Source: a virus (Duplodnaviria; Heunggongvirae; Uroviricota; Caudoviricetes). Taken from it: 47,135 bases of DNA. How positions within the stretch are numbered: the stretch's first letter is position 1; the number at the start of each line of letters is the position of its first letter. Positions 1-47,135 of this stretch are shown in pieces. Under the pieces are notes generated by a model. That model worked only from the letters and a program-made list of their open reading frames with translations. It was not told the DNA's origin and ran no database searches. A program made the position numbers and the translations under genes. The stretch lies in the IMG/VR virus record IMGVR_UViG_2541047877_000007; one strand, written 5' to 3'.

Positions 1-1284
1 TTACAGACTTCTTGAAGGTTGCGCAGCTGTTACAACACGCGGTTGATCTTCCGCGGCATCTTCCAGTGCACTTAAATCACGGTCTCTCACTTCTGGCATT
101 TTCAGCGCAGAGATTAAACCAATCACTGAATATGCCATGATCATAATGGCGATCGGATACCAGGATTCCGTCATGGTGCAGAAAATACCCGCCAGGATAG
201 GACCAAAACCGGAAGCGATAAGACCACCAATTTCTTTAGAAATCGCCATCCGGGTAAAGCGGTTTTTACAGCCGAACATTTCTGCCATGGTAATGTTTTC
301 CAGAGCAAATAATCCCAGCACCGCACAGTTATGAATCACAATCAGTGCAACCATAATGGTGCTCGGGGCATAGCTTTTATCTACGATGATAGAAAGCATT
401 GGCCACGCCAGCACAATCGCAGAGGTATTCATAATAATATACGGGATCCGGCGACCTATTTTATCGGATAACCAACCAAGGAACGGAATGGTCATAAAGC
501 CGAGAATCGAACTGATCATCAATGCATCTGTTGGAATTGCTTTGTTAAACAATAACGTCTGCACTAAATAGCCTGCAAGGAAAGTCTGAATTAAACCGGA
601 GTTACCAGCCTGACCAAAACGCAGCCCTGTTGCCAGCCAGAAGGATTTGCTCTGGAACATGCTACCAGCAGGTGCAGGTTTTGCTGTCGGTTGGTTGCTG
701 TCGTTAACCTTCTCAAAGACCGGGCTTTCTTTCAGATTCATACGCAACCAGATAGCAAAGACCATCACGACAACGCTCGCCAGGAACGGTATACGCCATC
801 CCCACGCAAGCAGTTCCTCTTTACTGAGAATGAAGAACATAAAGGCCCAGATTGCCGTTGCGCTCAAGGTTCCGCAGTTAGTCCCCATAGCAACAAATGA
901 GGAGATAATTCCGCGCTTACCTTTTGGTGCATATTCCGCCAGCATCGTGCCGGCACCGGAAATTTCCGCGCCTGCCCCCAGCCCCTGAATAATACGCAGC
1001 GTCACCAGCAAAATTGGCGCAAACACACCAATTTGTGCATAGGTCGGCAGCACACCAATTAAGGTAGTACAGATCCCCATCATAGTGATGGTAATAAAGA
1101 GCACTTTTTTACGCCCGATTCTGTCGCCCATTTTGCCGAAAATAAATGCTCCGACAATACGCGCCACATAACCTGCACCGTAGGTTCCCATTGCCAGAAT
1201 TAACGCCATTGCCGTTGATGATTCAGGAAAAAATATTTCATGAAACACTAACGCTGCGCCGAGCGAATATAACTGGAAATCCAT
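1..1284 (-). CDS. ydfJ: MFS-family transporter, chromosomal gene flanking the prophage
   Basis: 427-aa ORF whose stop codon is window positions 1-3; many hydrophobic segments and an MFS loop signature (GDRIGRKK). Symbol is from recalled synteny with the K-12 Qin prophage flank, not from a search. Confidence 0.75.
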   Translation of the reverse strand: MDFQLYSLGAALVFHEIFFPESSTAMALILAMGTYGAGYVARIVGAFIFGKMGDRIGRKKVLFITITMMGICTTLIGVLPTYAQIGVFAPILLVTLRIIQGLGAGAEISGAGTMLAEYAPKGKRGIISSFVAMGTNCGTLSATAIWAFMFFILSKEELLAWGWRIPFLASVVVMVFAIWLRMNLKESPVFEKVNDSNQPTAKPAPAGSMFQSKSFWLATGLRFGQAGNSGLIQTFLAGYLVQTLLFNKAIPTDALMISSILGFMTIPFLGWLSDKIGRRIPYIIMNTSAIVLAWPMLSIIVDKSYAPSTIMVALIVIHNCAVLGLFALENITMAEMFGCKNRFTRMAISKEIGGLIASGFGPILAGIFCTMTESWYPIAIMIMAYSVIGLISALKMPEVRDRDLSALEDAAEDQPRVVTAAQPSRSL

Positions 1285-1887
1285 AATTCACAGGTGTTTT
1301 TTCCCATCCTGTGGTTTCCTTGGCGTTTTCTAGGTTTTTTCAGATAGTTGCATTTTTTAAAAAGCATCCTAAGTTCGATCTCAGTGTCTATCTGGGGCCT
1401 ATTTCTGTCCCATATATGCCCCAAAAAAACTCCCCAACAGATAAGTAGTTTTTTCATGGATTTATGCGTAAAATCAAGAACGGCTGGAAATCATTCAATA
1501 CTCACACTATCGAAAAATTTACCAGCCAACCGCAGCACGTTCTTGCATAAGGCGTGTCTGCGGTTTTTCAACTATTCAGATACATCACTCCCATCACATT
1601 CATTCCTCCGCATCAAAGGCATATAGGCTATATCACCTTGATATTTTTCTTCTTCAGATAAAAACTGTTATCTATGTATACTTTTAAACCCAATCCGTGT
1701 AGAGTCTCTGCATAAGATAGTTTGCAGTTGCCGCTTCAGCTTGCGCCATAAACCGCCTGATTTTTGCTGCCACCTGTTAGCATTCCTGTATACCTGAAAC
1801 GACAATGTTTATCTACGAACTTTAAGAACACCCAAGATAAAAATTGTCAACTATATCATATATAACACATTACTAATTCGAGGCTAT

Positions 1888-2001
1888 ATGAACAGCATAC
1901 TGATAATCACTTCTCTCCTTATCATATTCAGCATTTTTAGTCATGCCCTAATAAAATTAGGGATTGGCATATCCAATAACCCAGACAAAACCGATGTATA
2001 A
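1888..2001 (+). CDS. candidate small hydrophobic peptide (37 aa, [37 protein letters not shown])
   Basis: ATG at 1888 with GAGG 6 nt upstream, stop TAA at 1999-2001; hand-translated and verified codon by codon. Lies in an AT-rich gap with no other ORF. Confidence 0.25.
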
Positions 2002-2069
2002 GCCAACATATCCTGAATCAGACATACAATATCGCAATGAAAATCAATAATATTTTAAGGAATATCTTC

Positions 2070-2303
2070 ATGAAATCAAAAGACACCCTAAAGTGGTTCC
2101 CTGCGCAGCTTCCTGAAGTAAGAATTATCCTAGGGGATGCTGTAGTGGAAGTAGCAAAACAGGGAAGACCTATCAATACCAGAACATTGCTTGATTACAT
2201 TGAAGGAAACATAAAGAAAAAATCATGGCTGGATAACAAAGAATTATTACAAACAGCGATATCAGTTCTTAAAGACAACCAAAATTTAAATGGTAAAATG
2301 TAA
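2070..2303 (+). CDS. ydfK: YdfK/YnaE-type small prophage protein (cold-shock-associated family)
   Basis: 77 aa from ATG 2070 with AAGGA RBS 8 nt upstream; the ORF-track start at 2037 is probably an upstream extension. Confidence 0.7.
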   Translation: MKSKDTLKWFPAQLPEVRIILGDAVVEVAKQGRPINTRTLLDYIEGNIKKKSWLDNKELLQTAISVLKDNQNLNGKM

Positions 2304-2619
2304 TATAATAAACTTACTTTTTTATCATTTTTCCACTTTAACAACATTTTGCTCCACTTTTCCACGACCAAACAACTTGAAATCTGGTTAAAATAACACG
2401 CAACACTATTCTTCTTCCTTGAGTCCGCCCGGAACTCGAAAAACAAACCGAGTTAAAGCCATTTTTCACAAAATCGATTTTGGGTCTCACCAAAATTACG
2501 GGGTTGCATACGCATTCGTTTATTTTCGAACGTGTACATACAAATATGTACAAAAATAATCAAAATTATTTTCTGAGATGCATTATGATATGAACACCAA
2601 TTTCGTATAGAATCTCACT

Positions 2620-3210
2620 ATGTCTCGAATTTTTGCTTACTGTCGGATATCAACGCTGGATCAGACCACCGAAAATCAACGCCGGGAAATCGAAAGTGCA
2701 GGTTTTAAAATCAAACCTCAGCAAATAATCGAAGAACACATTAGCGGCTCAGCAGCAACCAGTGAGCGTCCTGGTTTTAACCGGTTGCTTGCTCGCCTGA
2801 AATGTGGTGATCAATTGATTGTGACAAAACTGGATCGCCTTGGTTGTAATGCAATGGATATCAGGAAAACAGTGGAACAACTGACCGAAACAGGTATCAG
2901 AGTGCATTGCTTAGCATTGGGGGGCATTGACCTGACCAGTCCAACAGGAAAAATGATGATGCAAGTAATTTCAGCAGTCGCTGAATTTGAACGAGACCTT
3001 TTACTTGAACGCACTCATTCCGGGATAGTAAGAGCCCGCGGCGCAGGGAAACGTTTTGGTCGACCACCTGTGTTAAATGAAGAACAGAAACAGGTGGTAT
3101 TCGAACGAATTAAGTCAGGTGTAAGTATAAGTGCCATTGCCCGGGAATTCAAAACCTCGCGGCAAACCATTTTAAGAGCCAAAGCAAAACTTCAGACACC
3201 TGACATATAA
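2620..3210 (+). CDS. pin: serine-recombinase DNA invertase (Pin/Gin/Hin family)
   Basis: 196 aa; N-terminal catalytic-serine motif ([10 protein letters not shown]) and C-terminal HTH; sits next to tail-fibre genes as in Mu/P1/e14-type systems. Confidence 0.9.
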
Positions 3211-3307
3211 AAAATAATCTCGGTGTGAGATGCTTTACGTCTTCCAAGCCCCCTTCCTTGCCGTAAATGGAAAGATACATCTAATTATAGAATTTATATG
3301 TTTTACC

Positions 3308-3883
3308 CTACGGCAGTGCTGGCCATTCAATATCCTGTGCAGTTGACGTATCAACACGGTTCAGCAATACCCGATACTTTTTCCATGCTTCCAGCAACGA
3401 GATTTCTTCCTCCGTTGCAATTTCCAGATCTGCAGCATCCTGAAGCGGCGCAATATGCTCACTGGCTACCTGCATCAGGTTGTTTTTTGTTTCTTCCGCC
3501 TCCCGGATCCGGAACAGTTTTTCTGCTTCCGTATCCTTCACCCAGGCTGTGCCGTTCCACTTCTGAAACTCCCCTTCCGGGGATAACCAGGTGACATTTT
3601 CCGGTAATGGGCCAAGTTCAGAAATAAATAACGCGTCGCCGGAAGCCACGTCATAGACGGTTTTACCCCGATGATCTTCAACGAGATGCCACGATGCCTC
3701 ATCACTGTTGAAAACAGCCACGAAGCCAGCCGGAATATCTGGCGGTGCAATATCGGTACTGTTTGCTGGCAGACCTGTATGAGGCGGAATATATGCGTCA
3801 CCTTCACCAATAAATTCATTAGTTCCTGCCAGCAGATTATAAATTTTTATGGTCCGTGGTTGTTCACTCATTCTGAATGCCAT
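3308..3883 (-). CDS. tfa: tail fiber assembly protein Tfa
   Basis: 191 aa, N-terminus [24 protein letters not shown] matches recalled lambda Tfa; start overlaps the stf stop. Confidence 0.9.
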
Positions 3884-6798
3884 TATGCAAGCCTCACAAT
3901 GTAGTTAAATGCGATGTTTTTGACAGTGTTTTCCGCGTTACCAGCAGCGTTAACGGTGATGGTGTGTCCATGTGAGCCAATCGCAACAGAGTGCGTATGA
4001 GCACCAATACCGACAGTATGTGCGTGAGCACCTGCAGATGCAGCTGTGCCGCTGACACTATGAGTGTGCGCTCCTGCAGCACTTGTATTCACACTGGCCG
4101 CAGACACTACCTTATGTACTGACCCATTTTGTGACCACTGGCTGACTGCTGATGCGCCTGTGACACTATGAGTATGGTTTCCGGCACTTGCGGCTGTACC
4201 GCTCACACTGTGCGTATGCGCCCCGGTGTTATTCGTGGATTTAGTGCCGTAATCAAACGACGATGTGGTTTTCGTCCCCAAATCCGTACTGGATGCACTG
4301 GCGCTGTGGGTGTGCGATTTAATGCCGTCCTGTTCCTGAGACAATACGGCCCGACCACTGGCAGGTTTGCCCTTAATCGTCCAGCCACGCATATCAGGGA
4401 TCACGCCTGACGGATAAGCGGTTGCAAGTTTCGGGTAAGCGGATTTGTCAAAAGTCTGCCCCTGCATCAGGGCATAACCAGACGGAACGGTATCTGATGG
4501 CCACGGGATTGGTGCGCCAGGCGGATAAAACTGCTCTGATGGCGTATAGAGTGAATAAACTGTACCGTCCGTTAACCCTTCCGGCTTATTAGCAGAATAT
4601 GCTGGTGACGTATGAATAGTCACGCTGGCATTACTGGTATAATCCCATTGAATATTTACACCAGTCGCATAATTTCCGATTGCAACGTAAATATCGTAAG
4701 TATCACCAGATGTATTGACCCAGGCAAAATTTGTAAACCCTGTCGATGTGCGCTGCCATAAAGCACCAGTAATCCCCTTCGGATTACCATTACCTGCACG
4801 CAAAACAAGTTCAGATATACCTGCCTGTTGAGGTGACCCCACGTTAAATCCCGCGCCACCAATCAACGTAATTGAAACAACAGAACTCGCCTGTGGCATG
4901 GTTACCGTTGCTAATTTGAACCAACCAGCACCACCGCTGAATGACATTGTTGTTGAGTTAAGCGTACCAATATCTTTCGGCGTCAGTGTTATATCCGCTG
5001 AAAGCGCCTTACCATTCACCTTACGGGCAGAAGGTACCCGACCATTCGCATTATCATTAGCTGCTTTCACTGCTTTCGGTGTCGCGGCAAGCGTTTCAGA
5101 TGCGCTGTTGGTTGCACTACTGAGCTGGACAATTCCTTTTTGTGCTGTCGTAGCGTCCTGAGCAGTATATTTCCCGTTAGCAAGGTCATAGGCTGCCTTT
5201 ACCGACTTTGGCGTTGCCGCCAGCATTTCAGATGTGCTGTTGGTCGCGCTGCTGAGCTGAACTATCCCTTTTTGTGCTGTCGTTGCATCCTGTGCGGTGT
5301 ATTTCCCGTTAGCCAGCTCATACGCGGCCTTAACGGCTTTTGGCGTTGCCGCCAGTGACTCGGAAGTGCTGTTAGTCGCACTGCTGAGCTGTACTATCCC
5401 CTTTTTCGTCGTGCTCGCATCCTCAAGCGCCACGGCGGATGCAATATCCTCTGCCCGTTTTGCCGCTGTCTCGGCGCGCGTTGCCGCGGATTCCGCCGTA
5501 CTTTTGCTCTGAGCTGCCGCCGTCGCACTGCCAGCTGCCTCTGTCGCCTTCGTGGATGCCGTCGTGGCGCTGCCCTTTGCTGCTGACGCCTGTCTGGTCG
5601 CCTCATCTTTTGAAGCAGACGCAGATGATGCCGATGACGCCGCCGAACTGGCGGACGATGCGGCAGCCGTTTTTGAGGATTCTGCGCTGGTTTCCGACGC
5701 TTTCGCGTTCGTCTCGGATGTCTTCGCTGCGGAAGCAGACCTCGCTGCTGCGCTGGCCTGTTCAGTGGCTTCGCCAGCCTTCGTTGTGGCTGTTGAAGCG
5801 GACGATGCGGCGCTTTCTGCCGATTTTCCGGCAGCGGTGGCACTGGCTGAGGCCTGCCCGGCACTTGTTGACGCGGCACTGGCAGACGACGCAGCCGCTG
5901 TTTTTGAGCCTGCCGCAGCTGAGGCGCTCTGTCCCGCTGCCGTCTCAGAAGACCTGGCGTTCGTCTCGGACGTTTTTGCCGCCTTCGCGGAATTTGCTGC
6001 CGCCGTTGCCGAGGAAGCTGCGCTACTGGCGCTCGAGGATGCGTTCGTTTCTGATGATTTTGCCGCCTCTTTTGAAGCCGACGCATCCCGGGCTGAGGTG
6101 GCAGCTTCTGACGCTTTCGTGGTCGCGGTGGATGCAGAAGTGGCGGCTGATTGTTGTGACGCTGCAGCATTCGTTTCTGACGTTTTCGCGGCAGCGGCAC
6201 TGGTAGCTGCCGCGCTTTTTGAGGACTCTGCAGCGGCAGCACTTTTTTCCGCTTCAGTGGCCTTTGTTGATGCCGTTCCTGCGCTGGAAGACGCTGACTG
6301 AGCCGACGAAGCGGCCTGTCCGGCTGACGTGCTGGCTGCACGTGCTGAATCTGCAGCATCAGTCGCATGGGTTGCCGCCTCACGGGCAGATGTGCCGGCA
6401 TCACTGGCTGACTTCTTCGCGGCTGCCGTGTTCTGTGCCACCACGGACGCGTTACGCGCCACCTCTTCCACCATCTGTTCAAAACGGCGCAGTGCCTCCG
6501 GACGGGCATCATCCTCCGTCATGGCACCGAGAAAATCATTCAGCGTACCGGGTTGAGAATCTTCATACACGGTGATGGTCCCGGCATGTGACGGCGGGAA
6601 TCCTTCCACCAACAGAATAACGCTGTACTGCCCGTACTCAACGTCCATGCTGTAACGCCCGGCTTCATCCGGATTTTCTGAGGCCAGCGTGTTCACCACC
6701 ACCGTGGTGCTGTTACGTTTTGCTTTCAGCTGGATTGTGCAGTTCTGTACCGGTTTTCCTGTGCCGTCTTTCAGTACACCTGAAATCTTTACTGCCAT
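3883..6798 (-). CDS. stf: side tail fiber protein Stf
   Basis: N-terminus [16 protein letters not shown] as in lambda Stf; long Ala/Ser/Thr-rich shaft; three tandem 41-aa repeats; His-rich C-terminal repeats. Start taken at ATG 6798 with GGGGTGA RBS; the track extends to a non-ATG codon at 6804. Confidence 0.9.
5050..5425. repeat. three tandem coding repeats of about 123 bp inside stf
   Basis: Three near-identical DNA units, each encoding [15 protein letters not shown](S/M/T)LAATPK(A/S)[19 protein letters not shown]. Confidence 0.8.
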
Positions 6799-6809
6799 AT
6801 TCACCCCAC

Positions 6810-6835
6810 AAAAAAGCCCGCCTGAACCGGCGGGC
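6810..6835 (-). terminator. rho-independent terminator between lom and stf
   Basis: GC hairpin gcccgcc-tgaacc-ggcgggc followed on the minus strand by a T-run that abuts the stf RBS. Confidence 0.5.
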
Positions 6836-6862
6836 TGTCATAACACTGTGTTACCTGGCTAA

Positions 6863-7462
6863 TCAGAACTTATAACCGACACCCACGATGAAACCGTCAG
6901 TGCGCCAGTCGCCACTGCCGGAGCCTTCATAAGCAATATCAATGGCCACGGATTCGGTCGGGTTAAACTGCACGCCAGCTCCCCACGCCAGAGACGTGTT
7001 GCTGTGGCGACCGTCATCACTTCCGGTCAGCACGTCGTGCGTTTTCCCCTTGTTGTCAGTTACGCGGAGATAATCCCCGGAGAAAGTCGACACACGGCTG
7101 TAAGCCATACCCGCCATCGCATACGCGCTGAACCATTCATTCACGCGCACAGACGGCCCCACCATCACGCTGAACCAGCGGTTACGCACGGAATCTTCAT
7201 GCCAGCGGGTATCGCTGTAACGGGTAAGCTGGCGATTCTTGTCTCCTGCATAGCTGAATGACGTCACCAGCCCCAGTGTGTCCGTAAACTCATAACGGTA
7301 TTTCACGTTAATCCCGTTCAGATCATCACTGCCGGGAACGTTCGTCCGGGCATGAAGATACCCCGCGCTCAGCGTGGACTGATGTTCAGACGCCCATGCA
7401 GGCGCACCGGATACGGCCAGACAAATGGCTGCGGACAAAATGGCGGCATAAAGTTTACGCAT
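6863..7462 (-). CDS. lom: outer-membrane protein Lom (Ail/Lom family)
   Basis: Signal peptide [24 protein letters not shown] then beta-barrel-like sequence ending YKF; start at ATG 7462 inside the longer track ORF. Confidence 0.85.
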
Positions 7463-7539
7463 AATTACCTCTCGCTTTTCTGCAATAATAAATATCCTCC
7501 GGCATAGCCGGAGGTTTTTCAAATGCGCCTATAAGGCTC

Positions 7540-8235
7540 TCTTACCAGCCGCGCCCTAACAGGCGCACACGATCTGACATTTGCATCCAACTTCGTTACT
7601 TACGGCCCGTAAACGGGCTGCCCGGATAGGGAATCGATAACTGCTCTCCCATTTTATCCTCTTCAAGCTGGTGCTTTATGTAATCCTGTATCTTCGCCGT
7701 GTTCTTACCCACTGTATCGACGTAGTACCCTCTGCACCAGAACTCCCTGTTCCTGTATTTGAATTTCAAATCACCAAACTGCTCGTAAAGCATCAGACTG
7801 CTTTTCCCTTTCAGATATCCCATAAACCCGGATACGCTCATTTTAGGCGGGATCTCCACAAGCATATGGATATGATCTGCACAGCATTCAGCTTCCAGAA
7901 TCCGTACGCTTTTCCACTCACACAGCTTTCTCAAAATACTGCCTATTGCTCTACGCTTCTCTCTGTAGAACACCTGTCTTCGGTATTTTGGCGCAAAAAC
8001 TATGTGATATTTACAGTTCCATCGGGTGTGCGCTAAGCTCTTTTCGTTCCCCATTGGGACCCCCTTTTGATTTCTTGTTTGACACTTGCAGTTGCCAGAC
8101 CGCAAGGTGTTTTAACAAATCAAAAGGGGTTTTAATAACTGGCTCAAAGCTGAAAGCTTTCCGGAACCCCCAGCCTAGCTGGGGGTTTTCTGTGCACAAA
8201 AAAGGCGTCATTTCTGACGCCCGTTCTGGGTTATA
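7540..8235. mobile_element. IS200-type insertion sequence (IS200/IS605 family) between J and lom; boundaries approximate
   Basis: About 700 bp carrying only a Y1 transposase gene; end region has a 13-bp inverted repeat (ccccttttgattt / aaatcaaaagggg) overlapping the transposase RBS plus two further hairpins (8166-8186, 8204-8221), matching the known IS200 left-end organisation. Confidence 0.6.
7596..8054 (-). CDS. tnpA: IS200/IS605-family Y1 (HUH) transposase TnpA
   Basis: 152 aa from ATG 8054; HUH motif (HIHMLVEIPP) and typical IS200 TnpA size. Confidence 0.85.
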   Translation of the reverse strand: MGNEKSLAHTRWNCKYHIVFAPKYRRQVFYREKRRAIGSILRKLCEWKSVRILEAECCADHIHMLVEIPPKMSVSGFMGYLKGKSSLMLYEQFGDLKFKYRNREFWCRGYYVDTVGKNTAKIQDYIKHQLEEDKMGEQLSIPYPGSPFTGRK

Positions 8236-8239
8236 AAAT

Positions 8240-11641
<3,402 letters not shown>

Positions 11642-11698
11642 TCACGCTCCATAAACGATAAAACCGCCCGGAGGCGGTTTCACATAAAACATTTTGCA

Positions 11699-12346
11699 TC
11701 AGCGACCAATCACCACAACCTGACCACCATCCCCTTCGTCTGCCGTGCTGATCTCCTGAGAAACCACACGTGACCCCACGCGCATTTCACCGTACAGAAC
11801 AGGCAGAACATTGCCCTGGGCAACCATGTTATCCAGTGAGGAGAAATAGGTGTTCTGTTTGCCGTTATCTGTACTGGCTGCCGTGGGCGTCCTGGCTTTC
11901 GGTGCCAGCATCTGCGCCACTCCGCCCAGGATCATACTGGCCCCTGCCGCATACATGCCCGATACAGCCGCGGCCCCCAGCCAGCCCACAGGGTTCCACC
12001 ATGCCACCGCAATCAGCGCCGCCCCAAGCACCACCTGAAACACACCGCCACTTTTAGCTCCCGCCAGACGCGGCACGATGTGGATCACGGCACCATTTGC
12101 CAGCGGCTCATTAAGACGGGCAGATAATTCATTTTCGCCTGCATCACGCCCGGCAATGCGCACCTGATACCAGCCCTCATTCAGTTTCTGACGAAACACC
12201 GGGAGCTGTGTGGCCAGTGCCCGGATGGCTTCAGCCCCCGTTTTCACACGAAGGTCGATACGGCGACCAAATCGTTGCAAATCCCCGTAAAGGCAGATGC
12301 GTGCCATGCCCGGTGACGCCAGAGGGAGTGTGTGCGTCGCTGCCAT
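11699..12346 (-). CDS. I: tail assembly protein I
   Basis: 215 aa, MAATHTLPLASPGMARICLYGDLQRFGRR matches recalled lambda I; overlaps the end of K. Confidence 0.9.
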   Translation of the reverse strand: MAATHTLPLASPGMARICLYGDLQRFGRRIDLRVKTGAEAIRALATQLPVFRQKLNEGWYQVRIAGRDAGENELSARLNEPLANGAVIHIVPRLAGAKSGGVFQVVLGAALIAVAWWNPVGWLGAAAVSGMYAAGASMILGGVAQMLAPKARTPTAASTDNGKQNTYFSSLDNMVAQGNVLPVLYGEMRVGSRVVSQEISTADEGDGGQVVVIGR

Positions 12347-12996
12347 TTGTCGGTGTACCTCTCTCGTTTACTCAGTTGTTCAGGAATATGGTGCAGCAGC
12401 TCGCCGTCGCCACAGTAAATGGCGGCATGATTCGGCACCGATGAACCAAAACAGCACAGCAGCACATCGCCCGGCTGGGCCGCTGACAACGGCACCTGAT
12501 ACAACCCCGTTGCCTCCATATTATCCAGATAGAGATTCTGGCCGTGACGCCACCAGTCATCCCCGCGATGAAAATCCGGCATCTCAATTCCCGCCAGATG
12601 GTAAGCGTCCCGGAACAGCGTGTAACAGTCCGTCACCCCGTGCTCAAAGCGCCGCCCGGTGAGATGCGGCACACAGCGGAATTTATGAATCGCCCCCCGG
12701 CAGACCAGCCACCACGGCAAATCACTCTGCACCTGCAGCCGCCGGTCGGCCTCACTCAGCCAGGGCAGACCACCGGGGTGGCTGTGGACCAGCGCCACAA
12801 TCTCTCCCTGCATTTCTGCACTCAGCCAGTCCTCCGGCGACATCCGGAAATACGCCTCCGGCTCACCAGAGATATTCACGCAGGGAAAATATCTTTCCCC
12901 CTCCGGTGTTCTCACCACGAAGCCGCACGACTCCGCTGGCGCACATCGCCGGGCGTGCGCCAGAATCGCTGATTCTGTCTCTGTCATGGGATTCAC
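12244..12996 (-). CDS. K: tail assembly protein K (JAB/MPN plus NlpC/P60 domains)
   Basis: 250 aa; JAMM-like motif (VHSHPGGLPWLSEAD) and NlpC/P60-like Cys region; lambda K-like sequence. Confidence 0.9.
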   Translation of the reverse strand: MNPMTETESAILAHARRCAPAESCGFVVRTPEGERYFPCVNISGEPEAYFRMSPEDWLSAEMQGEIVALVHSHPGGLPWLSEADRRLQVQSDLPWWLVCRGAIHKFRCVPHLTGRRFEHGVTDCYTLFRDAYHLAGIEMPDFHRGDDWWRHGQNLYLDNMEATGLYQVPLSAAQPGDVLLCCFGSSVPNHAAIYCGDGELLHHIPEQLSKRERYTDKWQRRTHSLWRHRAWHASAFTGICNDLVAVSTFV

Positions 12997-13691
12997 TGCG
13001 AAAGTTTGTTAATGGAAAGGAAGCCGCCAAAGTTGCCGACGTTATTGCGAAACTTACAGCCGCTCAGGCATTTGCTGCATTTATCCTTCGTGATATCGGA
13101 CGTCGGCTGATCATATTCATCCGCGACCGCCGGACCGTGATAACCGCACTCGTCACCGCGATAGGTCCAGGTGCAGGTGTTGGCCAGCATGATGCGCCCC
13201 GGAAAAACGGCACCGTCCGTTTCCGTCGGCGTGGACAGTACAAAAGAGGCACTCACCGCGCTCAGTTCGCTGCACTGCTCGATGCGCCAGCGGCTGATCA
13301 CCTCCTGCTCAGGATCGGCGTCACTGTTTCCGTTGACGAAGTTCACCGCATCCAGAAAACGGGCGTAAACCTTACGCCTGACCACCGTTCCGCCGACCAG
13401 ACTCTGCAGATCTTCCGCCATCCCGGTGACCATGCCGTGCAGGTTAGAAACCGTCAGTGTCGGACGGGCAGCACTGCCCTTGCCATTCAGTTCAAATCCC
13501 GTCCCCTGAATGGGGTATGCCTGATACTGCCGCCCCTGCCAGGTAACCGGCTCACCTTTTTCGTTCTGCTCATTACAGAAAAAATAACGTTCACCACCGA
13601 CCTCTGTCAGATCGATTTCCCAGAGCACCACCTGGGCTGACTGAGTGAGGCGTGTCGTCTCATGATGTGTTTCCTGTGGAATATCCTGCAT
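12993..13691 (-). CDS. L: minor tail protein L
   Basis: 232 aa; lambda L-like, with C-terminal cysteine cluster (CSKCLSGCKF). Confidence 0.9.
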   Translation of the reverse strand: MQDIPQETHHETTRLTQSAQVVLWEIDLTEVGGERYFFCNEQNEKGEPVTWQGRQYQAYPIQGTGFELNGKGSAARPTLTVSNLHGMVTGMAEDLQSLVGGTVVRRKVYARFLDAVNFVNGNSDADPEQEVISRWRIEQCSELSAVSASFVLSTPTETDGAVFPGRIMLANTCTWTYRGDECGYHGPAVADEYDQPTSDITKDKCSKCLSGCKFRNNVGNFGGFLSINKLSQ

Positions 13692-13700
13692 CAGAGCCTC

Positions 13701-14030
13701 CTATGCCACGACCTGTTCAAAATCTGCCGTTATGGTTACCCACAACGCCCCCACGCTTGCCGACCATTTACGACAAACCACCCTGATCGGCTTCCAGTCA
13801 TAAGGTGGCGTCCACTGAAATGCGCGGACGCCACCGTGCCGTTCCAGAAAGGCTTTTAAAGATGGGTGTTCACATTTACGAACACGTATCGTCACGCTGT
13901 AAGTCGACAACTGGTTATTCAGTCCCGCCGCACGACGCTGTTCATAACCATCGCCAAGCTTCACTGTCACCACTTTCGGCTCTGATACCACATTCATATC
14001 CGGGCGCACTTTCCAGTGAAACGTCTCCAT
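13701..14030 (-). CDS. M: minor tail protein M
   Basis: 109 aa in the lambda M position with matching size. Confidence 0.85.
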   Translation of the reverse strand: METFHWKVRPDMNVVSEPKVVTVKLGDGYEQRRAAGLNNQLSTYSVTIRVRKCEHPSLKAFLERHGGVRAFQWTPPYDWKPIRVVCRKWSASVGALWVTITADFEQVVA

Positions 14031-17000
14031 TACCGATATGCTCCACTTAACCGACCACCATCACGGGCCTGCTGTTGCATAAAGTCCGCTGCCGCTTTTT
14101 TCCCGAGGTCATAAACCGCCTTCAGGGCAGCCGGACCTATCTGCCCGTTCGTGCCATCGTTATTGATCTCGATGTTGTACTGCGGGGAAAACATCGCCAT
14201 ACCTGAACCCCCAATATCCGCCACAACCCCCAGCTTACCGTCAGCACCACGACGCAATGGCAGAATGGCTTCAGGTCCCGCTTCCCCCATCACACCCGCG
14301 CCTTTTGCAAAAGCAAAAAACGTCGGACGGTTAACCACCGTGCCACTGTAACGACTCAAATCAGCAGACTGATAAATCCCCCCATTGGCATTCAGGGAAA
14401 GGCTGCTGAGATCAAATCCCAGCACACTGCCAATCCCTTTTATCGATTTCATCATGGTTGCCTGCGCCAGGATTTTCGCCATATCTGACAGCACAGAAGA
14501 GGTGAAGGATTTGAAATTGAGTTTGCCGGTAGTGACAAAAGTTGCCAGGCCATTTCCCATGTTGCTGAAGGCTGACGAGAACACCTGTTCTGCTGTTCCT
14601 GCCGTATTATCTGCATCCACGGTAAAATCCTGAAATGCACGCAGGACTCCGTTTTTCCAGTTACCCTGCACAACTTCAAGCTGTTGCCAGTAACGGCGAT
14701 TCTCATTCAGTTGTCGGTTCAGGCTCTCCGTCAGCGCCTGCTCGGCCTTTCTGTAGTCATCCGTGTTATATGTTCCTTTCTGCTCACTATCCCGCCTCAA
14801 CTGCTCCAGCTGTTGCTGGTATTTCTGGCGAAGACTCAGTTGTACCTGATATCGCTGCCGCTGCTGATCACCCATACCCACCGTGGCGATATCCAGGTCA
14901 TGTTGCTGACGCTGAGCGCGCTCTTCTTCAGCCAGTTGACTGGTCAGCTGAATTGTTTTTTTCTTCAGCTCGTTGAGTGCCGTCTGTTTCTGAAGCTCCT
15001 GCTGTTTTACATCCAGCAGCGTCAGTGCCTGAATCAGTTCATCTTTACGGGCCAGCACACTCTTTTCATCTGCCGTCAGTTTTTTCCCGTCCAGGTCGCT
15101 GATGCGCTGCTGCAGAGCCAGAAGCTGTTTATGCGCTTCTGTCATCCTTTCCGTGGCAATGCCTGCTGACTGTCTGGCAGCAGCAATCTGTCCTTCCACC
15201 TGTGCCTGTTGCTGACTGTACTGCAGCAATAACCGGGTGGCCTCATCATTACGGGGTTCGCGTGTTTTTTTCTTACCGGATGCCAGGGCTTTCTCGTAAC
15301 GTTCATTTTCACGTTGTATCGCTGCATCCCTGACAGCCTGATCGGCGTACTGCATGGAATTAATACGCGCAATTTCACGCTGATGTCGTGCTGCTTCCGT
15401 TTCATTCATCCGGTTCAGTGCAGCATTTTCAGCATTACGTCGTTTCTGTTGCTCCTGATAATTCCGCTCTGCCTGCTCTTTTGCATCCTGCAAATCCTTC
15501 TGGCGTTTTTTCTCCTGAAGATCGTTAAGACGCTGCTGATCGTATTCAACCTGAGAAGATGATGCCGTCCAGGGGAGTCTTTTCGCCCGCGACACTTTCT
15601 CCTGTAAAGCGGCAATCTGTTCATCCAGCGAGTCTTCACGACCAATATTCATGGCCGCATCCCAGAAACGACTCCACAAATCAGACAGATACTTCAGCGT
15701 ACTGCCAAGCGCATTGAGGTTATTATCAATATCCGCAGTACGCCGACCGGTTTCCTCTGCCAGTGCAGACATGGCTATCCGTGCAGCATCACTGGACCGT
15801 CCCTGATCCCCAAGGACACGTATCTGCTCAAGCTGAGTGGCAGTAAGAAAATGCAGCTCATTGTCCAGAGCCTTCGCGGCATTTACAGGATCATCCTTCA
15901 GCCGCTTAAACTGATTTATGGTATCGCTGACCGACTGGCCAACCGATCGCTCCATCTGTGCGGCAGCTCTCGCCACCATACCGATATCGTTTCCACGAAA
16001 TGCACCACTCCCCACCACCTGAGCCAGCGCACCGGCTGCAGCATGTTGCGTGATACCATTCCCGGAAATAGCACGACTGAGCGTCCACAGCTGCCCGGCA
16101 GTGACTCCGGCATAATGCCCCGTCAGCGACAACTGGCGGTTAAATTCTTCCCCCTCCTTCTGACCGTCATACCAGGCTTTACCCAGACCATAGACGGACG
16201 CGGCAATACCGCCAATAACCCCGCCAAGCATCATGCCTTTCGGTGACATCAGAGTGTCTATCCATCCGGCACGGTTAGCCAGCGTTATCCCGGATCCCCT
16301 CAGCGCCCCTAAATTGCCGCGGGCCAGTTCACCTATCAGAACGCCAATCTCCTGGCGGGCCGCTGCACTTTTCAGACCCAGCGAATGCGTGGCTTTTCCT
16401 GCCTGCTCCATTTTGCGGATATACACTTCTGCAGCACTGCTTACCCCCAGCTGGGCAGCCTTAGCACGAAGCAACTCAGAAGAAGAAAGATTCTGGCGGG
16501 TTGCCTGCTCTTTAAGCTGACGGATAAACGCCACTTTCTGTCGGGTAGCCTCTTCCTCAGCCTGCGTAAGAACACGGGTTTTCGCCGTAACCTCAGAAAT
16601 CAGCGCCAGATAATCCTGCTGACCAATCCCGCCACTGTTTCTGGCCTGTCGGATCTGCTGCTGAATACGCTGTAATTCCTGCAGCCCCGCACTGGCCTGT
16701 TTCACACTGTCAATCTGACGATAAAACGCGGCAGCCGCTTTATCCTGAGCCTCCGCCAGAGCCATGGCCTGCGCCTGTTCCTCGCGCATTTTCTGGCTCA
16801 GTGCCTCCATACGCTGGCGGGTTTGCTCCACCTCGCGGGCCATGCGTTCATGAGCCTGTGCGCTCTTCTCCACCGTCTGCGCATGGACGGATGCGGCTGT
16901 TGCAGCCGAAGAAGCCGCCTGCATTGTCTGCCGGGCGGCCTGAGTCTGACGCTCCATAAAACGCTGCATACGGGCAGAAGACCGTTCTGCATCGCTGGCT

Positions 17001-17125
17001 GCACCATTCAGAAGGTTTTTGATACGGGGAATTTCATTTTTAAACTCTGCCGCATCAATCCCCAAATCAATGACCAGGTTGGCTATCTGGTCCATAACGC
17101 ACACCTCCGGAAATACCTTCCCCAA
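14030..17125 (-). CDS. H: tail tape measure protein H
   Basis: 1031 aa, coiled-coil-rich, C-terminus ...NNDGTNGQIGPAALKAVYD as recalled for lambda H; true start may be the internal ATG near 17095. Confidence 0.9.
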   Translation of the reverse strand: MGKVFPEVCVMDQIANLVIDLGIDAAEFKNEIPRIKNLLNGAASDAERSSARMQRFMERQTQAARQTMQAASSAATAASVHAQTVEKSAQAHERMAREVEQTRQRMEALSQKMREEQAQAMALAEAQDKAAAAFYRQIDSVKQASAGLQELQRIQQQIRQARNSGGIGQQDYLALISEVTAKTRVLTQAEEEATRQKVAFIRQLKEQATRQNLSSSELLRAKAAQLGVSSAAEVYIRKMEQAGKATHSLGLKSAAARQEIGVLIGELARGNLGALRGSGITLANRAGWIDTLMSPKGMMLGGVIGGIAASVYGLGKAWYDGQKEGEEFNRQLSLTGHYAGVTAGQLWTLSRAISGNGITQHAAAGALAQVVGSGAFRGNDIGMVARAAAQMERSVGQSVSDTINQFKRLKDDPVNAAKALDNELHFLTATQLEQIRVLGDQGRSSDAARIAMSALAEETGRRTADIDNNLNALGSTLKYLSDLWSRFWDAAMNIGREDSLDEQIAALQEKVSRAKRLPWTASSSQVEYDQQRLNDLQEKKRQKDLQDAKEQAERNYQEQQKRRNAENAALNRMNETEAARHQREIARINSMQYADQAVRDAAIQRENERYEKALASGKKKTREPRNDEATRLLLQYSQQQAQVEGQIAAARQSAGIATERMTEAHKQLLALQQRISDLDGKKLTADEKSVLARKDELIQALTLLDVKQQELQKQTALNELKKKTIQLTSQLAEEERAQRQQHDLDIATVGMGDQQRQRYQVQLSLRQKYQQQLEQLRRDSEQKGTYNTDDYRKAEQALTESLNRQLNENRRYWQQLEVVQGNWKNGVLRAFQDFTVDADNTAGTAEQVFSSAFSNMGNGLATFVTTGKLNFKSFTSSVLSDMAKILAQATMMKSIKGIGSVLGFDLSSLSLNANGGIYQSADLSRYSGTVVNRPTFFAFAKGAGVMGEAGPEAILPLRRGADGKLGVVADIGGSGMAMFSPQYNIEINNDGTNGQIGPAALKAVYDLGKKAAADFMQQQARDGGRLSGAYR

Positions 17126-17833
17126 GATGCATCAGTTCTTCGTCCGTTCGCTCCGGTATCCCGTTCTCTTCCGGTAAAAGGCTGAAATCAGCCACCGCAG
17201 CATCACTGCTACCGGACACCATTCTCACGATCAATGCCTTCAGCGAGGCAAACTGCGCATCCATCCACACATCACTGAAGCTCTGCATCCGGAAATAATC
17301 GCCCCACTCACCAAGCTCAGTGGCCGACATTTCCGACAGCATCCGCCGCCAGTCTGCCCGCCGGAACTCCCGGGCAAGCCGCATGACAAACTGCATTTCC
17401 CGCGTCAGGACTTTTCCGGCGTCAGCACCTCATGCTCCAAATCCCCGGCATTCTCAATGACTCCCATACCGCTCAGCGACAGAACCATCTCCGCCCCCGC
17501 TCCCAGGGCATCATACGACCATGTTGTAATAACGGATGCGCAAAGCGTCTCAACATCCTGAGACTGTTCCGCATTCCACAGTGAGCGGGAAACCAGCCAG
17601 GCATTGATATCCATCCCCATCCGCAGAAAAGCAATCTGTCGTTCAGCCTCCGGCAGTTCTCCCTCTTCGGCATCAAACTTTGCCGTTCGCTGCTGAACAA
17701 ACGCCAGATATTCAATTCTCTGCAGCCCGGACAGCTCACTGAGCACCACGGACTGCTTTTCATAATTAAACGTGCCCTGTTTCAGAAACATCATGTTCTC
17801 CACCTGCAAAAAAGCCCCGGATAACCGGGGCAA
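17067..17833 (-). CDS. T: tail assembly chaperone G-T, predicted product of a programmed -1 frameshift
   Basis: The T frame (ORF 17067-17396) is in the -1 frame relative to G and stays open from 17429 downward, overlapping the last 7 G codons; this is the lambda G/GT arrangement. Confidence 0.7.
17405..17833 (-). CDS. G: tail assembly chaperone G
   Basis: 142 aa immediately upstream of the T frame, as in lambda. Confidence 0.85.
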   Translation of the reverse strand: MPRLSGAFLQVENMMFLKQGTFNYEKQSVVLSELSGLQRIEYLAFVQQRTAKFDAEEGELPEAERQIAFLRMGMDINAWLVSRSLWNAEQSQDVETLCASVITTWSYDALGAGAEMVLSLSGMGVIENAGDLEHEVLTPEKS

Positions 17834-17851
17834 ATGATGAGTATCGTCCTG

Positions 17852-18601
17852 TTAACCTGCGGCGCTGACAGCCACCGCAGCCACTGCCACAAAATCGCCG
17901 TCAGAAGTCATGCCCACAATGCTGACACTGCCCTGCTTCACGCCTTTCACCGTGGCCACAAGCCCGTTCAGGGTCACCGTGGCAGTCTGTGGATCTGTCG
18001 AATGCACACTGATCGCTTTGTCACTGGCTCCGTCAGGTTTTACTGTAAAGGTCAGCGTGGTGGTTGCTCCCACTTTTACACTGGCAGATGCCGGTGCCAC
18101 CGTCAGCCCGGTAACGCTCACTGTTTCAGTGCCTTCCTCTGCCAGATACGGACGCCCCACACCGCTGATTTTCACTGTGCGGGTCATCACGTCTTTTGAG
18201 GCAATGGTTTTACCCAGTGAGCTCAGCCAGCCACGGAAAACATCAACAGTGCCGTTGGGATATTTGATACGAAACGCGCAGACTTCACCGGAGTCGAACA
18301 ACTGAACCAGTTTTTTCTGCCCGCTGTCACCCGGACGCCAGGCCAGCGTCGCCGAAGTATCACCGACGGATTTCTGCCCCTGGGTTGTCGTTTTCCAGTC
18401 TGCATCTTCATCATCGAGATAAGTGTCATCTTCTGCATCAGCGGTCATTTCGCCAGGTTGCAGATCCTTCACCATCGCAAGACGCAGCCAGTCAGTGTCC
18501 GATAAAGGGTTCGCAAACGCATCGCCCTTGCCGGTGTACATCCAGAACGTCGTTCCCGCACCTTTCGTTTTTGCCAGTGGATTTGGTGTGGTCATTGCCA
18601 C
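17852..18601 (-). CDS. V: major tail protein V
   Basis: 249 aa, lambda V-like, with Ig-like C-terminal domain. Confidence 0.9.
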   Translation of the reverse strand: MAMTTPNPLAKTKGAGTTFWMYTGKGDAFANPLSDTDWLRLAMVKDLQPGEMTADAEDDTYLDDEDADWKTTTQGQKSVGDTSATLAWRPGDSGQKKLVQLFDSGEVCAFRIKYPNGTVDVFRGWLSSLGKTIASKDVMTRTVKISGVGRPYLAEEGTETVSVTGLTVAPASASVKVGATTTLTFTVKPDGASDKAISVHSTDPQTATVTLNGLVATVKGVKQGSVSIVGMTSDGDFVAVAAVAVSAAG

Positions 18602-18606
18602 CTCCT

Positions 18607-19008
18607 TTAATTCGTGTACGTGATCTGGTACGTGATTTCCGCCATCGCCCAGGTGGCCATCTCATTATCACGTTGATAGTTAAAACCGAGAGGGATCAGG
18701 GTGTCGATGAGTCCGGAAAGTGCCGGTATATCATTCAGGGCCGGGAAAATGGTGCTCTCCATCCACATATCCAGCTCTGAATCCGGTGCCTGTGCCCGGA
18801 TGAAGACAGCAATATGCAGAACAGCCTGCCAGTCATCTTCATCCGTCATTTTTCCGGTGTACTGAGCATCACTCAGCCACACCGCCACGGCAGGCAGTTC
18901 CTGCGCATCAATAAATGCCGGAAGCCCGTCAAAAAACGTGGCGCTGTCTCCACACTGTTCCCGAAGGCGTGCCAGTACGGCCTGGCGGATTTGTGTATGT
19001 CGGTTCAT
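18607..19008 (-). CDS. U: tail terminator protein U
   Basis: Lambda U-like (..ATFFDG..PAVAV..YTG..); start set at ATG 19008, which overlaps the Z stop as ATGA; the track ORF starts at 19020. Confidence 0.85.
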   Translation of the reverse strand: MNRHTQIRQAVLARLREQCGDSATFFDGLPAFIDAQELPAVAVWLSDAQYTGKMTDEDDWQAVLHIAVFIRAQAPDSELDMWMESTIFPALNDIPALSGLIDTLIPLGFNYQRDNEMATWAMAEITYQITYTN

Positions 19009-19583
19009 CGGGTCAGCCATAACCTCAGTTGTTGTTTCAGTGCATACCCCAGCTGTTTCGGCATTTCCGCAGCAATAATGCGGTCGCGGGCATCTTCAAA
19101 TGCCTGTGTCAGCGGTCCGGACAGCGGGACTTTCACCACATCAATGGGGTAACGATTTTTGCCATCAATACGCCGCATCACATGCCAGCGACCATTCGCC
19201 AGTTGCTGAATAAACGCATCCCGGAAAAGATATTTACCCACCTTCAGCACACTGCCACGGTACTGCAGTTTTCCACCACGCCGGGCCAGTCTGACCCGGG
19301 CTGTCCCCAGCTTAATAGCGGGCAGATTGCCCCGGTTAACGCGGATCCTGGCCGTCATTTTTCCTGACGGACTGGCTTTAAACACCCGGACACGCTGACG
19401 TACCAGTTTCAGGGGGATCCCTTTCACCTGGTTATCTCCCGCAACGGTATTCCCGGCAACCTGCCGGGTGGCGACCGAGACCGCTTTCTGTGCCACACGG
19501 TTTATCGCCCATGCGCTGGCCTGTGGCACCATACGGGTATCAAGGCTGTTCAGATTACGGATGGCATTCTCAAGCCCCTTCAT
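19005..19583 (-). CDS. Z: tail completion protein Z
   Basis: 192 aa, lambda Z-like (..NGRWHVMRR..GKNRYPIDVVK..). Confidence 0.85.
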   Translation of the reverse strand: MKGLENAIRNLNSLDTRMVPQASAWAINRVAQKAVSVATRQVAGNTVAGDNQVKGIPLKLVRQRVRVFKASPSGKMTARIRVNRGNLPAIKLGTARVRLARRGGKLQYRGSVLKVGKYLFRDAFIQQLANGRWHVMRRIDGKNRYPIDVVKVPLSGPLTQAFEDARDRIIAAEMPKQLGYALKQQLRLWLTR

Positions 19584-19594
19584 CCCACACCTCT

Positions 19595-19870
19595 TTACTC
19601 AATAAAGATCATTGGCTTACCGTTAAAACGTTCATGCCGTGTGACCGTCCATTGTTGTCCGTCATAAACAACGCGATCCCCGCGCCGTGGGCGGTATCCC
19701 GAAGAAAACACCACCAGAGAGACCGCAGGTCCGGACAGAGCATTCAGCTCTGCCAGTGTTTCTCCCGGGATCACAGTCATATCGACATCATTAATCGAGG
19801 CTGTCTTTCCCATCTTTCTGACCGTGATAGCATCCATACGCGCTGCCAGCCGGGAAAAGGGATCAGACAT
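19595..19870 (-). CDS. head-tail joining protein (FII-like position)
   Basis: 91-aa ORF between Z and the head genes; assignment by position and size only. Confidence 0.5.
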   Translation of the reverse strand: MSDPFSRLAARMDAITVRKMGKTASINDVDMTVIPGETLAELNALSGPAVSLVVFSSGYRPRRGDRVVYDGQQWTVTRHERFNGKPMIFIE

Positions 19871-20186
19871 TGAGTTTTACCGGCACTTCTTCTGCACTGG
19901 TTCCGGCATCTGCCCAGACAACCCCGACCAGCGGATCAGAGCCGCTGTTAGTCAGCTGAACTTTTCCGGACTTCAGATAAACCTTCTTACCCGTTTTCAT
20001 GTCATCCGTTTTCAGCTTAGGCAGCATAAACACACCTTCGGTCATGCCGTCGCCTGTTTCACCCTGTGGAATATCGGTCAGCGCCACCGCAAAAACATCG
20101 CCCACCTGCACCAGATCTCCGCTGCTGATGGCTGCACTGGCAACAATCGCCACCGTTTTTCCTTCTTCTACAAAATTCTTTGCCAT
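19863..20186 (-). CDS. small head-associated protein (possible decoration/stabilisation protein)
   Basis: 107 aa from the internal ATG (MAKNFVEEGKT...), directly downstream of the capsid gene; function inferred from position. Confidence 0.45.
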   Translation of the reverse strand: MAKNFVEEGKTVAIVASAAISSGDLVQVGDVFAVALTDIPQGETGDGMTEGVFMLPKLKTDDMKTGKKVYLKSGKVQLTNSGSDPLVGVVWADAGTSAEEVPVKLNV

Positions 20187-20272
20187 AACTGTCTCCGCAC
20201 AGCCCCGTTCAGGGGCTGATTTCAGGTACAAAAAAAGCCCTTACGGGCCATCAGAGTTGTTGTCTGCGACGT

Positions 20273-22231
20273 TTACGCCGTACATTTCACCAGACCGCGG
20301 TGATCAACTGGCGCGACACCGGCGTCAATACGCACTTTCGTTGTCACGCCATCCACACTGAAGCCCTCCATCTGATCAATATATGGCGTATCCACACCGT
20401 TGAGATAAGCCACTTCAATCGTATCGGAGCCTTTTGACGCAGCCAGGTAGAAGGTGGTCTGGCTGTTATCATCAAGACGAGGCTCTGCAATAACGGTCGC
20501 AAAATCTTTCACCGGGTTAATAATACCGGCGTTAATGTCAGCCCCCTTGACACTTGAGGAGCGAATGACCTGGTTAGCAACAGACTCCATCGCCGTCGGT
20601 ACCAGTACGAACGCAGGACGAATATTCAGATGACGCTCCCCCTCTTTCTGAACGCGCATCAACTGGCGGGCTTTATCCAGCGATGCCACGTCCATTGCAG
20701 CGCTCTCCAGTACGTTTGCATGTTTCGCTTTATCGAACAGACTTACATTATCTGTGGAGATTTTCGGGTTAGACGTCAGAATGGCATAAACCAGATCGGC
20801 AATAGTGGATTTCGCCGCACGGCCCAGTTTCATCGGGACATCGGTCAGCATATTCAGATCATCATTGATAATGGCCTGACGGGTGATACTGAACAGCTCG
20901 CCATAGGTCGCCAGTGCAATAGTGGCCTGTTTATCTCCGGTGGTGACGTATTTATATTCCGCCCCTTCACGCACCTGACGTAGAGCACTGAAGCCCCCCA
21001 TACCCACACGATGGGCAATTTTAAAATCAGACAACTGACCTTTCCGCGTCCACTGTTCATAGGTTTCAGGGGCATCTTCCCAGCCCTGCAGAATGGCTTT
21101 GTTCGCAACATCCAGCAGAATATTACCGAAGTCAGACGTACTGTGTGTGAACGCCGCACCGACCATCTGCATCGGGTTATAACCGGAAACCCCAATACCC
21201 CGTTCAGTTAGTGACATACGGGCATATTCACGCAGGGTCATCCCGTTGTAGACATTATCACGTTCGGTTTTTTCAAATCCGGCACGCGCCATCAGCGCCT
21301 GGCGAATCCCGTCCCCCACAAAATTACCGTTACCGGCATAAATATGAGCCGGGGTATTTTTATTGGATGGCGTGGACTCGCGCCCCATCTCGTTCAACAG
21401 CTTTTCACGGGCCTGCTCCAGCGAACATTCAGGATCGGCAAGACACTGGGCCTGCAGCGTCTGATAACGCCCGCCAAACATGGCAAACAGATCATTAATA
21501 CCGTTTACACGCGCTTTTTGCTCTGCCAGTACCTGCGCACGGATACTGTTTTCATCCACCACGGGTGCTGCTGCCTGCACTGGCGTCCGGGAGGCTGCAG
21601 GTTCATCATCCTGTACGCGTGGAGCACTGTTGCGTGGCGGAGTAATCATGTTTCGAATGGATTCCGGCATCTTTTTAAATTCCTCTGTACGTTTTGACTG
21701 AATACATGCCATTGCCTTAACGGCTGGTGTCACCTGATCAGCAAATCCCTGTGCCAGACATTCGGCACCGGACATCCAGGTCTCATCCGCCAGCATGGCA
21801 GCAATTTCATCGGTGGTTTTCCCGGTTTTCTGTGCATAAGCGGGTAACAGAACCGCCTCAACTTTATCGAGCAGGTCGGCATAGGTGCGCATGTCCTCCG
21901 CATCACCGCCCGTAAAGCCAAATGGTTTATGAATCATCATGAAGGAGTTTTCCGGCATAATGACCGGGTTTCCCACCATCGCAATGACCGACGCCATTGA
22001 CGCCGCCACACCGTCGACATAAACGGTAATGGACGCACCATGTGTTTTCAGTGCATTAAAAATGGCGATGCCTTCAAAGACATCGCCACCCGGTGAATTA
22101 ATATGGAGATTAATGTGGGTGATATCGCCCAGTGCATTCAGATCACTGATAAACTGCTTCGCTGTAACACCCCAGAAACCAATCTCGTCATAAATATAAA
22201 TATCCGCGTCACTCTGGTGACCTGCCTGCAT
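20273..22231 (-). CDS. prohead protease (ClpP/S49-like) fused to major capsid protein
   Basis: 653 aa from ATG 22231; N-terminal ClpP-like region (..HINSPGGDV..MASVIA..) then a long capsid-like C-terminal part; the track extension to 22492 would overlap the portal gene. Confidence 0.8.
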   Translation of the reverse strand: MQAGHQSDADIYIYDEIGFWGVTAKQFISDLNALGDITHINLHINSPGGDVFEGIAIFNALKTHGASITVYVDGVAASMASVIAMVGNPVIMPENSFMMIHKPFGFTGGDAEDMRTYADLLDKVEAVLLPAYAQKTGKTTDEIAAMLADETWMSGAECLAQGFADQVTPAVKAMACIQSKRTEEFKKMPESIRNMITPPRNSAPRVQDDEPAASRTPVQAAAPVVDENSIRAQVLAEQKARVNGINDLFAMFGGRYQTLQAQCLADPECSLEQAREKLLNEMGRESTPSNKNTPAHIYAGNGNFVGDGIRQALMARAGFEKTERDNVYNGMTLREYARMSLTERGIGVSGYNPMQMVGAAFTHSTSDFGNILLDVANKAILQGWEDAPETYEQWTRKGQLSDFKIAHRVGMGGFSALRQVREGAEYKYVTTGDKQATIALATYGELFSITRQAIINDDLNMLTDVPMKLGRAAKSTIADLVYAILTSNPKISTDNVSLFDKAKHANVLESAAMDVASLDKARQLMRVQKEGERHLNIRPAFVLVPTAMESVANQVIRSSSVKGADINAGIINPVKDFATVIAEPRLDDNSQTTFYLAASKGSDTIEVAYLNGVDTPYIDQMEGFSVDGVTTKVRIDAGVAPVDHRGLVKCTA

Positions 22232-22244
22232 CCTGAACCAGGAA

Positions 22245-23753
22245 TTATTCTTCGGACTGGTCGTCGGTGTGCTGCGGCTCCTGTCGTTTCGTTGCGGCAC
22301 TGCTGCCTCCTTTATCACTGGCCGGATCGGTATCAAATACCAGATCCAGCTTGCGGTTTTCATCAATTTCGGCCTTGCGCCGACGTTTGACATCATCCGG
22401 ATTACGACCACCTGCACGTACCCAGTCTGATTCTGTCGCCGCTCCACCACGAATCTGAATTTTCCAGGCCTCAGCCTCCTTAACAGGGTCAATCCACGGC
22501 ATCACCGGTCCGGAATACACCGCGGTATACAGTGAAGAACGATCAAGATCGCGGGGTAGCCTGATAACACCGGATGCCACAGCCTGTTTCAGCCAGGCAC
22601 GATACATCGGGCGGGTGACGGCACCAATAAACCAGTCCTGCAGGATCAGGTAGCCATCAGTGGATTCAACCAGCTCCTGACGCTGGGCGCTGTAAGTGCC
22701 GTTATAGTTGCGTGCCGTACTGGAAAAACTCAGACGACTGCCCGCCGCCACGGCACGCAACTGACCATTACGAAAAGTTTCAAGGTTAGGATTGGGACGA
22801 TCCGACTTCACCATTCCGATTTCTTCGCCGGGTTTCAGATCGTCGTAAATAATGCCTGGCTGAATGGTAAGCTCGCGTTCATTCTCCTTGCTGCCATTAC
22901 CATCCGGTTCATAGCTCTGCCCGTCGCCTTTCCGGATGTACATCCCCAGAGCAGCGGCGATCCTTGCTGCAGTCAGCTCAGAATCTTCATACTCTTTCAG
23001 GGCACTGAGGCGGATCAGCACACCGGACAACAAAGACGTCCCGCGCATCTGGTGCAGACGGCGAACAAATTTAAGATGCAGCATTCGCTCTGCATCCACT
23101 TCTTTGGTTTCCATCTGCCGCCCGGATACGGGACGGCTTTTATACACCAGATATTTTTCGGGACGCCCCCAGTCATCAACAAACACGCCCTGATTCAGCC
23201 TGTTGCTCTCATCACTGGTCATGGGAATAAAGTCCGGCTCGAGCGCCTCCAGCCAGAAATGAACACCGGCAGAAGGCGTCAGGCTGTTTATGCGCCCGGA
23301 AACCATCTGGGCAAACACCTCACCATCGCGCAGCCAGGTACGCAGCATCAGACGTTCCAGCATCGGACGGGTAAACTGCCCGGTGACTTCCGGACTGACA
23401 GACCATTCACTCCATCGGGTGCGTATCTCCGCTGCCAGATCACGGGCAATGGCCCCATTGCGTAATACCGGATGTGGCTCGACAATAATCCCGTTTTTCC
23501 CCACCACCCGTTCTTCCAGCTTGTCAAATACACCAATAACCAGATCGTGGTTGTTATCAAGGTAACGGGCCTGCTCACGTAACGACACGGCCCCGTACTG
23601 GCTTAACTGGTCGGCAGTTCGGTTTTCCCGCCGGGCTTTGTGTGTCCGTGTCGTTTTTACGGCCTCATAAGCCTGGATCACCGCACGGGAACGCAGCCTT
23701 GCCGCTTTCCATCCTGGTGAAAAAACGCCAATCACATCATCAAGAATTGCCAT
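22245..23753 (-). CDS. portal protein
   Basis: 502 aa from ATG 23753, which overlaps the upstream stop as ATGA; sits between terminase and protease/capsid. Confidence 0.85.
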   Translation of the reverse strand: MAILDDVIGVFSPGWKAARLRSRAVIQAYEAVKTTRTHKARRENRTADQLSQYGAVSLREQARYLDNNHDLVIGVFDKLEERVVGKNGIIVEPHPVLRNGAIARDLAAEIRTRWSEWSVSPEVTGQFTRPMLERLMLRTWLRDGEVFAQMVSGRINSLTPSAGVHFWLEALEPDFIPMTSDESNRLNQGVFVDDWGRPEKYLVYKSRPVSGRQMETKEVDAERMLHLKFVRRLHQMRGTSLLSGVLIRLSALKEYEDSELTAARIAAALGMYIRKGDGQSYEPDGNGSKENERELTIQPGIIYDDLKPGEEIGMVKSDRPNPNLETFRNGQLRAVAAGSRLSFSSTARNYNGTYSAQRQELVESTDGYLILQDWFIGAVTRPMYRAWLKQAVASGVIRLPRDLDRSSLYTAVYSGPVMPWIDPVKEAEAWKIQIRGGAATESDWVRAGGRNPDDVKRRRKAEIDENRKLDLVFDTDPASDKGGSSAATKRQEPQHTDDQSEE

Positions 23754-23965
23754 CAGAACCTCGCCAGCCGGTACCCGGGATGCCCCCGTCGTCGTGTAAT
23801 CAGAGCCGCAAGGCGGCGCTCCCACTCCTGCCGTCCCTGCCGGATCTCAGATAAGTTTTCCATGGTCATCTGCTGACCATTAAAGGTGACGGATTTTCCG
23901 TCCAGCACCGCCATTTCAGCTTCCGTATAACGCTGAATCATGGCTTCGATATCATTCTGGTTCAT
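23753..23965 (-). CDS. head-tail connector / head completion protein (W-like)
   Basis: About 70 aa; ATGA overlaps with the terminase stop and the portal start, as for lambda W. Confidence 0.6.
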   Translation of the reverse strand: MNQNDIEAMIQRYTEAEMAVLDGKSVTFNGQQMTMENLSEIRQGRQEWERRLAALITRRRGHPGYRLARF

Positions 23966-26064
23966 AACCATCCTCCGGAAGTCAGCCAGGGGTTAACATC
24001 GTCAGTTACTGTTTTCTTCCGTTTTTGTTTTTTAACAGGCGTGGATACCGGTTCCGGTGTGGGTGACGGTTCGGTACTGTCCGGGACACACTCCAGCCAG
24101 GTTTCCCGGCTCGCCCACTCCGGTGCATCCGGCCAGCGGATCTTTTCGTATCCATGCAGAATGACCAGAGCCTCGGCATACACCATCAGGTCAAAAGCTT
24201 CGTTGGCACCGCGACCCGGCTTACTCCATTTCCCGTCACTGCTCCGCTCTTCATACGTCAGTTCGTCGTAAAACCAGCTCCCCAGCCAGTCAGGGAAATG
24301 CACATAGCCGGGACCTGGCGAGTCACGCCATAACGCGTTATTCACCCGGTCTTTCAGGGCATCCGTCTGAAGAAGCCAGAGCGGCACATCACCTGCGGCC
24401 TGCGCCCGGCGGCCCGTTCGTCCGGTGTTATCAGGGAATGTACGGCTGATCAGTTTTGCGCGCCGGATGCTGTCACCCTTAAACAGGTAAATACGTTTAC
24501 CAAGGCCATCACGACGGCAACGACGCCAGAATTTATAGGCATTATCAGTGACCCCGTCTTCACCGCCGGAGTCCACCGCCATTGCCATCAGTCGCATTTG
24601 TTGAGAAGGATCGGAGGCCAGCGGCCAGCTTTTATGAAAAACATCCGTCAGCAGGACATCCCAGTCTTCCGGATAGCTGGCCGGATCAATTCGCTGGCTC
24701 TCCCCGTCGCTGTCACCGCGCAATGACTGCGTGATGTTGTAACGATCAATAATCCAGCGTTCGCCACGGCTGCCATAGCCCGTTACCTGAACCACAAAAC
24801 GGCGATGACGTCCCGCCTGCACATCCACTGTCGCCACAAGGAAATTAACGCCATCCGGCACACTGCGGGAAGGAACTGGCTCTGCCCGCTGCTCAAGCAA
24901 TTCACTTTTTCGTTGCTCCATGCTGGCGCGGGGAAGATAAGGTAATCCCCAGTCGGTATTGATAACCGTCTTGAGTGTCTCTTCACTTCCGGTTGTCTCG
25001 TATTCCTGTTCTGCAGTAAGCAGTTTGTAAACGAGTTGCGAGAGTGTCTGATAAGCAGCTGCCGGACCCTCCATCCAGAATGACGCAATACGTGAACGCC
25101 GGGGATCACCATAACGACTGCCATCTGCATTGATGGATTCACCATCCCGTAACCAGACCCCACGTCCGTTCAGCTCGCGTTTTTGTTCAGGCAAAATCCG
25201 TCCTGAACAGGAAGGACACTGAATATAAGCCGCCTCACTTGCCAGCACAGGATCGGCAATATCACGGAAACCAGCAACCACATCGCCGCAGGGCTGAAAA
25301 TACTCACCACAGTGTGGACAGGGCCAGTACCAGCGACGGCGATCGCCACGGTTATAGAGCGACAGGATCCCCGTGGTTGGTGGAGCCTCATGCGGTGAAG
25401 TCCGTCGCCATTTCACATCCTTCACATCCCTGCCGGGGGAACTCTCCACCAGCGTCATACCACTGGACATAAATGTGGTGGTACGTTTTGAGGCAAGAGA
25501 GAAGGCATCCCCCTCACCATCAATATCTTCCGGAAAACGGTCATAATCCGTCAGCGCCACGCATTTATAATCTGATGAAGACATGATATTGACTGACGGC
25601 CAGCCGATTTTCAGGTAGTTGCCAGCAAGGAATGTTCTGTCATAAACGTTGTTGTCATTTTTGTTCGGACTCAGGCGACTGACCACTTCCGGGCTGACGC
25701 GAAACGTTCTGGCGAGTCGTTTTTTGGAGTGTTCGCGGGCTTTTTCCTCCGTCATCTGAATGATCAGCATATCAGCAGGATCGCAAATCACGTTGTAAAT
25801 CACCCAGCCGTCAATCAGGCCGATAGTCTTGCCGGTTCGTGCCGGGCCAACAAATATCACTGCGTCGTATTCACGCGAGGCCAGGCAGTTCATAGGCTCA
25901 ATAACATACGGTGCCACCAGCGGATCCCACGGGACTGAGTTCCCTGCCCCCATAGGCACCCGCATATACTGAGCAACGGCATCAGCAACCCGCATTCGTC
26001 TCGGTGCGCGAAGGATATAACCTGAATCGGTTCGTGCTGCCTTTGCGGTTTCCTGATTCAGCAT
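23962..26064 (-). CDS. terminase large subunit
   Basis: 700 aa; ATPase region then nuclease region; ATGA overlap with the small subunit gene. Confidence 0.9.
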   Translation of the reverse strand: MLNQETAKAARTDSGYILRAPRRMRVADAVAQYMRVPMGAGNSVPWDPLVAPYVIEPMNCLASREYDAVIFVGPARTGKTIGLIDGWVIYNVICDPADMLIIQMTEEKAREHSKKRLARTFRVSPEVVSRLSPNKNDNNVYDRTFLAGNYLKIGWPSVNIMSSSDYKCVALTDYDRFPEDIDGEGDAFSLASKRTTTFMSSGMTLVESSPGRDVKDVKWRRTSPHEAPPTTGILSLYNRGDRRRWYWPCPHCGEYFQPCGDVVAGFRDIADPVLASEAAYIQCPSCSGRILPEQKRELNGRGVWLRDGESINADGSRYGDPRRSRIASFWMEGPAAAYQTLSQLVYKLLTAEQEYETTGSEETLKTVINTDWGLPYLPRASMEQRKSELLEQRAEPVPSRSVPDGVNFLVATVDVQAGRHRRFVVQVTGYGSRGERWIIDRYNITQSLRGDSDGESQRIDPASYPEDWDVLLTDVFHKSWPLASDPSQQMRLMAMAVDSGGEDGVTDNAYKFWRRCRRDGLGKRIYLFKGDSIRRAKLISRTFPDNTGRTGRRAQAAGDVPLWLLQTDALKDRVNNALWRDSPGPGYVHFPDWLGSWFYDELTYEERSSDGKWSKPGRGANEAFDLMVYAEALVILHGYEKIRWPDAPEWASRETWLECVPDSTEPSPTPEPVSTPVKKQKRKKTVTDDVNPWLTSGGWL

Positions 26065-26558
26065 TACTCCTCCTGCTGTAATTCCTCCTCATCATCCGCA
26101 CCTGCTTCAGTCACCCGCAGGGCTATCTGATCGCGCAGATCATCAATAATGGACTGAACACGGCTCACAGCGGCAGGCTGCAGACCGCAGTCACGTTCAA
26201 GAATATCCGGTAATGTCTCCAGCACCTGCACGACCGCTTTTGCCCAGATGGCAAACTCCCGTCTGACATCACTGGCCGGAATGAGTTGTGCCGTTTCCTG
26301 TTCGAACTTAAGACGCTCACGTTCAGACTGATACCAGGCTTTGCGCTCATGCGCGTCCATTTCGCCTTCTGCAACCGGCGGTGGTAATGCCAGAAATGCC
26401 GACACAATATCAACCACCCGATAAAGCTTGAGGTTGCTTTCATGCCCCCCTGCAACGGGTAGATTTTGCAGCCTTGCCGCAGCAGTCTGGCGATGTACAC
26501 CTGACAATGCCGCCAGTTGACTGATATTCAGCGTCAGATTTTTTAACTCTCGATCCAT
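26064..26558 (-). CDS. terminase small subunit (Nu1-like)
   Basis: 164 aa with N-terminal HTH-like segment (LNISQLAALSGVHRQT) and acidic C-terminus; immediately upstream of the large subunit. Confidence 0.8.
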   Translation of the reverse strand: MDRELKNLTLNISQLAALSGVHRQTAAARLQNLPVAGGHESNLKLYRVVDIVSAFLALPPPVAEGEMDAHERKAWYQSERERLKFEQETAQLIPASDVRREFAIWAKAVVQVLETLPDILERDCGLQPAAVSRVQSIIDDLRDQIALRVTEAGADDEEELQQEE

Positions 26559-26728
26559 ACCCGCTCCAGAATGTTTTAAACATGCATCTTGCGAACAACT
26601 TTAGGCAAACGGTGTTAGTGATGAACAAAAAACAATCAGAATCGACACCATAAAAATAAATCCACTGTAATATCAATCAATTACAGTAGTGGTGATGACG
26701 AATAAAATTTCAAAAACTAGCCTTTTTC

Positions 26729-26804
26729 CGCGACGCTCCCGCCCCGTGGCAGGGGCCCCCACCGGGAGGACCCGACAGCCTGACAGCCTGACAGCCGTGA
26801 CGAG
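26729..26804. promoter_or_regulatory. candidate cos region (packaging site)
   Basis: GC-rich imperfect dyad (gccccgtggcaggggc) followed by three tandem 8-bp repeats ((c/t)gacagcc) about 200 bp upstream of the small terminase start. Confidence 0.3.
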
Positions 26805-26931
26805 CATCTGATACAGCGCTTTACATAATGGCATAGGAATAATTCAGAAGGACATCACAGCATGCCCACACAAATTAGTGTGAGTGTCCTGTTTCTTCCT
26901 ACGCACAGGACTGACGAGCATGAGGGGAAAA

Positions 26932-27099
26932 TATGCGAACCATAAATGCCTCATCTTCAGCAATGCAGCCGGCATCCGAACAGGACGATATTGTAAATTC
27001 ACCTAATTACGAGGACATTGCAGTAGTTGAATTGCAGCTCTGTATTAGCCTGACAGTGACAGAATGCGATATTGACTCTGTCACAGGTGAAATAGTTTG
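26932..27099 (+). CDS. candidate small acidic protein (55 aa)
   Basis: ATG 26932 with GAGGGG RBS 5 nt upstream; hand-translated as MRTINASSSAMQPASEQDDIVNSPNYEDIAVVELQLCISLTVTECDIDSVTGEIV; below the ORF-track cutoff. Confidence 0.3.
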
Positions 27100-27120
27100 A
27101 ATGATTAGCAGTTATGGTGC

Positions 27121-27327
27121 TCAGTCAACCACCAGGGAATAATCCTTCGAATTCTTATCGTGCTTCACCAACGCTGCCTCAATTGCCCTGAATGCTTCCA
27201 GAGACACCTGATGTTCTATACATGCAATTACAACATCCGGGTAACTCATAGAAATGGTGCTATTAAGCATATTTTTTACACGAATCAGATCCAACGAGAG
27301 TTCATCAGCAGATTGTTCTTTATTCAT
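27121..27327 (-). CDS. hypothetical small protein (68 aa)
   Basis: ORF track only; no motif recognised. Confidence 0.4.
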
Positions 27328-27627
27328 TTTGTCGCTCCATGCGTTTGCTCGTCATCTAGCGGTTAAAATATTACTTCAAATCTTACTGCATAAAAGAGGA
27401 AAAGTATGAAAGTTTGAGTACATCGACCTTACATACATCTGTCGGTTGCATATCCCTCCTGGATGCCAGCAAGGCTCAATTTTGTTACGCAATCAACACT
27501 ATTCATTAAAAACAGGCTTAATATTTGACATAAATCATCAACAAAACACAAAGAGGTCAGACCAGATTAAAACAATAAACACGATAATGCAAACTACGCG
27601 CCATCGTATCACATGGAAGGTTTACCA

Positions 27628-28038
27628 ATGGCTCAGGCTGCCATTTTTAAAGAAATATTCGATCAAGTGCGTAAAGATTTAAACTGTGAATTATTTTATT
27701 CTGAGCTAAAACGTCACAATATCTCACTTTATATTTACTATTTAGCCACAGATAATATTCACATTGTGTTAGAAAACGACAACATAGTGTTAGTAAAAGG
27801 ACTCAAAAAGGTTGTAAATGTTAAATTCTCCAGAAACAAACATCTTATAGAGACCTCCTATAATAAGTTGAAATCAAAAGAAATCACATTTCAACAATAC
27901 AGGGAAAATCTTGCTAAAGCAGGAGTTTTCCGATGGGTTACAAATATCCAGGAACACCAAAGATATTACTATGCCTTTGATAACTCATTACTATTTACTG
28001 AAAGCATCCAGAAAACTACACAGATCTTACCACGCTAA
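27628..28038 (+). CDS. ydfO: YdfO-like prophage protein
   Basis: 136 aa from ATG 27628 with GGAAGG RBS; sequence [30 protein letters not shown] resembles the recalled Qin ydfO product. Confidence 0.6.
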
Positions 28039-28189
28039 ACCATAACGTCCGGCTTCTCTCACTCCTGAGCCGGACTGCATTGGTTTAATAAAAACCATCA
28101 ACAATTGTGATTTAGATATTCGGAACCATTCAAATATAACAAAACCCCGTAAAAACGAGGTTTATGGATAAATTTTATTATTGAATACA

Positions 28190-28363
28190 TCAGATTAAAT
28201 TAATCTTGACATCATAGCTTTCAAGACCCGTCATTTTTTCCCGTGCGGTAAACTGAATACTGGTAACTTCTTTCCCGGTCTTTTTCTTAAGTTCAATAAT
28301 TTTTTTTGTTATATATTCAGAAATATCTGCTTCTGCTTTTGTTTTTAAGTTTTCAATATTCAT
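28190..28363 (-). CDS. gnsB: GnsB-like small protein
   Basis: 57-aa ORF translated by hand (MNIENLKTKAEADISEYITKKIIELKKKTGKEVTSIQFTAREKMTGLESYDVKINLI); Gns-family pattern and Qin-like position. Confidence 0.65.
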   Translation of the reverse strand: MNIENLKTKAEADISEYITKKIIELKKKTGKEVTSIQFTAREKMTGLESYDVKINLI

Positions 28364-28534
28364 CATTTCCTCTTTTAGTCTGTTATGACTTTCCAGTTAC
28401 ACAGTAAGTCGATTATATGGTGCAAACGTGTAAAAGATAAGATGAAACATCGCAATAATCAACATACGATAGTCTAAATTTTACACAAACAGACAAAGAG
28501 AATTTTCCTGAATTATCAATACAATAGCATCAAA

Positions 28535-28765
28535 TCAACTCAAGAGCCTTATTGCTGCTTCCAGAATTTCTTCTGAAGTAACATGTCGATCCGCGGCTAC
28601 ATAAATGACTTTATGATCTCCGGTCAGAGATGGAAACCCTGCGGCCATTACAGTAAGGTGTGTTTTTTCGCCATTTGGATATTCACGCATGATGGTGTTA
28701 ACTCCAGTCATCGCTGGCACTACCACTGCTGGTTCAGAGTTAAAAAAAACTATGATTTTTTTCAT
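28535..28765 (-). CDS. small prophage protein (YnfN-like position)
   Basis: 76 aa from ATG 28765 (MKKIIVFFNSEPAVVV...); between gnsB and cspI. Confidence 0.5.
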   Translation of the reverse strand: MKKIIVFFNSEPAVVVPAMTGVNTIMREYPNGEKTHLTVMAAGFPSLTGDHKVIYVAADRHVTSEEILEAAIRLLS

Positions 28766-29036
28766 GATGTTACCGTAGTATGTGAGTATCCATCGAATAG
28801 ATACCAAGCAAAAAAGCTCCCGAAGGAGCCTTCATTTTCACTTTTTTAAATCCAACGACAGACGGCTGGCATTTAAGTATTGTGAAATATTATCAAATGT
28901 AATCATCATTGATTTACAAAAGATACATTTTGCCCCGAAAGGATTCATGTCAGAAACATCAAAAGATGATGTTCTATACTGGGAACCATGACAACACGGG
29001 CATCTAAAGTGAATATGGTTTGTAATATTGTCTACC

Positions 29037-29249
29037 TCAAAGCGCCACTACATGAACAGCGGCAGGACCTTTAGGTCCGTTCTCAATACCAAATTCAACT
29101 TCCTGATTCTCAGTTAATGTTTTGAAATCGTTGCTCTGAATTGCTGAGAAATGGACAAACACATCTTTGCTGCCATCTTTCGGCGTGATGAAACCAAAAC
29201 CTTTTTCAGGGTTAAACCATTTCACTAAACCAGTCATTTTGTTAGACAT
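29037..29249 (-). CDS. cspI: CspA-family cold shock protein
   Basis: 70 aa with RNP motifs KGFGFI and VFVHF; symbol from position next to the spanin genes as in Qin. Confidence 0.85.
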
Positions 29250-29612
29250 AATTATTACCTTTTGAAGAAATTAGCCCTTGGGCAGAATGGTCCGAAAAAA
29301 AATATCAGAGAGAAAAACCAACAAGGAAATCTCAAGAGGTACAAATAATAAAATTATAACAATGACTGCTTCAGATAAATTTGTAACAAACCAGAACACC
29401 ATTAACGCATGATTAACCACCCATAGCAAGGATTACTTTTGTAAAGAAAAACACAGCAATGAAAGAATAGCTTTATTTATTAATAATAACGTGTCATTCT
29501 GATTAAGACCTTTTATCTTACCCTTAAGATTTCAGGAATTTTGGCTCATGGAAGAGTCCTTTTTATTTAAATTTTACATTCCGCGATGTAAATGTTCCGA
29601 TTTAATATTACC

Positions 29613-30636
<1,024 letters not shown>

Positions 30637-30640
<4 letters not shown>

Positions 30641-30924
30641 ATATATTTATGATGAGGACGCTCGTGCTTATTGGCAGGATTTTCAATCTTAAAGGAGTAC
30701 TGATGCTGCAGATAAGACTCAACTTTTTCTGACAATTTTTCTGCTACTTCCAGGAAGACTTGCCGGACGCTCCTTCTGGCTGCTGCCTCATAAAACTCCA
30801 GCGCAGCTCCTTCAACACGGTCCATGGCGACATCCAGGTCAAAAATTTCACCGTCAAAGCGTTCTTTGTCCTGTAAGGCTACAGTTACCGTAACTTTATT
30901 CTCAAAATTACGGACTCCTTTCAC
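30637..30924 (-). CDS. small protein between holin and endolysin (YdfR-like position)
   Basis: 95-aa ORF overlapping the endolysin start by 4 nt. Confidence 0.5.
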
Positions 30925-30952
30925 AACCAGTTCATAGTCTTGAGTCGTTGGA

Positions 30953-31168
30953 TTACTCTCCTCTCGCAGCCTTACGCCTGTCTTCTTTAATCTTGAAATA
31001 AAGATTTGTCAGATACGTCAGCAGGCCAAAAACCAGGCTACCCAGCACACCGATTGCAGCCCACTGTGACGGAGTTACTTTATCGAGTAACTGCAATGCC
31101 CAGAAACCAGCATTACCCGCCGATGTGCCATAGGCAACACCTGTTGTTAACTTATCCATTGATTTCAT
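30953..31168 (-). CDS. class II holin (phage 21 S-type pinholin) with dual start
   Basis: Two in-frame starts, MKSMDKL at 31168 and MDKL at 31159; two TM segments; C-terminus ..[19 protein letters not shown]. Confidence 0.85.
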
Positions 31169-31387
31169 ATCCTCACCCCGATGTACACGGATGGTGCAAT
31201 ATGTTTGAAAAGATCGGAGTCTACGGGGTAGTTTTGACAGCACACGTTGTTCTCAACGGCGCTAAAAAAACATACACATTAAAAATGTGGGTAATTATTT
31301 TGAAAGAAAGTCATATATAAAATAATAATACGAGAAATGTTTTCATATTTAGTGTACTGTATACGGCCATTTATACAGGAAAAGCCT

Positions 31388-31558
31388 ATGTCAGAACGTA
31401 AAAACTCAAAATCACGCCGTAATTATCTCGTTAAATGTTCCTGCCCAAACTGCACCCAAGAGTCAGAACACAGTTTTTCAAGAGTACAAAAAGGTGCCCT
31501 TTTGATCTGCCCTCATTGCAACAAAGTATTCCAGACAAATCTTAAAGCTGTAGCCTGA
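31388..31558 (+). CDS. small zinc-ribbon protein (56 aa)
   Basis: AGGA RBS then MSERKNSKSRRNYLVKCSCPNCTQESEHSFSRVQKGALLICPHCNKVFQ..., with two CxxC pairs. Confidence 0.55.
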   Translation: MSERKNSKSRRNYLVKCSCPNCTQESEHSFSRVQKGALLICPHCNKVFQTNLKAVA

Positions 31559-31620
31559 TTGATTTTATTAGTAACAAGTATTTTTTATATTTTAATAATA
31601 TATTTAAAGCAGATAATAAA

Positions 31621-31640
31621 AAACCCGCCTGAGCGGGTTT
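31621..31640. terminator. hairpin terminator, probably bidirectional
   Basis: aaacccgc-ctga-gcgggttt; A/T-rich run on the minus-strand side, short T-run on the plus side. Confidence 0.5.
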
Positions 31641-31921
31641 GAGATTGTGGTGCTTTTTGTGGGAGTCATCCACTTACGCACTTTGTTTTGCCATGCCAGC
31701 AGTTAGCTTCTGCTGTAAAACTATTCATGCAGCAAACCTGCACTTCACCACAATGGTTAGCATACTTTTCCTGATTAAGATTTTGCCAAATATGCTAGCC
31801 ATTGTTTCATGTATTGGACCTCCTTACTTTTTATTAAAGAGATCCAATATTCACTACTCTGTCCGTATCTCTACTCAGGCATCAGCCTTCTTCGTTATCG
31901 TATACAGACGAGCGATGAATT

Positions 31922-32137
31922 TTAATCAGTAATGATGACATTTGCTGCTGCAGGACCTTTAGCACCACTCTCTATAGAGAAGGTAACCTTTTGACCTTCA
32001 AATAAGGTTCGATAATTATCATTCTGAATCGCAGAAAAATGCACAAACACATCTTTACTACCATCAACAGGAGAAATAAAGCCGAAACCTTTATCAGCGT
32101 TAAACCATTTTACTAAACCAGTCATTTTATTTGACAT
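31922..32137 (-). CDS. cspB: CspA-family cold shock protein
   Basis: 71 aa with KGFGFI and VFVHF motifs; symbol from Qin-like order. Confidence 0.8.
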
Positions 32138-32437
32138 TCTACATTCCTTAACTTGAGCCTTTCGGCATAAATGGTTTGCATAACAGAAACGACTTCGTAC
32201 TTAATTGGAGAGACTCAAAGAAGGAATAAGTGAATAACACCTGAAATGAGAACTGCTTTAGTAAACTACTTCGTATATCGTCTGTTCTTCAAACCGACGC
32301 AATCATTAACGCATAGTTGAACATATGAAGCAATGTTTATTTTAGACATCCAGCCATCTTCAACCCCATCAAAAAACTATAGCTTTCTTCAGGAACGTGT
32401 GTATAGTGCGCCAAGTTATCAGTATTAAGGAATTTTT

Positions 32438-32650
32438 TTGTCCCGTAAAATGACAGGAATTGTCAAAACCTTTGACGGCAAAAGCGGCAAGGGTCTTATC
32501 ACCCCATCCGATGGTCGTATCGATGTCCAGCTTCATGTTTCAGCGCTCAATCTCCGCGATGCAGAAGAAATTACCACCGGATTACGCGTGGAATTTTGCC
32601 GGATAAATGGTCTGCGTGGCCCTTCAGCTGCCAATGTTTACCTTTCATGA
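32438..32650 (+). CDS. cspF: CspA-family cold shock protein, TTG start
   Basis: 70 aa starting at TTG 32438 with AAGGA RBS 7 nt upstream; divergent from cspB. Confidence 0.75.
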
Positions 32651-32703
32651 GCTATATTAAAGCTTTAATTTCAGGCCCCATCGGATCACACATGGAGAGT
32701 TTT

Positions 32704-32880
32704 TATGAATAACCCCGTCTGTCTTGATGACTGGTTGATTGGCTTTAAAAGCTTATGCTGTACTTTGGCCGTAATAGCTCTGCTAATAATATAATAAGCA
32801 GACTCATTGTGTTTAGGGACATTGTACTGGAAGAAAATATTTTAAACATCAGGCAAATAACCAAGTCACCAGCTAAATAA
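32704..32880 (+). CDS. candidate small protein (58 aa)
   Basis: GGAGAG RBS 4 nt upstream of ATG 32704; hand-translated [58 protein letters not shown]. Confidence 0.3.
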
Positions 32881-33071
32881 TAAGTTAACAGACATGAGTC
32901 CCGGGATGAGATTCAACATTACCATTGCCCCATTTAAAGCACAAAACCCGCTCATCAGCGGGTTTTCTACTTTTTCTTAACGTCGGGTATACAAAGCCCA
33001 TCGTTGAAAAAATTTTATCCATATTTTTTGAAAAATGCAAACATCATGTCGCCATCTTCAGCAAAAATCAT

Positions 33072-33824
33072 TTATCTCGTCACCTTCCTCAATTGCGCTT
33101 CCGCGTATGCTTCTTCCTGCCAGCACTTTGTTACCAGTTTATCAATGACGTCCGCATACCCCTTATACCACTGATAATCGGTCAGGTCTGGTACCAGCTT
33201 CTGGACATGACGTCGTGCCAGCGTGGTCGGTAAACGACTAAATCGGTTTCCATTACAACGCCCACAAATCTTATATACCGGTACGCCATGAAACCGGGTT
33301 CTTTTTTCATCCAGAACAATCCCTTTACCCTTACACCCTCTGCACGCTGTGCTGACTTCGCCCTTACCATGGCAATGCTGACATAGTTCCTTCACCCATT
33401 CTTCCTTGATTACAGATTCCCCGCGTCTGTAGTGTTTCACCACTTCGCGCAATACATTATAAAATCCCGTACCTGAACAATGCTCACAGCGAGCCTTACT
33501 TGCCGCAGACCTGGAGTAATCAGCAAAGGCAAAATTCACAAGGTAAGGAATAATCTGTAACCGGATTTCTTCACTCAATTTGTTCAATGTCGGGTTATCC
33601 AGTGCCATCGCGTAATTTAGCAGGCCTTCAATCGCAAACTGAGGGTCCTGAACACCAACTTTTGCCAGAAATAAGGCCAACCCAAGTGGTGCTTTCGACT
33701 GCACCATCCCCTGCGCTGCCATTACATCCGTAATTGTTAAACAACCGGTGCCTGTCGCTGGAGCGTCATCGCTCAATTTTGGAGATTTTGGGGAGTAATA
33801 TTTTGGTAAGGCTTCAAGGTTCAT
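33072..33824 (-). CDS. late-gene antiterminator Q
   Basis: 250 aa with paired CxxC motifs (CEHCSGTG, CQHCHGKG, CRGCKGKG, CGRCNG) and position upstream of the lysis genes. Confidence 0.8.
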   Translation of the reverse strand: MNLEALPKYYSPKSPKLSDDAPATGTGCLTITDVMAAQGMVQSKAPLGLALFLAKVGVQDPQFAIEGLLNYAMALDNPTLNKLSEEIRLQIIPYLVNFAFADYSRSAASKARCEHCSGTGFYNVLREVVKHYRRGESVIKEEWVKELCQHCHGKGEVSTACRGCKGKGIVLDEKRTRFHGVPVYKICGRCNGNRFSRLPTTLARRHVQKLVPDLTDYQWYKGYADVIDKLVTKCWQEEAYAEAQLRKVTR

Positions 33825-33837
33825 GCTCGTTCTCCAC

Positions 33838-34926
33838 TTACGCCAGTACGCCAGTTGCCAGCGCGCGATCGATAAAACGAAATATCAGCTCCAGTTGGGA
33901 GCCATACTTCTCTTCAAATGCCACTGTATCCGTATGCAGCTCGTTGTGATGCTTTCTGCACAAAGGCAACACAAAGAGATCATGTGCTTTTGTTCCCATT
34001 CCGCCCTGCCCGTGACCAATCAGATGATGCGGATCGTCGGCTGGCATACCGCAGCAAGCACACGGCTGTGTCTTAACCCAACGAGTGTATTTCTCCTTAA
34101 CCCAGCGGCGACGTTTAGGCAGCTTCATGAAAGATTCCGGAGACTCTGGATCAACGGTGATGCTTACCACCGTCTTTTCCTGTGGTGGTTTTTGTTGCTG
34201 GTGGGCGTAAGGCAACGGTGCAAGATTTTCTGTGCGTTGTTTCAATATGCTGGTGGCGGTCTGCTCTCCCTGTACGATGTCGCTTTCGCGGTACACCGAG
34301 CAGATTTTTTCCGCTGGTAATCCCAGCGAACGACGCGATACAGCCTCAGGTAGTGCATCCACCACCTGATTGCAGACCGCCCACCAGGATAATTCAGCCA
34401 AAGATAATTCCCGCTCCTGCGTACCGCTTATTGCGTGACGGATGACGTCAATCACCCATGCTGTCAGATTTTGTTGAGCAAGCAGCTCCAGTGATTCCGA
34501 TGTCTGGTCACGCAGTTGGTTGTCGCAGTGCCAGCACAACACCATTGCGCCGGTACCATAACGGTGAATGACTGTTTCAGTGTGATGGTAATCGCCATTA
34601 GGCCACTGGCAGGATGTAACATGACGTAATAGCCAGTCAGACAATGCGCCAACGCCGCCAGTAGCACGAATCACCCGTTCGTTACTAAAAAACGGCAGCA
34701 ATGTTTTGTCTTCTGCCAGCGGCTGGCGAACGGCAGGAACGACTCCGGATGGCAGATTTCGCATGCTTTTTGGTTCCGGTTCCACCAGCACTCGAGGATT
34801 ATGAAATATCTGTATGGATTCACGGCCCGGCTTAAGGACCACCAGCCCAAGCTCAGGCACCAGAACAGGTCTAAGTAATACCCGCACGTTACCTCCAGAT
34901 CCGTTGCTGGAAAGTGCGGGACGCAC
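33838..34926 (-). CDS. YdfU-like protein with C-terminal HNH-like motif
   Basis: 362-aa ORF; C-terminal CACCG...HH...CRKHHNELH pattern; start uncertain because the ORF overlaps the upstream gene. Confidence 0.6.
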   Translation of the reverse strand: MRPALSSNGSGGNVRVLLRPVLVPELGLVVLKPGRESIQIFHNPRVLVEPEPKSMRNLPSGVVPAVRQPLAEDKTLLPFFSNERVIRATGGVGALSDWLLRHVTSCQWPNGDYHHTETVIHRYGTGAMVLCWHCDNQLRDQTSESLELLAQQNLTAWVIDVIRHAISGTQERELSLAELSWWAVCNQVVDALPEAVSRRSLGLPAEKICSVYRESDIVQGEQTATSILKQRTENLAPLPYAHQQQKPPQEKTVVSITVDPESPESFMKLPKRRRWVKEKYTRWVKTQPCACCGMPADDPHHLIGHGQGGMGTKAHDLFVLPLCRKHHNELHTDTVAFEEKYGSQLELIFRFIDRALATGVLA

Positions 34927-35167
34927 GTGGTGGGCGTTCGGAATAAGGCAGCCTGACAGAGATTATCCAGTGCCGATAGTCGAGACTGAGAGCTTTCTTA
35001 ACCTCGAACCCGCGCCTGCGGTAAGAATGAATCAGCCATTCGGCCTGTTCTGCAGTGCATGGAGGGTGCTGGAACCATTCAGACTTGAATGCGTGAGAAT
35101 ACCGCCCGTGCGTGCAGGCAAGAACGGGCGAATTATCAGAATTGTAATATTTTACGTTGCGTGCCAT
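34889..35167 (-). CDS. small phage protein (Rem-like position)
   Basis: 92-aa ORF upstream of the YdfU-like gene. Confidence 0.5.
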   Translation of the reverse strand: MARNVKYYNSDNSPVLACTHGRYSHAFKSEWFQHPPCTAEQAEWLIHSYRRRGFEVKKALSLDYRHWIISVRLPYSERPPRASRTFQQRIWR

Positions 35168-35233
35168 CGGTTTTCTCCGGTGGCACGGTGTTACTCAGCG
35201 GGAGTTCAGCCCCGCGCAAGATTGTAGATGAGT

Positions 35234-35485
35234 TTATTCTTCTGCAAAAGCAGAAAAGCCAGCTTTTATTCCGATCTCTTTCAATGCCTGTAATGAAGTG
35301 ACAAACTCACCTTCGCGCAAGATAAATCCGTCCGTGACCCGAGCATCCACAAAATTAATTAACGCAGCCCCATTCTTTCGCAAACACATAATGCGGTAAT
35401 GACTAACAAGATTTCCATTTTCAACGCACACAGCATAGAGGCCATCTTCACAAAAAATTTTACGCAGTTCTTCGATGTTCATCAT
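35234..35485 (-). CDS. hypothetical protein (83 aa)
   Basis: ORF track only; between the hok locus and the Rem-like gene. Confidence 0.45.
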   Translation of the reverse strand: MMNIEELRKIFCEDGLYAVCVENGNLVSHYRIMCLRKNGAALINFVDARVTDGFILREGEFVTSLQALKEIGIKAGFSAFAEE

Positions 35486-35602
35486 CAGAATCCTTCCGGA
35501 TAATTAGCTCTCCCCTTTAAGGGACCATCCCTCTTATCCCTGCGCGCTACTTAAGTATTTTTGATTCTATTCCGGCACCGTCCAGATCTTCAAACGCGTT
35601 GA

Positions 35603-35633
35603 AAATAAAAACAAAAACCCGCCGAAGCGGGTT
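35603..35633 (-). terminator. rho-independent terminator of the hok transcript
   Basis: aacccgc-cgaa-gcgggtt hairpin followed on the minus strand by a long T-run, about 70 nt after the hok stop. Confidence 0.7.
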
Positions 35634-35701
35634 AAGTGCGGGTGCGTTGAGGATGCCTGCCACATCAGAGGTGGCGAGGGATTTCTCCCTCGCCGGGTCT
35701 C

Positions 35702-35857
35702 TTACTCCTCAGGTTCGTAAGCTGTGAAGACAGCGACCTCCGTCTGGCCGGTTCGGATTCGTACCTCGCAGAGGTCTTTCCTCGTTACCAGTGCCGTCAC
35801 TATGACGGTTAAACAGATGACGATCAGGGCGATTAACATCGCCTTTTGCTGCTTCAT
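35702..35857 (-). CDS. hok: Hok/Gef-family type I toxin
   Basis: 51 aa MKQQKAMLIALIVICLTVIVTALVTRKDLCEVRIRTGQTEVAVFTAYEPEE; single TM helix and conserved Hok C-terminal motif. Confidence 0.9.
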   Translation of the reverse strand: MKQQKAMLIALIVICLTVIVTALVTRKDLCEVRIRTGQTEVAVFTAYEPEE

Positions 35858-35914
35858 AGCCTGCTTCTCCTTGCCTTTCGGCTCGTAAGAGGCTAACCTA
35901 CATGTGTCTAGCAT
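35702..35914 (-). CDS. mok: mok-like reading frame (N-terminally extended frame sharing the hok stop)
   Basis: In-frame ATG 57 nt upstream of the hok start, mirroring recalled chromosomal mok/hok annotation. Confidence 0.5.
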   Translation of the reverse strand: MLDTCRLASYEPKGKEKQAMKQQKAMLIALIVICLTVIVTALVTRKDLCEVRIRTGQTEVAVFTAYEPEE

Positions 35915-35960
35915 GAAATTGGCCTCAGATTAATGTTAAGCGTCTTGCAGGACGCGTAAT
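35860..35960 (+). ncRNA. sok: expected position of a Sok-like antisense RNA (approximate)
   Basis: Inferred only from hok/mok organisation; ends and promoter not identified. Confidence 0.25.
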
Positions 35961-36531
35961 GTTAACTGGGGCTTTTCTCTATCTGCCTTTGGTGTTCATG
36001 CCCGAGGCAGATAGCCTCAAGCACCCGCAGCCATTCTACTTAACTACCGTTACCTCGCCAATATGAAATCAGTCAGAAAGGCGATCCATAAGAACAATAG
36101 CAAGACAATAAATCGCCATTACAGCCGTAATAGCCAGCGCACATTTGAGAACCAGCACCACAACCTCCTGTATTGGACGTAGACCAGTCCTGATGAATAT
36201 GAGGCTGTCTCGTCAGTGATTCAATACAACTATTGGGTATAGTTTCTCTGATTTTTTCTGTGGAAATGGGGCACAACCACTAGTCACCACCAGCACTTCT
36301 TTTAATACGCAAAGTCCGACACAAGCTAACCTTCTAGTCCGCTTTGAGCGAAAAACAGCCATAATTTAGTGCCACGTATATAATGATAGAGCTATTCAAG
36401 CTAGCAATTCACATGTAAAAATTCAGAGGGTAGAAGCACATAGTTATAAATGTTGGCTCCATCGACAAATTGCGGTCTCAAGTACATTTATTAATGTTGC
36501 CCCCGCATTAACAAATCATCAAGGTGACGAC

Positions 36532-38319
36532 ATGGACGATATTAATATCAGCCTCGACGAACTTAACACTATTGATTTATCCCCCTTAATCCAGAGTAAG
36601 CTGCCAGTTACCTGCTTTGATATCACAAAGTATCTTTCTAGCCTAGGTGATGGAAGAGCGGAGATAAGACTGCTAACCCATATTTGCGGTTTTCACTTTC
36701 GTCCCGAAAATCCACAGGTACCATTTGGTCCGTGCTTTCAAAGCAGCCAAGGTAGATCTGCAATTCCGGATGACATTAACGGGTTGTCGCTGGAGGTACT
36801 TTCTCAATTTTGCCCGACGATAGAGCTACCCGAACTTCAAGCTCGTATTGCTGATACACTTTGGGTTCGTAAAATTGGTGGAATCCGTTTTCCTTTGCTG
36901 GCAGTCCGTGCTTATTATGCGTCCAGTATAGCTATTATGACATCGCAAGGGACGTGGGTTAGTGCTTTAGAACGCCTAGAGCGTGCGCTTAGGCTGTGTT
37001 GTTTTTTTCGAAAGAATACTGATTTCAGGGATGAATTTGATCAGCTTTCGGCACATCTACTAGCAGAGTATGAACGTACCAGAGAACAAGGCGATTCACC
37101 TTATCCGCTGCGACTCCTGCAACTCGATATCGACTGTAAAGTGAGTGAGCCATCTTTTATTGCCCAGGAACTCCTGTTTCTGACAAAAAACTATCTGGCT
37201 CAAAAATTATTTTCATTTGCCGTCGATGCCTGTAAAACCGCAATCACGATTGCGAATAGGTGCTGTGACAGAGATACACAGTTTGAATTCTGGCGGCTTC
37301 TTGCCGATACACATCTGGAAGAGTCAAAATTCCAAGATGGCGGTATGATTTCGGCAGCCTGCATGCAGAATGCTATTGAAGCACTGGCTAATATTCCAGG
37401 AACCCGAATAGAACGTCTTGCGCTGTATGAAGAAATGCGTGATTACCAAATCGAATCCCGTCACCAGATGTCTATCCTTCAGTCTCCCCCTCAAGATATT
37501 AGTGAGATTGTCCATCAAGCCAAGAGTCGGGTAGTCGGAAGAGATATGTTTGATATGGTTTTCAGACTTGCGATGCTGGTCTGTCGGCCAACCAGCATTG
37601 AGAGACTTAAGGCTCAAGCAATAGAACAAAAGGCCAACAGCATAGCTTGGATGTTTGGATCAACACATATTGATCATGAGGGAATGACACTTGCTCGCAT
37701 ACCCGCAGGATTGGGGATTGATGATGCAAATGGGGCAGTTATTTGGCCCATAATGATGACGAGAATGCGTATCGACCATGAGTTGGCAGTAGCTGGGCAA
37801 ATTATTCCTGCTACAGATGAGATCACAATGAAATATCCAATCTCGGAGGCGTTTTTTCGCGATATGTTCATCAATCATCCCTTCATCCCGTTTGGGCATG
37901 AAGAGTTTTTCATCAAGGGTATGGTTTGCGGTTTCAATGGAGATTTTATGACGGCATGCCACGTGTTGATTCCCCAGATCGAAAATAGTCTGAGATATGT
38001 GGCTAAAATTAAAGGTGAGGAACCATCGCAGCTTCACGGGGACGGTTCGCAAGAGCGAAATGGACTCAAGGGATTACTAGATAATCCACTGATTATTGAA
38101 GCTTTCGGCGTAGACATAATTGGCAATCTTCAGGCCTTACTGGTAGATAAAATCTATGGTGATTTACGAAATCAACTAGCTCACGGATATGTGCCTGCCG
38201 GTTACTACAATCAACCTCCCTGCATTTTTGCATGGTGGCTTGTATTGCACATTCTAATGAACCCTACGGCGAGATACTGGCAAGCCACTTATGGCCAAGA
38301 GAGTGAGGCTCAGACTTAA
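36532..38319 (+). CDS. orphan 595-aa protein with C-terminal HEPN-like R-N-x-x-x-H motif
   Basis: AAGGTGA RBS 4 nt upstream of ATG; motif DLRNQLAHG at residues 544-552 (38161-38187); visibly lower GC than flanking phage genes; no other family motif recognised by eye. Confidence 0.8.
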   Translation: MDDINISLDELNTIDLSPLIQSKLPVTCFDITKYLSSLGDGRAEIRLLTHICGFHFRPENPQVPFGPCFQSSQGRSAIPDDINGLSLEVLSQFCPTIELPELQARIADTLWVRKIGGIRFPLLAVRAYYASSIAIMTSQGTWVSALERLERALRLCCFFRKNTDFRDEFDQLSAHLLAEYERTREQGDSPYPLRLLQLDIDCKVSEPSFIAQELLFLTKNYLAQKLFSFAVDACKTAITIANRCCDRDTQFEFWRLLADTHLEESKFQDGGMISAACMQNAIEALANIPGTRIERLALYEEMRDYQIESRHQMSILQSPPQDISEIVHQAKSRVVGRDMFDMVFRLAMLVCRPTSIERLKAQAIEQKANSIAWMFGSTHIDHEGMTLARIPAGLGIDDANGAVIWPIMMTRMRIDHELAVAGQIIPATDEITMKYPISEAFFRDMFINHPFIPFGHEEFFIKGMVCGFNGDFMTACHVLIPQIENSLRYVAKIKGEEPSQLHGDGSQERNGLKGLLDNPLIIEAFGVDIIGNLQALLVDKIYGDLRNQLAHGYVPAGYYNQPPCIFAWWLVLHILMNPTARYWQATYGQESEAQT

Positions 38320-38416
38320 AGTGAATAAGTTTACGAAGTTGGCACTTCCGGATGCATGTCCATATGAGTTGAGGCGATTTGGTTAATAAGGTTGAGTGCT
38401 GCTGAAATTATTCGAT

Positions 38417-38440
38417 GTCCGCTTTTGGCACAAAGCGGAC
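38417..38440. terminator. hairpin between convergent genes (possible bidirectional terminator)
   Basis: 9-bp perfect stem gtccgcttt / aaagcggac with 6-nt loop, between the 595-aa ORF and the minus-strand 133-aa ORF. Confidence 0.45.
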
Positions 38441-38537
38441 AACCACGCCAGATCTACCCTGTGCCATGAAAAATGAGAATGTCAATTCACTCCTGAACTA
38501 ATGCTTTTTAATCTAGTAACGTCTAAAATACCTAACA

Positions 38538-38939
38538 TTATCCCTGATAAAATGCCAGTATGCGCTGCATAACTTCACTCATCCGGCACTCGCGACAGAT
38601 TATGTTTAGGCGACTGTCGTAGCGACGTATTTCTCCATCAGGTAACGACCAGATAAGGTCCGGATCAACCACAGCTGTTTTCTTCACCTTTGCCCTCGAG
38701 AGTTTTTTGCGGGCGTTTTGCCAGTCCTTACGCGCCTGTTCAGACGGGAATAACCCGTAGCCGGAGTTGTATACATCGCCACTGGCTACCAGCTCTCTGG
38801 CAAGAACGCTCATCAGATATCTAGTCGCACCTGTTTTAGCTTCCAGTTGCCGTAACGTCTCACGACCGCTCTGGCGCACGAGTTCCACCACCTGCCCTTT
38901 AATTTTTTCCCGCTCTTCTTGTGTAAAAACTTTTGCCAC
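38538..38939 (-). CDS. hypothetical protein downstream of the replication initiator
   Basis: 133-aa ORF, basic, no motif recognised. Confidence 0.45.
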   Translation of the reverse strand: MAKVFTQEEREKIKGQVVELVRQSGRETLRQLEAKTGATRYLMSVLARELVASGDVYNSGYGLFPSEQARKDWQNARKKLSRAKVKKTAVVDPDLIWSLPDGEIRRYDSRLNIICRECRMSEVMQRILAFYQG

Positions 38940-38979
38940 AAGTCCCCCTTAAAATTACCTCATGACCTGAAATCAAAAC

Positions 38980-39999
38980 TTATCCTCTGAAACCAGGCGG
39001 AATTTCTGTATCCGGTTCAGAAATATGATTAACACAACGCTGTACAGGTGAACGCCCCAGGCGGATGACCAGTTCGTCCCATTTTTCGCGGAGCTTTGAC
39101 GGGCTCATGATGTTTTTTACCCAGAATGGATCCCGCTGTACCCGACCAAACATTTCACAAATTTGTCTGTGGCTTCTGCCATCCAGCATCCGCATTGTGC
39201 GCACATCATTGGCCCAGACAGTCCAGTTAGGCTCTTTTGGTCGCATGATCTCGCCATCATCACTGGCGGCCTGTTCGTAGAGACCCACGATCCGCCCCCA
39301 TATCCACTGCGCACACGCCAGATCCTCCTGGCTACCCCACTGGCGTTTTTTCGCACTAAACACAACTGCGCCAGGGTGCCGGATTAAAAAATCCTGTTCA
39401 GCCGTCTGCGGGTCCGGTTGCGAAGCTTCCGGACGAAAAGTGTTTTTATTCTCTGTAGTAATCTCTGTTGTATTCTCTGTAGGATCATCGGGCCATTTTG
39501 ACCCGATGACATTGGGTCGTTTTGAACCAATGGAGCGTTTCATTTTGACCTCTTCCATCGTGTCATTTTGACCTGATGGAGCGGCGCATTTTGAACCGAT
39601 GGATTCGCTCAATTTGCCATCATCTAAAAGCTCGCTTCCATAGTTAATCGTGTAGAAATTGGTCATATCGCGCTTTGATTTATTGAGCTTTTCACAACGC
39701 AAAAGCCCCAGCGTTTTCAGACTTGCAAACGCGCGCTTTAACGTTGACTCTGACCAGAATGGGAACTGTTCCAGCCATTGTTCCGTTGTGTTGTAAATCC
39801 AGCGAACACCATCACATTCCATGCCGGAATTGGTATCTCTCAACCAGTAATGCAACTGCTGCAACACAATGGCTTCATTTAAGCCAATCTTCATCGCAAG
39901 CTGTGTGTTTATAACCAGTGGGCGTTCAGCAAAAAGAAGGCTCATAATTCCATCCAGCTTTTTGTTGGTATTGCTGTCGATACGCAAGTTTGAAAGCAA
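38980..39999 (-). CDS. replication initiator (lambda O-like role) containing the origin iterons
   Basis: 339 aa; the gene carries an internal array of direct DNA repeats encoding a repetitive linker (SIGSK.. repeats); start codon uncertain (internal ATG at 39945 also possible). Confidence 0.7.
   Translation of the reverse strand: MLSNLRIDSNTNKKLDGIMSLLFAERPLVINTQLAMKIGLNEAIVLQQLHYWLRDTNSGMECDGVRWIYNTTEQWLEQFPFWSESTLKRAFASLKTLGLLRCEKLNKSKRDMTNFYTINYGSELLDDGKLSESIGSKCAAPSGQNDTMEEVKMKRSIGSKRPNVIGSKWPDDPTENTTEITTENKNTFRPEASQPDPQTAEQDFLIRHPGAVVFSAKKRQWGSQEDLACAQWIWGRIVGLYEQAASDDGEIMRPKEPNWTVWANDVRTMRMLDGRSHRQICEMFGRVQRDPFWVKNIMSPSKLREKWDELVIRLGRSPVQRCVNHISEPDTEIPPGFRG
39455..39625. repeat. candidate replication origin: iteron array inside the initiator gene
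   Basis: Five to six copies of c(a/g)ttttga(a/c)c-N-gatgga at about 23-bp spacing (39494-39610), preceded by three copies of tctctgt(a/t)g. Confidence 0.6.
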
Positions 40000-40447
40000 T
40001 TGCTTTTTCTATAAGTTCGTCAGTTTCACGATCCACTACGGCAGGATCAGCAAAAAGCAGTCCGGACTCCACCACATCGCCATATTCTTTGTTTAACCCG
40101 GCGATCATGTACGTGATGCTTTTTCCGTCACTAATTTCACGATACAACCTGAAATCATTAATCCGGATAGCCTCCATAATTGCAGGCACTAGCGCCGTGA
40201 ACTTTTCACGCTTATCCCTGGTGTCGATAGCCTTCCAGCGTTCGAATATCTTCACTCGATTAACGCCAAGCGCTCGCTGATCAACCGCGCCACCTTCATC
40301 TGTGACACGCTGAACATCGATGTTCGGGCGCTCTTTCAAAGCCCAGAATGCTTCAGTGATTAATATCGTCGCCTGCTCCTGTGTCATTCCTGGTCGACAT
40401 ATCCAGGCATCCAGAGCCTCACGAGCCTGTTCAGGAGTGATTTTCAT
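39926..40447 (-). CDS. YdaT-like early protein
   Basis: 173-aa ORF downstream of the Cro-like gene; resemblance to Rac YdaT is recalled only loosely. Confidence 0.45.
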   Translation of the reverse strand: MKITPEQAREALDAWICRPGMTQEQATILITEAFWALKERPNIDVQRVTDEGGAVDQRALGVNRVKIFERWKAIDTRDKREKFTALVPAIMEAIRINDFRLYREISDGKSITYMIAGLNKEYGDVVESGLLFADPAVVDRETDELIEKAIAFKLAYRQQYQQKAGWNYEPSFC

Positions 40448-40658
40448 TGTTCAACCGCCCCGCCCGCTTCGTCTTACGATATTCGTCATAAACCTTGGGA
40501 TCATACAGAAGCTCGCCGCCAGATGCCTCCTGTAGACGCATCGCGCGACCTTCAGGAACCAGCTCTTGCCATTGAGAAACAGCAGATGGGTCAACGCCAG
40601 CAGCTTTCGCTACTTTGGCTTTCGTACCGTAAAAATTAATTACGTCTGATTTAAACAT
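40431..40658 (-). CDS. Cro/YdaS-like HTH regulator
   Basis: 75 aa from ATG 40658; HTH-like segment (GTKAKVAKAAGVDPSAVSQW); divergent from the repressor gene; the track start at 40685 is a TTG. Confidence 0.65.
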   Translation of the reverse strand: MFKSDVINFYGTKAKVAKAAGVDPSAVSQWQELVPEGRAMRLQEASGGELLYDPKVYDEYRKTKRAGRLNNENHS

Positions 40659-40670
40659 CGCACCTCCAGT

Positions 40671-40686
40671 ATTGAGTTTTCTCAAT
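40671..40686. promoter_or_regulatory. candidate operator palindrome in the repressor/cro divergent region
   Basis: attgagttttctcaat (TTGAG-N4-CTCAA) at the start of the repressor ORF; tcaag/tcaagg direct repeats just downstream. Confidence 0.4.
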
Positions 40687-41143
40687 GCTAATCACTCAAG
40701 GAATCTCAAGTCAAGGGTTATTAAGATATCTAAATATGAACGAGAAAACTTTAGGTCAACGCATTAGAGAAAGACGTAAGCAGGTAGGTTTAAGTCAAAA
40801 CGGTTTAAGCAAAGCTGCTGGCGTATCTGGCTCATCAATTTCATTATGGGAAAGTGACCATACAGCCCCGCGCGGGCAAAATTTGCATCGCCTCGCCGAG
40901 GTATTGCAATGTTCACCAACCTGGATACTGTTTGGCGACGAGGACAAAACACCAGCTCCCCCTGTTTCACTCGATAGTGCCTTAGACTTATCGGAAGATG
41001 AGTTAGAGATGCTGCGTTTGTATCGCGCACTTCCTAAATCAGAGCAACAAGCACAACTCAGCGAACTCCGCGCCCGCGTTGAGAATTTTAATCGCCTGTT
41101 CACCGAGCTATTAGAGGCTCGCAAACGCAACAAGCATCAATAA
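40685..41143 (+). CDS. XRE-family prophage repressor (CI/RacR-like)
   Basis: 152 aa with XRE-type HTH (LSQNGLSKAAGVSGSSISLWES); alternative start at ATG 40736. Confidence 0.75.
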   Translation: MLITQGISSQGLLRYLNMNEKTLGQRIRERRKQVGLSQNGLSKAAGVSGSSISLWESDHTAPRGQNLHRLAEVLQCSPTWILFGDEDKTPAPPVSLDSALDLSEDELEMLRLYRALPKSEQQAQLSELRARVENFNRLFTELLEARKRNKHQ

Positions 41144-41335
41144 TCATCCCTTCACAAAATTTTAAAGCCTTACATTTCAATGTATTGGCTTTATCTTGCG
41201 CCAATACTTGAGTTTTCTCATCAAAAAGCCTTGACGAAAAATAATGAGAAAACTAAATTACCTCCATCAACACACCGCACGGTGTTCTCAGCAAACAGTT
41301 CCGCTACCCCGGCGTTAAGGGGAAATGAGGTCAGC

Positions 41336-41491
41336 ATGGATACTATCGATCTTGGCAACAACGAATCTCTGGTGTACGGCGTGTTTCCAAACCAGGACGG
41401 CACGTTCACCGCAATGACGTATACCAAAAGCAAAACGTTTAAAACCGAAAATGGTGCCCGTCGCTGGCTGGAAAGAAACTCAGGTGAGTGA
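41336..41491 (+). CDS. small protein (YdaF-like), 51 aa
   Basis: MDTIDLGNNESLVYGVFPNQDGTFTAMTYTKSKTFKTENGARRWLERNSGE from ATG 41336 inside a longer track ORF. Confidence 0.5.
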   Translation: MDTIDLGNNESLVYGVFPNQDGTFTAMTYTKSKTFKTENGARRWLERNSGE

Positions 41492-41492
41492 T

Positions 41493-42068
41493 ATGGATTT
41501 CGACACAATCATGGAAAAGGCTTACGAAGAATACTTCGAAGGCCTTGCCGAAGGCGAAGAAGCTCTCAGCTTCAGTGAGTTTAAACAGGCACTCAGAATA
41601 AGAATGCGCTCTCACAATGACGCGGAGCACAAATATGAGAAGCAAAATCAGACCGCAGAAAATTTTGTTCTGGAACCCGGAGAAACGCTTTTCAAAATTC
41701 CCGTTACGTGCCCCATTTGCGGTTTTACATCAGAAGAACTTGACGACTCCTGTAACAATCAGGAAACAACCAAGTATGTCGAAGATGATACCGAGTGCGC
41801 ACGAAGAACGATTATATCCACGAGTCCAAACTCCAGGACCAATAAATCTCACTTTGAGAGGGTGATTAATCCACTCCCCCAAACCAATAAAAAAGATGCC
41901 GGAGGACAAAAAAACCAATGGAACAACGGGATATCTGTCAAAAAAAGACGTTCCATTAAAGACAAACAACGCAGCGCCAACAACTGTAAGCGCTTTATAC
42001 CAGTAATCAATTTTCATGTTCTTAAGCGGATTTATTGGTGGTTGCGACATTGCTTAATGAATCCTTAA
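41493..42068 (+). CDS. ORF of 191 aa with a CPICG motif; reality of the C-terminal two-thirds uncertain
   Basis: Starts 2 nt after the previous stop; the downstream part is low-complexity and is fully overlapped antisense by a membrane-protein ORF. Confidence 0.35.
   Translation: MDFDTIMEKAYEEYFEGLAEGEEALSFSEFKQALRIRMRSHNDAEHKYEKQNQTAENFVLEPGETLFKIPVTCPICGFTSEELDDSCNNQETTKYVEDDTECARRTIISTSPNSRTNKSHFERVINPLPQTNKKDAGGQKNQWNNGISVKKRRSIKDKQRSANNCKRFIPVINFHVLKRIYWWLRHCLMNP
41730..42050 (-). CDS. three-TM membrane protein (possible superinfection-exclusion or kil-type function)
   Basis: 106 aa with three clear hydrophobic helices; antisense to 41493-42068. Confidence 0.45.
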   Translation of the reverse strand: MSQPPINPLKNMKIDYWYKALTVVGAALFVFNGTSFFDRYPVVPLVFLSSGIFFIGLGEWINHPLKVRFIGPGVWTRGYNRSSCALGIIFDILGCFLIVTGVVKFF

Positions 42069-42554
42069 AACTGTGGTGATTTTAAGGATACCACCTCGCC
42101 TGACGTGGTTAAAAGCAGGCACACAACACGAAAGCGCACGGCGAAGTTCGTCTCACTGTACGGTGTCGTCAAATTTAATTCGACCGTGCGCTTCCGGTTG
42201 TGGCAACCCGCGAAATGGCGCGGCGATAAGTATGGCGGGGTTATTCCTTCCCCGTTGAGGACACCGAGTTGTCAGGTTGACCATACGCTTAAGCGACAAC
42301 CCCGCTGCAACGCCCTCTGTTATCAATTTTCTGGTGACGTTTGGCGGTATCAGTTTTACTCCGTGACTGCTCTGCCGCCGTTTTTAAAGTGAATTTTGTG
42401 ATGCGGTGAATGCGGCTAAGCGCACGCGGAACAGTTAAAACCAAAAACAGTGTTATGGGTGGATTCTCTGTATCCGGCGTTAATTGTTAACTGGTTAACG
42501 TCACCTGGAGGCACCAGGCACTGCATCACAAAATTCATTGTTGAGGACGCGATA

Positions 42555-42743
42555 ATGAAAACGTTATTACCAAACGTTAATACGTCTGAAGGTTGTTTTG
42601 AAATTGGTGTCACTATCAGTAACCCTGTATTTACTGAAGATGCCATTAACAAGAGAAAACAAGAACGGGAGCTATTAAATAAAATATGCATTGTTTCAAT
42701 GCTGGCTCGTTTACGTCTGATGCCAAAAGGATGTGCACAATGA
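42555..42743 (+). CDS. kilR: KilR-like small protein
   Basis: 62 aa MKTLLPNVNTSEGCFEIGVTISNPVFTEDAINKRKQERELLNKICIVSMLARLRLMPKGCAQ; symbol from recalled Rac gene, not searched. Confidence 0.5.
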   Translation: MKTLLPNVNTSEGCFEIGVTISNPVFTEDAINKRKQERELLNKICIVSMLARLRLMPKGCAQ

Positions 42744-42931
42744 ATTCAGCATTTGCGCTTGTTCTGACAGTTTTTCTTGTTTCCGGAGAGCCAGTTGATA
42801 TTGCAGTCAGTGTTCACAGGACAATGCAGGAGTGTATGACTGCAGCAACCGAACAGAAAATTCCCGGTAACTGTTACCCGGTCGATAAAGTTATTCACCA
42901 GTATAATATCGAAATCCCGGCAGGTCTTTAA
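42740..42931 (+). CDS. YdaE-like small protein
   Basis: 63 aa with signal-like N-terminus; ATGA overlap with the preceding stop. Confidence 0.45.
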   Translation: MNSAFALVLTVFLVSGEPVDIAVSVHRTMQECMTAATEQKIPGNCYPVDKVIHQYNIEIPAGL

Positions 42932-43024
42932 AACAGTTCCGTAATAAATATCCGGTTTCATTCTTATATGCCAGCAATGGCAGGGATTTGTTCATCCTTA
43001 AATCTGTCATGAGGTTAAAACAAA

Positions 43025-45496
43025 ATGAGTAAAGTCTTTATTTGCGCCGCTATTCCTGACGAACTGGCAACAAGGGAAGAAGGCGCTGTGGCTGTAGCCA
43101 CAGCCATTGAAGCTGGCGACGAACGCCGTGCTCGAGCAAAATTTCACTGGCAATTCCTGGAACATTATCCGGCTGCTCAGGACTGCGCTTATAAATTTAT
43201 TGTCTGCGAGGATAAACCTGGCATACCCCGCCCTGCCCTCGATTCATGGGATGCTGAATATATGCAGGAAAACCGCTGGGATGAGGAGTCTGCTTCTTTT
43301 GTCCCGGTTGAGACTGAATCCGATCCGATGAACGTCACTTTTGACAAGCTGGCCCCTGAAGTACAGAACGCTGTCATGGTTAAGTTCGACACATGTGAAA
43401 ACATCACCGTTGATATGGTTATTAGCGCACAGGAATTGTTGCAGGAAGACATGGCAACATTCGACGGACATATCGTTGAAGCGTTGATGAAAATGCCAGA
43501 AGTTAACGCCATGTATCCGGAGCTTAAGTTGCACGCCATTGGGTGGGTTAAGCATAAATGTATTCCTGGTGCTAAATGGCCCGAAATTCAGGCAGAGATG
43601 CGCATCTGGAAAAAACGTCGCGAAGGTGAACGCAAGGAAACCGGAAAATACACGTCTGTTGTTGATCTCGCCCGCGCCAGAGCCAATCAACAGTACACTG
43701 AAAATTCAACAGGAAAAATCAGCCCGGTCATTGCTGCCATTCATCGCGAATACAAGCAGACATGGAAAACACTGGATGACGAACTGGCCTACGCTCTCTG
43801 GCCTGGTGATGTGGATGCCGGAAACATTGACGGCAGCATCCATCGCTGGGCAAAAAATGAAGTTATCGATAACGACCGCGAAGACTGGAAGCGTATCTCG
43901 GCATCAATGCGCAAACAGCCTGATGCCCTTCGCTACGACCGCCAAACTATTTTTGGCCTTGTCCGTGAACGTCCGATCGACATTCACAAAGATCCCGTAG
44001 CACTGAACAAATATATCTGCGAATACCTGACGACAAAGGGCGTGTTTGAGAATGAAGAAACAGACCTGGGCACTGTTGATGTTCTCCAGTCATCAGAAAC
44101 ACAAACTGATGCAGTGGAAACTGAGGTATCTGATATCCCAAAAAATGAAACCGCGCCGGAAGCTGAACCATCTGTAGAGCGTGAGGGGCCGTTCTATTTC
44201 CTCTTCGCAGATAAGGACGGAGAAAAATACGGTCGCGCAAACAAACTTTCTGGTCTGGATAAGGCACTGGCTGCTGGCGCCACTGAAATCACAAAAGAAG
44301 AATATTTTGCCCGAAAAAATGGCACATACACGGGCTTACCGCAAAATGTAGATACCGCTGAAGATTCAGAACAACCAGAGCCGATAAAAGTTACCGCTGA
44401 CGAAGTAAACAAAATTATGCAGGCAGCCAATATCATCCAGCCTGACGCCGATAAGTTGCTTGCTGCATCACGTGGTGAATTTGTTGAAGGGATTAGTGAC
44501 CCGAATGATCCGAAATGGGTTAAGGGGATCCAGACCCGCGATTCTGTGAACCAGAACCAGCATGAATCGGAACGGAACTACCAAAAAGCGGAACAAAACA
44601 GCCCAAATGCGTTACAAAACGAGCCAGAAACGAAACAGCCTGAATCAGTGGCGCAACAGGAAGTGGAAAAAGTCTGCACCGCCTGCGGTCAGACCGGCGG
44701 CGGCAACTGCCCTGATTGTGGCGCGGTAATGGGCGACGCAACATACCAGGAAACATTCGATGAAGAGTATCAGGTTGAAGTTCAGGAAGATGATCCGGAG
44801 AAAATGGAAGGCGCTGAACATCCACACAAGGAGAACACTGGCGGCAATCAGCATCACGATAGCGATAATGAAACTGGCGAGACGGCAGATCACTCAATTA
44901 AGGTGAACGGTCATCACGAAATCACATCCACCAGCAGGACGTGTGACCATCTAATGATCGACCTTGAAACCATGGGAAAAAATCCTGATGCCCCGATCAT
45001 CTCAATAGGTGCAATATTTTTCGATCCGCAAACCGGAGATATGGGACCGGAATTTATTAAGACTATCGATCTGGAAACTGCTGGCGGAGTCATTGATCGG
45101 GACACCATTAAATGGTGGTTTAAGCAATCACGCGAAGCGCAATCTGCCATTATGACCGATGAAATCCCGTTAGATGATGCACTGTTACAATTGCGGGAAT
45201 TTATCGACGAAAACTCCGGTGAATTTTTTGTTCAGGTCTGGGGAAATGGAGCCAACTTCGACAACACGATTTTGCGCCGTTCATACGAACGGCAGGGGAT
45301 CCCCTGCCCGTGGCGTTACTACAACGATCGCGATGTACGCACAATCGTTGAGCTGGGGAAAGCCATAGACTTCGATGCCAGAACGGCTATTCAATTCGAA
45401 GGTGAGCGCCATAATGCACTTGATGACGCCCGTTACCAGGCAAAATACGTTTCAGTTATCTGGCAAAAACTGATCCCGAGTCAGGCTGATTCTTAA
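43025..45496 (+). CDS. large early protein with C-terminal DEDDh (DnaQ-like) 3'-5' exonuclease domain and internal zinc ribbon
   Basis: 823 aa; Exo motifs MIDLETMG, VWGNGANFDNTIL and HNALDDARY in the last 180 residues; CTACG...CPDCG ribbon near residue 555; occupies the exo/recE position of a Rac-like early operon. Confidence 0.8.
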   Translation: MSKVFICAAIPDELATREEGAVAVATAIEAGDERRARAKFHWQFLEHYPAAQDCAYKFIVCEDKPGIPRPALDSWDAEYMQENRWDEESASFVPVETESDPMNVTFDKLAPEVQNAVMVKFDTCENITVDMVISAQELLQEDMATFDGHIVEALMKMPEVNAMYPELKLHAIGWVKHKCIPGAKWPEIQAEMRIWKKRREGERKETGKYTSVVDLARARANQQYTENSTGKISPVIAAIHREYKQTWKTLDDELAYALWPGDVDAGNIDGSIHRWAKNEVIDNDREDWKRISASMRKQPDALRYDRQTIFGLVRERPIDIHKDPVALNKYICEYLTTKGVFENEETDLGTVDVLQSSETQTDAVETEVSDIPKNETAPEAEPSVEREGPFYFLFADKDGEKYGRANKLSGLDKALAAGATEITKEEYFARKNGTYTGLPQNVDTAEDSEQPEPIKVTADEVNKIMQAANIIQPDADKLLAASRGEFVEGISDPNDPKWVKGIQTRDSVNQNQHESERNYQKAEQNSPNALQNEPETKQPESVAQQEVEKVCTACGQTGGGNCPDCGAVMGDATYQETFDEEYQVEVQEDDPEKMEGAEHPHKENTGGNQHHDSDNETGETADHSIKVNGHHEITSTSRTCDHLMIDLETMGKNPDAPIISIGAIFFDPQTGDMGPEFIKTIDLETAGGVIDRDTIKWWFKQSREAQSAIMTDEIPLDDALLQLREFIDENSGEFFVQVWGNGANFDNTILRRSYERQGIPCPWRYYNDRDVRTIVELGKAIDFDARTAIQFEGERHNALDDARYQAKYVSVIWQKLIPSQADS

Positions 45497-45568
45497 TGTT
45501 CAACTGTCGCCGGTTGTGACTGGTATTCTGCAACCGGCGCTCGTCTAATATAAGAGATAAAGAAATCG

Positions 45569-45820
45569 ATGAGCGAAGTAATCATGATTGTCTCTCCCGG
45601 CAAATGGGTATCCGAAGAGCAGTTAATTGCGCTGAAAGGAATAAAAAAAGGTACGTTAAAAAAGGCCCGGGAAAAATCGTTTATGGAAGGAAGGGAATAT
45701 AAGCATGTCGCTCATGACGGTATGCCATGGGATAACAGTCCATGCTTTTACAACCTGGAAGAAATTGATCGCTGGATTGAGCGCCAGGCATCAGCAAGAC
45801 CAAGACGTCATCTTACTTGA
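45569..45820 (+). CDS. excisionase-like protein
   Basis: 83-aa basic ORF immediately upstream of the integrase. Confidence 0.55.
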   Translation: MSEVIMIVSPGKWVSEEQLIALKGIKKGTLKKAREKSFMEGREYKHVAHDGMPWDNSPCFYNLEEIDRWIERQASARPRRHLT

Positions 45821-45854
45821 CTAAAAGCCACACTAACTAATGAGAGAAGTTGAA

Positions 45855-47135
45855 ATGAAATATCCGACAGGCGTGGAAAACCATGGAGGGAAATTACGTA
45901 TCTGGTTTGTTTATAAAGGCGTAAGAGTCAGGGAAAACCTGGGGGTTCCTGACACAGCAAAAAACAGGCGCGTTGCAGGTGAGCTACGCGCCTCTGTTTG
46001 TTACGCAATAAAAACTGGTGTTTTCGACTATGCAAAACAGTTTCCCTCCTCACGCAATCTGGAAAAATTTGGTGAGGCCCGACAAGATTTAACCATAAAA
46101 GAACTGGCTGAAAAATTTCTGGCACTGAAAGAAACTGAAGTCGCAAAAACATCACTCAACACATACCGTGCCGTCATCAAAAATATCCTGAGCATAATCG
46201 GTGAAAAAAATCTTGCCTCATCGATTAATAAAGAAAAATTACTGGAGGTTCGTAAAGAGCTACTGACTGGATACCAGATCCCCAAAAGTAACTATATTGT
46301 TACACAACCAGGGAGATCGGCTGTAACTGTAAATAATTACATGACAAATCTTAACGCCGTGTTCCAGTTTGGTGTTGATAACGGTTACCTGGTAGATAAC
46401 CCGTTTAAGGGGATCTCGCCATTAAAGGAATCAAGAACCATTCCGGATCCTCTTTCGCGGGAGGAATTCATCCGTCTTATCGATGCGTGCAGAAATCAGC
46501 AAGCCAAAAATTTATGGTGTGTTTCTGTTTATACTGGCGTTCGCCCTGGTGAGCTGTGTGCACTTGGATGGGAGGACATAGATCTGAAAAATGGAACAAT
46601 GATGATCAGGAGAAATTTAGCAAAAGACCGTTTCACGGTACCAAAAACACAGGCGGGAACCAATCGGGTCATTCATCTTATTAAGCCAGCAATCGACGCT
46701 CTCCGGAGTCAGATGACATTAACGAGACTGAGCAAAGAGCATATCATTGATGTTCACCTCAGAGAGTATGGCAGAACAGAAAAACAAAAATGCACCTTTG
46801 TTTTTCAACCTGAAGTGTCAGCGAGAGTAAAAAATTATGGTGACCATTTTACCGTTGACTCAATAAGGCAGATGTGGGACGCAGCGATAAAACGTGCCGG
46901 ACTCCGCCATCGAAAATCATATCAGTCGAGACATACTTATGCCTGCTGGTCGCTGACAGCTGGTGCTAACCCGGCATTTATAGCAAACCAGATGGGCCAT
47001 GCAGATGCGCAAATGGTATTTCAGGTATACGGAAAATGGATGTCTGAAAACAATAATGCACAGGTAGCTTTGTTAAATACACAGTTAAGCGAGTTTGCCC
47101 CAACCATGCCCCATAACGAAGCAATGAAAAATTAA
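45855..47135 (+). CDS. int: tyrosine-recombinase integrase
   Basis: 426 aa from ATG 45855 with GAGAAG RBS; C-terminal catalytic region with R...HxxR...Y pattern (SRHTYACW, YGKW); stop codon is the last 3 nt of the window. Confidence 0.9.
   Translation: MKYPTGVENHGGKLRIWFVYKGVRVRENLGVPDTAKNRRVAGELRASVCYAIKTGVFDYAKQFPSSRNLEKFGEARQDLTIKELAEKFLALKETEVAKTSLNTYRAVIKNILSIIGEKNLASSINKEKLLEVRKELLTGYQIPKSNYIVTQPGRSAVTVNNYMTNLNAVFQFGVDNGYLVDNPFKGISPLKESRTIPDPLSREEFIRLIDACRNQQAKNLWCVSVYTGVRPGELCALGWEDIDLKNGTMMIRRNLAKDRFTVPKTQAGTNRVIHLIKPAIDALRSQMTLTRLSKEHIIDVHLREYGRTEKQKCTFVFQPEVSARVKNYGDHFTVDSIRQMWDAAIKRAGLRHRKSYQSRHTYACWSLTAGANPAFIANQMGHADAQMVFQVYGKWMSENNNAQVALLNTQLSEFAPTMPHNEAMKN

Follow-up and report, generated by a model that had tools for sequence, protein, structure and literature searches.

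Gene content of the locus

The window (the whole stretch of DNA that was analysed, 47,135 nucleotides in length) was searched for similarity in the region around its first genes. This region was identified as the E. coli ydfJ/Qin prophage locus, and many genomes were 100% identical to it. A gap of 785 bp (1285–2069) lies between the open reading frame (ORF) of ydfJ and the ydfK gene (Table 1). The GC content is 0.32–0.40 across 1200–2100, compared with 0.43–0.535 in ydfJ. DNA beyond the window was read from strain 118UI, which matches at 100% over 1000–2400 and over 60 bases at each end of the window and has the same overall length. The last base of the window (47135) is that of the integrase stop codon; in 118UI the integrase gene is followed by 187 bp and then by rspB.

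Table 1. Features at the two ends of the prophage, in window coordinates
Feature	Position	Strand	Basis
ydfJ, 3' part (codons 29–455), MHS-family MFS transporter	1–1284	−	ORF, MFS_1 Pfam match, PGAP
Common core/crossover region GAAATCCATAA, integrase-distal prophage junction	1276–1286		Four-way att comparison
Integrase-distal attP arm, positional equivalent of the lambda P arm	1287–1423		Contiguous with core and integrase gene in free phages
Candidate arm-type integrase site TGCCCCA	1417–1423	+	Within the arm's longest invariant block
Element of ~100 bp common to many lambdoid phages and the chromosomal ecpE–ykgJ spacer	1467–1567	+	
Probable intrinsic terminator, hairpin and T run	1528–1570 (hairpin 1528–1565)	+	Fold
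Upstream part of the ynfT–ydfK cargo module	1526–2069	+	Nearly identical to Rac (ynaM–ynaE)
ynfT, 37-aa hydrophobic small protein, YnaM/YnfT family	1888–2001	+	Profiles, annotation
ydfK, annotated cold shock protein, first sizeable prophage gene	2070–2303	+	RefSeq; phrog_2718 match
Excisionase gene	45569–45820	+	'Excisionase family protein' in 118UI and phage HannyBb
Tyrosine integrase with arm-binding N-terminal domain	45840–47135	+	Pfam
Candidate arm-type sites TGCCCCA in the integrase 3' end	47096–47102, 47107–47113	+	Motif copies

A first-pass annotation of the window had described this interval as an AT-rich gap without a substantial ORF; the ORF, GC and RefSeq evidence agrees with both the description and the limits given to it. 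The 37-aa hydrophobic ORF that it had listed within the gap exists and is ynfT, the only recognisable gene there, annotated as such in K-12 and in 118UI and unrelated to the attachment site. This ORF scored 63.9 bits against NCBIfam NF041477 (cutoff 35) and 96.2 bits against Pfam PF23676 (cutoff 27). The K-12 annotation lists ynfT as a protein; a literature search for experimental evidence on it found none, the whole-word matches being passing mentions. Apart from ynfT, the longest ORFs there, of 92 aa (TTG start, 1348–1626) and 69 aa (1248–1457, minus strand), had no Pfam or PHROG match and are unannotated in RefSeq, and they were regarded as non-coding.

The prophage junction and the truncation of ydfJ

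The 11-mer GAAATCCATAA is the sole word of at least nine bases common to the region around 1285 and the DNA past the integrase gene. It occurs once within the window, and its second copy was found in 118UI at 37 bp past the integrase stop codon, beyond the window end, where the first-pass annotation had expected a matching repeat to lie. The identical 11-mer is present in attB, in attP (two free phages), in the ydfJ-side junction and in the integrase-side junction. attB and attP share only these 11 bp, and each prophage junction consists of one host flank and one phage flank. The exact core identity for this phage is 11 bp, rising to 16 bp if a single indel is tolerated (GAAATCCATAA[A]TTCA); BLAST overlaps at the junction in other genomes are 16–19 bp, and the att sequence of ydfJ prophages has been given as 18–19 bp, set by four-way logic against an empty-site strain (PMC8112680). 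Sequence alone does not fix the true extent of the crossover region between the 11 bp exact here and the 18–19 bp published. The four att sequences identify integration as a conservative site-specific recombination between identical 11-bp cores, in which the phage tyrosine integrase recombined the attP core with the same 11 bases in codons 28–31 of ydfJ.

The segment 1287–2069 is complete in the isolated phages mEp460_ev081, HannyBb, Tritos and PhiR42_1 (98–99.7% identity), and the order in free phages is the integrase gene, the same 37 bp, the same 11-mer and then this segment. From these alignments, phage-specific DNA begins at 1287 and continues through the whole gap to 2069. In K-12 RefSeq the start of the feature 'cryptic prophage Qin' is set at 1,632,277 (NC_000913.3), equivalent to window position 1276. 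An independent mark of the breakpoint was given by the occupied-junction probe described below, which in empty-site genomes aligns only to window position 1290 (BLAST). The analysis found no evidence contradicting the junction assignment.

The ydfJ ORF of the window encodes 427 aa and begins with an apparent ATG (1284–1282), K-12 RefSeq annotates it as a protein, and the gap beside it is AT-rich and nearly ORF-free. Such features speak for an intact ydfJ separated from the phage by a host–phage intergenic spacer, with the attachment site somewhere in 1285–2069, but this reading is almost certainly wrong. The apparent ATG is Met29 of YdfJ and lies within the core, which occupies codons 28–31 of the intact 455-aa gene. 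When the window up to 1286 was joined to the sequence past the second core, the 455-aa ORF was restored, reading MTIEKHERSTKDLVKAAVSGWLGTALEF and then MDFQLY... Many complete genomes match the 800-nt empty site predicted from the two flanks at 100% identity; where the site is empty, a 455-aa ydfJ leads directly to rspB, and in strain M7424 this gene is annotated as intact and adjacent to rspB. Against the spacer also stand the end of occupied/empty homology at 1290, the presence of the whole of 1287–2069 in free phage genomes, and the PGAP label of ydfJ in the matching strain 118UI, 'incomplete; missing N-terminus'. Insertion thus split ydfJ, its first 28 codons and upstream region being shifted past the integrase gene, 46 kb off and 37 bp outside the window. 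Published work describes Qin as having inserted at the 5' end of ydfJ, which thereby lost its promoter and 28 N-terminal codons (PMC6379469), and we infer that the truncated gene is silent.

The locus is therefore almost certainly that of a full-length 46-kb lambdoid prophage at the E. coli Qin site, with its ydfJ-side junction at 1276–1286 and with a gap that is a mosaic of phage modules. The first-pass annotation had placed the left junction and attachment site in the gap. The junction is indeed there, but the core straddles the left edge, and nine of its 11 bases belong to the transporter ORF. A junction inside the transporter gene, which the annotation had named as an outcome that would refute its placement, is technically what was found, since the core is within ydfJ, and its 'host transporter gene' is a host gene but a fragment of one, without the first 28 codons and the upstream region. 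Both of the comparisons that it had suggested, with an empty site and with a repeat beyond the integrase gene, locate the junction. The prophage boundary is now fixed to the base, the 427-aa 'YdfJ' is a truncated gene and the gap belongs to the phage.

Occupancy of the site was assessed with a probe of 220 nt that had the occupied junction at its centre (coverage of at least 80%) and an equivalent probe for the empty site. The occupied junction was found in 3169 of the 5426 complete E. coli genomes (~58%) and the empty junction in 2009 (~37%), figures which show the dominance of the ydfJ insertion hot spot; 2561 records carry the junction sequence with an identity of at least 99%. The ydfJ locus has been reported as occupied in many strains including K-12 (PMC8112680). 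Insertion at ydfJ is well known and very common, and everything described here is already annotated or published. The result has little import beyond correct annotation; dissecting the gap into modules and proposing arm sites refine the picture only slightly. In strain GN05505 (NZ_CP095526.1, 1473198–1475375) an IS1 element interrupts the region and the match is in two pieces; an IS1B transposase is listed at this locus and ydfK is listed twice.

K-12 Qin and the PPydfJ prophages of Shiga-toxin-producing E. coli have the same ydfJ insertion point and the same core as this prophage, and the order ynfT, ydfK, pinQ, tfaQ beside the junction, as annotated in 118UI, is theirs as well. K-12 Qin is a 20.5-kb remnant, whereas the present element measures ~46 kb. 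Its att end (integrase, core and gap) closely matches the isolated phages mEp460_ev081 and HannyBb. In the ydfJ prophages of the O157/Stx2a type the arm is diverged, and a dinI-like gene with effector genes stands after it in place of ynfT–ydfK.

Attachment arms and integrase

The 783 bp from the core to ydfK can be read as a mosaic of an att arm (1287–1423), a dinI-like remnant with a shared element (1444–1567) and cargo (1526–2069). Such a dissection is useful for delimiting lambdoid prophages and for studying prophage-in-prophage integration.

The arm is ~78–80% identical in a diverged lineage of ydfJ prophages (O157:H7, Stx2a-converting phages) that has the same core. Homology between the arms of the two ydfJ lineages stops right after an invariant 17-mer, TGTCCCATATATGCCCC (1407–1423), and phages with unrelated integrases are without the 1287–1423 segment. 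The 17-mer ends in TGCCCCA, a motif that was picked post hoc and that occurs seven times in the 47-kb window, about the number expected by chance. Three of the seven copies, each on the plus strand, lie no more than 130 bp from the attP core; two of the three are in the final 40 bp of the integrase gene, 11 bp apart. The TGCCCCA blocks are candidate arm-type integrase sites, and the arm 1287–1423 probably holds one around the copy at 1417. A strict IHF consensus had no match in the in-window arm; one good match, TATCAAATAGTTG, is present in the proximal arm, within the 37 bp that lie just outside the window. For comparison of the proximal arm, a diverged ydfJ prophage of the Stx2a type was examined; the initial 3 kb of its record do not contain the core.

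The integrase scored 84.3 bits with Arm-DNA-bind_2 and 66.2 bits with Phage_integrase in Pfam, both above the cutoffs, and the integrase and excisionase ORFs are apparently intact. Lambda-family integrases bind the core through their catalytic and core-binding domains and the arms through the N-terminal domain, assisted by bending proteins. By analogy, the present integrase would bind core and arms in the lambda manner and the excisionase would direct excision. The near-identical free phage isolates suggest that this type of phage is active.

The layout of attP is that of lambda and HK97, with the integrase gene reading toward the core, flanking arms and b-region accessory DNA beyond, and the ~100-bp element is common to both of these phages and to the present one. 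Lambda has another core and targets the gal–bio spacer, whereas the target here is inside a gene. Only 37 bp separate the integrase stop codon from the core here, so that the proximal arm overlaps the coding end of the integrase gene, unlike in lambda and HK97.

Rac, whose target is ttcA, has its own arm in place of window positions 1287–1525. In this arm (K-12 right end, minus strand) three tandem TTTTGCCCC repeats stand where the present phage has TGCCCCA, which hints that the Rac and Qin-type integrases may recognise related arm-type sites.

Cargo module, shared element and hairpin

At the right end of Rac (pinR, ynaE, ynaM, ttcC junction) the sequence corresponding to 1526–2069, small gene included, is nearly identical and has the same integrase-distal position. 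Phages Turner and Kati share sequence with the window from 1514, and phage 2H10 from 1444. Judged from these boundaries, the ynfT–ydfK–pin cargo module moves among lambdoid phages independently of the integration module.

The element at 1467–1567 is about 84–92% identical over ~80–100 bp to copies in the ecpE–ykgJ spacer and in O157 ydfJ prophages. Lambda has a copy in its b region, a prophage remnant next to ybhB has another, and ~200 phage records contain the element. Because of this element nearly every E. coli genome matches part of the gap, and in many genomes short matches to it are the only match. In HK97 it comes directly after the annotated sib site. In phage 2H10 and the O157 ydfJ prophages it follows dinI-like genes, the stop codon of which abuts conserved sequence starting CGTAAAATC; in the window the dinI-like gene is reduced to a degenerate trace (1444–1466) and the element is kept. 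A 96-bp sequence resembling the ykgJ/ecpE spacer has been described as attB-in-PP_2, at which other lambdoid phages have integrated, including copies in ydfJ prophages (Nakamura et al., 2021; PMC8112680). The element fits this description and, from the homology described for the 96-bp sequence, we infer that it corresponds to attB-in-PP_2; here it is a candidate integration site only.

The right part of the element forms a hairpin followed by a T run (1528–1570), with a fold of −20.7 kcal/mol (z = −3.7), and the 109-nt stretch 1467–1575 folds on the plus strand with z = −5.65. The hairpin stem is kept in all aligned homologues, and the hairpin marks the left edge of the module common to Rac. 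It probably acts as an intrinsic terminator, and in the prophage it would insulate ynfT–ydfK from transcription entering through the junction. In the circular phage it is the first stable hairpin with a T run on the plus strand past the integrase gene, ~290 nt beyond the stop codon. A simple promoter and terminator scan gave counts no higher than in shuffled sequences, promoter-like matches for ynfT–ydfK being at chance level, and missed this hairpin. Homology of the hairpin to lambda sib was considered and rejected. The HK97 sib is immediately upstream of the element, and the corresponding stretch between arm and element (1400–1475, plus strand) showed no lambda-like sib fold (z = −0.11); the lambda sib hairpin has no homologue here.

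Two further readings would give the gap a role of its own. The element might be functional beyond marking a module joint, either as a secondary attachment site, through which other lambdoid phages could form prophage-in-prophage clusters at ydfJ, or, while the phage is unintegrated, as a lambda tI/sib-like terminator and retroregulator acting on the integrase transcript. Its identity to the ecpE–ykgJ spacer and the O157 copies and the integration of phages into 96-bp copies, including in ydfJ prophages (PMC8112680), favour the secondary site, for which this copy is a candidate. In favour of the retroregulator, the circular phage has the hairpin and T run on the far side of att, past the integrase gene; against it, the HK97 sib adjoins the element and is not within it, which means that lambda sib and the element are not homologous. 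Its place after a dinI-like gene in other phages fits an ordinary gene terminator, and we regard a function beyond the module joint as unlikely. Still less support can be given to a regulatory RNA encoded in the gap, for instance a minus-strand homologue of Shigella CssrB or a long ynfT–ydfK leader that responds to cold, a reading that we consider very improbable. It draws on an Rfam match to CssrB (1531–1668, minus strand, 28.7 bits; E = 0.0017 in a search of 1200–2700 and 0.00045 in a search of 1400–1800), on the fold of the plus strand over 1467–1575 and on the annotation of ydfK as a cold shock protein. With a gathering score of 76, the CssrB match is well below threshold, and nearly all of its score comes from the shared hairpin. 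At gathering thresholds Rfam gave nothing in the gap, and at relaxed thresholds only this match and two at chance level. The cspA thermoregulator model matched twice elsewhere in the window but neither in the gap nor upstream of ydfK; K-12 RefSeq has no RNA gene at the gap, and promoter-like sites in it are no commoner than in shuffles. The reading of the gap as a mosaic of phage modules is preferred to both.

Upstream of the ecpE–ykgJ copy of the element the sequence reads ...AACGAGTGGTTTCTTCACTAA, resembling the last codons of the dinI-like gene (...GACGAGTGGTTTGTTCACTAA in 2H10). A speculative and improbable extension is that the element is a portable landing pad for a second lambdoid phage in Qin-type prophages and that the chromosomal ecpE–ykgJ copy is a phage-end relic. 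This is the opposite direction to the published proposal, in which phages copied the element from the chromosomal spacer (PMC8112680).

Further Rfam matches were recorded deeper in the prophage, among them the Qin-like RNAs DicF and sok and cspA leaders. DicF (42329–42380, plus strand, 72.5 bits) and the sok antitoxin RNA (35852–36026, minus strand, 116 bits) are typical Qin cargo. Two cspA-type thermoregulator leaders (29010–29395 and 31906–32298, both minus strand; 112.8 and 158.8 bits) presumably precede prophage cold-shock genes. A full-length match to the Hfq-binding sRNA STnc490 (8064–8187, minus strand, 146.4 bits) is in the late region, and a full-length match to IS009 (3342–3540, minus strand, 220.9 bits) falls within tfaQ, the gene for tail fibre assembly, in its 3' part. 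A pin-type DNA invertase gene (2620–3210, plus strand) adjoins the genes for tail fibre assembly and for a 973-aa tail fibre (3308–6804, minus strand). Invertible host-range loci usually have this arrangement, and the tail fibre here keeps its full length, unlike the stfQ remnant of K-12.

Follow-up and report, generated by a model that had tools for sequence, protein, structure and literature searches.

The hok/sok/mok locus of plasmid R1 (IncF) is the paradigm of RNA-controlled type I toxin-antitoxin modules, and its hok mRNA has been described in two conformations, a full-length and a 3'-truncated one, that differ in the pairing partners of the tac, ucb and mok Shine-Dalgarno (SD) sequences (PMC9841398; the names of the tac, ucb, dcb and fbi elements are used here as in that paper). 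The closest studied relative of the locus presented here is hokW-sokW (mokW) of the Stx2 prophage Sp5 (phage VT2-Sakai). This locus has been established experimentally as a type I system: the sokW promoter, the dependence on RNase III and Hfq and a role linked to induction have been reported, and HokW is 44% identical to the Hok protein of R1 (PMC8621323). For the hokD gene of the Qin prophage of K-12, passages in two papers (PMC12214031, PMC7232551) state that the gene was inactivated by a rearrangement, and they attribute this finding to Pedersen and Gerdes 1999. Overexpression of the HokD coding sequence is toxic (bioRxiv 10.1101/2025.08.07.668861).

Our analysis reveals that the window, i. 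e. the whole stretch of 47,135 nucleotides under study, carries a full hok/mok/sok locus on the minus strand (35611-36061), located within a lambdoid prophage of the Qin/mEp460-like type, in its early-right region. The signal is real and far beyond chance: A search of the whole window with Rfam yielded a full-length match to RF01794 on the hok-sense strand (35852-36026; 116 bits, E=7.8e-26), and the predicted mRNA folds with a z-score of -7.95. All parts of such a module could be assigned: the hok promoter, the 5' tac, the leader hairpin, ucb, the SD and ATG of mok, the Sok promoter within mok, the SD and open reading frame of hok, the 3' protective stem-loop, fbi and an intrinsic terminator. 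We regard the locus, with a probability of about 0.88, as a complete and apparently intact module of the hokD/hokW subgroup, for which we propose a mechanism similar to that of R1 and Sp5. The initial annotation had recognized a complete hok/mok-type locus from the letters of the DNA alone, and this view is confirmed, since every element is present and conserved. In itself the locus is nothing new: It is a complete hok/sok module of the ordinary kind, as carried by many E. coli lambda-like prophages.

The toxin is encoded by a 51-aa open reading frame (35702-35857, minus strand) whose product matches HOK_GEF (PF01848, E=3e-23) over all 42 positions of the profile. K-12 HokD has the identical sequence, and the two share the accession WP_000813254, annotated as HokD in RefSeq. 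An SD sequence, AGGAG (35867-35871), precedes the gene, and the corresponding CAAGGAGAAG is invariant in 9/9 homologues. As had been noticed initially, hok has an in-frame upstream extension resembling mok: The 70-aa mok frame (35702-35914, minus strand) contains hok and has annotated counterparts in MokW of VT2-Sakai (70 aa) and HannyBb and in MokC (69 aa); in the R1-type plasmid locus, the extension is likewise open and in frame with hok. The mok SD, GAGG, can be read 8 nt 5' of the mok ATG (35923-35926), and GAGGC is invariant across the homologues. RefSeq labels only the 51-aa "HokD" coding sequence; neither mok nor Sok nor any of the RNA elements is annotated there.

The full-length hok mRNA is predicted to comprise about 416 nt (35611-36026, minus strand). 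Its 5' end was placed at G36026 based on the alignment with the R1-type locus and on the start of the Rfam model, and its 3' end probably lies at the T-run of the terminator. Transcription would start from a putative promoter at 36033-36061, with TTGGCG (36061-36056) as the -35 box, a 17-nt spacer and TAGAAT (36038-36033) as the -10 box. This promoter has 9/12 matches in the consensus scan, with a -35 box that is weak by consensus, and its -10 box aligns with the -10 regions of the R1-type locus, hokC and the phage homologues. The mRNA begins with the tac element GGGUGCUUGAGG (36015-36026), whose predicted partner is fbi in the full-length form and ucb in the truncated form. It is followed by the 5' leader hairpin (35979-36014), a 10-bp stem present in both folds with the arms CTATCTGCC (36014-36006) and GGCAGATAG (35987-35979); two of its pairs change on both sides among the homologues. 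The inverted repeat described here by the initial annotation is thus present, although its position, given as 35976-36015, had to be corrected to that of the two arms. The ucb (anti-SD) box AAGCCCCAG (35966-35974), with a GCCCC that is invariant in 9/9 homologues, would pair with the mok SD region (35922-35928) in the full-length and with tac in the truncated mRNA. In the fold of the truncated mRNA, the mok start codon is covered by the Sok target hairpin CAUG-CUAGACA-CAUG (35900-35914), which exposes CUAG in its loop. This segment is the most variable part of the leader among the homologues (alignment columns 125-146), as would fit a specificity determinant. Downstream follows dcb, the downstream complementary box GCCUC (35889-35893), which is predicted to pair with the mok SD once the mRNA is truncated; GCCTCTTAC is again invariant in 9/9 homologues.

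At the other end of the mRNA, a perfect (9/9) inverted repeat, GGCGAGGGA-GAAA-TCCCTCGCC (35673-35694), forms a stem-loop in which 5/9 pairs change on both sides among the homologues; by analogy to R1 (PMC9841398), it may protect the end of the processed mRNA. The fbi (fold-back inhibition) region at 35640-35665 consists of CCUCAACGCACCC (35652-35640), the predicted partner of tac, and of 35653-35665, which would pair with the mok start region; both pairings are visible as long-range inverted repeats and in the full-length fold. Finally, a sequence scan identified an intrinsic terminator hairpin, AACCCGCTTCGGCGGGTT (35616-35633), with the adjoining T-run TTTTTGTTTTT. It begins 68 nt after the hok stop codon, in good agreement with the distance of about 70 nt noted initially.

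The antisense gene lies on the plus strand. The predicted Sok promoter (35871-35899) consists of TTGCCT (35871-35876), a 17-nt spacer and TAACCT (35894-35899), and its sequence TAGGTTAGCC is identical to that of sokW in Sp5. Since TAACCT scores only 3/6, the promoter stays below the threshold of a generic consensus scan; we assign it based on its identity to the -10 region of sokW, in which the same bases have been mutated (primers YO-421/422) to give a promoter-less construct that causes growth retardation (PMC8621323). The Sok RNA itself (35906-35980, plus strand) was placed from this promoter and from the homology to sokW, where the probe YO-592 falls into the corresponding region (PMC8621323). 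It is predicted to be about 70-76 nt long, with ends estimated to within a few nt, and to cover the SD and ATG of mok on the opposite strand. Its predicted fold (-30.3 kcal/mol, z=-5.27) has a single-stranded 5' tail, a long hairpin and a U-rich tail. An RNA of roughly 65 nt, as initially expected, would be too short for this subgroup, which has an extra hairpin insert. The Rfam match, although named "sok", was rejected as the antisense RNA: It reaches 116 bits on the hok-sense strand as compared to only 18 bits, in another register, on the plus strand, and the model therefore describes the leader of the hok mRNA in its tac/ucb conformation. Weak matches in the region to isrK, rsmX, P9, ceN48 and Fungi_SRP were also discarded; they fall far below the gathering scores and are accounted for by the 3' stem-loop and terminator or by the leader hairpins.

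The predicted folds reproduce both conformations of the R1 model. The 416-nt mRNA, with a minimum free energy of -174.8 kcal/mol (the z-score given above refers to shuffled sequences), contains the tac/fbi and ucb/mok-SD pairings, the former in both the minimum free energy and the centroid structures. The 3'-truncated RNA of 362 nt (z=-6.17) contains tac/ucb and mok-SD/dcb instead, and agrees with the 116-bit match to an Rfam model that encodes the tac/ucb stem. When the first 24 nt were hybridized in silico with the last 30 nt, the duplex reached -30.6 kcal/mol as compared to -14.6 +/- 3.3 for shuffled sequences. This duplex is predicted in 9/9 homologues. In the seven copies from phages and prophages it is strong, at about 3.4-5.4 sd below the shuffles; in hokC and the R1-type locus the distance is only about 1.6-2.2 sd. 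The alignment with known hok loci that had been proposed initially spans the -10 box to fbi and includes R1-type hok, hokC/mokC, hokW of Sp5 and five phage copies. It revealed conservation of the Sok -10 region as well as of GCCCC in ucb, GAGGC at the mok SD, GCCTCTTAC at dcb and CAAGGAGAAG at the hok SD. Across the nine homologues, the fraction of paired cells is 91%, and changes on both sides are seen in 25 pairs, as compared to 7.2 +/- 2.2 for the shuffled and 4-9 for the slid controls; these numbers refer to a structure derived from the window's own sequence, which favours that structure, and to a set in which 7/9 sequences share 88-99% identity with the window, which leaves few independent changes.

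Thus, the elements are present and conserved, the predicted folds fit the model, and a homologous locus has been validated by experiment. By analogy to R1 hok/sok and Sp5 hokW-sokW, transcription of both RNAs, processing at the 3' end, coupled translation, toxicity and a biological role can be expected here as well, and the following scheme is proposed: The hok mRNA would be made from the TTGGCG-17-TAGAAT promoter. In the full-length mRNA, the 5' tac would pair with the 3' fbi while ucb hides the mok SD, so that neither translation nor Sok binding could occur. Slow trimming of the 3' end back to the GGCGAGGGA/TCCCTCGCC stem-loop would remove fbi, upon which tac would pair with ucb, the mok SD would enter the dcb stem, and translation of mok and coupled translation of hok might become possible. 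The unstable Sok RNA, expressed from TTGCCT-17-TAACCT on the plus strand, would bind the mok start region, block translation and cause cleavage of the duplex. Once Sok synthesis ends, the 51-aa Hok would be made and damage the inner membrane. The most likely role would be that of hokW-sokW: Prophage induction may result in the loss of Sok and in the production of Hok, which would then assist in lysis and in the release of the phage. Alternatively, the locus might serve prophage retention or phage exclusion.

The intact appearance of the hok locus does not prove that it is active. It is conceivable that the locus is structurally complete but silent, with Hok hardly or never released, and that the phage backbone carries it along as a neutral passenger rather than as a working module for addiction or for assisting lysis. 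Intact-looking chromosomal hok loci that show neither post-segregational killing nor activation by rifampicin would be a precedent (Pedersen and Gerdes 1999, as cited in bioRxiv 10.1101/2025.08.07.668861). Moreover, the hok and Sok promoters are both weak by consensus, and a 5'-3' duplex of -30.6 kcal/mol, as compared to -19.4 for the R1-type locus, could lock the mRNA. However, all regulatory elements are conserved in phages and in thousands of genomes, and compensatory changes occur in them, which argues for selection on the RNA switch, and the 93.5% identical hokW-sokW locus is active and affects phage release (PMC8621323). We therefore consider a silent passenger unlikely.

A second possibility concerns the position of the locus. 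The hok gene together with the 175 nt preceding it is part of a conserved phage backbone that is shared with the phage HannyBb; homology to HannyBb breaks at 36201/36202, where a variable slot (36202-38541) begins. In the window, this slot harbours a gene for a 595-aa protein (36532-38319, plus strand), which is not part of the toxin-antitoxin module; other prophages hold different cargo there. Between the DUF977 gene and hok, we observed the PDC-S39 gene, another HEPN protein, a pair of an AAA ATPase and an HNH protein, QueH, a methyltransferase (the occupant in HannyBb), relBE or Paa. An unannotated ORF for a putative hydrophobic protein of 29 aa (36069-36158) is conserved just upstream of the hok promoter. 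It is tempting to speculate that hok/sok, as the constant border of a hotspot for cargo genes in Qin/mEp460-like lambdoid prophages, might retain or regulate the cargo rather than be just a stand-alone toxin-antitoxin module, possibly with the 29-aa protein as a partner, but we regard this idea as quite improbable.

The 595-aa protein combines DUF7380 and DUF4209 (PF24098 and PF13910; E=2e-34 and 3e-8 for the two Pfam matches) and corresponds over residues 43-581 to the PADLOC candidate system PDC-S39 (PDLC05012, E=8.4e-103). DUF4209 has been placed in the HEPN superfamily (PMC3710099), and an RNQLAH (Rx4H) motif in the translation fits the HEPN consensus Rx4-6H. Our search of the literature for functional studies of DUF4209, PDC-S39 or DUF7380 returned only the HEPN classification and two listings as a candidate system, with no report of an anti-phage activity. 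The initial annotation had joined this gene and hok into one compact accessory islet, and a co-inherited and functionally coupled defence islet might be suspected, as the two genes are adjacent and divergent, about 470 nt apart, and both classes have been linked to phage defence. This is adjacency only: The homology break in HannyBb separates the two genes, the cargo next to the same hok differs between prophages, and the PDC-S39 gene occurs in 148 of 5426 complete E. coli genomes as compared to 4278 with the complete hok leader. In addition, hok genes are not enriched near defence systems genome-wide (bioRxiv 10.1101/2025.08.07.668861). Based on the distribution and the break points, we reject the single islet, which seems very improbable to us.

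Finally, the locus might be the decayed remnant of a relB-relE-hokD operon that has lost relBE, and the one point in favour is the arrangement of K-12 Qin itself, also mentioned in the initial annotation, in which hokD is the last gene after relB-relE; this reading can safely be dismissed, as the segment missing in K-12, including mok and the Sok promoter, is homologous to the leaders of R1, hokC and phage hokW, K-12 homology ends at window position 35871, inside the Sok -35 box, the complete leader is far more frequent than the K-12-type relE-hokD junction (1166 of 5426 complete E. coli genomes), tblastn detected neither RelE nor RelB in the whole window (best E-value > 1), in line with the initial observation for the surroundings of hok, and the papers cited above treat K-12 hokD as the rearranged form. 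The reverse is the case: The K-12 form is the derived, truncated one, and the window represents the complete form, which is present, often in several copies, in about 79% of the complete E. coli genomes. As the rearrangement is already mentioned in the passages cited above, this contrast is not new.

The complete hok/mok/sok module described here has little importance past its correct annotation. The label "HokD" suggests the K-12 picture of a defective gene linked to relBE, and K-12 is the exception at the hokD-type locus. In strains such as 118UI, whose copy is 100% identical, or ATCC 25922, which also has the gene for the 595-aa protein, the hokD-type locus is suited to test a hokW-type role in assisting lysis in other lambdoid prophages.

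Among the known systems, K-12 hokD (relF) has an identical Hok protein, and its DNA agrees at 99.3-99.5% with that of the window over a stretch that starts 14 nt before the hok ATG and includes the 3' UTR, rem, ydfU and ydfT; in contrast, the hok promoter, tac, the leader hairpin, ucb, the mok start and the Sok promoter are missing there, and relE-relB is found instead. The chromosomal hokC/mokC/sokC (gef) locus shares about 75% nucleotide identity over the whole mRNA, an identical 5' end (GGGTGCTTGAGG) and an in-frame Mok, but it resides at a fixed site, the nhaA-dnaJ interval, outside any prophage and lacks the hairpin insert of about 18 nt in the Sok region. The R1 locus aligns element by element and has the same predicted two-state switch. 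It differs in its plasmid location, in the lengths of the leader loops, in a Hok that is only distantly similar, in the weaker fold-back duplex and in the lack of the GCGTC...GACGC hairpin, which makes Sok of the window longer than that of R1. The deposited genomes of the phages HannyBb and Tritos contain copies that are 94.8-99.4% identical to the window locus, with HannyBb at 99.4%. With hokW-sokW of Sp5, the locus shares 93.5% nucleotide identity over 416 nt, the order of all elements, a 70-aa in-frame Mok and a lambdoid prophage as the host; tac, the leader hairpin, ucb, the mok SD, dcb, the Sok -10 region, the hok SD and fbi are identical. The two copies differ in four residues at the C-terminus of Hok (...FTAYEPEE in the window as compared to ...FVDYESEK), in several bases of the Sok target segment around the mok ATG, in their flanking genes and in the sequence beyond fbi: A clear intrinsic terminator is present there in the window and absent from the corresponding place of the Sp5 copy.

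The hok/mok/sok locus at 35611-36061 (minus strand) is of an already known kind and effectively a known locus, of the hokD/hokW type. The window consists of an E. coli lambdoid prophage of the Qin/mEp460-like type, and the chromosome of strain 118UI matches it with 100% identity across the query. Rfam matches to the sRNA DicF (42329-42380, plus strand), to two cspA-type thermoregulator leaders of cspB/cspF-like genes (29010-29395 and 31906-32298, minus strand), and to STnc490 (8064-8187) and IS009 (3342-3540), both on the minus strand, are consistent with a Qin-like prophage. Around hok, the genes for a Cro/CI-type regulator, a YdaT-family protein, an O-like protein and a DUF977 protein come first on the minus strand, followed by the gene for a 595-aa protein on the plus strand and then, again on the minus strand, by hok, rem, a hypothetical gene, ydfU (DUF968) and the Q-type antiterminator gene ydfT.

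The initial annotation had proposed a complete hok/mok-type locus; this interpretation is supported, and all the features that it listed are present. A 51-aa ORF (35702-35857, minus strand) encodes a Hok/Gef toxin (PF01848, E=3e-23) that shares its protein accession with K-12 HokD, and this ORF is extended upstream in frame to a 70-aa mok ORF with its ATG at 35914. The hok promoter (TTGGCG-17-TAGAAT, 36061-36033, minus strand) precedes the inferred 5' end of the hok mRNA, a G at 36026, and these leader elements, with names after PMC9841398: tac (GGGUGCUUGAGG, 36026-36015), a leader hairpin (36014-35979) formed by the inverted repeat CTATCTGCC/GGCAGATAG (arms at 36014-36006 and 35987-35979), ucb (AAGCCCCAG, 35974-35966), the Shine-Dalgarno sequence of mok (GAGG, 35926-35923) and dcb (GCCUC, 35893-35889). 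These are followed by the hok Shine-Dalgarno sequence (AGGAG, 35871-35867) and ATG (35857); beyond the stop codon (35704-35702) lie a 3' stem-loop (35694-35673), fbi (CCUCAACGCACCC, 35652-35640) and, 68 nt past the stop, the terminator hairpin with its T-run (AACCCGCTTCGGCGGGTT, 35633-35616). The Sok promoter (TTGCCT-17-TAACCT, 35871-35899) is on the plus strand. Rfam model RF01794 ('sok') matches in full length at 35852-36026 (minus strand, 116 bits, E=7.8e-26). Since this match is on the hok-sense strand and the plus strand yields only 18 bits, the model describes the hok mRNA leader; the match is thus ruled out as the antisense RNA itself. Alignment of nine loci (the window, HannyBb, Tritos, Sp5, PPompW, PhiR12_3, a P1-like phage, hokC and an R1-type IncF plasmid) revealed homology from the hok -10 box through fbi. 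Codon Tyr47 of hok (UAC) sits in the context GCUUACGAA (35714-35722, minus strand); low-level A-to-I editing (Tyr to Cys) has been reported for K-12 hokD, whose coding sequence is the same (PMC12214031).

For a 416-nt RNA, the predicted fold (-174.8 kcal/mol, z=-7.95) pairs tac with fbi, ucb with the mok Shine-Dalgarno sequence, and the mok start region with 35653-35665. A 362-nt RNA ending just past the 3' stem-loop is predicted to fold differently (z=-6.17): tac pairs with ucb, and the mok Shine-Dalgarno sequence forms a stem with dcb, closed by the loop CUAGACA. The two predicted folds correspond to the closed and the open state of the R1 hok mRNA (PMC9841398). On the predicted structure, 91% of the cells of the nine-sequence alignment pair, and 25 pairs are changed on both sides (shuffles give 7.2 +/- 2.2 and slid controls 4-9), a count made on a structure derived from the window's own sequence and with mostly close relatives. 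All nine homologues are predicted to form a 5'/3' duplex, which reaches -30.6 kcal/mol in the window (-14.6 +/- 3.3 in shuffles); far weaker are those of hokC (-20.6) and the R1-type locus (-19.4), with values only some 1.6-2.2 sd below the respective shuffles. Sok RNA is predicted at about 35906-35980 on the plus strand, with an unpaired 5' tail, then a long hairpin and finally a U-rich tail (z=-5.27); it exceeds the length of some 65 nt suggested initially. An extra GCGTC...GACGC hairpin is present in the window's subgroup and absent from hokC and PPompW. The most variable part among the homologues is the leader around the mok ATG, the segment read by the Sok 5' tail, which would fit copy-specific antitoxins in multi-copy genomes.

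A tblastn search of the whole window with K-12 RelE and RelB gave no match (best E above 1), as had been noted before. The published K-12 rearrangement explains these 'missing' genes. The alignment with a K-12-type genome is near-perfect from downstream of rem to 35871, inside the Sok -35 box of the window and 14 nt upstream of the hok ATG, where K-12 runs into the 3' end of relE. K-12 hokD therefore has no hok promoter, leader, mok start or Sok gene. This break is the 'genomic rearrangement' to which PMC12214031 and PMC7232551, citing Pedersen and Gerdes (1999), attribute the inactivation of K-12 hokD. Among 5426 complete E. coli genomes, 4278 carry the 205 nt that run from the promoter up to the hok ATG (coverage of 80% or more; median copy number 2, up to 10), and 1166 carry the relE-hokD junction. 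The complete form is the commoner one; that of K-12 is derived.

The proposal that hok and the 595-aa gene (36532-38319, plus strand) form one islet did not hold. HannyBb is homologous across hok and the 175 nt upstream of it; the homology is lost at 36201/36202 and returns at 38541/38542. In between, HannyBb carries a DNA methyltransferase and a hypothetical gene. Comparison of six loci (L002, L004, which is HannyBb, L007, L011, L012 and L013) shows that the slot flanked by the DUF977 gene and hok (36202-38541), which here contains the 595-aa gene, varies in its cargo among related prophages: others with the same hok flank contain another HEPN protein, a pair of AAA ATPase and HNH endonuclease, or QueH, K-12 has relBE with ydfV and flxA, and in phage PPompW a gene for the adhesin Paa/AdfO lies upstream of the hok copy. 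The 595-aa gene is found in only 148 of the 5426 genomes, including ATCC 25922, and is interrupted by IS4 in one. Its product contains DUF7380 and DUF4209 domains, the latter assigned to the HEPN RNase superfamily (PMC3710099), carries the HEPN Rx4H motif RNQLAH close to its C-terminus and is a match for PADLOC candidate PDC-S39 (E=8e-103); a literature search found no functional study of these domains or of PDC-S39.

An unannotated hydrophobic 29-aa ORF (36069-36158, minus strand; MLVLKCALAITAVMAIYCLAIVLMDRLSD, counted from the second GTG) has an AGGAGG Shine-Dalgarno sequence 5 nt upstream, and its end is 8 nt short of the hok -35 box. Tritos and HannyBb keep this ORF, with changes that are synonymous or conservative, its DNA is also matched in mEp460_ev081 and Evi, and searches of Pfam and NCBIfam gave no match; the product could be a small membrane protein. 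In the HannyBb record (L004 3323-3612), two small 'hypothetical protein' CDS opposite hok overlap the leader and promoter; the corresponding window ORFs (about 35959-36182, plus strand; 35 and 39 aa) look like automatic over-calls.

We infer that the window locus is active as a toxin-antitoxin system of type I, leaving about one chance in ten that it is silent, because some intact-looking chromosomal hok loci have been reported to be inactive in killing assays. Identity with the window locus is 99.4% for HannyBb, 94.8% for Tritos, about 88% for the copies of P1-like phage-plasmids and about 75% for chromosomal hokC/mokC. The closest experimentally studied relative is hokW/mokW/sokW of phage VT2-Sakai (Sp5), with 93.5% identity over 416 nt, which experiments have established as a type I TA: HokW is neutralised by sokW, in partial dependence on RNase III and Hfq, and mutation of the sokW -10 box results in growth retardation (PMC8621323). 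After mitomycin C treatment, sokW is lost and HokW is produced in a RecA-dependent manner, and deletion of the locus halves phage release (PMC8621323). The deletion primer YO-351 of that study has one mismatch to the window leader, and the bases altered in its promoter-less sokW construct (TAGGTTAGCC) are identical in the window.

Follow-up and report, generated by a model that had tools for sequence, protein, structure and literature searches.

The 595-aa protein encoded between the hok/sok locus and the replication genes of this Qin-like lambdoid (lambda-like) Escherichia coli prophage combines DUF7380, a helical solenoid and a HEPN domain with an invariant, predicted catalytic motif, belongs to the large family listed by PADLOC as PDC-S39, and is swappable cargo in the prophage genome. 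We lean towards reading it as an anti-phage protein that joins sensor and effector in one polypeptide and acts by abortive infection, carried as exchangeable prophage cargo, probably transcribed from its own promoter and expressed in the lysogen. The candidate single-gene defence or abortive-infection function that had been proposed from the sequence of the locus is still the best reading; the one relative traced to an experiment, the 24%-identical protein of pFR103, was tested and not validated. Coordinates (Table 1) refer to the window, that is, the whole stretch of 47,135 nt that was analysed.

Table 1. Features of the cargo cassette, its gene and its flanks (positions in the window).
Feature	Positions	Strand	Basis or remark
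hok/mok/sok type I toxin-antitoxin locus, complete, with terminator (left neighbour, outside the cassette)	35616..36026	-	hok ORF, hokD annotation
Variable cargo cassette: DUF4209 gene and its own 180-bp upstream region	36352..38416	.	2,065 bp
Candidate sigma-70 promoter TTCAGA-N17-TATAAA, best of those considered (inferred)	36422..36450	+	read from sequence
Originally proposed promoter TTGCGG-N16-TAATGT (weak)	36470..36497	+	coordinates correct
Shine-Dalgarno AAGGTGA	36521..36527	+	spacing to ATG 4 nt
Gene of the DUF7380-solenoid-HEPN protein (595 aa; PADLOC PDC-S39; RefSeq WP_000340970.1)	36532..38319	+	
DUF7380 domain (aa 4-166)	36541..37029	+	Pfam PF24098
TPR-like alpha-helical solenoid (aa 84-312, 11 helices), proposed sensor or scaffold	36781..37467	+	
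HEPN domain (aa about 401-594; includes Pfam DUF4209 at aa 484-573)	37732..38313	+	
Invariant helix LIPQIENSLR (L479, Q482, E484, S486, R488)	37966..37995	+	alignment
Predicted catalytic motif RNQLAHG (R546, N547, H551, G552), Rx4H HEPN signature	38167..38187	+	
Stable hairpin (stem 10 bp, loop 6 nt), start of the conserved right flank	38416..38441	.	fold about -18 kcal/mol
DUF977 gene (right neighbour, convergent with the cargo gene)	38538..38939	-	last gene of the replication/early-right block

The gene itself is as first described: it opens with ATG, encodes 595 aa, and is preceded by a good ribosome-binding site, AAGGTGA, with the ATG 4 nt further on; CAAGGTGA is kept in the Citrobacter and Brenneria copies, according to the comparison of upstream regions. 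Its GC content had been called visibly lower than that of the surrounding phage genes. The direction of this difference is right (44.7% for the ORF vs. a window mean of 49.1%), but the deviation is modest, 22% of equal-sized segments across the 47,135 nt having a GC content equal to or below that of the ORF. The GC content at third codon positions is 0.40, compared to 0.45-0.68 in nine other large ORFs.

The gene had also been regarded as an orphan, showing no family motif apart from the HEPN signature, and as undescribed. Neither holds, as the protein carries two Pfam domains, DUF7380 and DUF4209, and matches a PADLOC model, while the family is large, annotated in RefSeq as DUF7380 plus DUF4209, listed as PDC-S39 and flagged by DefensePredictor. 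The PADLOC search matched PDC-S39 over the full length (profile PDLC05012, E = 8.4e-103, aa 43-581 on profile positions 54-602 of 615; profile PDLC05011, E = 2.6e-102), and ApeA and HEC-08 were not returned. Other searches were less informative: nothing matched among NCBIfam profiles, PHROGs yielded only families of unknown function, and comparison with PDB by sequence and by a C-terminal profile gave chance matches only (E > 0.1). The family comprises 7,335 representative clusters at 50% identity, all about 600 aa long, with members found in Proteobacteria, Cyanobacteria, Verrucomicrobia, Chloroflexi, and Firmicutes.

Three independent computational studies have already indicated such proteins, and the one described here is a well-flagged candidate, not a discovery. 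DUF4209 was placed in the HEPN superfamily as the C6orf70/ERMARD family, TPR-fused in bacteria, and this family was predicted to be catalytically active (Anantharaman et al., 2013; PMC3710099); PADLOC candidates of the PDC type derive from their embedding in BREX, DISARM, or type I restriction-modification (RM) systems; and DUF4209 proteins of E. coli are among the novel defence genes predicted by DefensePredictor, at log-odds of 4.3 and 7.4. The PDC-S39 family as a whole is a computational candidate only. Literature searches returned only the 2013 HEPN survey for DUF4209 and for C6orf70 combined with HEPN, no published work on DUF7380, the RefSeq accession, or ERMARD combined with HEPN, and no published experiment on WP_000340970.1 or a close homologue.

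The N-terminal 450 residues, previously left unassigned, can be divided into DUF7380 and a TPR-like helical solenoid by the Pfam matches and the AF2 model. DUF7380 (PF24098) matches aa 4-166 with 119.3 bits against a gathering threshold of 27 (E = 2.1e-34), and its motifs ELxARxADxLW (about aa 100-111) and ERALRL (aa 149-155) are conserved in an alignment of 35 sequences. The TPR likeness comes from the full-length AF2 model (pLDDT 89.7), no TPR profile matching the protein sequence. DUF4209 (PF13910, EMARD_N) matches aa 484-573 on profile positions 2-88 of 89, with 34.0 bits against a cut-off of 22.3 (E = 3.2e-8). Since the fold search with the full-length model was swamped by matches to TPR and designed-repeat proteins and was uninformative on the HEPN domain, residues 400-595 were modelled separately; this region forms an all-alpha four-helix up-and-down bundle and agrees with HEPN four-helix bundles in the fold search, in line with the original prediction.

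The motif that had drawn attention to the protein, DLRNQLAHG with R546, N547, and H551, is present and is the sole match to R[NHQ]xxxH in the protein. It opens the last core helix and follows the HEPN pattern Rx4-6H, with a polar residue after the arginine. R546, H551, and G552 are invariant in 35 out of 35 aligned sequences, with identity down to 24%, and R[NH]xxxHG is kept in 81 out of 81 family ORFs, the asparagine being replaced solely by histidine. With the R/H pair invariant across the family, the match to the HEPN signature is not accidental. Equally invariant in the 35-sequence alignment, again with identity down to 24%, are Q482, E484, S486, and R488 of the LIPQIENSLR helix, which probably lines the HEPN active site; the family pattern derived from this helix, PQ[IV]ENS[LVI]R[YH], retrieved 157 loci. 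HEPN RNases are metal-independent, and their composite active site is built by two HEPN domains. The 595-aa protein has one HEPN domain per chain, and therefore a homo-oligomer would be required.

Downstream of the motif lies a conserved hydrophobic WW helix (aa 562-594), whose membrane-segment score is borderline in some members. It could serve as a C-terminal anchor, the protein then acting at the inner membrane, for example by superinfection exclusion or membrane-proximal RNA cleavage, and not as a soluble cytoplasmic sensor. The Kyte-Doolittle maxima of 1.6 to 2.1 over 19 residues on the WW helix of several members are consistent with such an arrangement, as are the label "1 TM" given to the DUF4209 proteins of the P2 hotspot in the table of Rousset et al. 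(2022) and the transmembrane segment of eukaryotic C6orf70 (PMC3710099). On the other hand, in the protein studied here this helix scores below the usual threshold and has a conserved His or Arg in its middle, and the AF2 model confidently packs it as the last long helix of the HEPN-bundle-like domain. We consider membrane anchoring very improbable.

The position of the gene, alone on the plus strand between hok/sok and the DUF977/replication genes, at the start of the region equivalent to nin, was confirmed. To its left, the sok RNA was identified at 35852-36026 on the minus strand (Rfam, 116 bits); to its right, the DUF977 and replication genes span 38538-39999, also on the minus strand. The homology of the backbone to phage Evi stops at 36351 and restarts at 38417 (blastn), delimiting a cassette that holds the DUF4209 gene and no second gene. 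Between equivalent flanks, K-12 carries relBE, phage Evi an acetyltransferase and a regulator, and further E. coli genomes QueH, an alpha/beta hydrolase, DUF5677, or methyltransferases. Such variability between conserved flanks bears out the view of the gene as an acquired accessory one. Exact copies occur in at least 1000 contigs and 152 complete genomes; the distribution in E. coli is patchy (152 out of 5,426 genomes), and the gene is always prophage-borne and sometimes interrupted by IS elements.

Transcription of the gene is directed against the lytic transcription units of the phage, and about 170 bp on its 5' side accompany it into unrelated contexts. The best candidate promoter within this segment consists of TTCAGA (36422-36427) and TATAAA (36445-36450), which align with hexamers resembling -35 and -10 boxes upstream of the Citrobacter and Brenneria copies; the promoter scan left it out, since the -10 box has A at position 6. 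The promoter initially suggested, TTGCGG/TAATGT, agrees with the consensus at three out of six positions in each box, was not called by the scan, and has a -10 box that is not conserved in the homologous upstream regions. The bracketing of the gene by a hok terminator and a convergent hairpin fared no better. The terminator-like site of hok (35633-35616 on the minus strand, terminator scan) lies beyond the hok locus as seen from the gene, some 900 bp from the start of the ORF. The hairpin does exist, but as neither strand shows a U tract, it is not a canonical terminator; it was not called by the terminator scan and belongs to the backbone, which resumes at 38417, not to the cargo. Both the promoter initially suggested and the terminator-bracket reading were rejected based on the promoter/terminator scan, hairpin folding, and upstream comparison.

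Recurrence of homologues in prophage accessory hotspots, suggested as a check, was seen in individual cases. One PDC-S39 member is located in the gpA-gpQ (tin/old) hotspot of P2, another in a further lambdoid moron site, flanked by Q and the holin gene of an Enterobacter kobei prophage, and a third at the end of a Citrobacter prophage; in other phyla, members immediately follow hsdM-hsdS or GajA-GajB, or adjoin a type III methyltransferase. However, many homologues, such as those from Vibrio cholerae and Aeromonas, stand alone among housekeeping genes, so that the association of the family with defence islands is not universal. Comparison of the neighbourhoods revealed no conserved partner gene across the family. 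The ORFs of about 160 aa that follow the Vibrio and Aeromonas homologues were considered as a downstream partner and dismissed, being mutually unrelated and having no convincing Pfam match. Linkage to MADS was likewise discarded: mad3, mad8, and mad2 are the commonest PADLOC matches among the neighbours, and individually these are generic cross-matches of ABC/SMC-type ATPases and type I methyltransferases. At about 30 cyanobacterial loci, the protein has a short fused C-terminal extension followed by an overlapping PIN-toxin ORF. Next to the Brenneria copy, a conjugative element carries an anti-restriction gene of the ArdC type.

The P2-hotspot relative, labelled "DUF4209 / Putative HEPN" (pFR103; also in phage vB_EcoM-569R9), is itself a PDC-S39 protein (E = 8.5e-85) with both Pfam domains, is collinear with our protein (BLASTP, E = 1e-23, 24% identity), and is likewise a single gene in an anti-phage hotspot; it differs in having RH in place of RN in the motif and in its site between gpA and gpQ of a P2-type phage. 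It is the sole family member traceable to a test: pFR103 was cloned and tested, and appears in the table of additional tested systems, not in the validated list (Rousset et al., 2022). The "HEPN-TPR" protein of pFR83 from the same study was set aside as a relative, its HEPN motif being N-terminal and its sequence different.

That this relative gave no protection against the phage panel used is compatible with an alternative in which a catalytically competent HEPN RNase serves the mobile element and gives no protection from lytic phages. The RNase could then be a toxin for addiction or stabilisation, or it could take part in conflicts among mobile elements (prophage vs. plasmid, satellite, or host defence system) as weapon or regulator. 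Also compatible with this alternative are the adjoining hok/sok and relBE filling the slot in K-12, both toxin-antitoxin modules, the toxin-antitoxin-like arrangement at the cyanobacterial loci, and the anti-restriction gene beside the Brenneria copy. Yet the E. coli cassette contains no antitoxin or partner, none is conserved family-wide, and the persistence of exact copies implies that no inhibitor is needed for the resting protein to be tolerated; moreover, members adjoin RM and Gabija operons, and two independent defence-prediction methods flag the family. A role confined to the mobile element seems unlikely to us.

A housekeeping-like or phage-life-cycle function, i.e., processing or degradation of certain host or prophage transcripts, or non-catalytic binding of RNA or a ligand as in MtlR, is harder to reconcile with these data. 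The patchy, always prophage-borne and sometimes IS-broken occurrence is unlike that of a housekeeping gene, the gene opposes the lytic transcription units, the family occupies known anti-phage hotspots, and the catalytic dyad is fully retained, which argues against a mere binder. Points in its favour are that many bacterial homologues are lone genes with housekeeping neighbours and that the C6orf70/ERMARD branch is conserved across eukaryotes (PMC3710099), with ERMARD predicted to process or degrade transcripts at the ER membrane. We regard this explanation as quite improbable.

Compared with PDC-S39 in PADLOC, the protein shares the length of about 600 aa, the collinear architecture, the RNxxxHG and PQIENSLR motifs, and the single-gene organisation; no structural difference was seen, and what is specific is its site in a Qin-like lambdoid prophage, a cargo slot with hok/sok on one side and the replication genes on the other. 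A precedent for the sensor-effector reading is HepS of the Salmonella prophage Gifsy-1, which stays inactive at rest until tail-tip proteins trigger it to cut tRNAs in their anticodon loops (Sargen et al., Nature 2026; PMC13043305). HepS, too, is a single HEPN protein with Rx4H and no partner gene, encoded in the equivalent lambdoid accessory region beside replication genes and tolerated at rest. The HepS family is defined as standalone HEPN proteins of <250 aa, without additional domains and retrievable by PSI-BLAST from HepS, and our protein, with 595 aa, DUF7380, and the solenoid, falls outside it. Tha (tail-activated HEPN anti-phage system) of Staphylococcus aureus prophages is also a prophage-encoded HEPN defence, activated by structural proteins of incoming phages (PMC11087260); the host phylum differs, and the likeness is functional.

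Among other HEPN proteins, the type VII toxins of HEPN-MNT modules (PDB:7ae2, PDB:5yep) are about 130-140 aa long, have 6-7% sequence identity to our protein, and have their antitoxin, an MNT nucleotidyltransferase, encoded next to them; the cassette neither contains nor adjoins such a gene, its neighbours being hok/sok and the DUF977 gene. The validated systems HEC-08 (DUF3644 and a Zn-ribbon), DS-11 (CBS and HEPN), and ApeA also join a HEPN effector and a regulatory or sensor domain in one polypeptide, but belong to other HEPN families and have other accessory domains. Defence by HEC-08 is lost upon mutation of the histidine of Rx4-6H, and that by DS-11 upon mutation of the predicted HEPN catalytic residues.

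Taking the abortive-infection reading, the lysogen would make the protein, given its putative own promoter opposing the lytic operons. DUF7380 and the TPR-like solenoid (aa 1 to about 400) would keep it inactive at rest, and the same part would sense some product of a foreign phage upon infection. The HEPN domain at the C-terminus would act as a metal-independent RNase, with R546 and H551 of RNxxxHG active and the PQIENSLR helix assisting; as HEPN sites are composite, the protein should become active only when two HEPN domains pair or re-pair. It would then cut tRNA, rRNA, or mRNA, so that translation stops and the infection is aborted. HepS may provide the mechanistic template, from a phage structural protein as a trigger via tRNA cleavage to abortive infection, the protein most likely being an abortive-infection RNase analogous to, and not homologous with, HepS or Tha.

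A broader view, possible but doubtful at present, is that PDC-S39 proteins are one-protein immune sensors, in which the DUF7380/TPR-like solenoid recognises a phage protein and unlocks the HEPN RNase, and that the family is the direct ancestor of ERMARD. If so, the cyanobacterial branch with its antitoxin-like tail and PIN toxin would be a two-effector variant, where the sensor releases a second RNase. Validation of the defence function would add a very widespread family, with thousands of clusters, to the proven single-protein abortive-infection RNases, and would show the site from hok/sok to the replication genes in Qin-like prophages to be a defence hotspot of E. coli, clinical lineages included. 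ERMARD (C6orf70) is a conserved eukaryotic ER protein, and with PDC-S39 as its bacterial counterpart, the trigger and RNA target of the bacterial protein would give the first biochemical handle on it.

The 595-codon ORF of the original prediction is real, with an ATG start and a good ribosome-binding site, and encodes a protein of DUF7380–solenoid–HEPN architecture. The label "orphan" given to it there has to be dropped. The protein contains the Pfam domains DUF7380 (aa 4–166, E 2e-34) and DUF4209 (aa 484–573, E 3e-8), both over the curated cut-offs, and matches PDC-S39, a single-gene phage defence candidate family of PADLOC-DB (aa 43–581, E 8e-103). The identical protein is annotated in RefSeq as "DUF4209 domain-containing protein" (WP_000340970.1), and at least 1000 contigs encode this exact sequence. 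A profile search against 1.84 billion representative proteins yielded 7,335 clusters at E ≤ 1e-3, of which 2,801 reach E ≤ 1e-30; the 150 top-ranking ones of the 7,335 all measure 554–673 aa, nearly all of them aligned over almost the full length. PDC-S39 members were found in Gammaproteobacteria, Alphaproteobacteria, Cyanobacteria, Verrucomicrobia, Chloroflexi, Nitrospirae, Bacillus, and Alicyclobacillus. An Armatimonadota MAG has tandem paralogues of 622 and 687 aa, both of which keep PQxENSxR and RNxxxHG. One 5-kb contig (locus L015, JAEWTL010000124.1, "MAG: Bacillota bacterium") encodes a protein 100% identical to that of E. coli, and most likely is a binning contaminant rather than a true Bacillota occurrence.

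The assignment to HEPN proteins was made from the motif DLRNQLAHG, which contains the sole R[NHQ]xxxH match of the protein (RNQLAH, residues 546–551). As this loose pattern could match by chance in so long a protein, its conservation is the real test. When 35 full-length homologues, the most distant at 24% identity, are aligned, R546, H551, and G552 do not vary and His is the sole substitute for N547, while R[NH]xxxHG is kept in 81 out of 81 family ORFs from 81 genomic loci. A second invariant block, LIPQIENSLR (L479, Q482, E484, S486, R488), is situated on the long helix preceding the RNxxxHG motif and probably lines the HEPN active site.

No related PDB chain was found for the protein by sequence or profile search. 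The predicted C-terminal domain matches in fold archaeal and Bacillus HEPN proteins, Csm6, the HEPN domain of AbiA, sacsin, and Las1, with RnlA and MtlR lower in the same list. Thus, the HEPN-like C-terminal fold on which the original prediction had staked its reading beforehand is indeed present in the model, and this independent structural test confirmed the reading. DUF4209 had been assigned in 2013 to the HEPN superfamily as the "C6orf70" family, which was predicted to be catalytically active, with bacterial members fused to TPR repeats and present in operons related to restriction–modification (PMC3710099).

The gene resides in a Qin-like lambdoid prophage inserted beside rspB/ynfA and carrying DicF, cspA-type leaders, and a complete hok/sok locus. 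In a blastn comparison with phage Evi, the cargo extends from the junction 36351/36352 to the junction 38416/38417. The same flanks enclose an acetyltransferase and a regulator in Evi, and relBE, ydfV, and flxA in K-12 Qin. Among other E. coli, ST131-type strains have QueH there, in some cases together with a methyltransferase, and O157:H7 and O121 have an alpha/beta hydrolase; further contents are a DUF5677 protein, a SAM methyltransferase with DUF7167, or hypothetical genes. Across the lambdoid prophages of E. coli, this slot, flanked by hok/sok and by the DUF977/replication genes, is a hotspot for cargo. The DUF4209 gene points towards the early-right and replication genes, with which it is convergent, and runs against Q and the lysis genes, as expected for a moron that would be expressed in the lysogen.

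At an identity threshold of 99%, 152 of the 5,426 complete genomes of E. coli contain the ORF (≥99.7% among the matches listed), in every case on the chromosome. A few E. coli copies are broken by IS4 or the IS3-family element IS1203, or truncated to an annotated "DUF7380" fragment (NZ_CP070048.1, NZ_CP025842.1, NZ_CM143724.1, NZ_CM192145.1, NZ_CM149572.1), which suggests recurrent inactivation.

The original prediction was largely right, although several of its other points are less firm than it put them. The GC content of the ORF is indeed lower than that of the window (44.7% vs. 49.1%), but a value this low or lower is seen in 22% of windows of the ORF's size. The hok terminator does not bracket the ORF, as it lies on the side of hok/sok away from it; the downstream hairpin is stable, with a 10-bp stem, but has no U tract and is part of the conserved phage backbone rather than of the cargo. 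The promoter initially proposed matches the consensus at only three out of six positions in each hexamer and is not conserved. About 170 bp upstream accompany the gene into unrelated settings in Citrobacter and Brenneria, and TTCAGA-N17-TATAAA, which aligns with −35/−10-like hexamers of both, is our preferred candidate promoter. The backbone from sok to the cargo boundary (~330 bp) lacks any RefSeq annotation and holds small ORFs, one of them encoding a Cys/Gly-rich peptide ending in ..MCAGYYGCNGDLLSCYCSYGSPF.

Coordinates of the features in the window and in related loci
Feature	Sequence	Coordinates	Strand
DUF4209 gene	window	36532–38319	+
Shine–Dalgarno AAGGTGA	window	36521–36527	
Candidate −35 TTCAGA	window	36422–36427	
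Candidate −10 TATAAA	window	36445–36450	
Hairpin, 10-bp stem	window	38416–38441	
Cargo slot	window	36352–38416	
Slots compared	L009; L010	15347–16738; 4053–5455	
Conserved backbone, sok to cargo	window	36027–36362	−
ORF of Cys/Gly-rich peptide (within)	window	36073–36276	−
Weak terminator-like hairpin	window	36115–36134	
Rfam gathering-threshold matches (IS009, STnc490 Hfq-binding sRNA, two cspA-type thermoregulator leaders, DicF)	window	3342–3540, 8064–8187, 29010–29395, 31906–32298, 42329–42380	
Tandem paralogues, Armatimonadota	L064	9830–13626	
ArdC-type gene, Brenneria bubanii	L016	339–1331	
Cyanobacterial PDC-S39 gene and next ORF	L007	10001–12348	
Same arrangement	L045, L047, L048, L051, L052, L054, L057, L060, L061, L066, L069, L071, L072, L074, L078, L081, L083, L090		

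No conserved partner gene was seen among the relatives' loci compared. The homologues in V. cholerae, Aeromonas, and Pseudomonas form a lone insertion or a tiny island, and the similar-sized ORFs 3′ of the homologue in two of these are mutually unrelated, hence rejected as partners. An 81%-identical Citrobacter copy is found at a prophage end, a 39%-identical one in an Enterobacter kobei prophage between the Q antiterminator and holin genes, and a PDC-S39 member of 24% identity in the P2-like phage vB_EcoM-569R9 between gpA and gpQ, that is, in the tin/old hotspot, which was shown to serve as a store of anti-phage systems (Rousset et al., 2022). The 83%-identical copy of Brenneria bubanii follows an ArdC-type anti-restriction protein (ArdcN and zincin-like metallopeptidase), so that its carrier is probably a conjugative element and not a prophage. 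In other phyla, PDC-S39 genes occur directly after hsdM–hsdS, before a type III methyltransferase, or directly after GajA–GajB; linkage to MADS was rejected, as the frequent neighboring "mad" matches are cross-hits of generic ATPases and methyltransferases.

In about 30 cyanobacterial loci, the protein (~640 aa) has a C-terminal extension of ~45 aa (consensus ..WVKFAGMFKDDPLFDEFVEDM..). It is followed, with a 4-bp overlap at the stop codon, by an ORF of 140–144 aa that scores as a PIN domain. The extension resembles a VapB-type antitoxin joined to the HEPN protein, and the ORF after it a VapC toxin. This antitoxin-like extension with its downstream PIN toxin, together with the TA-rich surroundings of the gene, supports an alternative to defence, namely, a selfish or inter-element role.

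A defence function of the family is plausible but unproven, with one negative test on record. DefensePredictor classes two DUF4209 proteins from E. coli, 595 and 602 aa long, as "Predicted novel defense gene" (log-odds 4.3 and 7.4); its table of screened transcription units contains neither of them (PMC13092281). "DUF4209" is the 13th commonest cargo of the P2 hotspot (193 loci), and the version from E. coli S88 was cloned as pFR103, "Putative HEPN" (Rousset et al., 2022). As pFR103 is given among "additional tested systems" (Table S2B) and not among the validated ones (Table S2A), one distant member was tested on a small panel with no phenotype detected. Beyond this, mentions of PDC-S39 are limited to lists of PADLOC output, and our literature search found no study of the 595-aa protein or its close relatives. 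The finding is of an already known kind: it adds a member to a large family that three computational studies had flagged.

The best-supported model is a one-protein sensor–effector, in which DUF7380 and the solenoid would hold the HEPN domain inactive and sense some foreign-phage component; on activation, a composite HEPN site would form or become exposed between two protomers, and RNA cleavage would lead to translation arrest and aborted infection. The analysis shows the architecture, the fold, the invariance of the motif, the cargo status, and the recurrence in hotspots, from which expression, oligomerisation, RNase activity, trigger, and phenotype are inferred. A conserved WW helix with borderline hydropathy suggests a membrane-anchored variant, and a role of the protein in RNA processing outside defence is a further alternative. 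Among worked-out systems, HepS of Gifsy-1 comes closest to the sensor–effector model. This HEPN protein has no partner and is encoded in the corresponding accessory region of its lambdoid prophage; it is an inactive tetramer at rest, becomes active in response to siphovirus tail-tip proteins, and cleaves tRNAs in the anticodon loop (PMC13043305). HepS, however, represents a different, much smaller family, and thus provides an analogy rather than a membership. The bacterial C6orf70 family has been named as the origin of eukaryotic C6orf70/ERMARD (PMC3710099), and the main value of the finding is that this very widespread family, with its eukaryotic descendant, still awaits its first phenotype, trigger, and target.

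Follow-up and report, generated by a model that had tools for sequence, protein, structure and literature searches.

Lambdoid origins have iterons that are imperfect inverted repeats of 19 bp with an A-tract; lambda has four of them and Stx phages have six, and an AT-rich region adjoins them midway through O (PMC7466680). The prophages of E. coli O157 Sakai have previously been sorted into lambda-type, DnaC-type and DnaB-type (PMC2669165). A further relative is DopC-DopE, a domesticated O-like/P-like pair in which a DnaT C-terminal element in DopC stands beside a P-like loader, and for which a parallel was drawn with the host DnaT and DnaC genes (Brezellec 2017, PMC5509034). The way in which DnaT recruits DnaB/DnaC 'remains unknown' (PMC5778457) and is an acknowledged open question (also PMC11087952 and PMC13377028); according to the reviews, no DnaT-DnaC contact is documented (PMC5778457; PMC11087952).

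The stretch of DNA analysed here (the window; IMG/VR record IMGVR_UViG_2541047877_000007, 47,135 nt) is a lambdoid, mEp460-like temperate phage or prophage of 47 kb. The 2.3 kb around its candidate origin show 98% identity to Escherichia phages mEp460_ev081 and HannyBb, and 97% to PhiR42_1. Four genes follow one another on the minus strand. The first is a Cro-like repressor gene (nt 40431–40658; Pfam P22_Cro, E=4e-16), taken as 228 nt long as annotated in relatives, although its ORF reaches nt 40685. It is followed by a gene of the cII-like/YdaT family (nt 39926–40447; Pfam and PHROG scans), which lies directly upstream of the initiator gene (nt 38980–39945), and by a DUF977/Ren-like gene (nt 38538–38939). 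A cI-like repressor gene (nt 40685–41143, plus strand; HTH_3, E=2e-15, and PHROG repressor families) is divergent from cro. The order matches cro-cII-O-P-ren of lambda except that the P slot is empty, the junction between the initiator and DUF977 genes being a spacer of 40 nt. The DUF977 gene occupies the lambda ren position and specifies 133 aa (Pfam DUF977, E=6e-27; PHROG 142, E=1.9e-44); its PHROG label is 'Ren-like exclusion protein', and it displays a weak C-terminal similarity to lambda Ren.

The initiator and the origin within its gene

The initiator was matched to PHROG 391 ('replication initiation O-like', E=3.5e-92). The preliminary description gave it 339 aa, and the ORF does extend to a TTG at nt 39999. 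The length is probably 321 aa, with the start at ATG 39945, because the DNA homology to sister phages (90%) begins exactly at that codon and ends at nt 38980, and because the annotations of mEp460_ev081 and HannyBb give the gene a length of 966 nt. The N-terminal part is an origin-specificity domain, probably a winged helix (about aa 19–125 in 339-aa numbering, nt 39625–39945), covered by PHROG 6493, 428 and 11233 over aa 18–191. Pfam returned no Phage_rep_O (PF04492) match for the window initiator, whereas lambda O itself scores 5.7e-36. The C-terminal helical domain (aa 205–316, nt 39052–39387) is of the lambda O type: residues 165–312 align with lambda O 135–270 at 34% identity over 148 aa (BLASTP, E=4e-27), PHROG 391/277 also match it, and an AlphaFold2 model of residues 200–339 returned a confident helical domain with a pLDDT of 85–92 over most of its length. 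The homology to lambda O stops where the tails of the two proteins start. The two systems thus share the O-type C-domain, while the lambda tail (...LTNTDWIYGVDL) is replaced in the window by a DnaT-like tail, the N-domain is not Phage_rep_O, and there is no P.

Between the two domains, the gene codes for a low-complexity linker, and it is here (codons 126–185 of the 339-aa reading) that an iteron array is found on the minus strand (nt 39486–39624). Six 23-nt units lie in register, starting at nt 39486, 39510, 39533, 39556, 39579 and 39602, with spacings of 24, 23, 23, 23 and 23. The repeat search found those at 39486, 39510, 39556 and 39579 directly, while 39533 and 39602 share the 23-nt register. 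Two iterons are degenerate; the other four are strong, resemble CATCGGGCCATTTTGACCCGATG (coding strand, CATCGGGTCAAAATGGCCCGATG) and are each an inverted repeat, with dyad symmetry inside the unit. Five copies of the 10-nt core CRTTTTGAMC fall within nt 39494–39596 and one more lies elsewhere in the 47 kb; chance predicts 0.62 copies for the window as a whole, and six were not reached in any of 100 shuffles. The iterons are followed immediately, on the side that is downstream for initiator transcription, by a 46-bp A-rich tract (nt 39440–39485, minus strand) with a GC content of 0.33 and a strong A/T strand asymmetry (AT skew -0.63), which contains a triple 12-mer, TATTCTCTGTAG, at nt 39447–39482 and is a candidate DNA-unwinding element on repeat and composition analysis. 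The repeat search and the core enrichment thus confirm three points of the preliminary description: direct repeats at about 23 bp, an adjacent triple of a shorter repeat, and their location inside the initiator coding sequence, as lambda ori lies in O.

This anatomy agrees with that described for lambdoid origins. In lambda as in the window, the initiator gene contains dyad-symmetric iterons at intervals of about two helical turns, followed by an A-rich tract in an equivalent relative place, which is only moderately AT-rich in the window (GC 0.33, versus 0.22 in lambda). The window has six iterons, their sequence unlike that of the four annotated in lambda (ATCCCTCAAAACGAGGGA), but both sets have a common TCAAAAYG centre and complementary flanking arms. 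Related initiators were informative. In class B, which has another N-domain ('MSSKLHGLVWEG...') with the same C-domain and tail, the equivalent position is taken by repeats of another family, TTGACCCGTCAA, which recur every 15 bp, while the class-A sister phages retain the iteron cores of the window. The iterons change with the N-domain while the C-terminal half is constant, and it is thus the DNA-binding domain that the repeats track, which is how iterons should behave. The reading of the region as a candidate lambda-style origin embedded in the initiator gene, already put forward in the preliminary description, is well supported by this likeness to lambda ori, the linker position, the adjoining A-rich tract and the N-domain-linked iteron family. 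By analogy, we infer that the iterons are bound by the initiator and that unwinding occurs at the A-rich 12-mers. An origin driven by DnaA was also considered, and was dropped because a search for DnaA boxes gave no cluster near the origin. The origin itself is of a known kind and presents nothing new.

The DnaT-like tail and the missing loader

The last 20 residues of the initiator (QRCVNHISEPDTEIPPGFRG, aa 320–339, nt 38983–39042, minus strand) are identical at 14 positions (70%; pairwise E=1e-7) to residues 160–179 of E. coli DnaT, its extreme C-terminus, and the conserved DnaT tail motif SEPDxxIPxGFRG is present as ISEPDTEIPPGFRG. The tail is predicted to be disordered, most of it having a pLDDT below 50 in the AlphaFold2 model, and may be likened to the DnaT tail, which is flexible by NMR (PMC5778457). 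The rest of DnaT is absent from the initiator: neither the three-helix ssDNA-binding domain (PF17948) nor the N-terminal trimerisation domain and acidic PriB-binding linker were found, and BLASTP aligns the last 20 residues only. Pfam and NCBIfam returned no domain other than the tail, and a PDB sequence search with the initiator gave the DnaT tail plus a chance match to YteR. Annotations of the protein read 'hypothetical protein' (PGAP) or, in the mEp460 records, 'Primosomal protein I' (RAST); as nothing beyond the tail resembles DnaT, the tail must be the sole source of the latter label.

The tail is not confined to this initiator. A back-translated tail pattern matched at least 120 viral contigs, and the tail is carried by at least six initiator architectures: two with the O-type C-domain, three with a different C-terminal region, and one with a true DnaT domain (PF17948, E=4e-18). 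The K-12 Rac protein YdaU (DUF1376) is tailed as well (...VSLPDSAIPPGFRG), with the DnaC-like ydaV 6 nt downstream. When 1.8 billion cluster representatives were searched with a DnaT profile, many phage-type proteins of 250–580 aa proved to end in ...[DE]xxIPxGF[RN]G. No paper on a DnaT-like tail in phage initiators was found.

The window carries no recognisable helicase loader. Searches of its entire length (tblastn) with lambda P, E. coli DnaC, Rac YdaV, E. coli DnaB and DUF1627 returned no homologue (best E=0.015, spurious), and the proteins of the module gave no loader match in Pfam or PHROG. This bears out the preliminary description, which had noted a downstream gene of only 133 aa and had seen nothing like P or a DnaC-like loader before the accessory islet. 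Its suggestion that the module may be unusual or incomplete finds no support. HannyBb (45.3 kb), which was isolated on E. coli, has the initiator followed by a Ren-like gene, as in the window, and is without loader or helicase genome-wide, by annotation or tblastn; mEp460_ev081 has the equal layout across the 14 kb examined. Loader-less phages of this kind are viable, and a defective module is not supported. A contiguous initiator-DUF977 junction (at least 80% coverage) is present in 1588 of 5426 complete E. coli genomes (29%), and other tail-bearing families were loader-less at 78 of 78 and 27 of 27 loci. The loader-less, DnaT-tailed initiator module is a very common, uncharacterised variant, and a literature search found no study of DnaB loading in phages that carry it.

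Two places where a loader function might be hidden were considered. DUF977 was rejected as a hidden loader: it is present both with and without a phage dnaC and is missing from other loader-less families, and so cannot be a loader substitute. The preliminary description had also named, as a finding that would count against its reading, a loader domain fused to the initiator. No AAA+ domain or P is fused to the protein, but it does end in the DnaT-like C-terminal peptide, a probable substitute for a loader.

Covariation of tail and loader

The closest relatives of the module show what can stand in the empty slot. The initiators of three sister phages (L068, L087 and L115) share 90.4% DNA identity with that of the window from ATG to stop, and the homology breaks exactly at the stop codon, a mosaic boundary. 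Six nt past the stop they have an insert of about 1.5 kb with a dnaC-like gene and DUF1627, and then DUF977 at 66–86% identity. The window is therefore a loader-less form of a DnaC-type lambdoid module. Tailed initiators are more generally followed by one of two configurations: stop, 6 nt, a DnaC homologue of 246–248 aa, DUF1627 and DUF977; or stop, 40 nt and DUF977, as in the window. Classes A, B and C each include examples of both. Along its whole length, the phage DnaC homologue shares 48–50% identity with host DnaC.

Similar modules are known from Rac (ydaU-ydaV-ydaW) and O157 Sakai prophages Sp4, Sp10 and Sp12, which resemble the window in an initiator ending in ...IPPGFRG and in downstream genes of the DUF977/DUF1627 type. 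The window differs from this Rac-like, DnaC-type module in having neither the phage DnaC homologue nor DUF1627 (about 1.5 kb), and YdaU has a DUF1376 N-part in place of the window's N- and O-type domains. The arrangement of tail and then dnaC, as in the host dnaT-dnaC operon, recurs in the sister phages and in Rac ydaU-ydaV. Linkage between tail and dnaC could reflect shared ancestry and not function. DopC-DopE is alike in that one protein combines an O-like N-terminal part with a DnaT C-terminal element, next to a helicase loader; it differs in that DopC carries the DnaT C-terminal domain and is without O-type C-domain and iterons, and in that its partner is P-like. The parallel shows that chimeras of initiator and DnaT are a recurring theme.

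Across about 370 phage loci, retrieved through the C-domain or N-domain and not through the tail, tail type tracks loader type. Among the 249 loci with a DnaT-like (IPxGFRG) tail, a DnaC-like gene comes next in 81, no loader is present in 168 and a P-like gene follows in none. At the 123 loci with a lambda-O-like tail (...W(N)xTxW...) the next gene is P-like in 122, one has no loader and none is followed by a DnaC-like gene. A first profile scan of viral contigs gave only relatives of at least 90% identity, and the contrast groups come from separate queries. These loci are mostly closely related prophages, so that the counts are not independent and overstate the number of separate events; the stronger evidence comes from two natural tail swaps and from the multiple architectures. 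In the first swap (L284–286), a class-B N-domain and an O-type C-domain 70–75% identical to that of the window are joined to a lambda-like tail, ...EWNTAQGWEDVL, and a P homologue follows. The second occurs in the unrelated 'MASSWIKVEVITPD' ('MASSWIKV') family, in which P comes after the lambda-like tail at 45 of 45 loci and no loader comes after the DnaT-like tail at 27 of 27. A third tail type (GHGGNLFEPLD...EER) precedes a weakly P-like ORF in some cases and an unknown ORF in others. As a pattern of gene content, the swaps and the counts show that the helicase-delivery system covaries with the tail and not with the globular C-domain.

Proposed helicase delivery by the tailed initiator

We consider it moderately probable that the window carries a lambdoid origin in an O-like initiator gene without a phage loader, at which the DnaT-like tail brings host DnaB-DnaC to the opened origin. 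By analogy with lambda, the N-domain would bind the six iterons and the A-rich 12-mer tract would melt. Flexible DnaT-like tails on the initiator complex would then act as docking peptides that capture host DnaB-DnaC, a complex in which either DnaC or DnaB could be the partner of the tail, and DnaB would be loaded. In the sister phages, the tails would capture DnaB bound to the phage DnaC. Lambda bypasses DnaC. With a tail that would dock host DnaB-DnaC and no P, replication of the window phage is predicted to be DnaC-dependent, unlike that of lambda.

The main alternative, which we regard as unlikely, is that the tail recruits PriA (or PriA-PriB) and that the opened origin is handed to the restart primosome, so that DnaB is loaded as at D-loops or phiX174 pas sites. 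The loader-less phages must use some host pathway, and in the preprimosome a hydrophobic interface joins the C-terminal domain of DnaT to PriA (PMC13377028); the tail could contribute to this interface, whose residues are not named there. The same 2026 paper suggested a different part of DnaT, the N-domain, as the DnaB/DnaC recruiter, a domain that the window initiator is without, and neither this cryo-EM study nor the reviews discuss a role for DnaT residues 160–179. Gene order speaks against PriA as the target, as the tail lies directly upstream of a DnaC gene in the 81 loci, in Rac and in the host operon. Moreover, the alternative tail pairs with P, another DnaB-delivery protein, which points to the helicase-delivery step rather than to fork recognition, and a PriA-binding tail would be a competitor of host DnaT, on which this route still depends.

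Slightly less likely again is that the tail has no function and is a hitch-hiker from a mosaic DnaT/YdaU-dnaC junction, the helicase being recruited by the O-type C-domain or by another factor such as DUF977. The mosaic boundary coincides with the stop codon of the initiator, the tails of classes A–E are nearly identical, consistent with recent exchange, and DUF977 follows the module in both configurations. However, the lineages differ by many synonymous changes in the tail DNA and have yet preserved the peptide. About half of the motif (most of tail positions 9–20) was fixed by the search pattern, which makes conservation within the pattern-derived set circular, and the argument was therefore built on collections obtained by way of the C-domain or the DnaT bundle. 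When the C-domain alone served for retrieval, every one of the 144 initiators had the motif intact, and where the tails of O-type C-domain homologues found by protein search have diverged, only the terminal IPAGFRG, IPEGFRG, IPTGFRG or IPSGFRG is kept. The motif is also among the best-conserved parts of cellular DnaT. In 107 DnaT orthologues, conservation is 0.89 for the tail (SEPDxxIPxGFRG), 0.89 for the ssDNA-binding bundle, 0.78 for the N-terminal domain and 0.78 for the linker; being as conserved as the bundle and more so than the N-domain and linker, the tail of cellular DnaT is, on this alignment, very likely functional. Finally, P accompanies the same C-domain when its tail is of another kind, and DUF977 cannot be the substitute.

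A functionless relic, a mere protein repeat and a defective prophage are the least likely of the rival readings. It is very improbable that the repeats are simply a repetitive protein linker and that the true origin lies elsewhere. The array does encode repeated peptides (IGSK, TEN/TTE) in a low-complexity linker, but repetition in the protein does not require that each unit be an inverted repeat in the DNA; spacing, gene position and A-rich tract match lambda ori (PMC7466680), the iteron family changes with the N-domain while the C-terminal half is constant, and the core is essentially confined to the site. That the prophage is replication-defective through deletion of its loader is hardly credible: although the sister phages carry dnaC-like and DUF1627 genes in that slot, HannyBb is loader-less genome-wide and mEp460_ev081 is alike in the region examined, the layout with an intact initiator is present in 1588 genomes, and the other tailed families lack a loader at every one of the 78 and 27 loci.

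Looking more widely, the C-terminal tails of initiators may be interchangeable adaptors, the lambda-O type leading to P and IPxGFRG to phage or host DnaC. We put this forward tentatively, together with the corollaries that the DnaT tail recruits DnaB-DnaC in PriA-dependent restart and that dnaT-dnaC is a domesticated phage initiator-loader pair. If this is true, the flexible tail of DnaT would be the long-sought recruiter of DnaB-DnaC during replication restart. About 29% of complete E. coli genomes carry the loader-less module, as do isolated phages, and the covariation of tail and loader offers a testable handle on the recruitment of DnaB-DnaC by DnaT. The phage data single out a peptide of 13–20 residues, conserved in DnaT and carried by many unrelated initiators beside DnaC genes, as a candidate for the element by which DnaT hands DnaB-DnaC to the restart fork.

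The initiator gene and its neighbours in the window

Existing annotations of the O-like initiator gene disagree, as it is labelled 'hypothetical protein' by PGAP (1588 genomes), 'Primosomal protein I' by RAST and 'replication initiation O-like' by Pharokka, and also appears as 'DNA replication protein O'. Its start codon is ambiguous, being either TTG at nt 39,999 or ATG at nt 39,945 (ORF nt 38,980–39,999, minus strand), and the gene shares about 20 nt with the end of the cII-like gene. Just beyond the Ren-like gene, and on the opposite strand to it, is a plus-strand CDS (nt 36,532–38,319) for a DUF7380/DUF4209 protein of 595 aa, a match (E = 8e-103) to PDC-S39, one of PADLOC's candidate defence systems. 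The corresponding slot between ren and the nin region carries a different plus-strand gene of 1350 nt in the related Escherichia phage mEp460_ev081, and neither of these genes in HannyBb, another close relative. Since its content varies among these three genomes, the interval looks like a defence/moron hotspot. Elsewhere in the window, an 823-aa protein (nt 43,025–45,496, plus strand) carries the label exonuclease (CP-933P type) in the annotation of relatives. It has a long, acidic, low-complexity N-terminal part, and by eye its last ~190 residues resemble a DnaQ-type 3'-5' exonuclease (DLET...H..D motifs).

A third initiator tail

A third type of tail, ...GHGGN[LI][FL]EP[LV]D..EER..D[WR].., recurs among the initiators, as in proteins P0285, P0296, P0345, P0348 and P0351 and in loci L442–L447, L507 and L509 of the comparison set. 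It comes after DnaT-type bundles, including those on class-A-like and class-B-like N-domains. Downstream of these initiators is either an overlapping ORF that is weakly P-like (E = 1e-12) or another overlapping ORF with a DUF1627-like gene after it.

Initiator tails and DnaC homologues

A DUF1627 gene directly follows the phage dnaC-like gene in most loci retrieved (+774 to +1545 from the initiator stop in locus L021, with equivalents in others), and specifies a product of ~238–273 aa with a winged-helix-like N-terminus. The two genes appear to be gained or lost as a pair. In the Rac prophage of E. coli K-12 (locus L124, nt 2120–3730), YdaU (DUF1376) ends in a DnaT-like tail, ...RQVNTVSLPDSAIPPGFRG, and its gene is followed after 6 nt by that of the DnaC homologue YdaV and then by the DUF1627-like ydaW. 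The host dnaT-dnaC operon and Rac ydaU-ydaV share the same layout, tail then dnaC. The DnaC substitution A84Y (dnaC1331) blocks the PriA-PriB-DnaT pathway (PMC11087952). In E. coli DnaC (L003), A84 lies within a short NALS motif, which shows no variation across the phage DnaC homologues adjoining tail-bearing initiators (24 compared). This motif, with A84, is a possible clue to a tail-binding surface.
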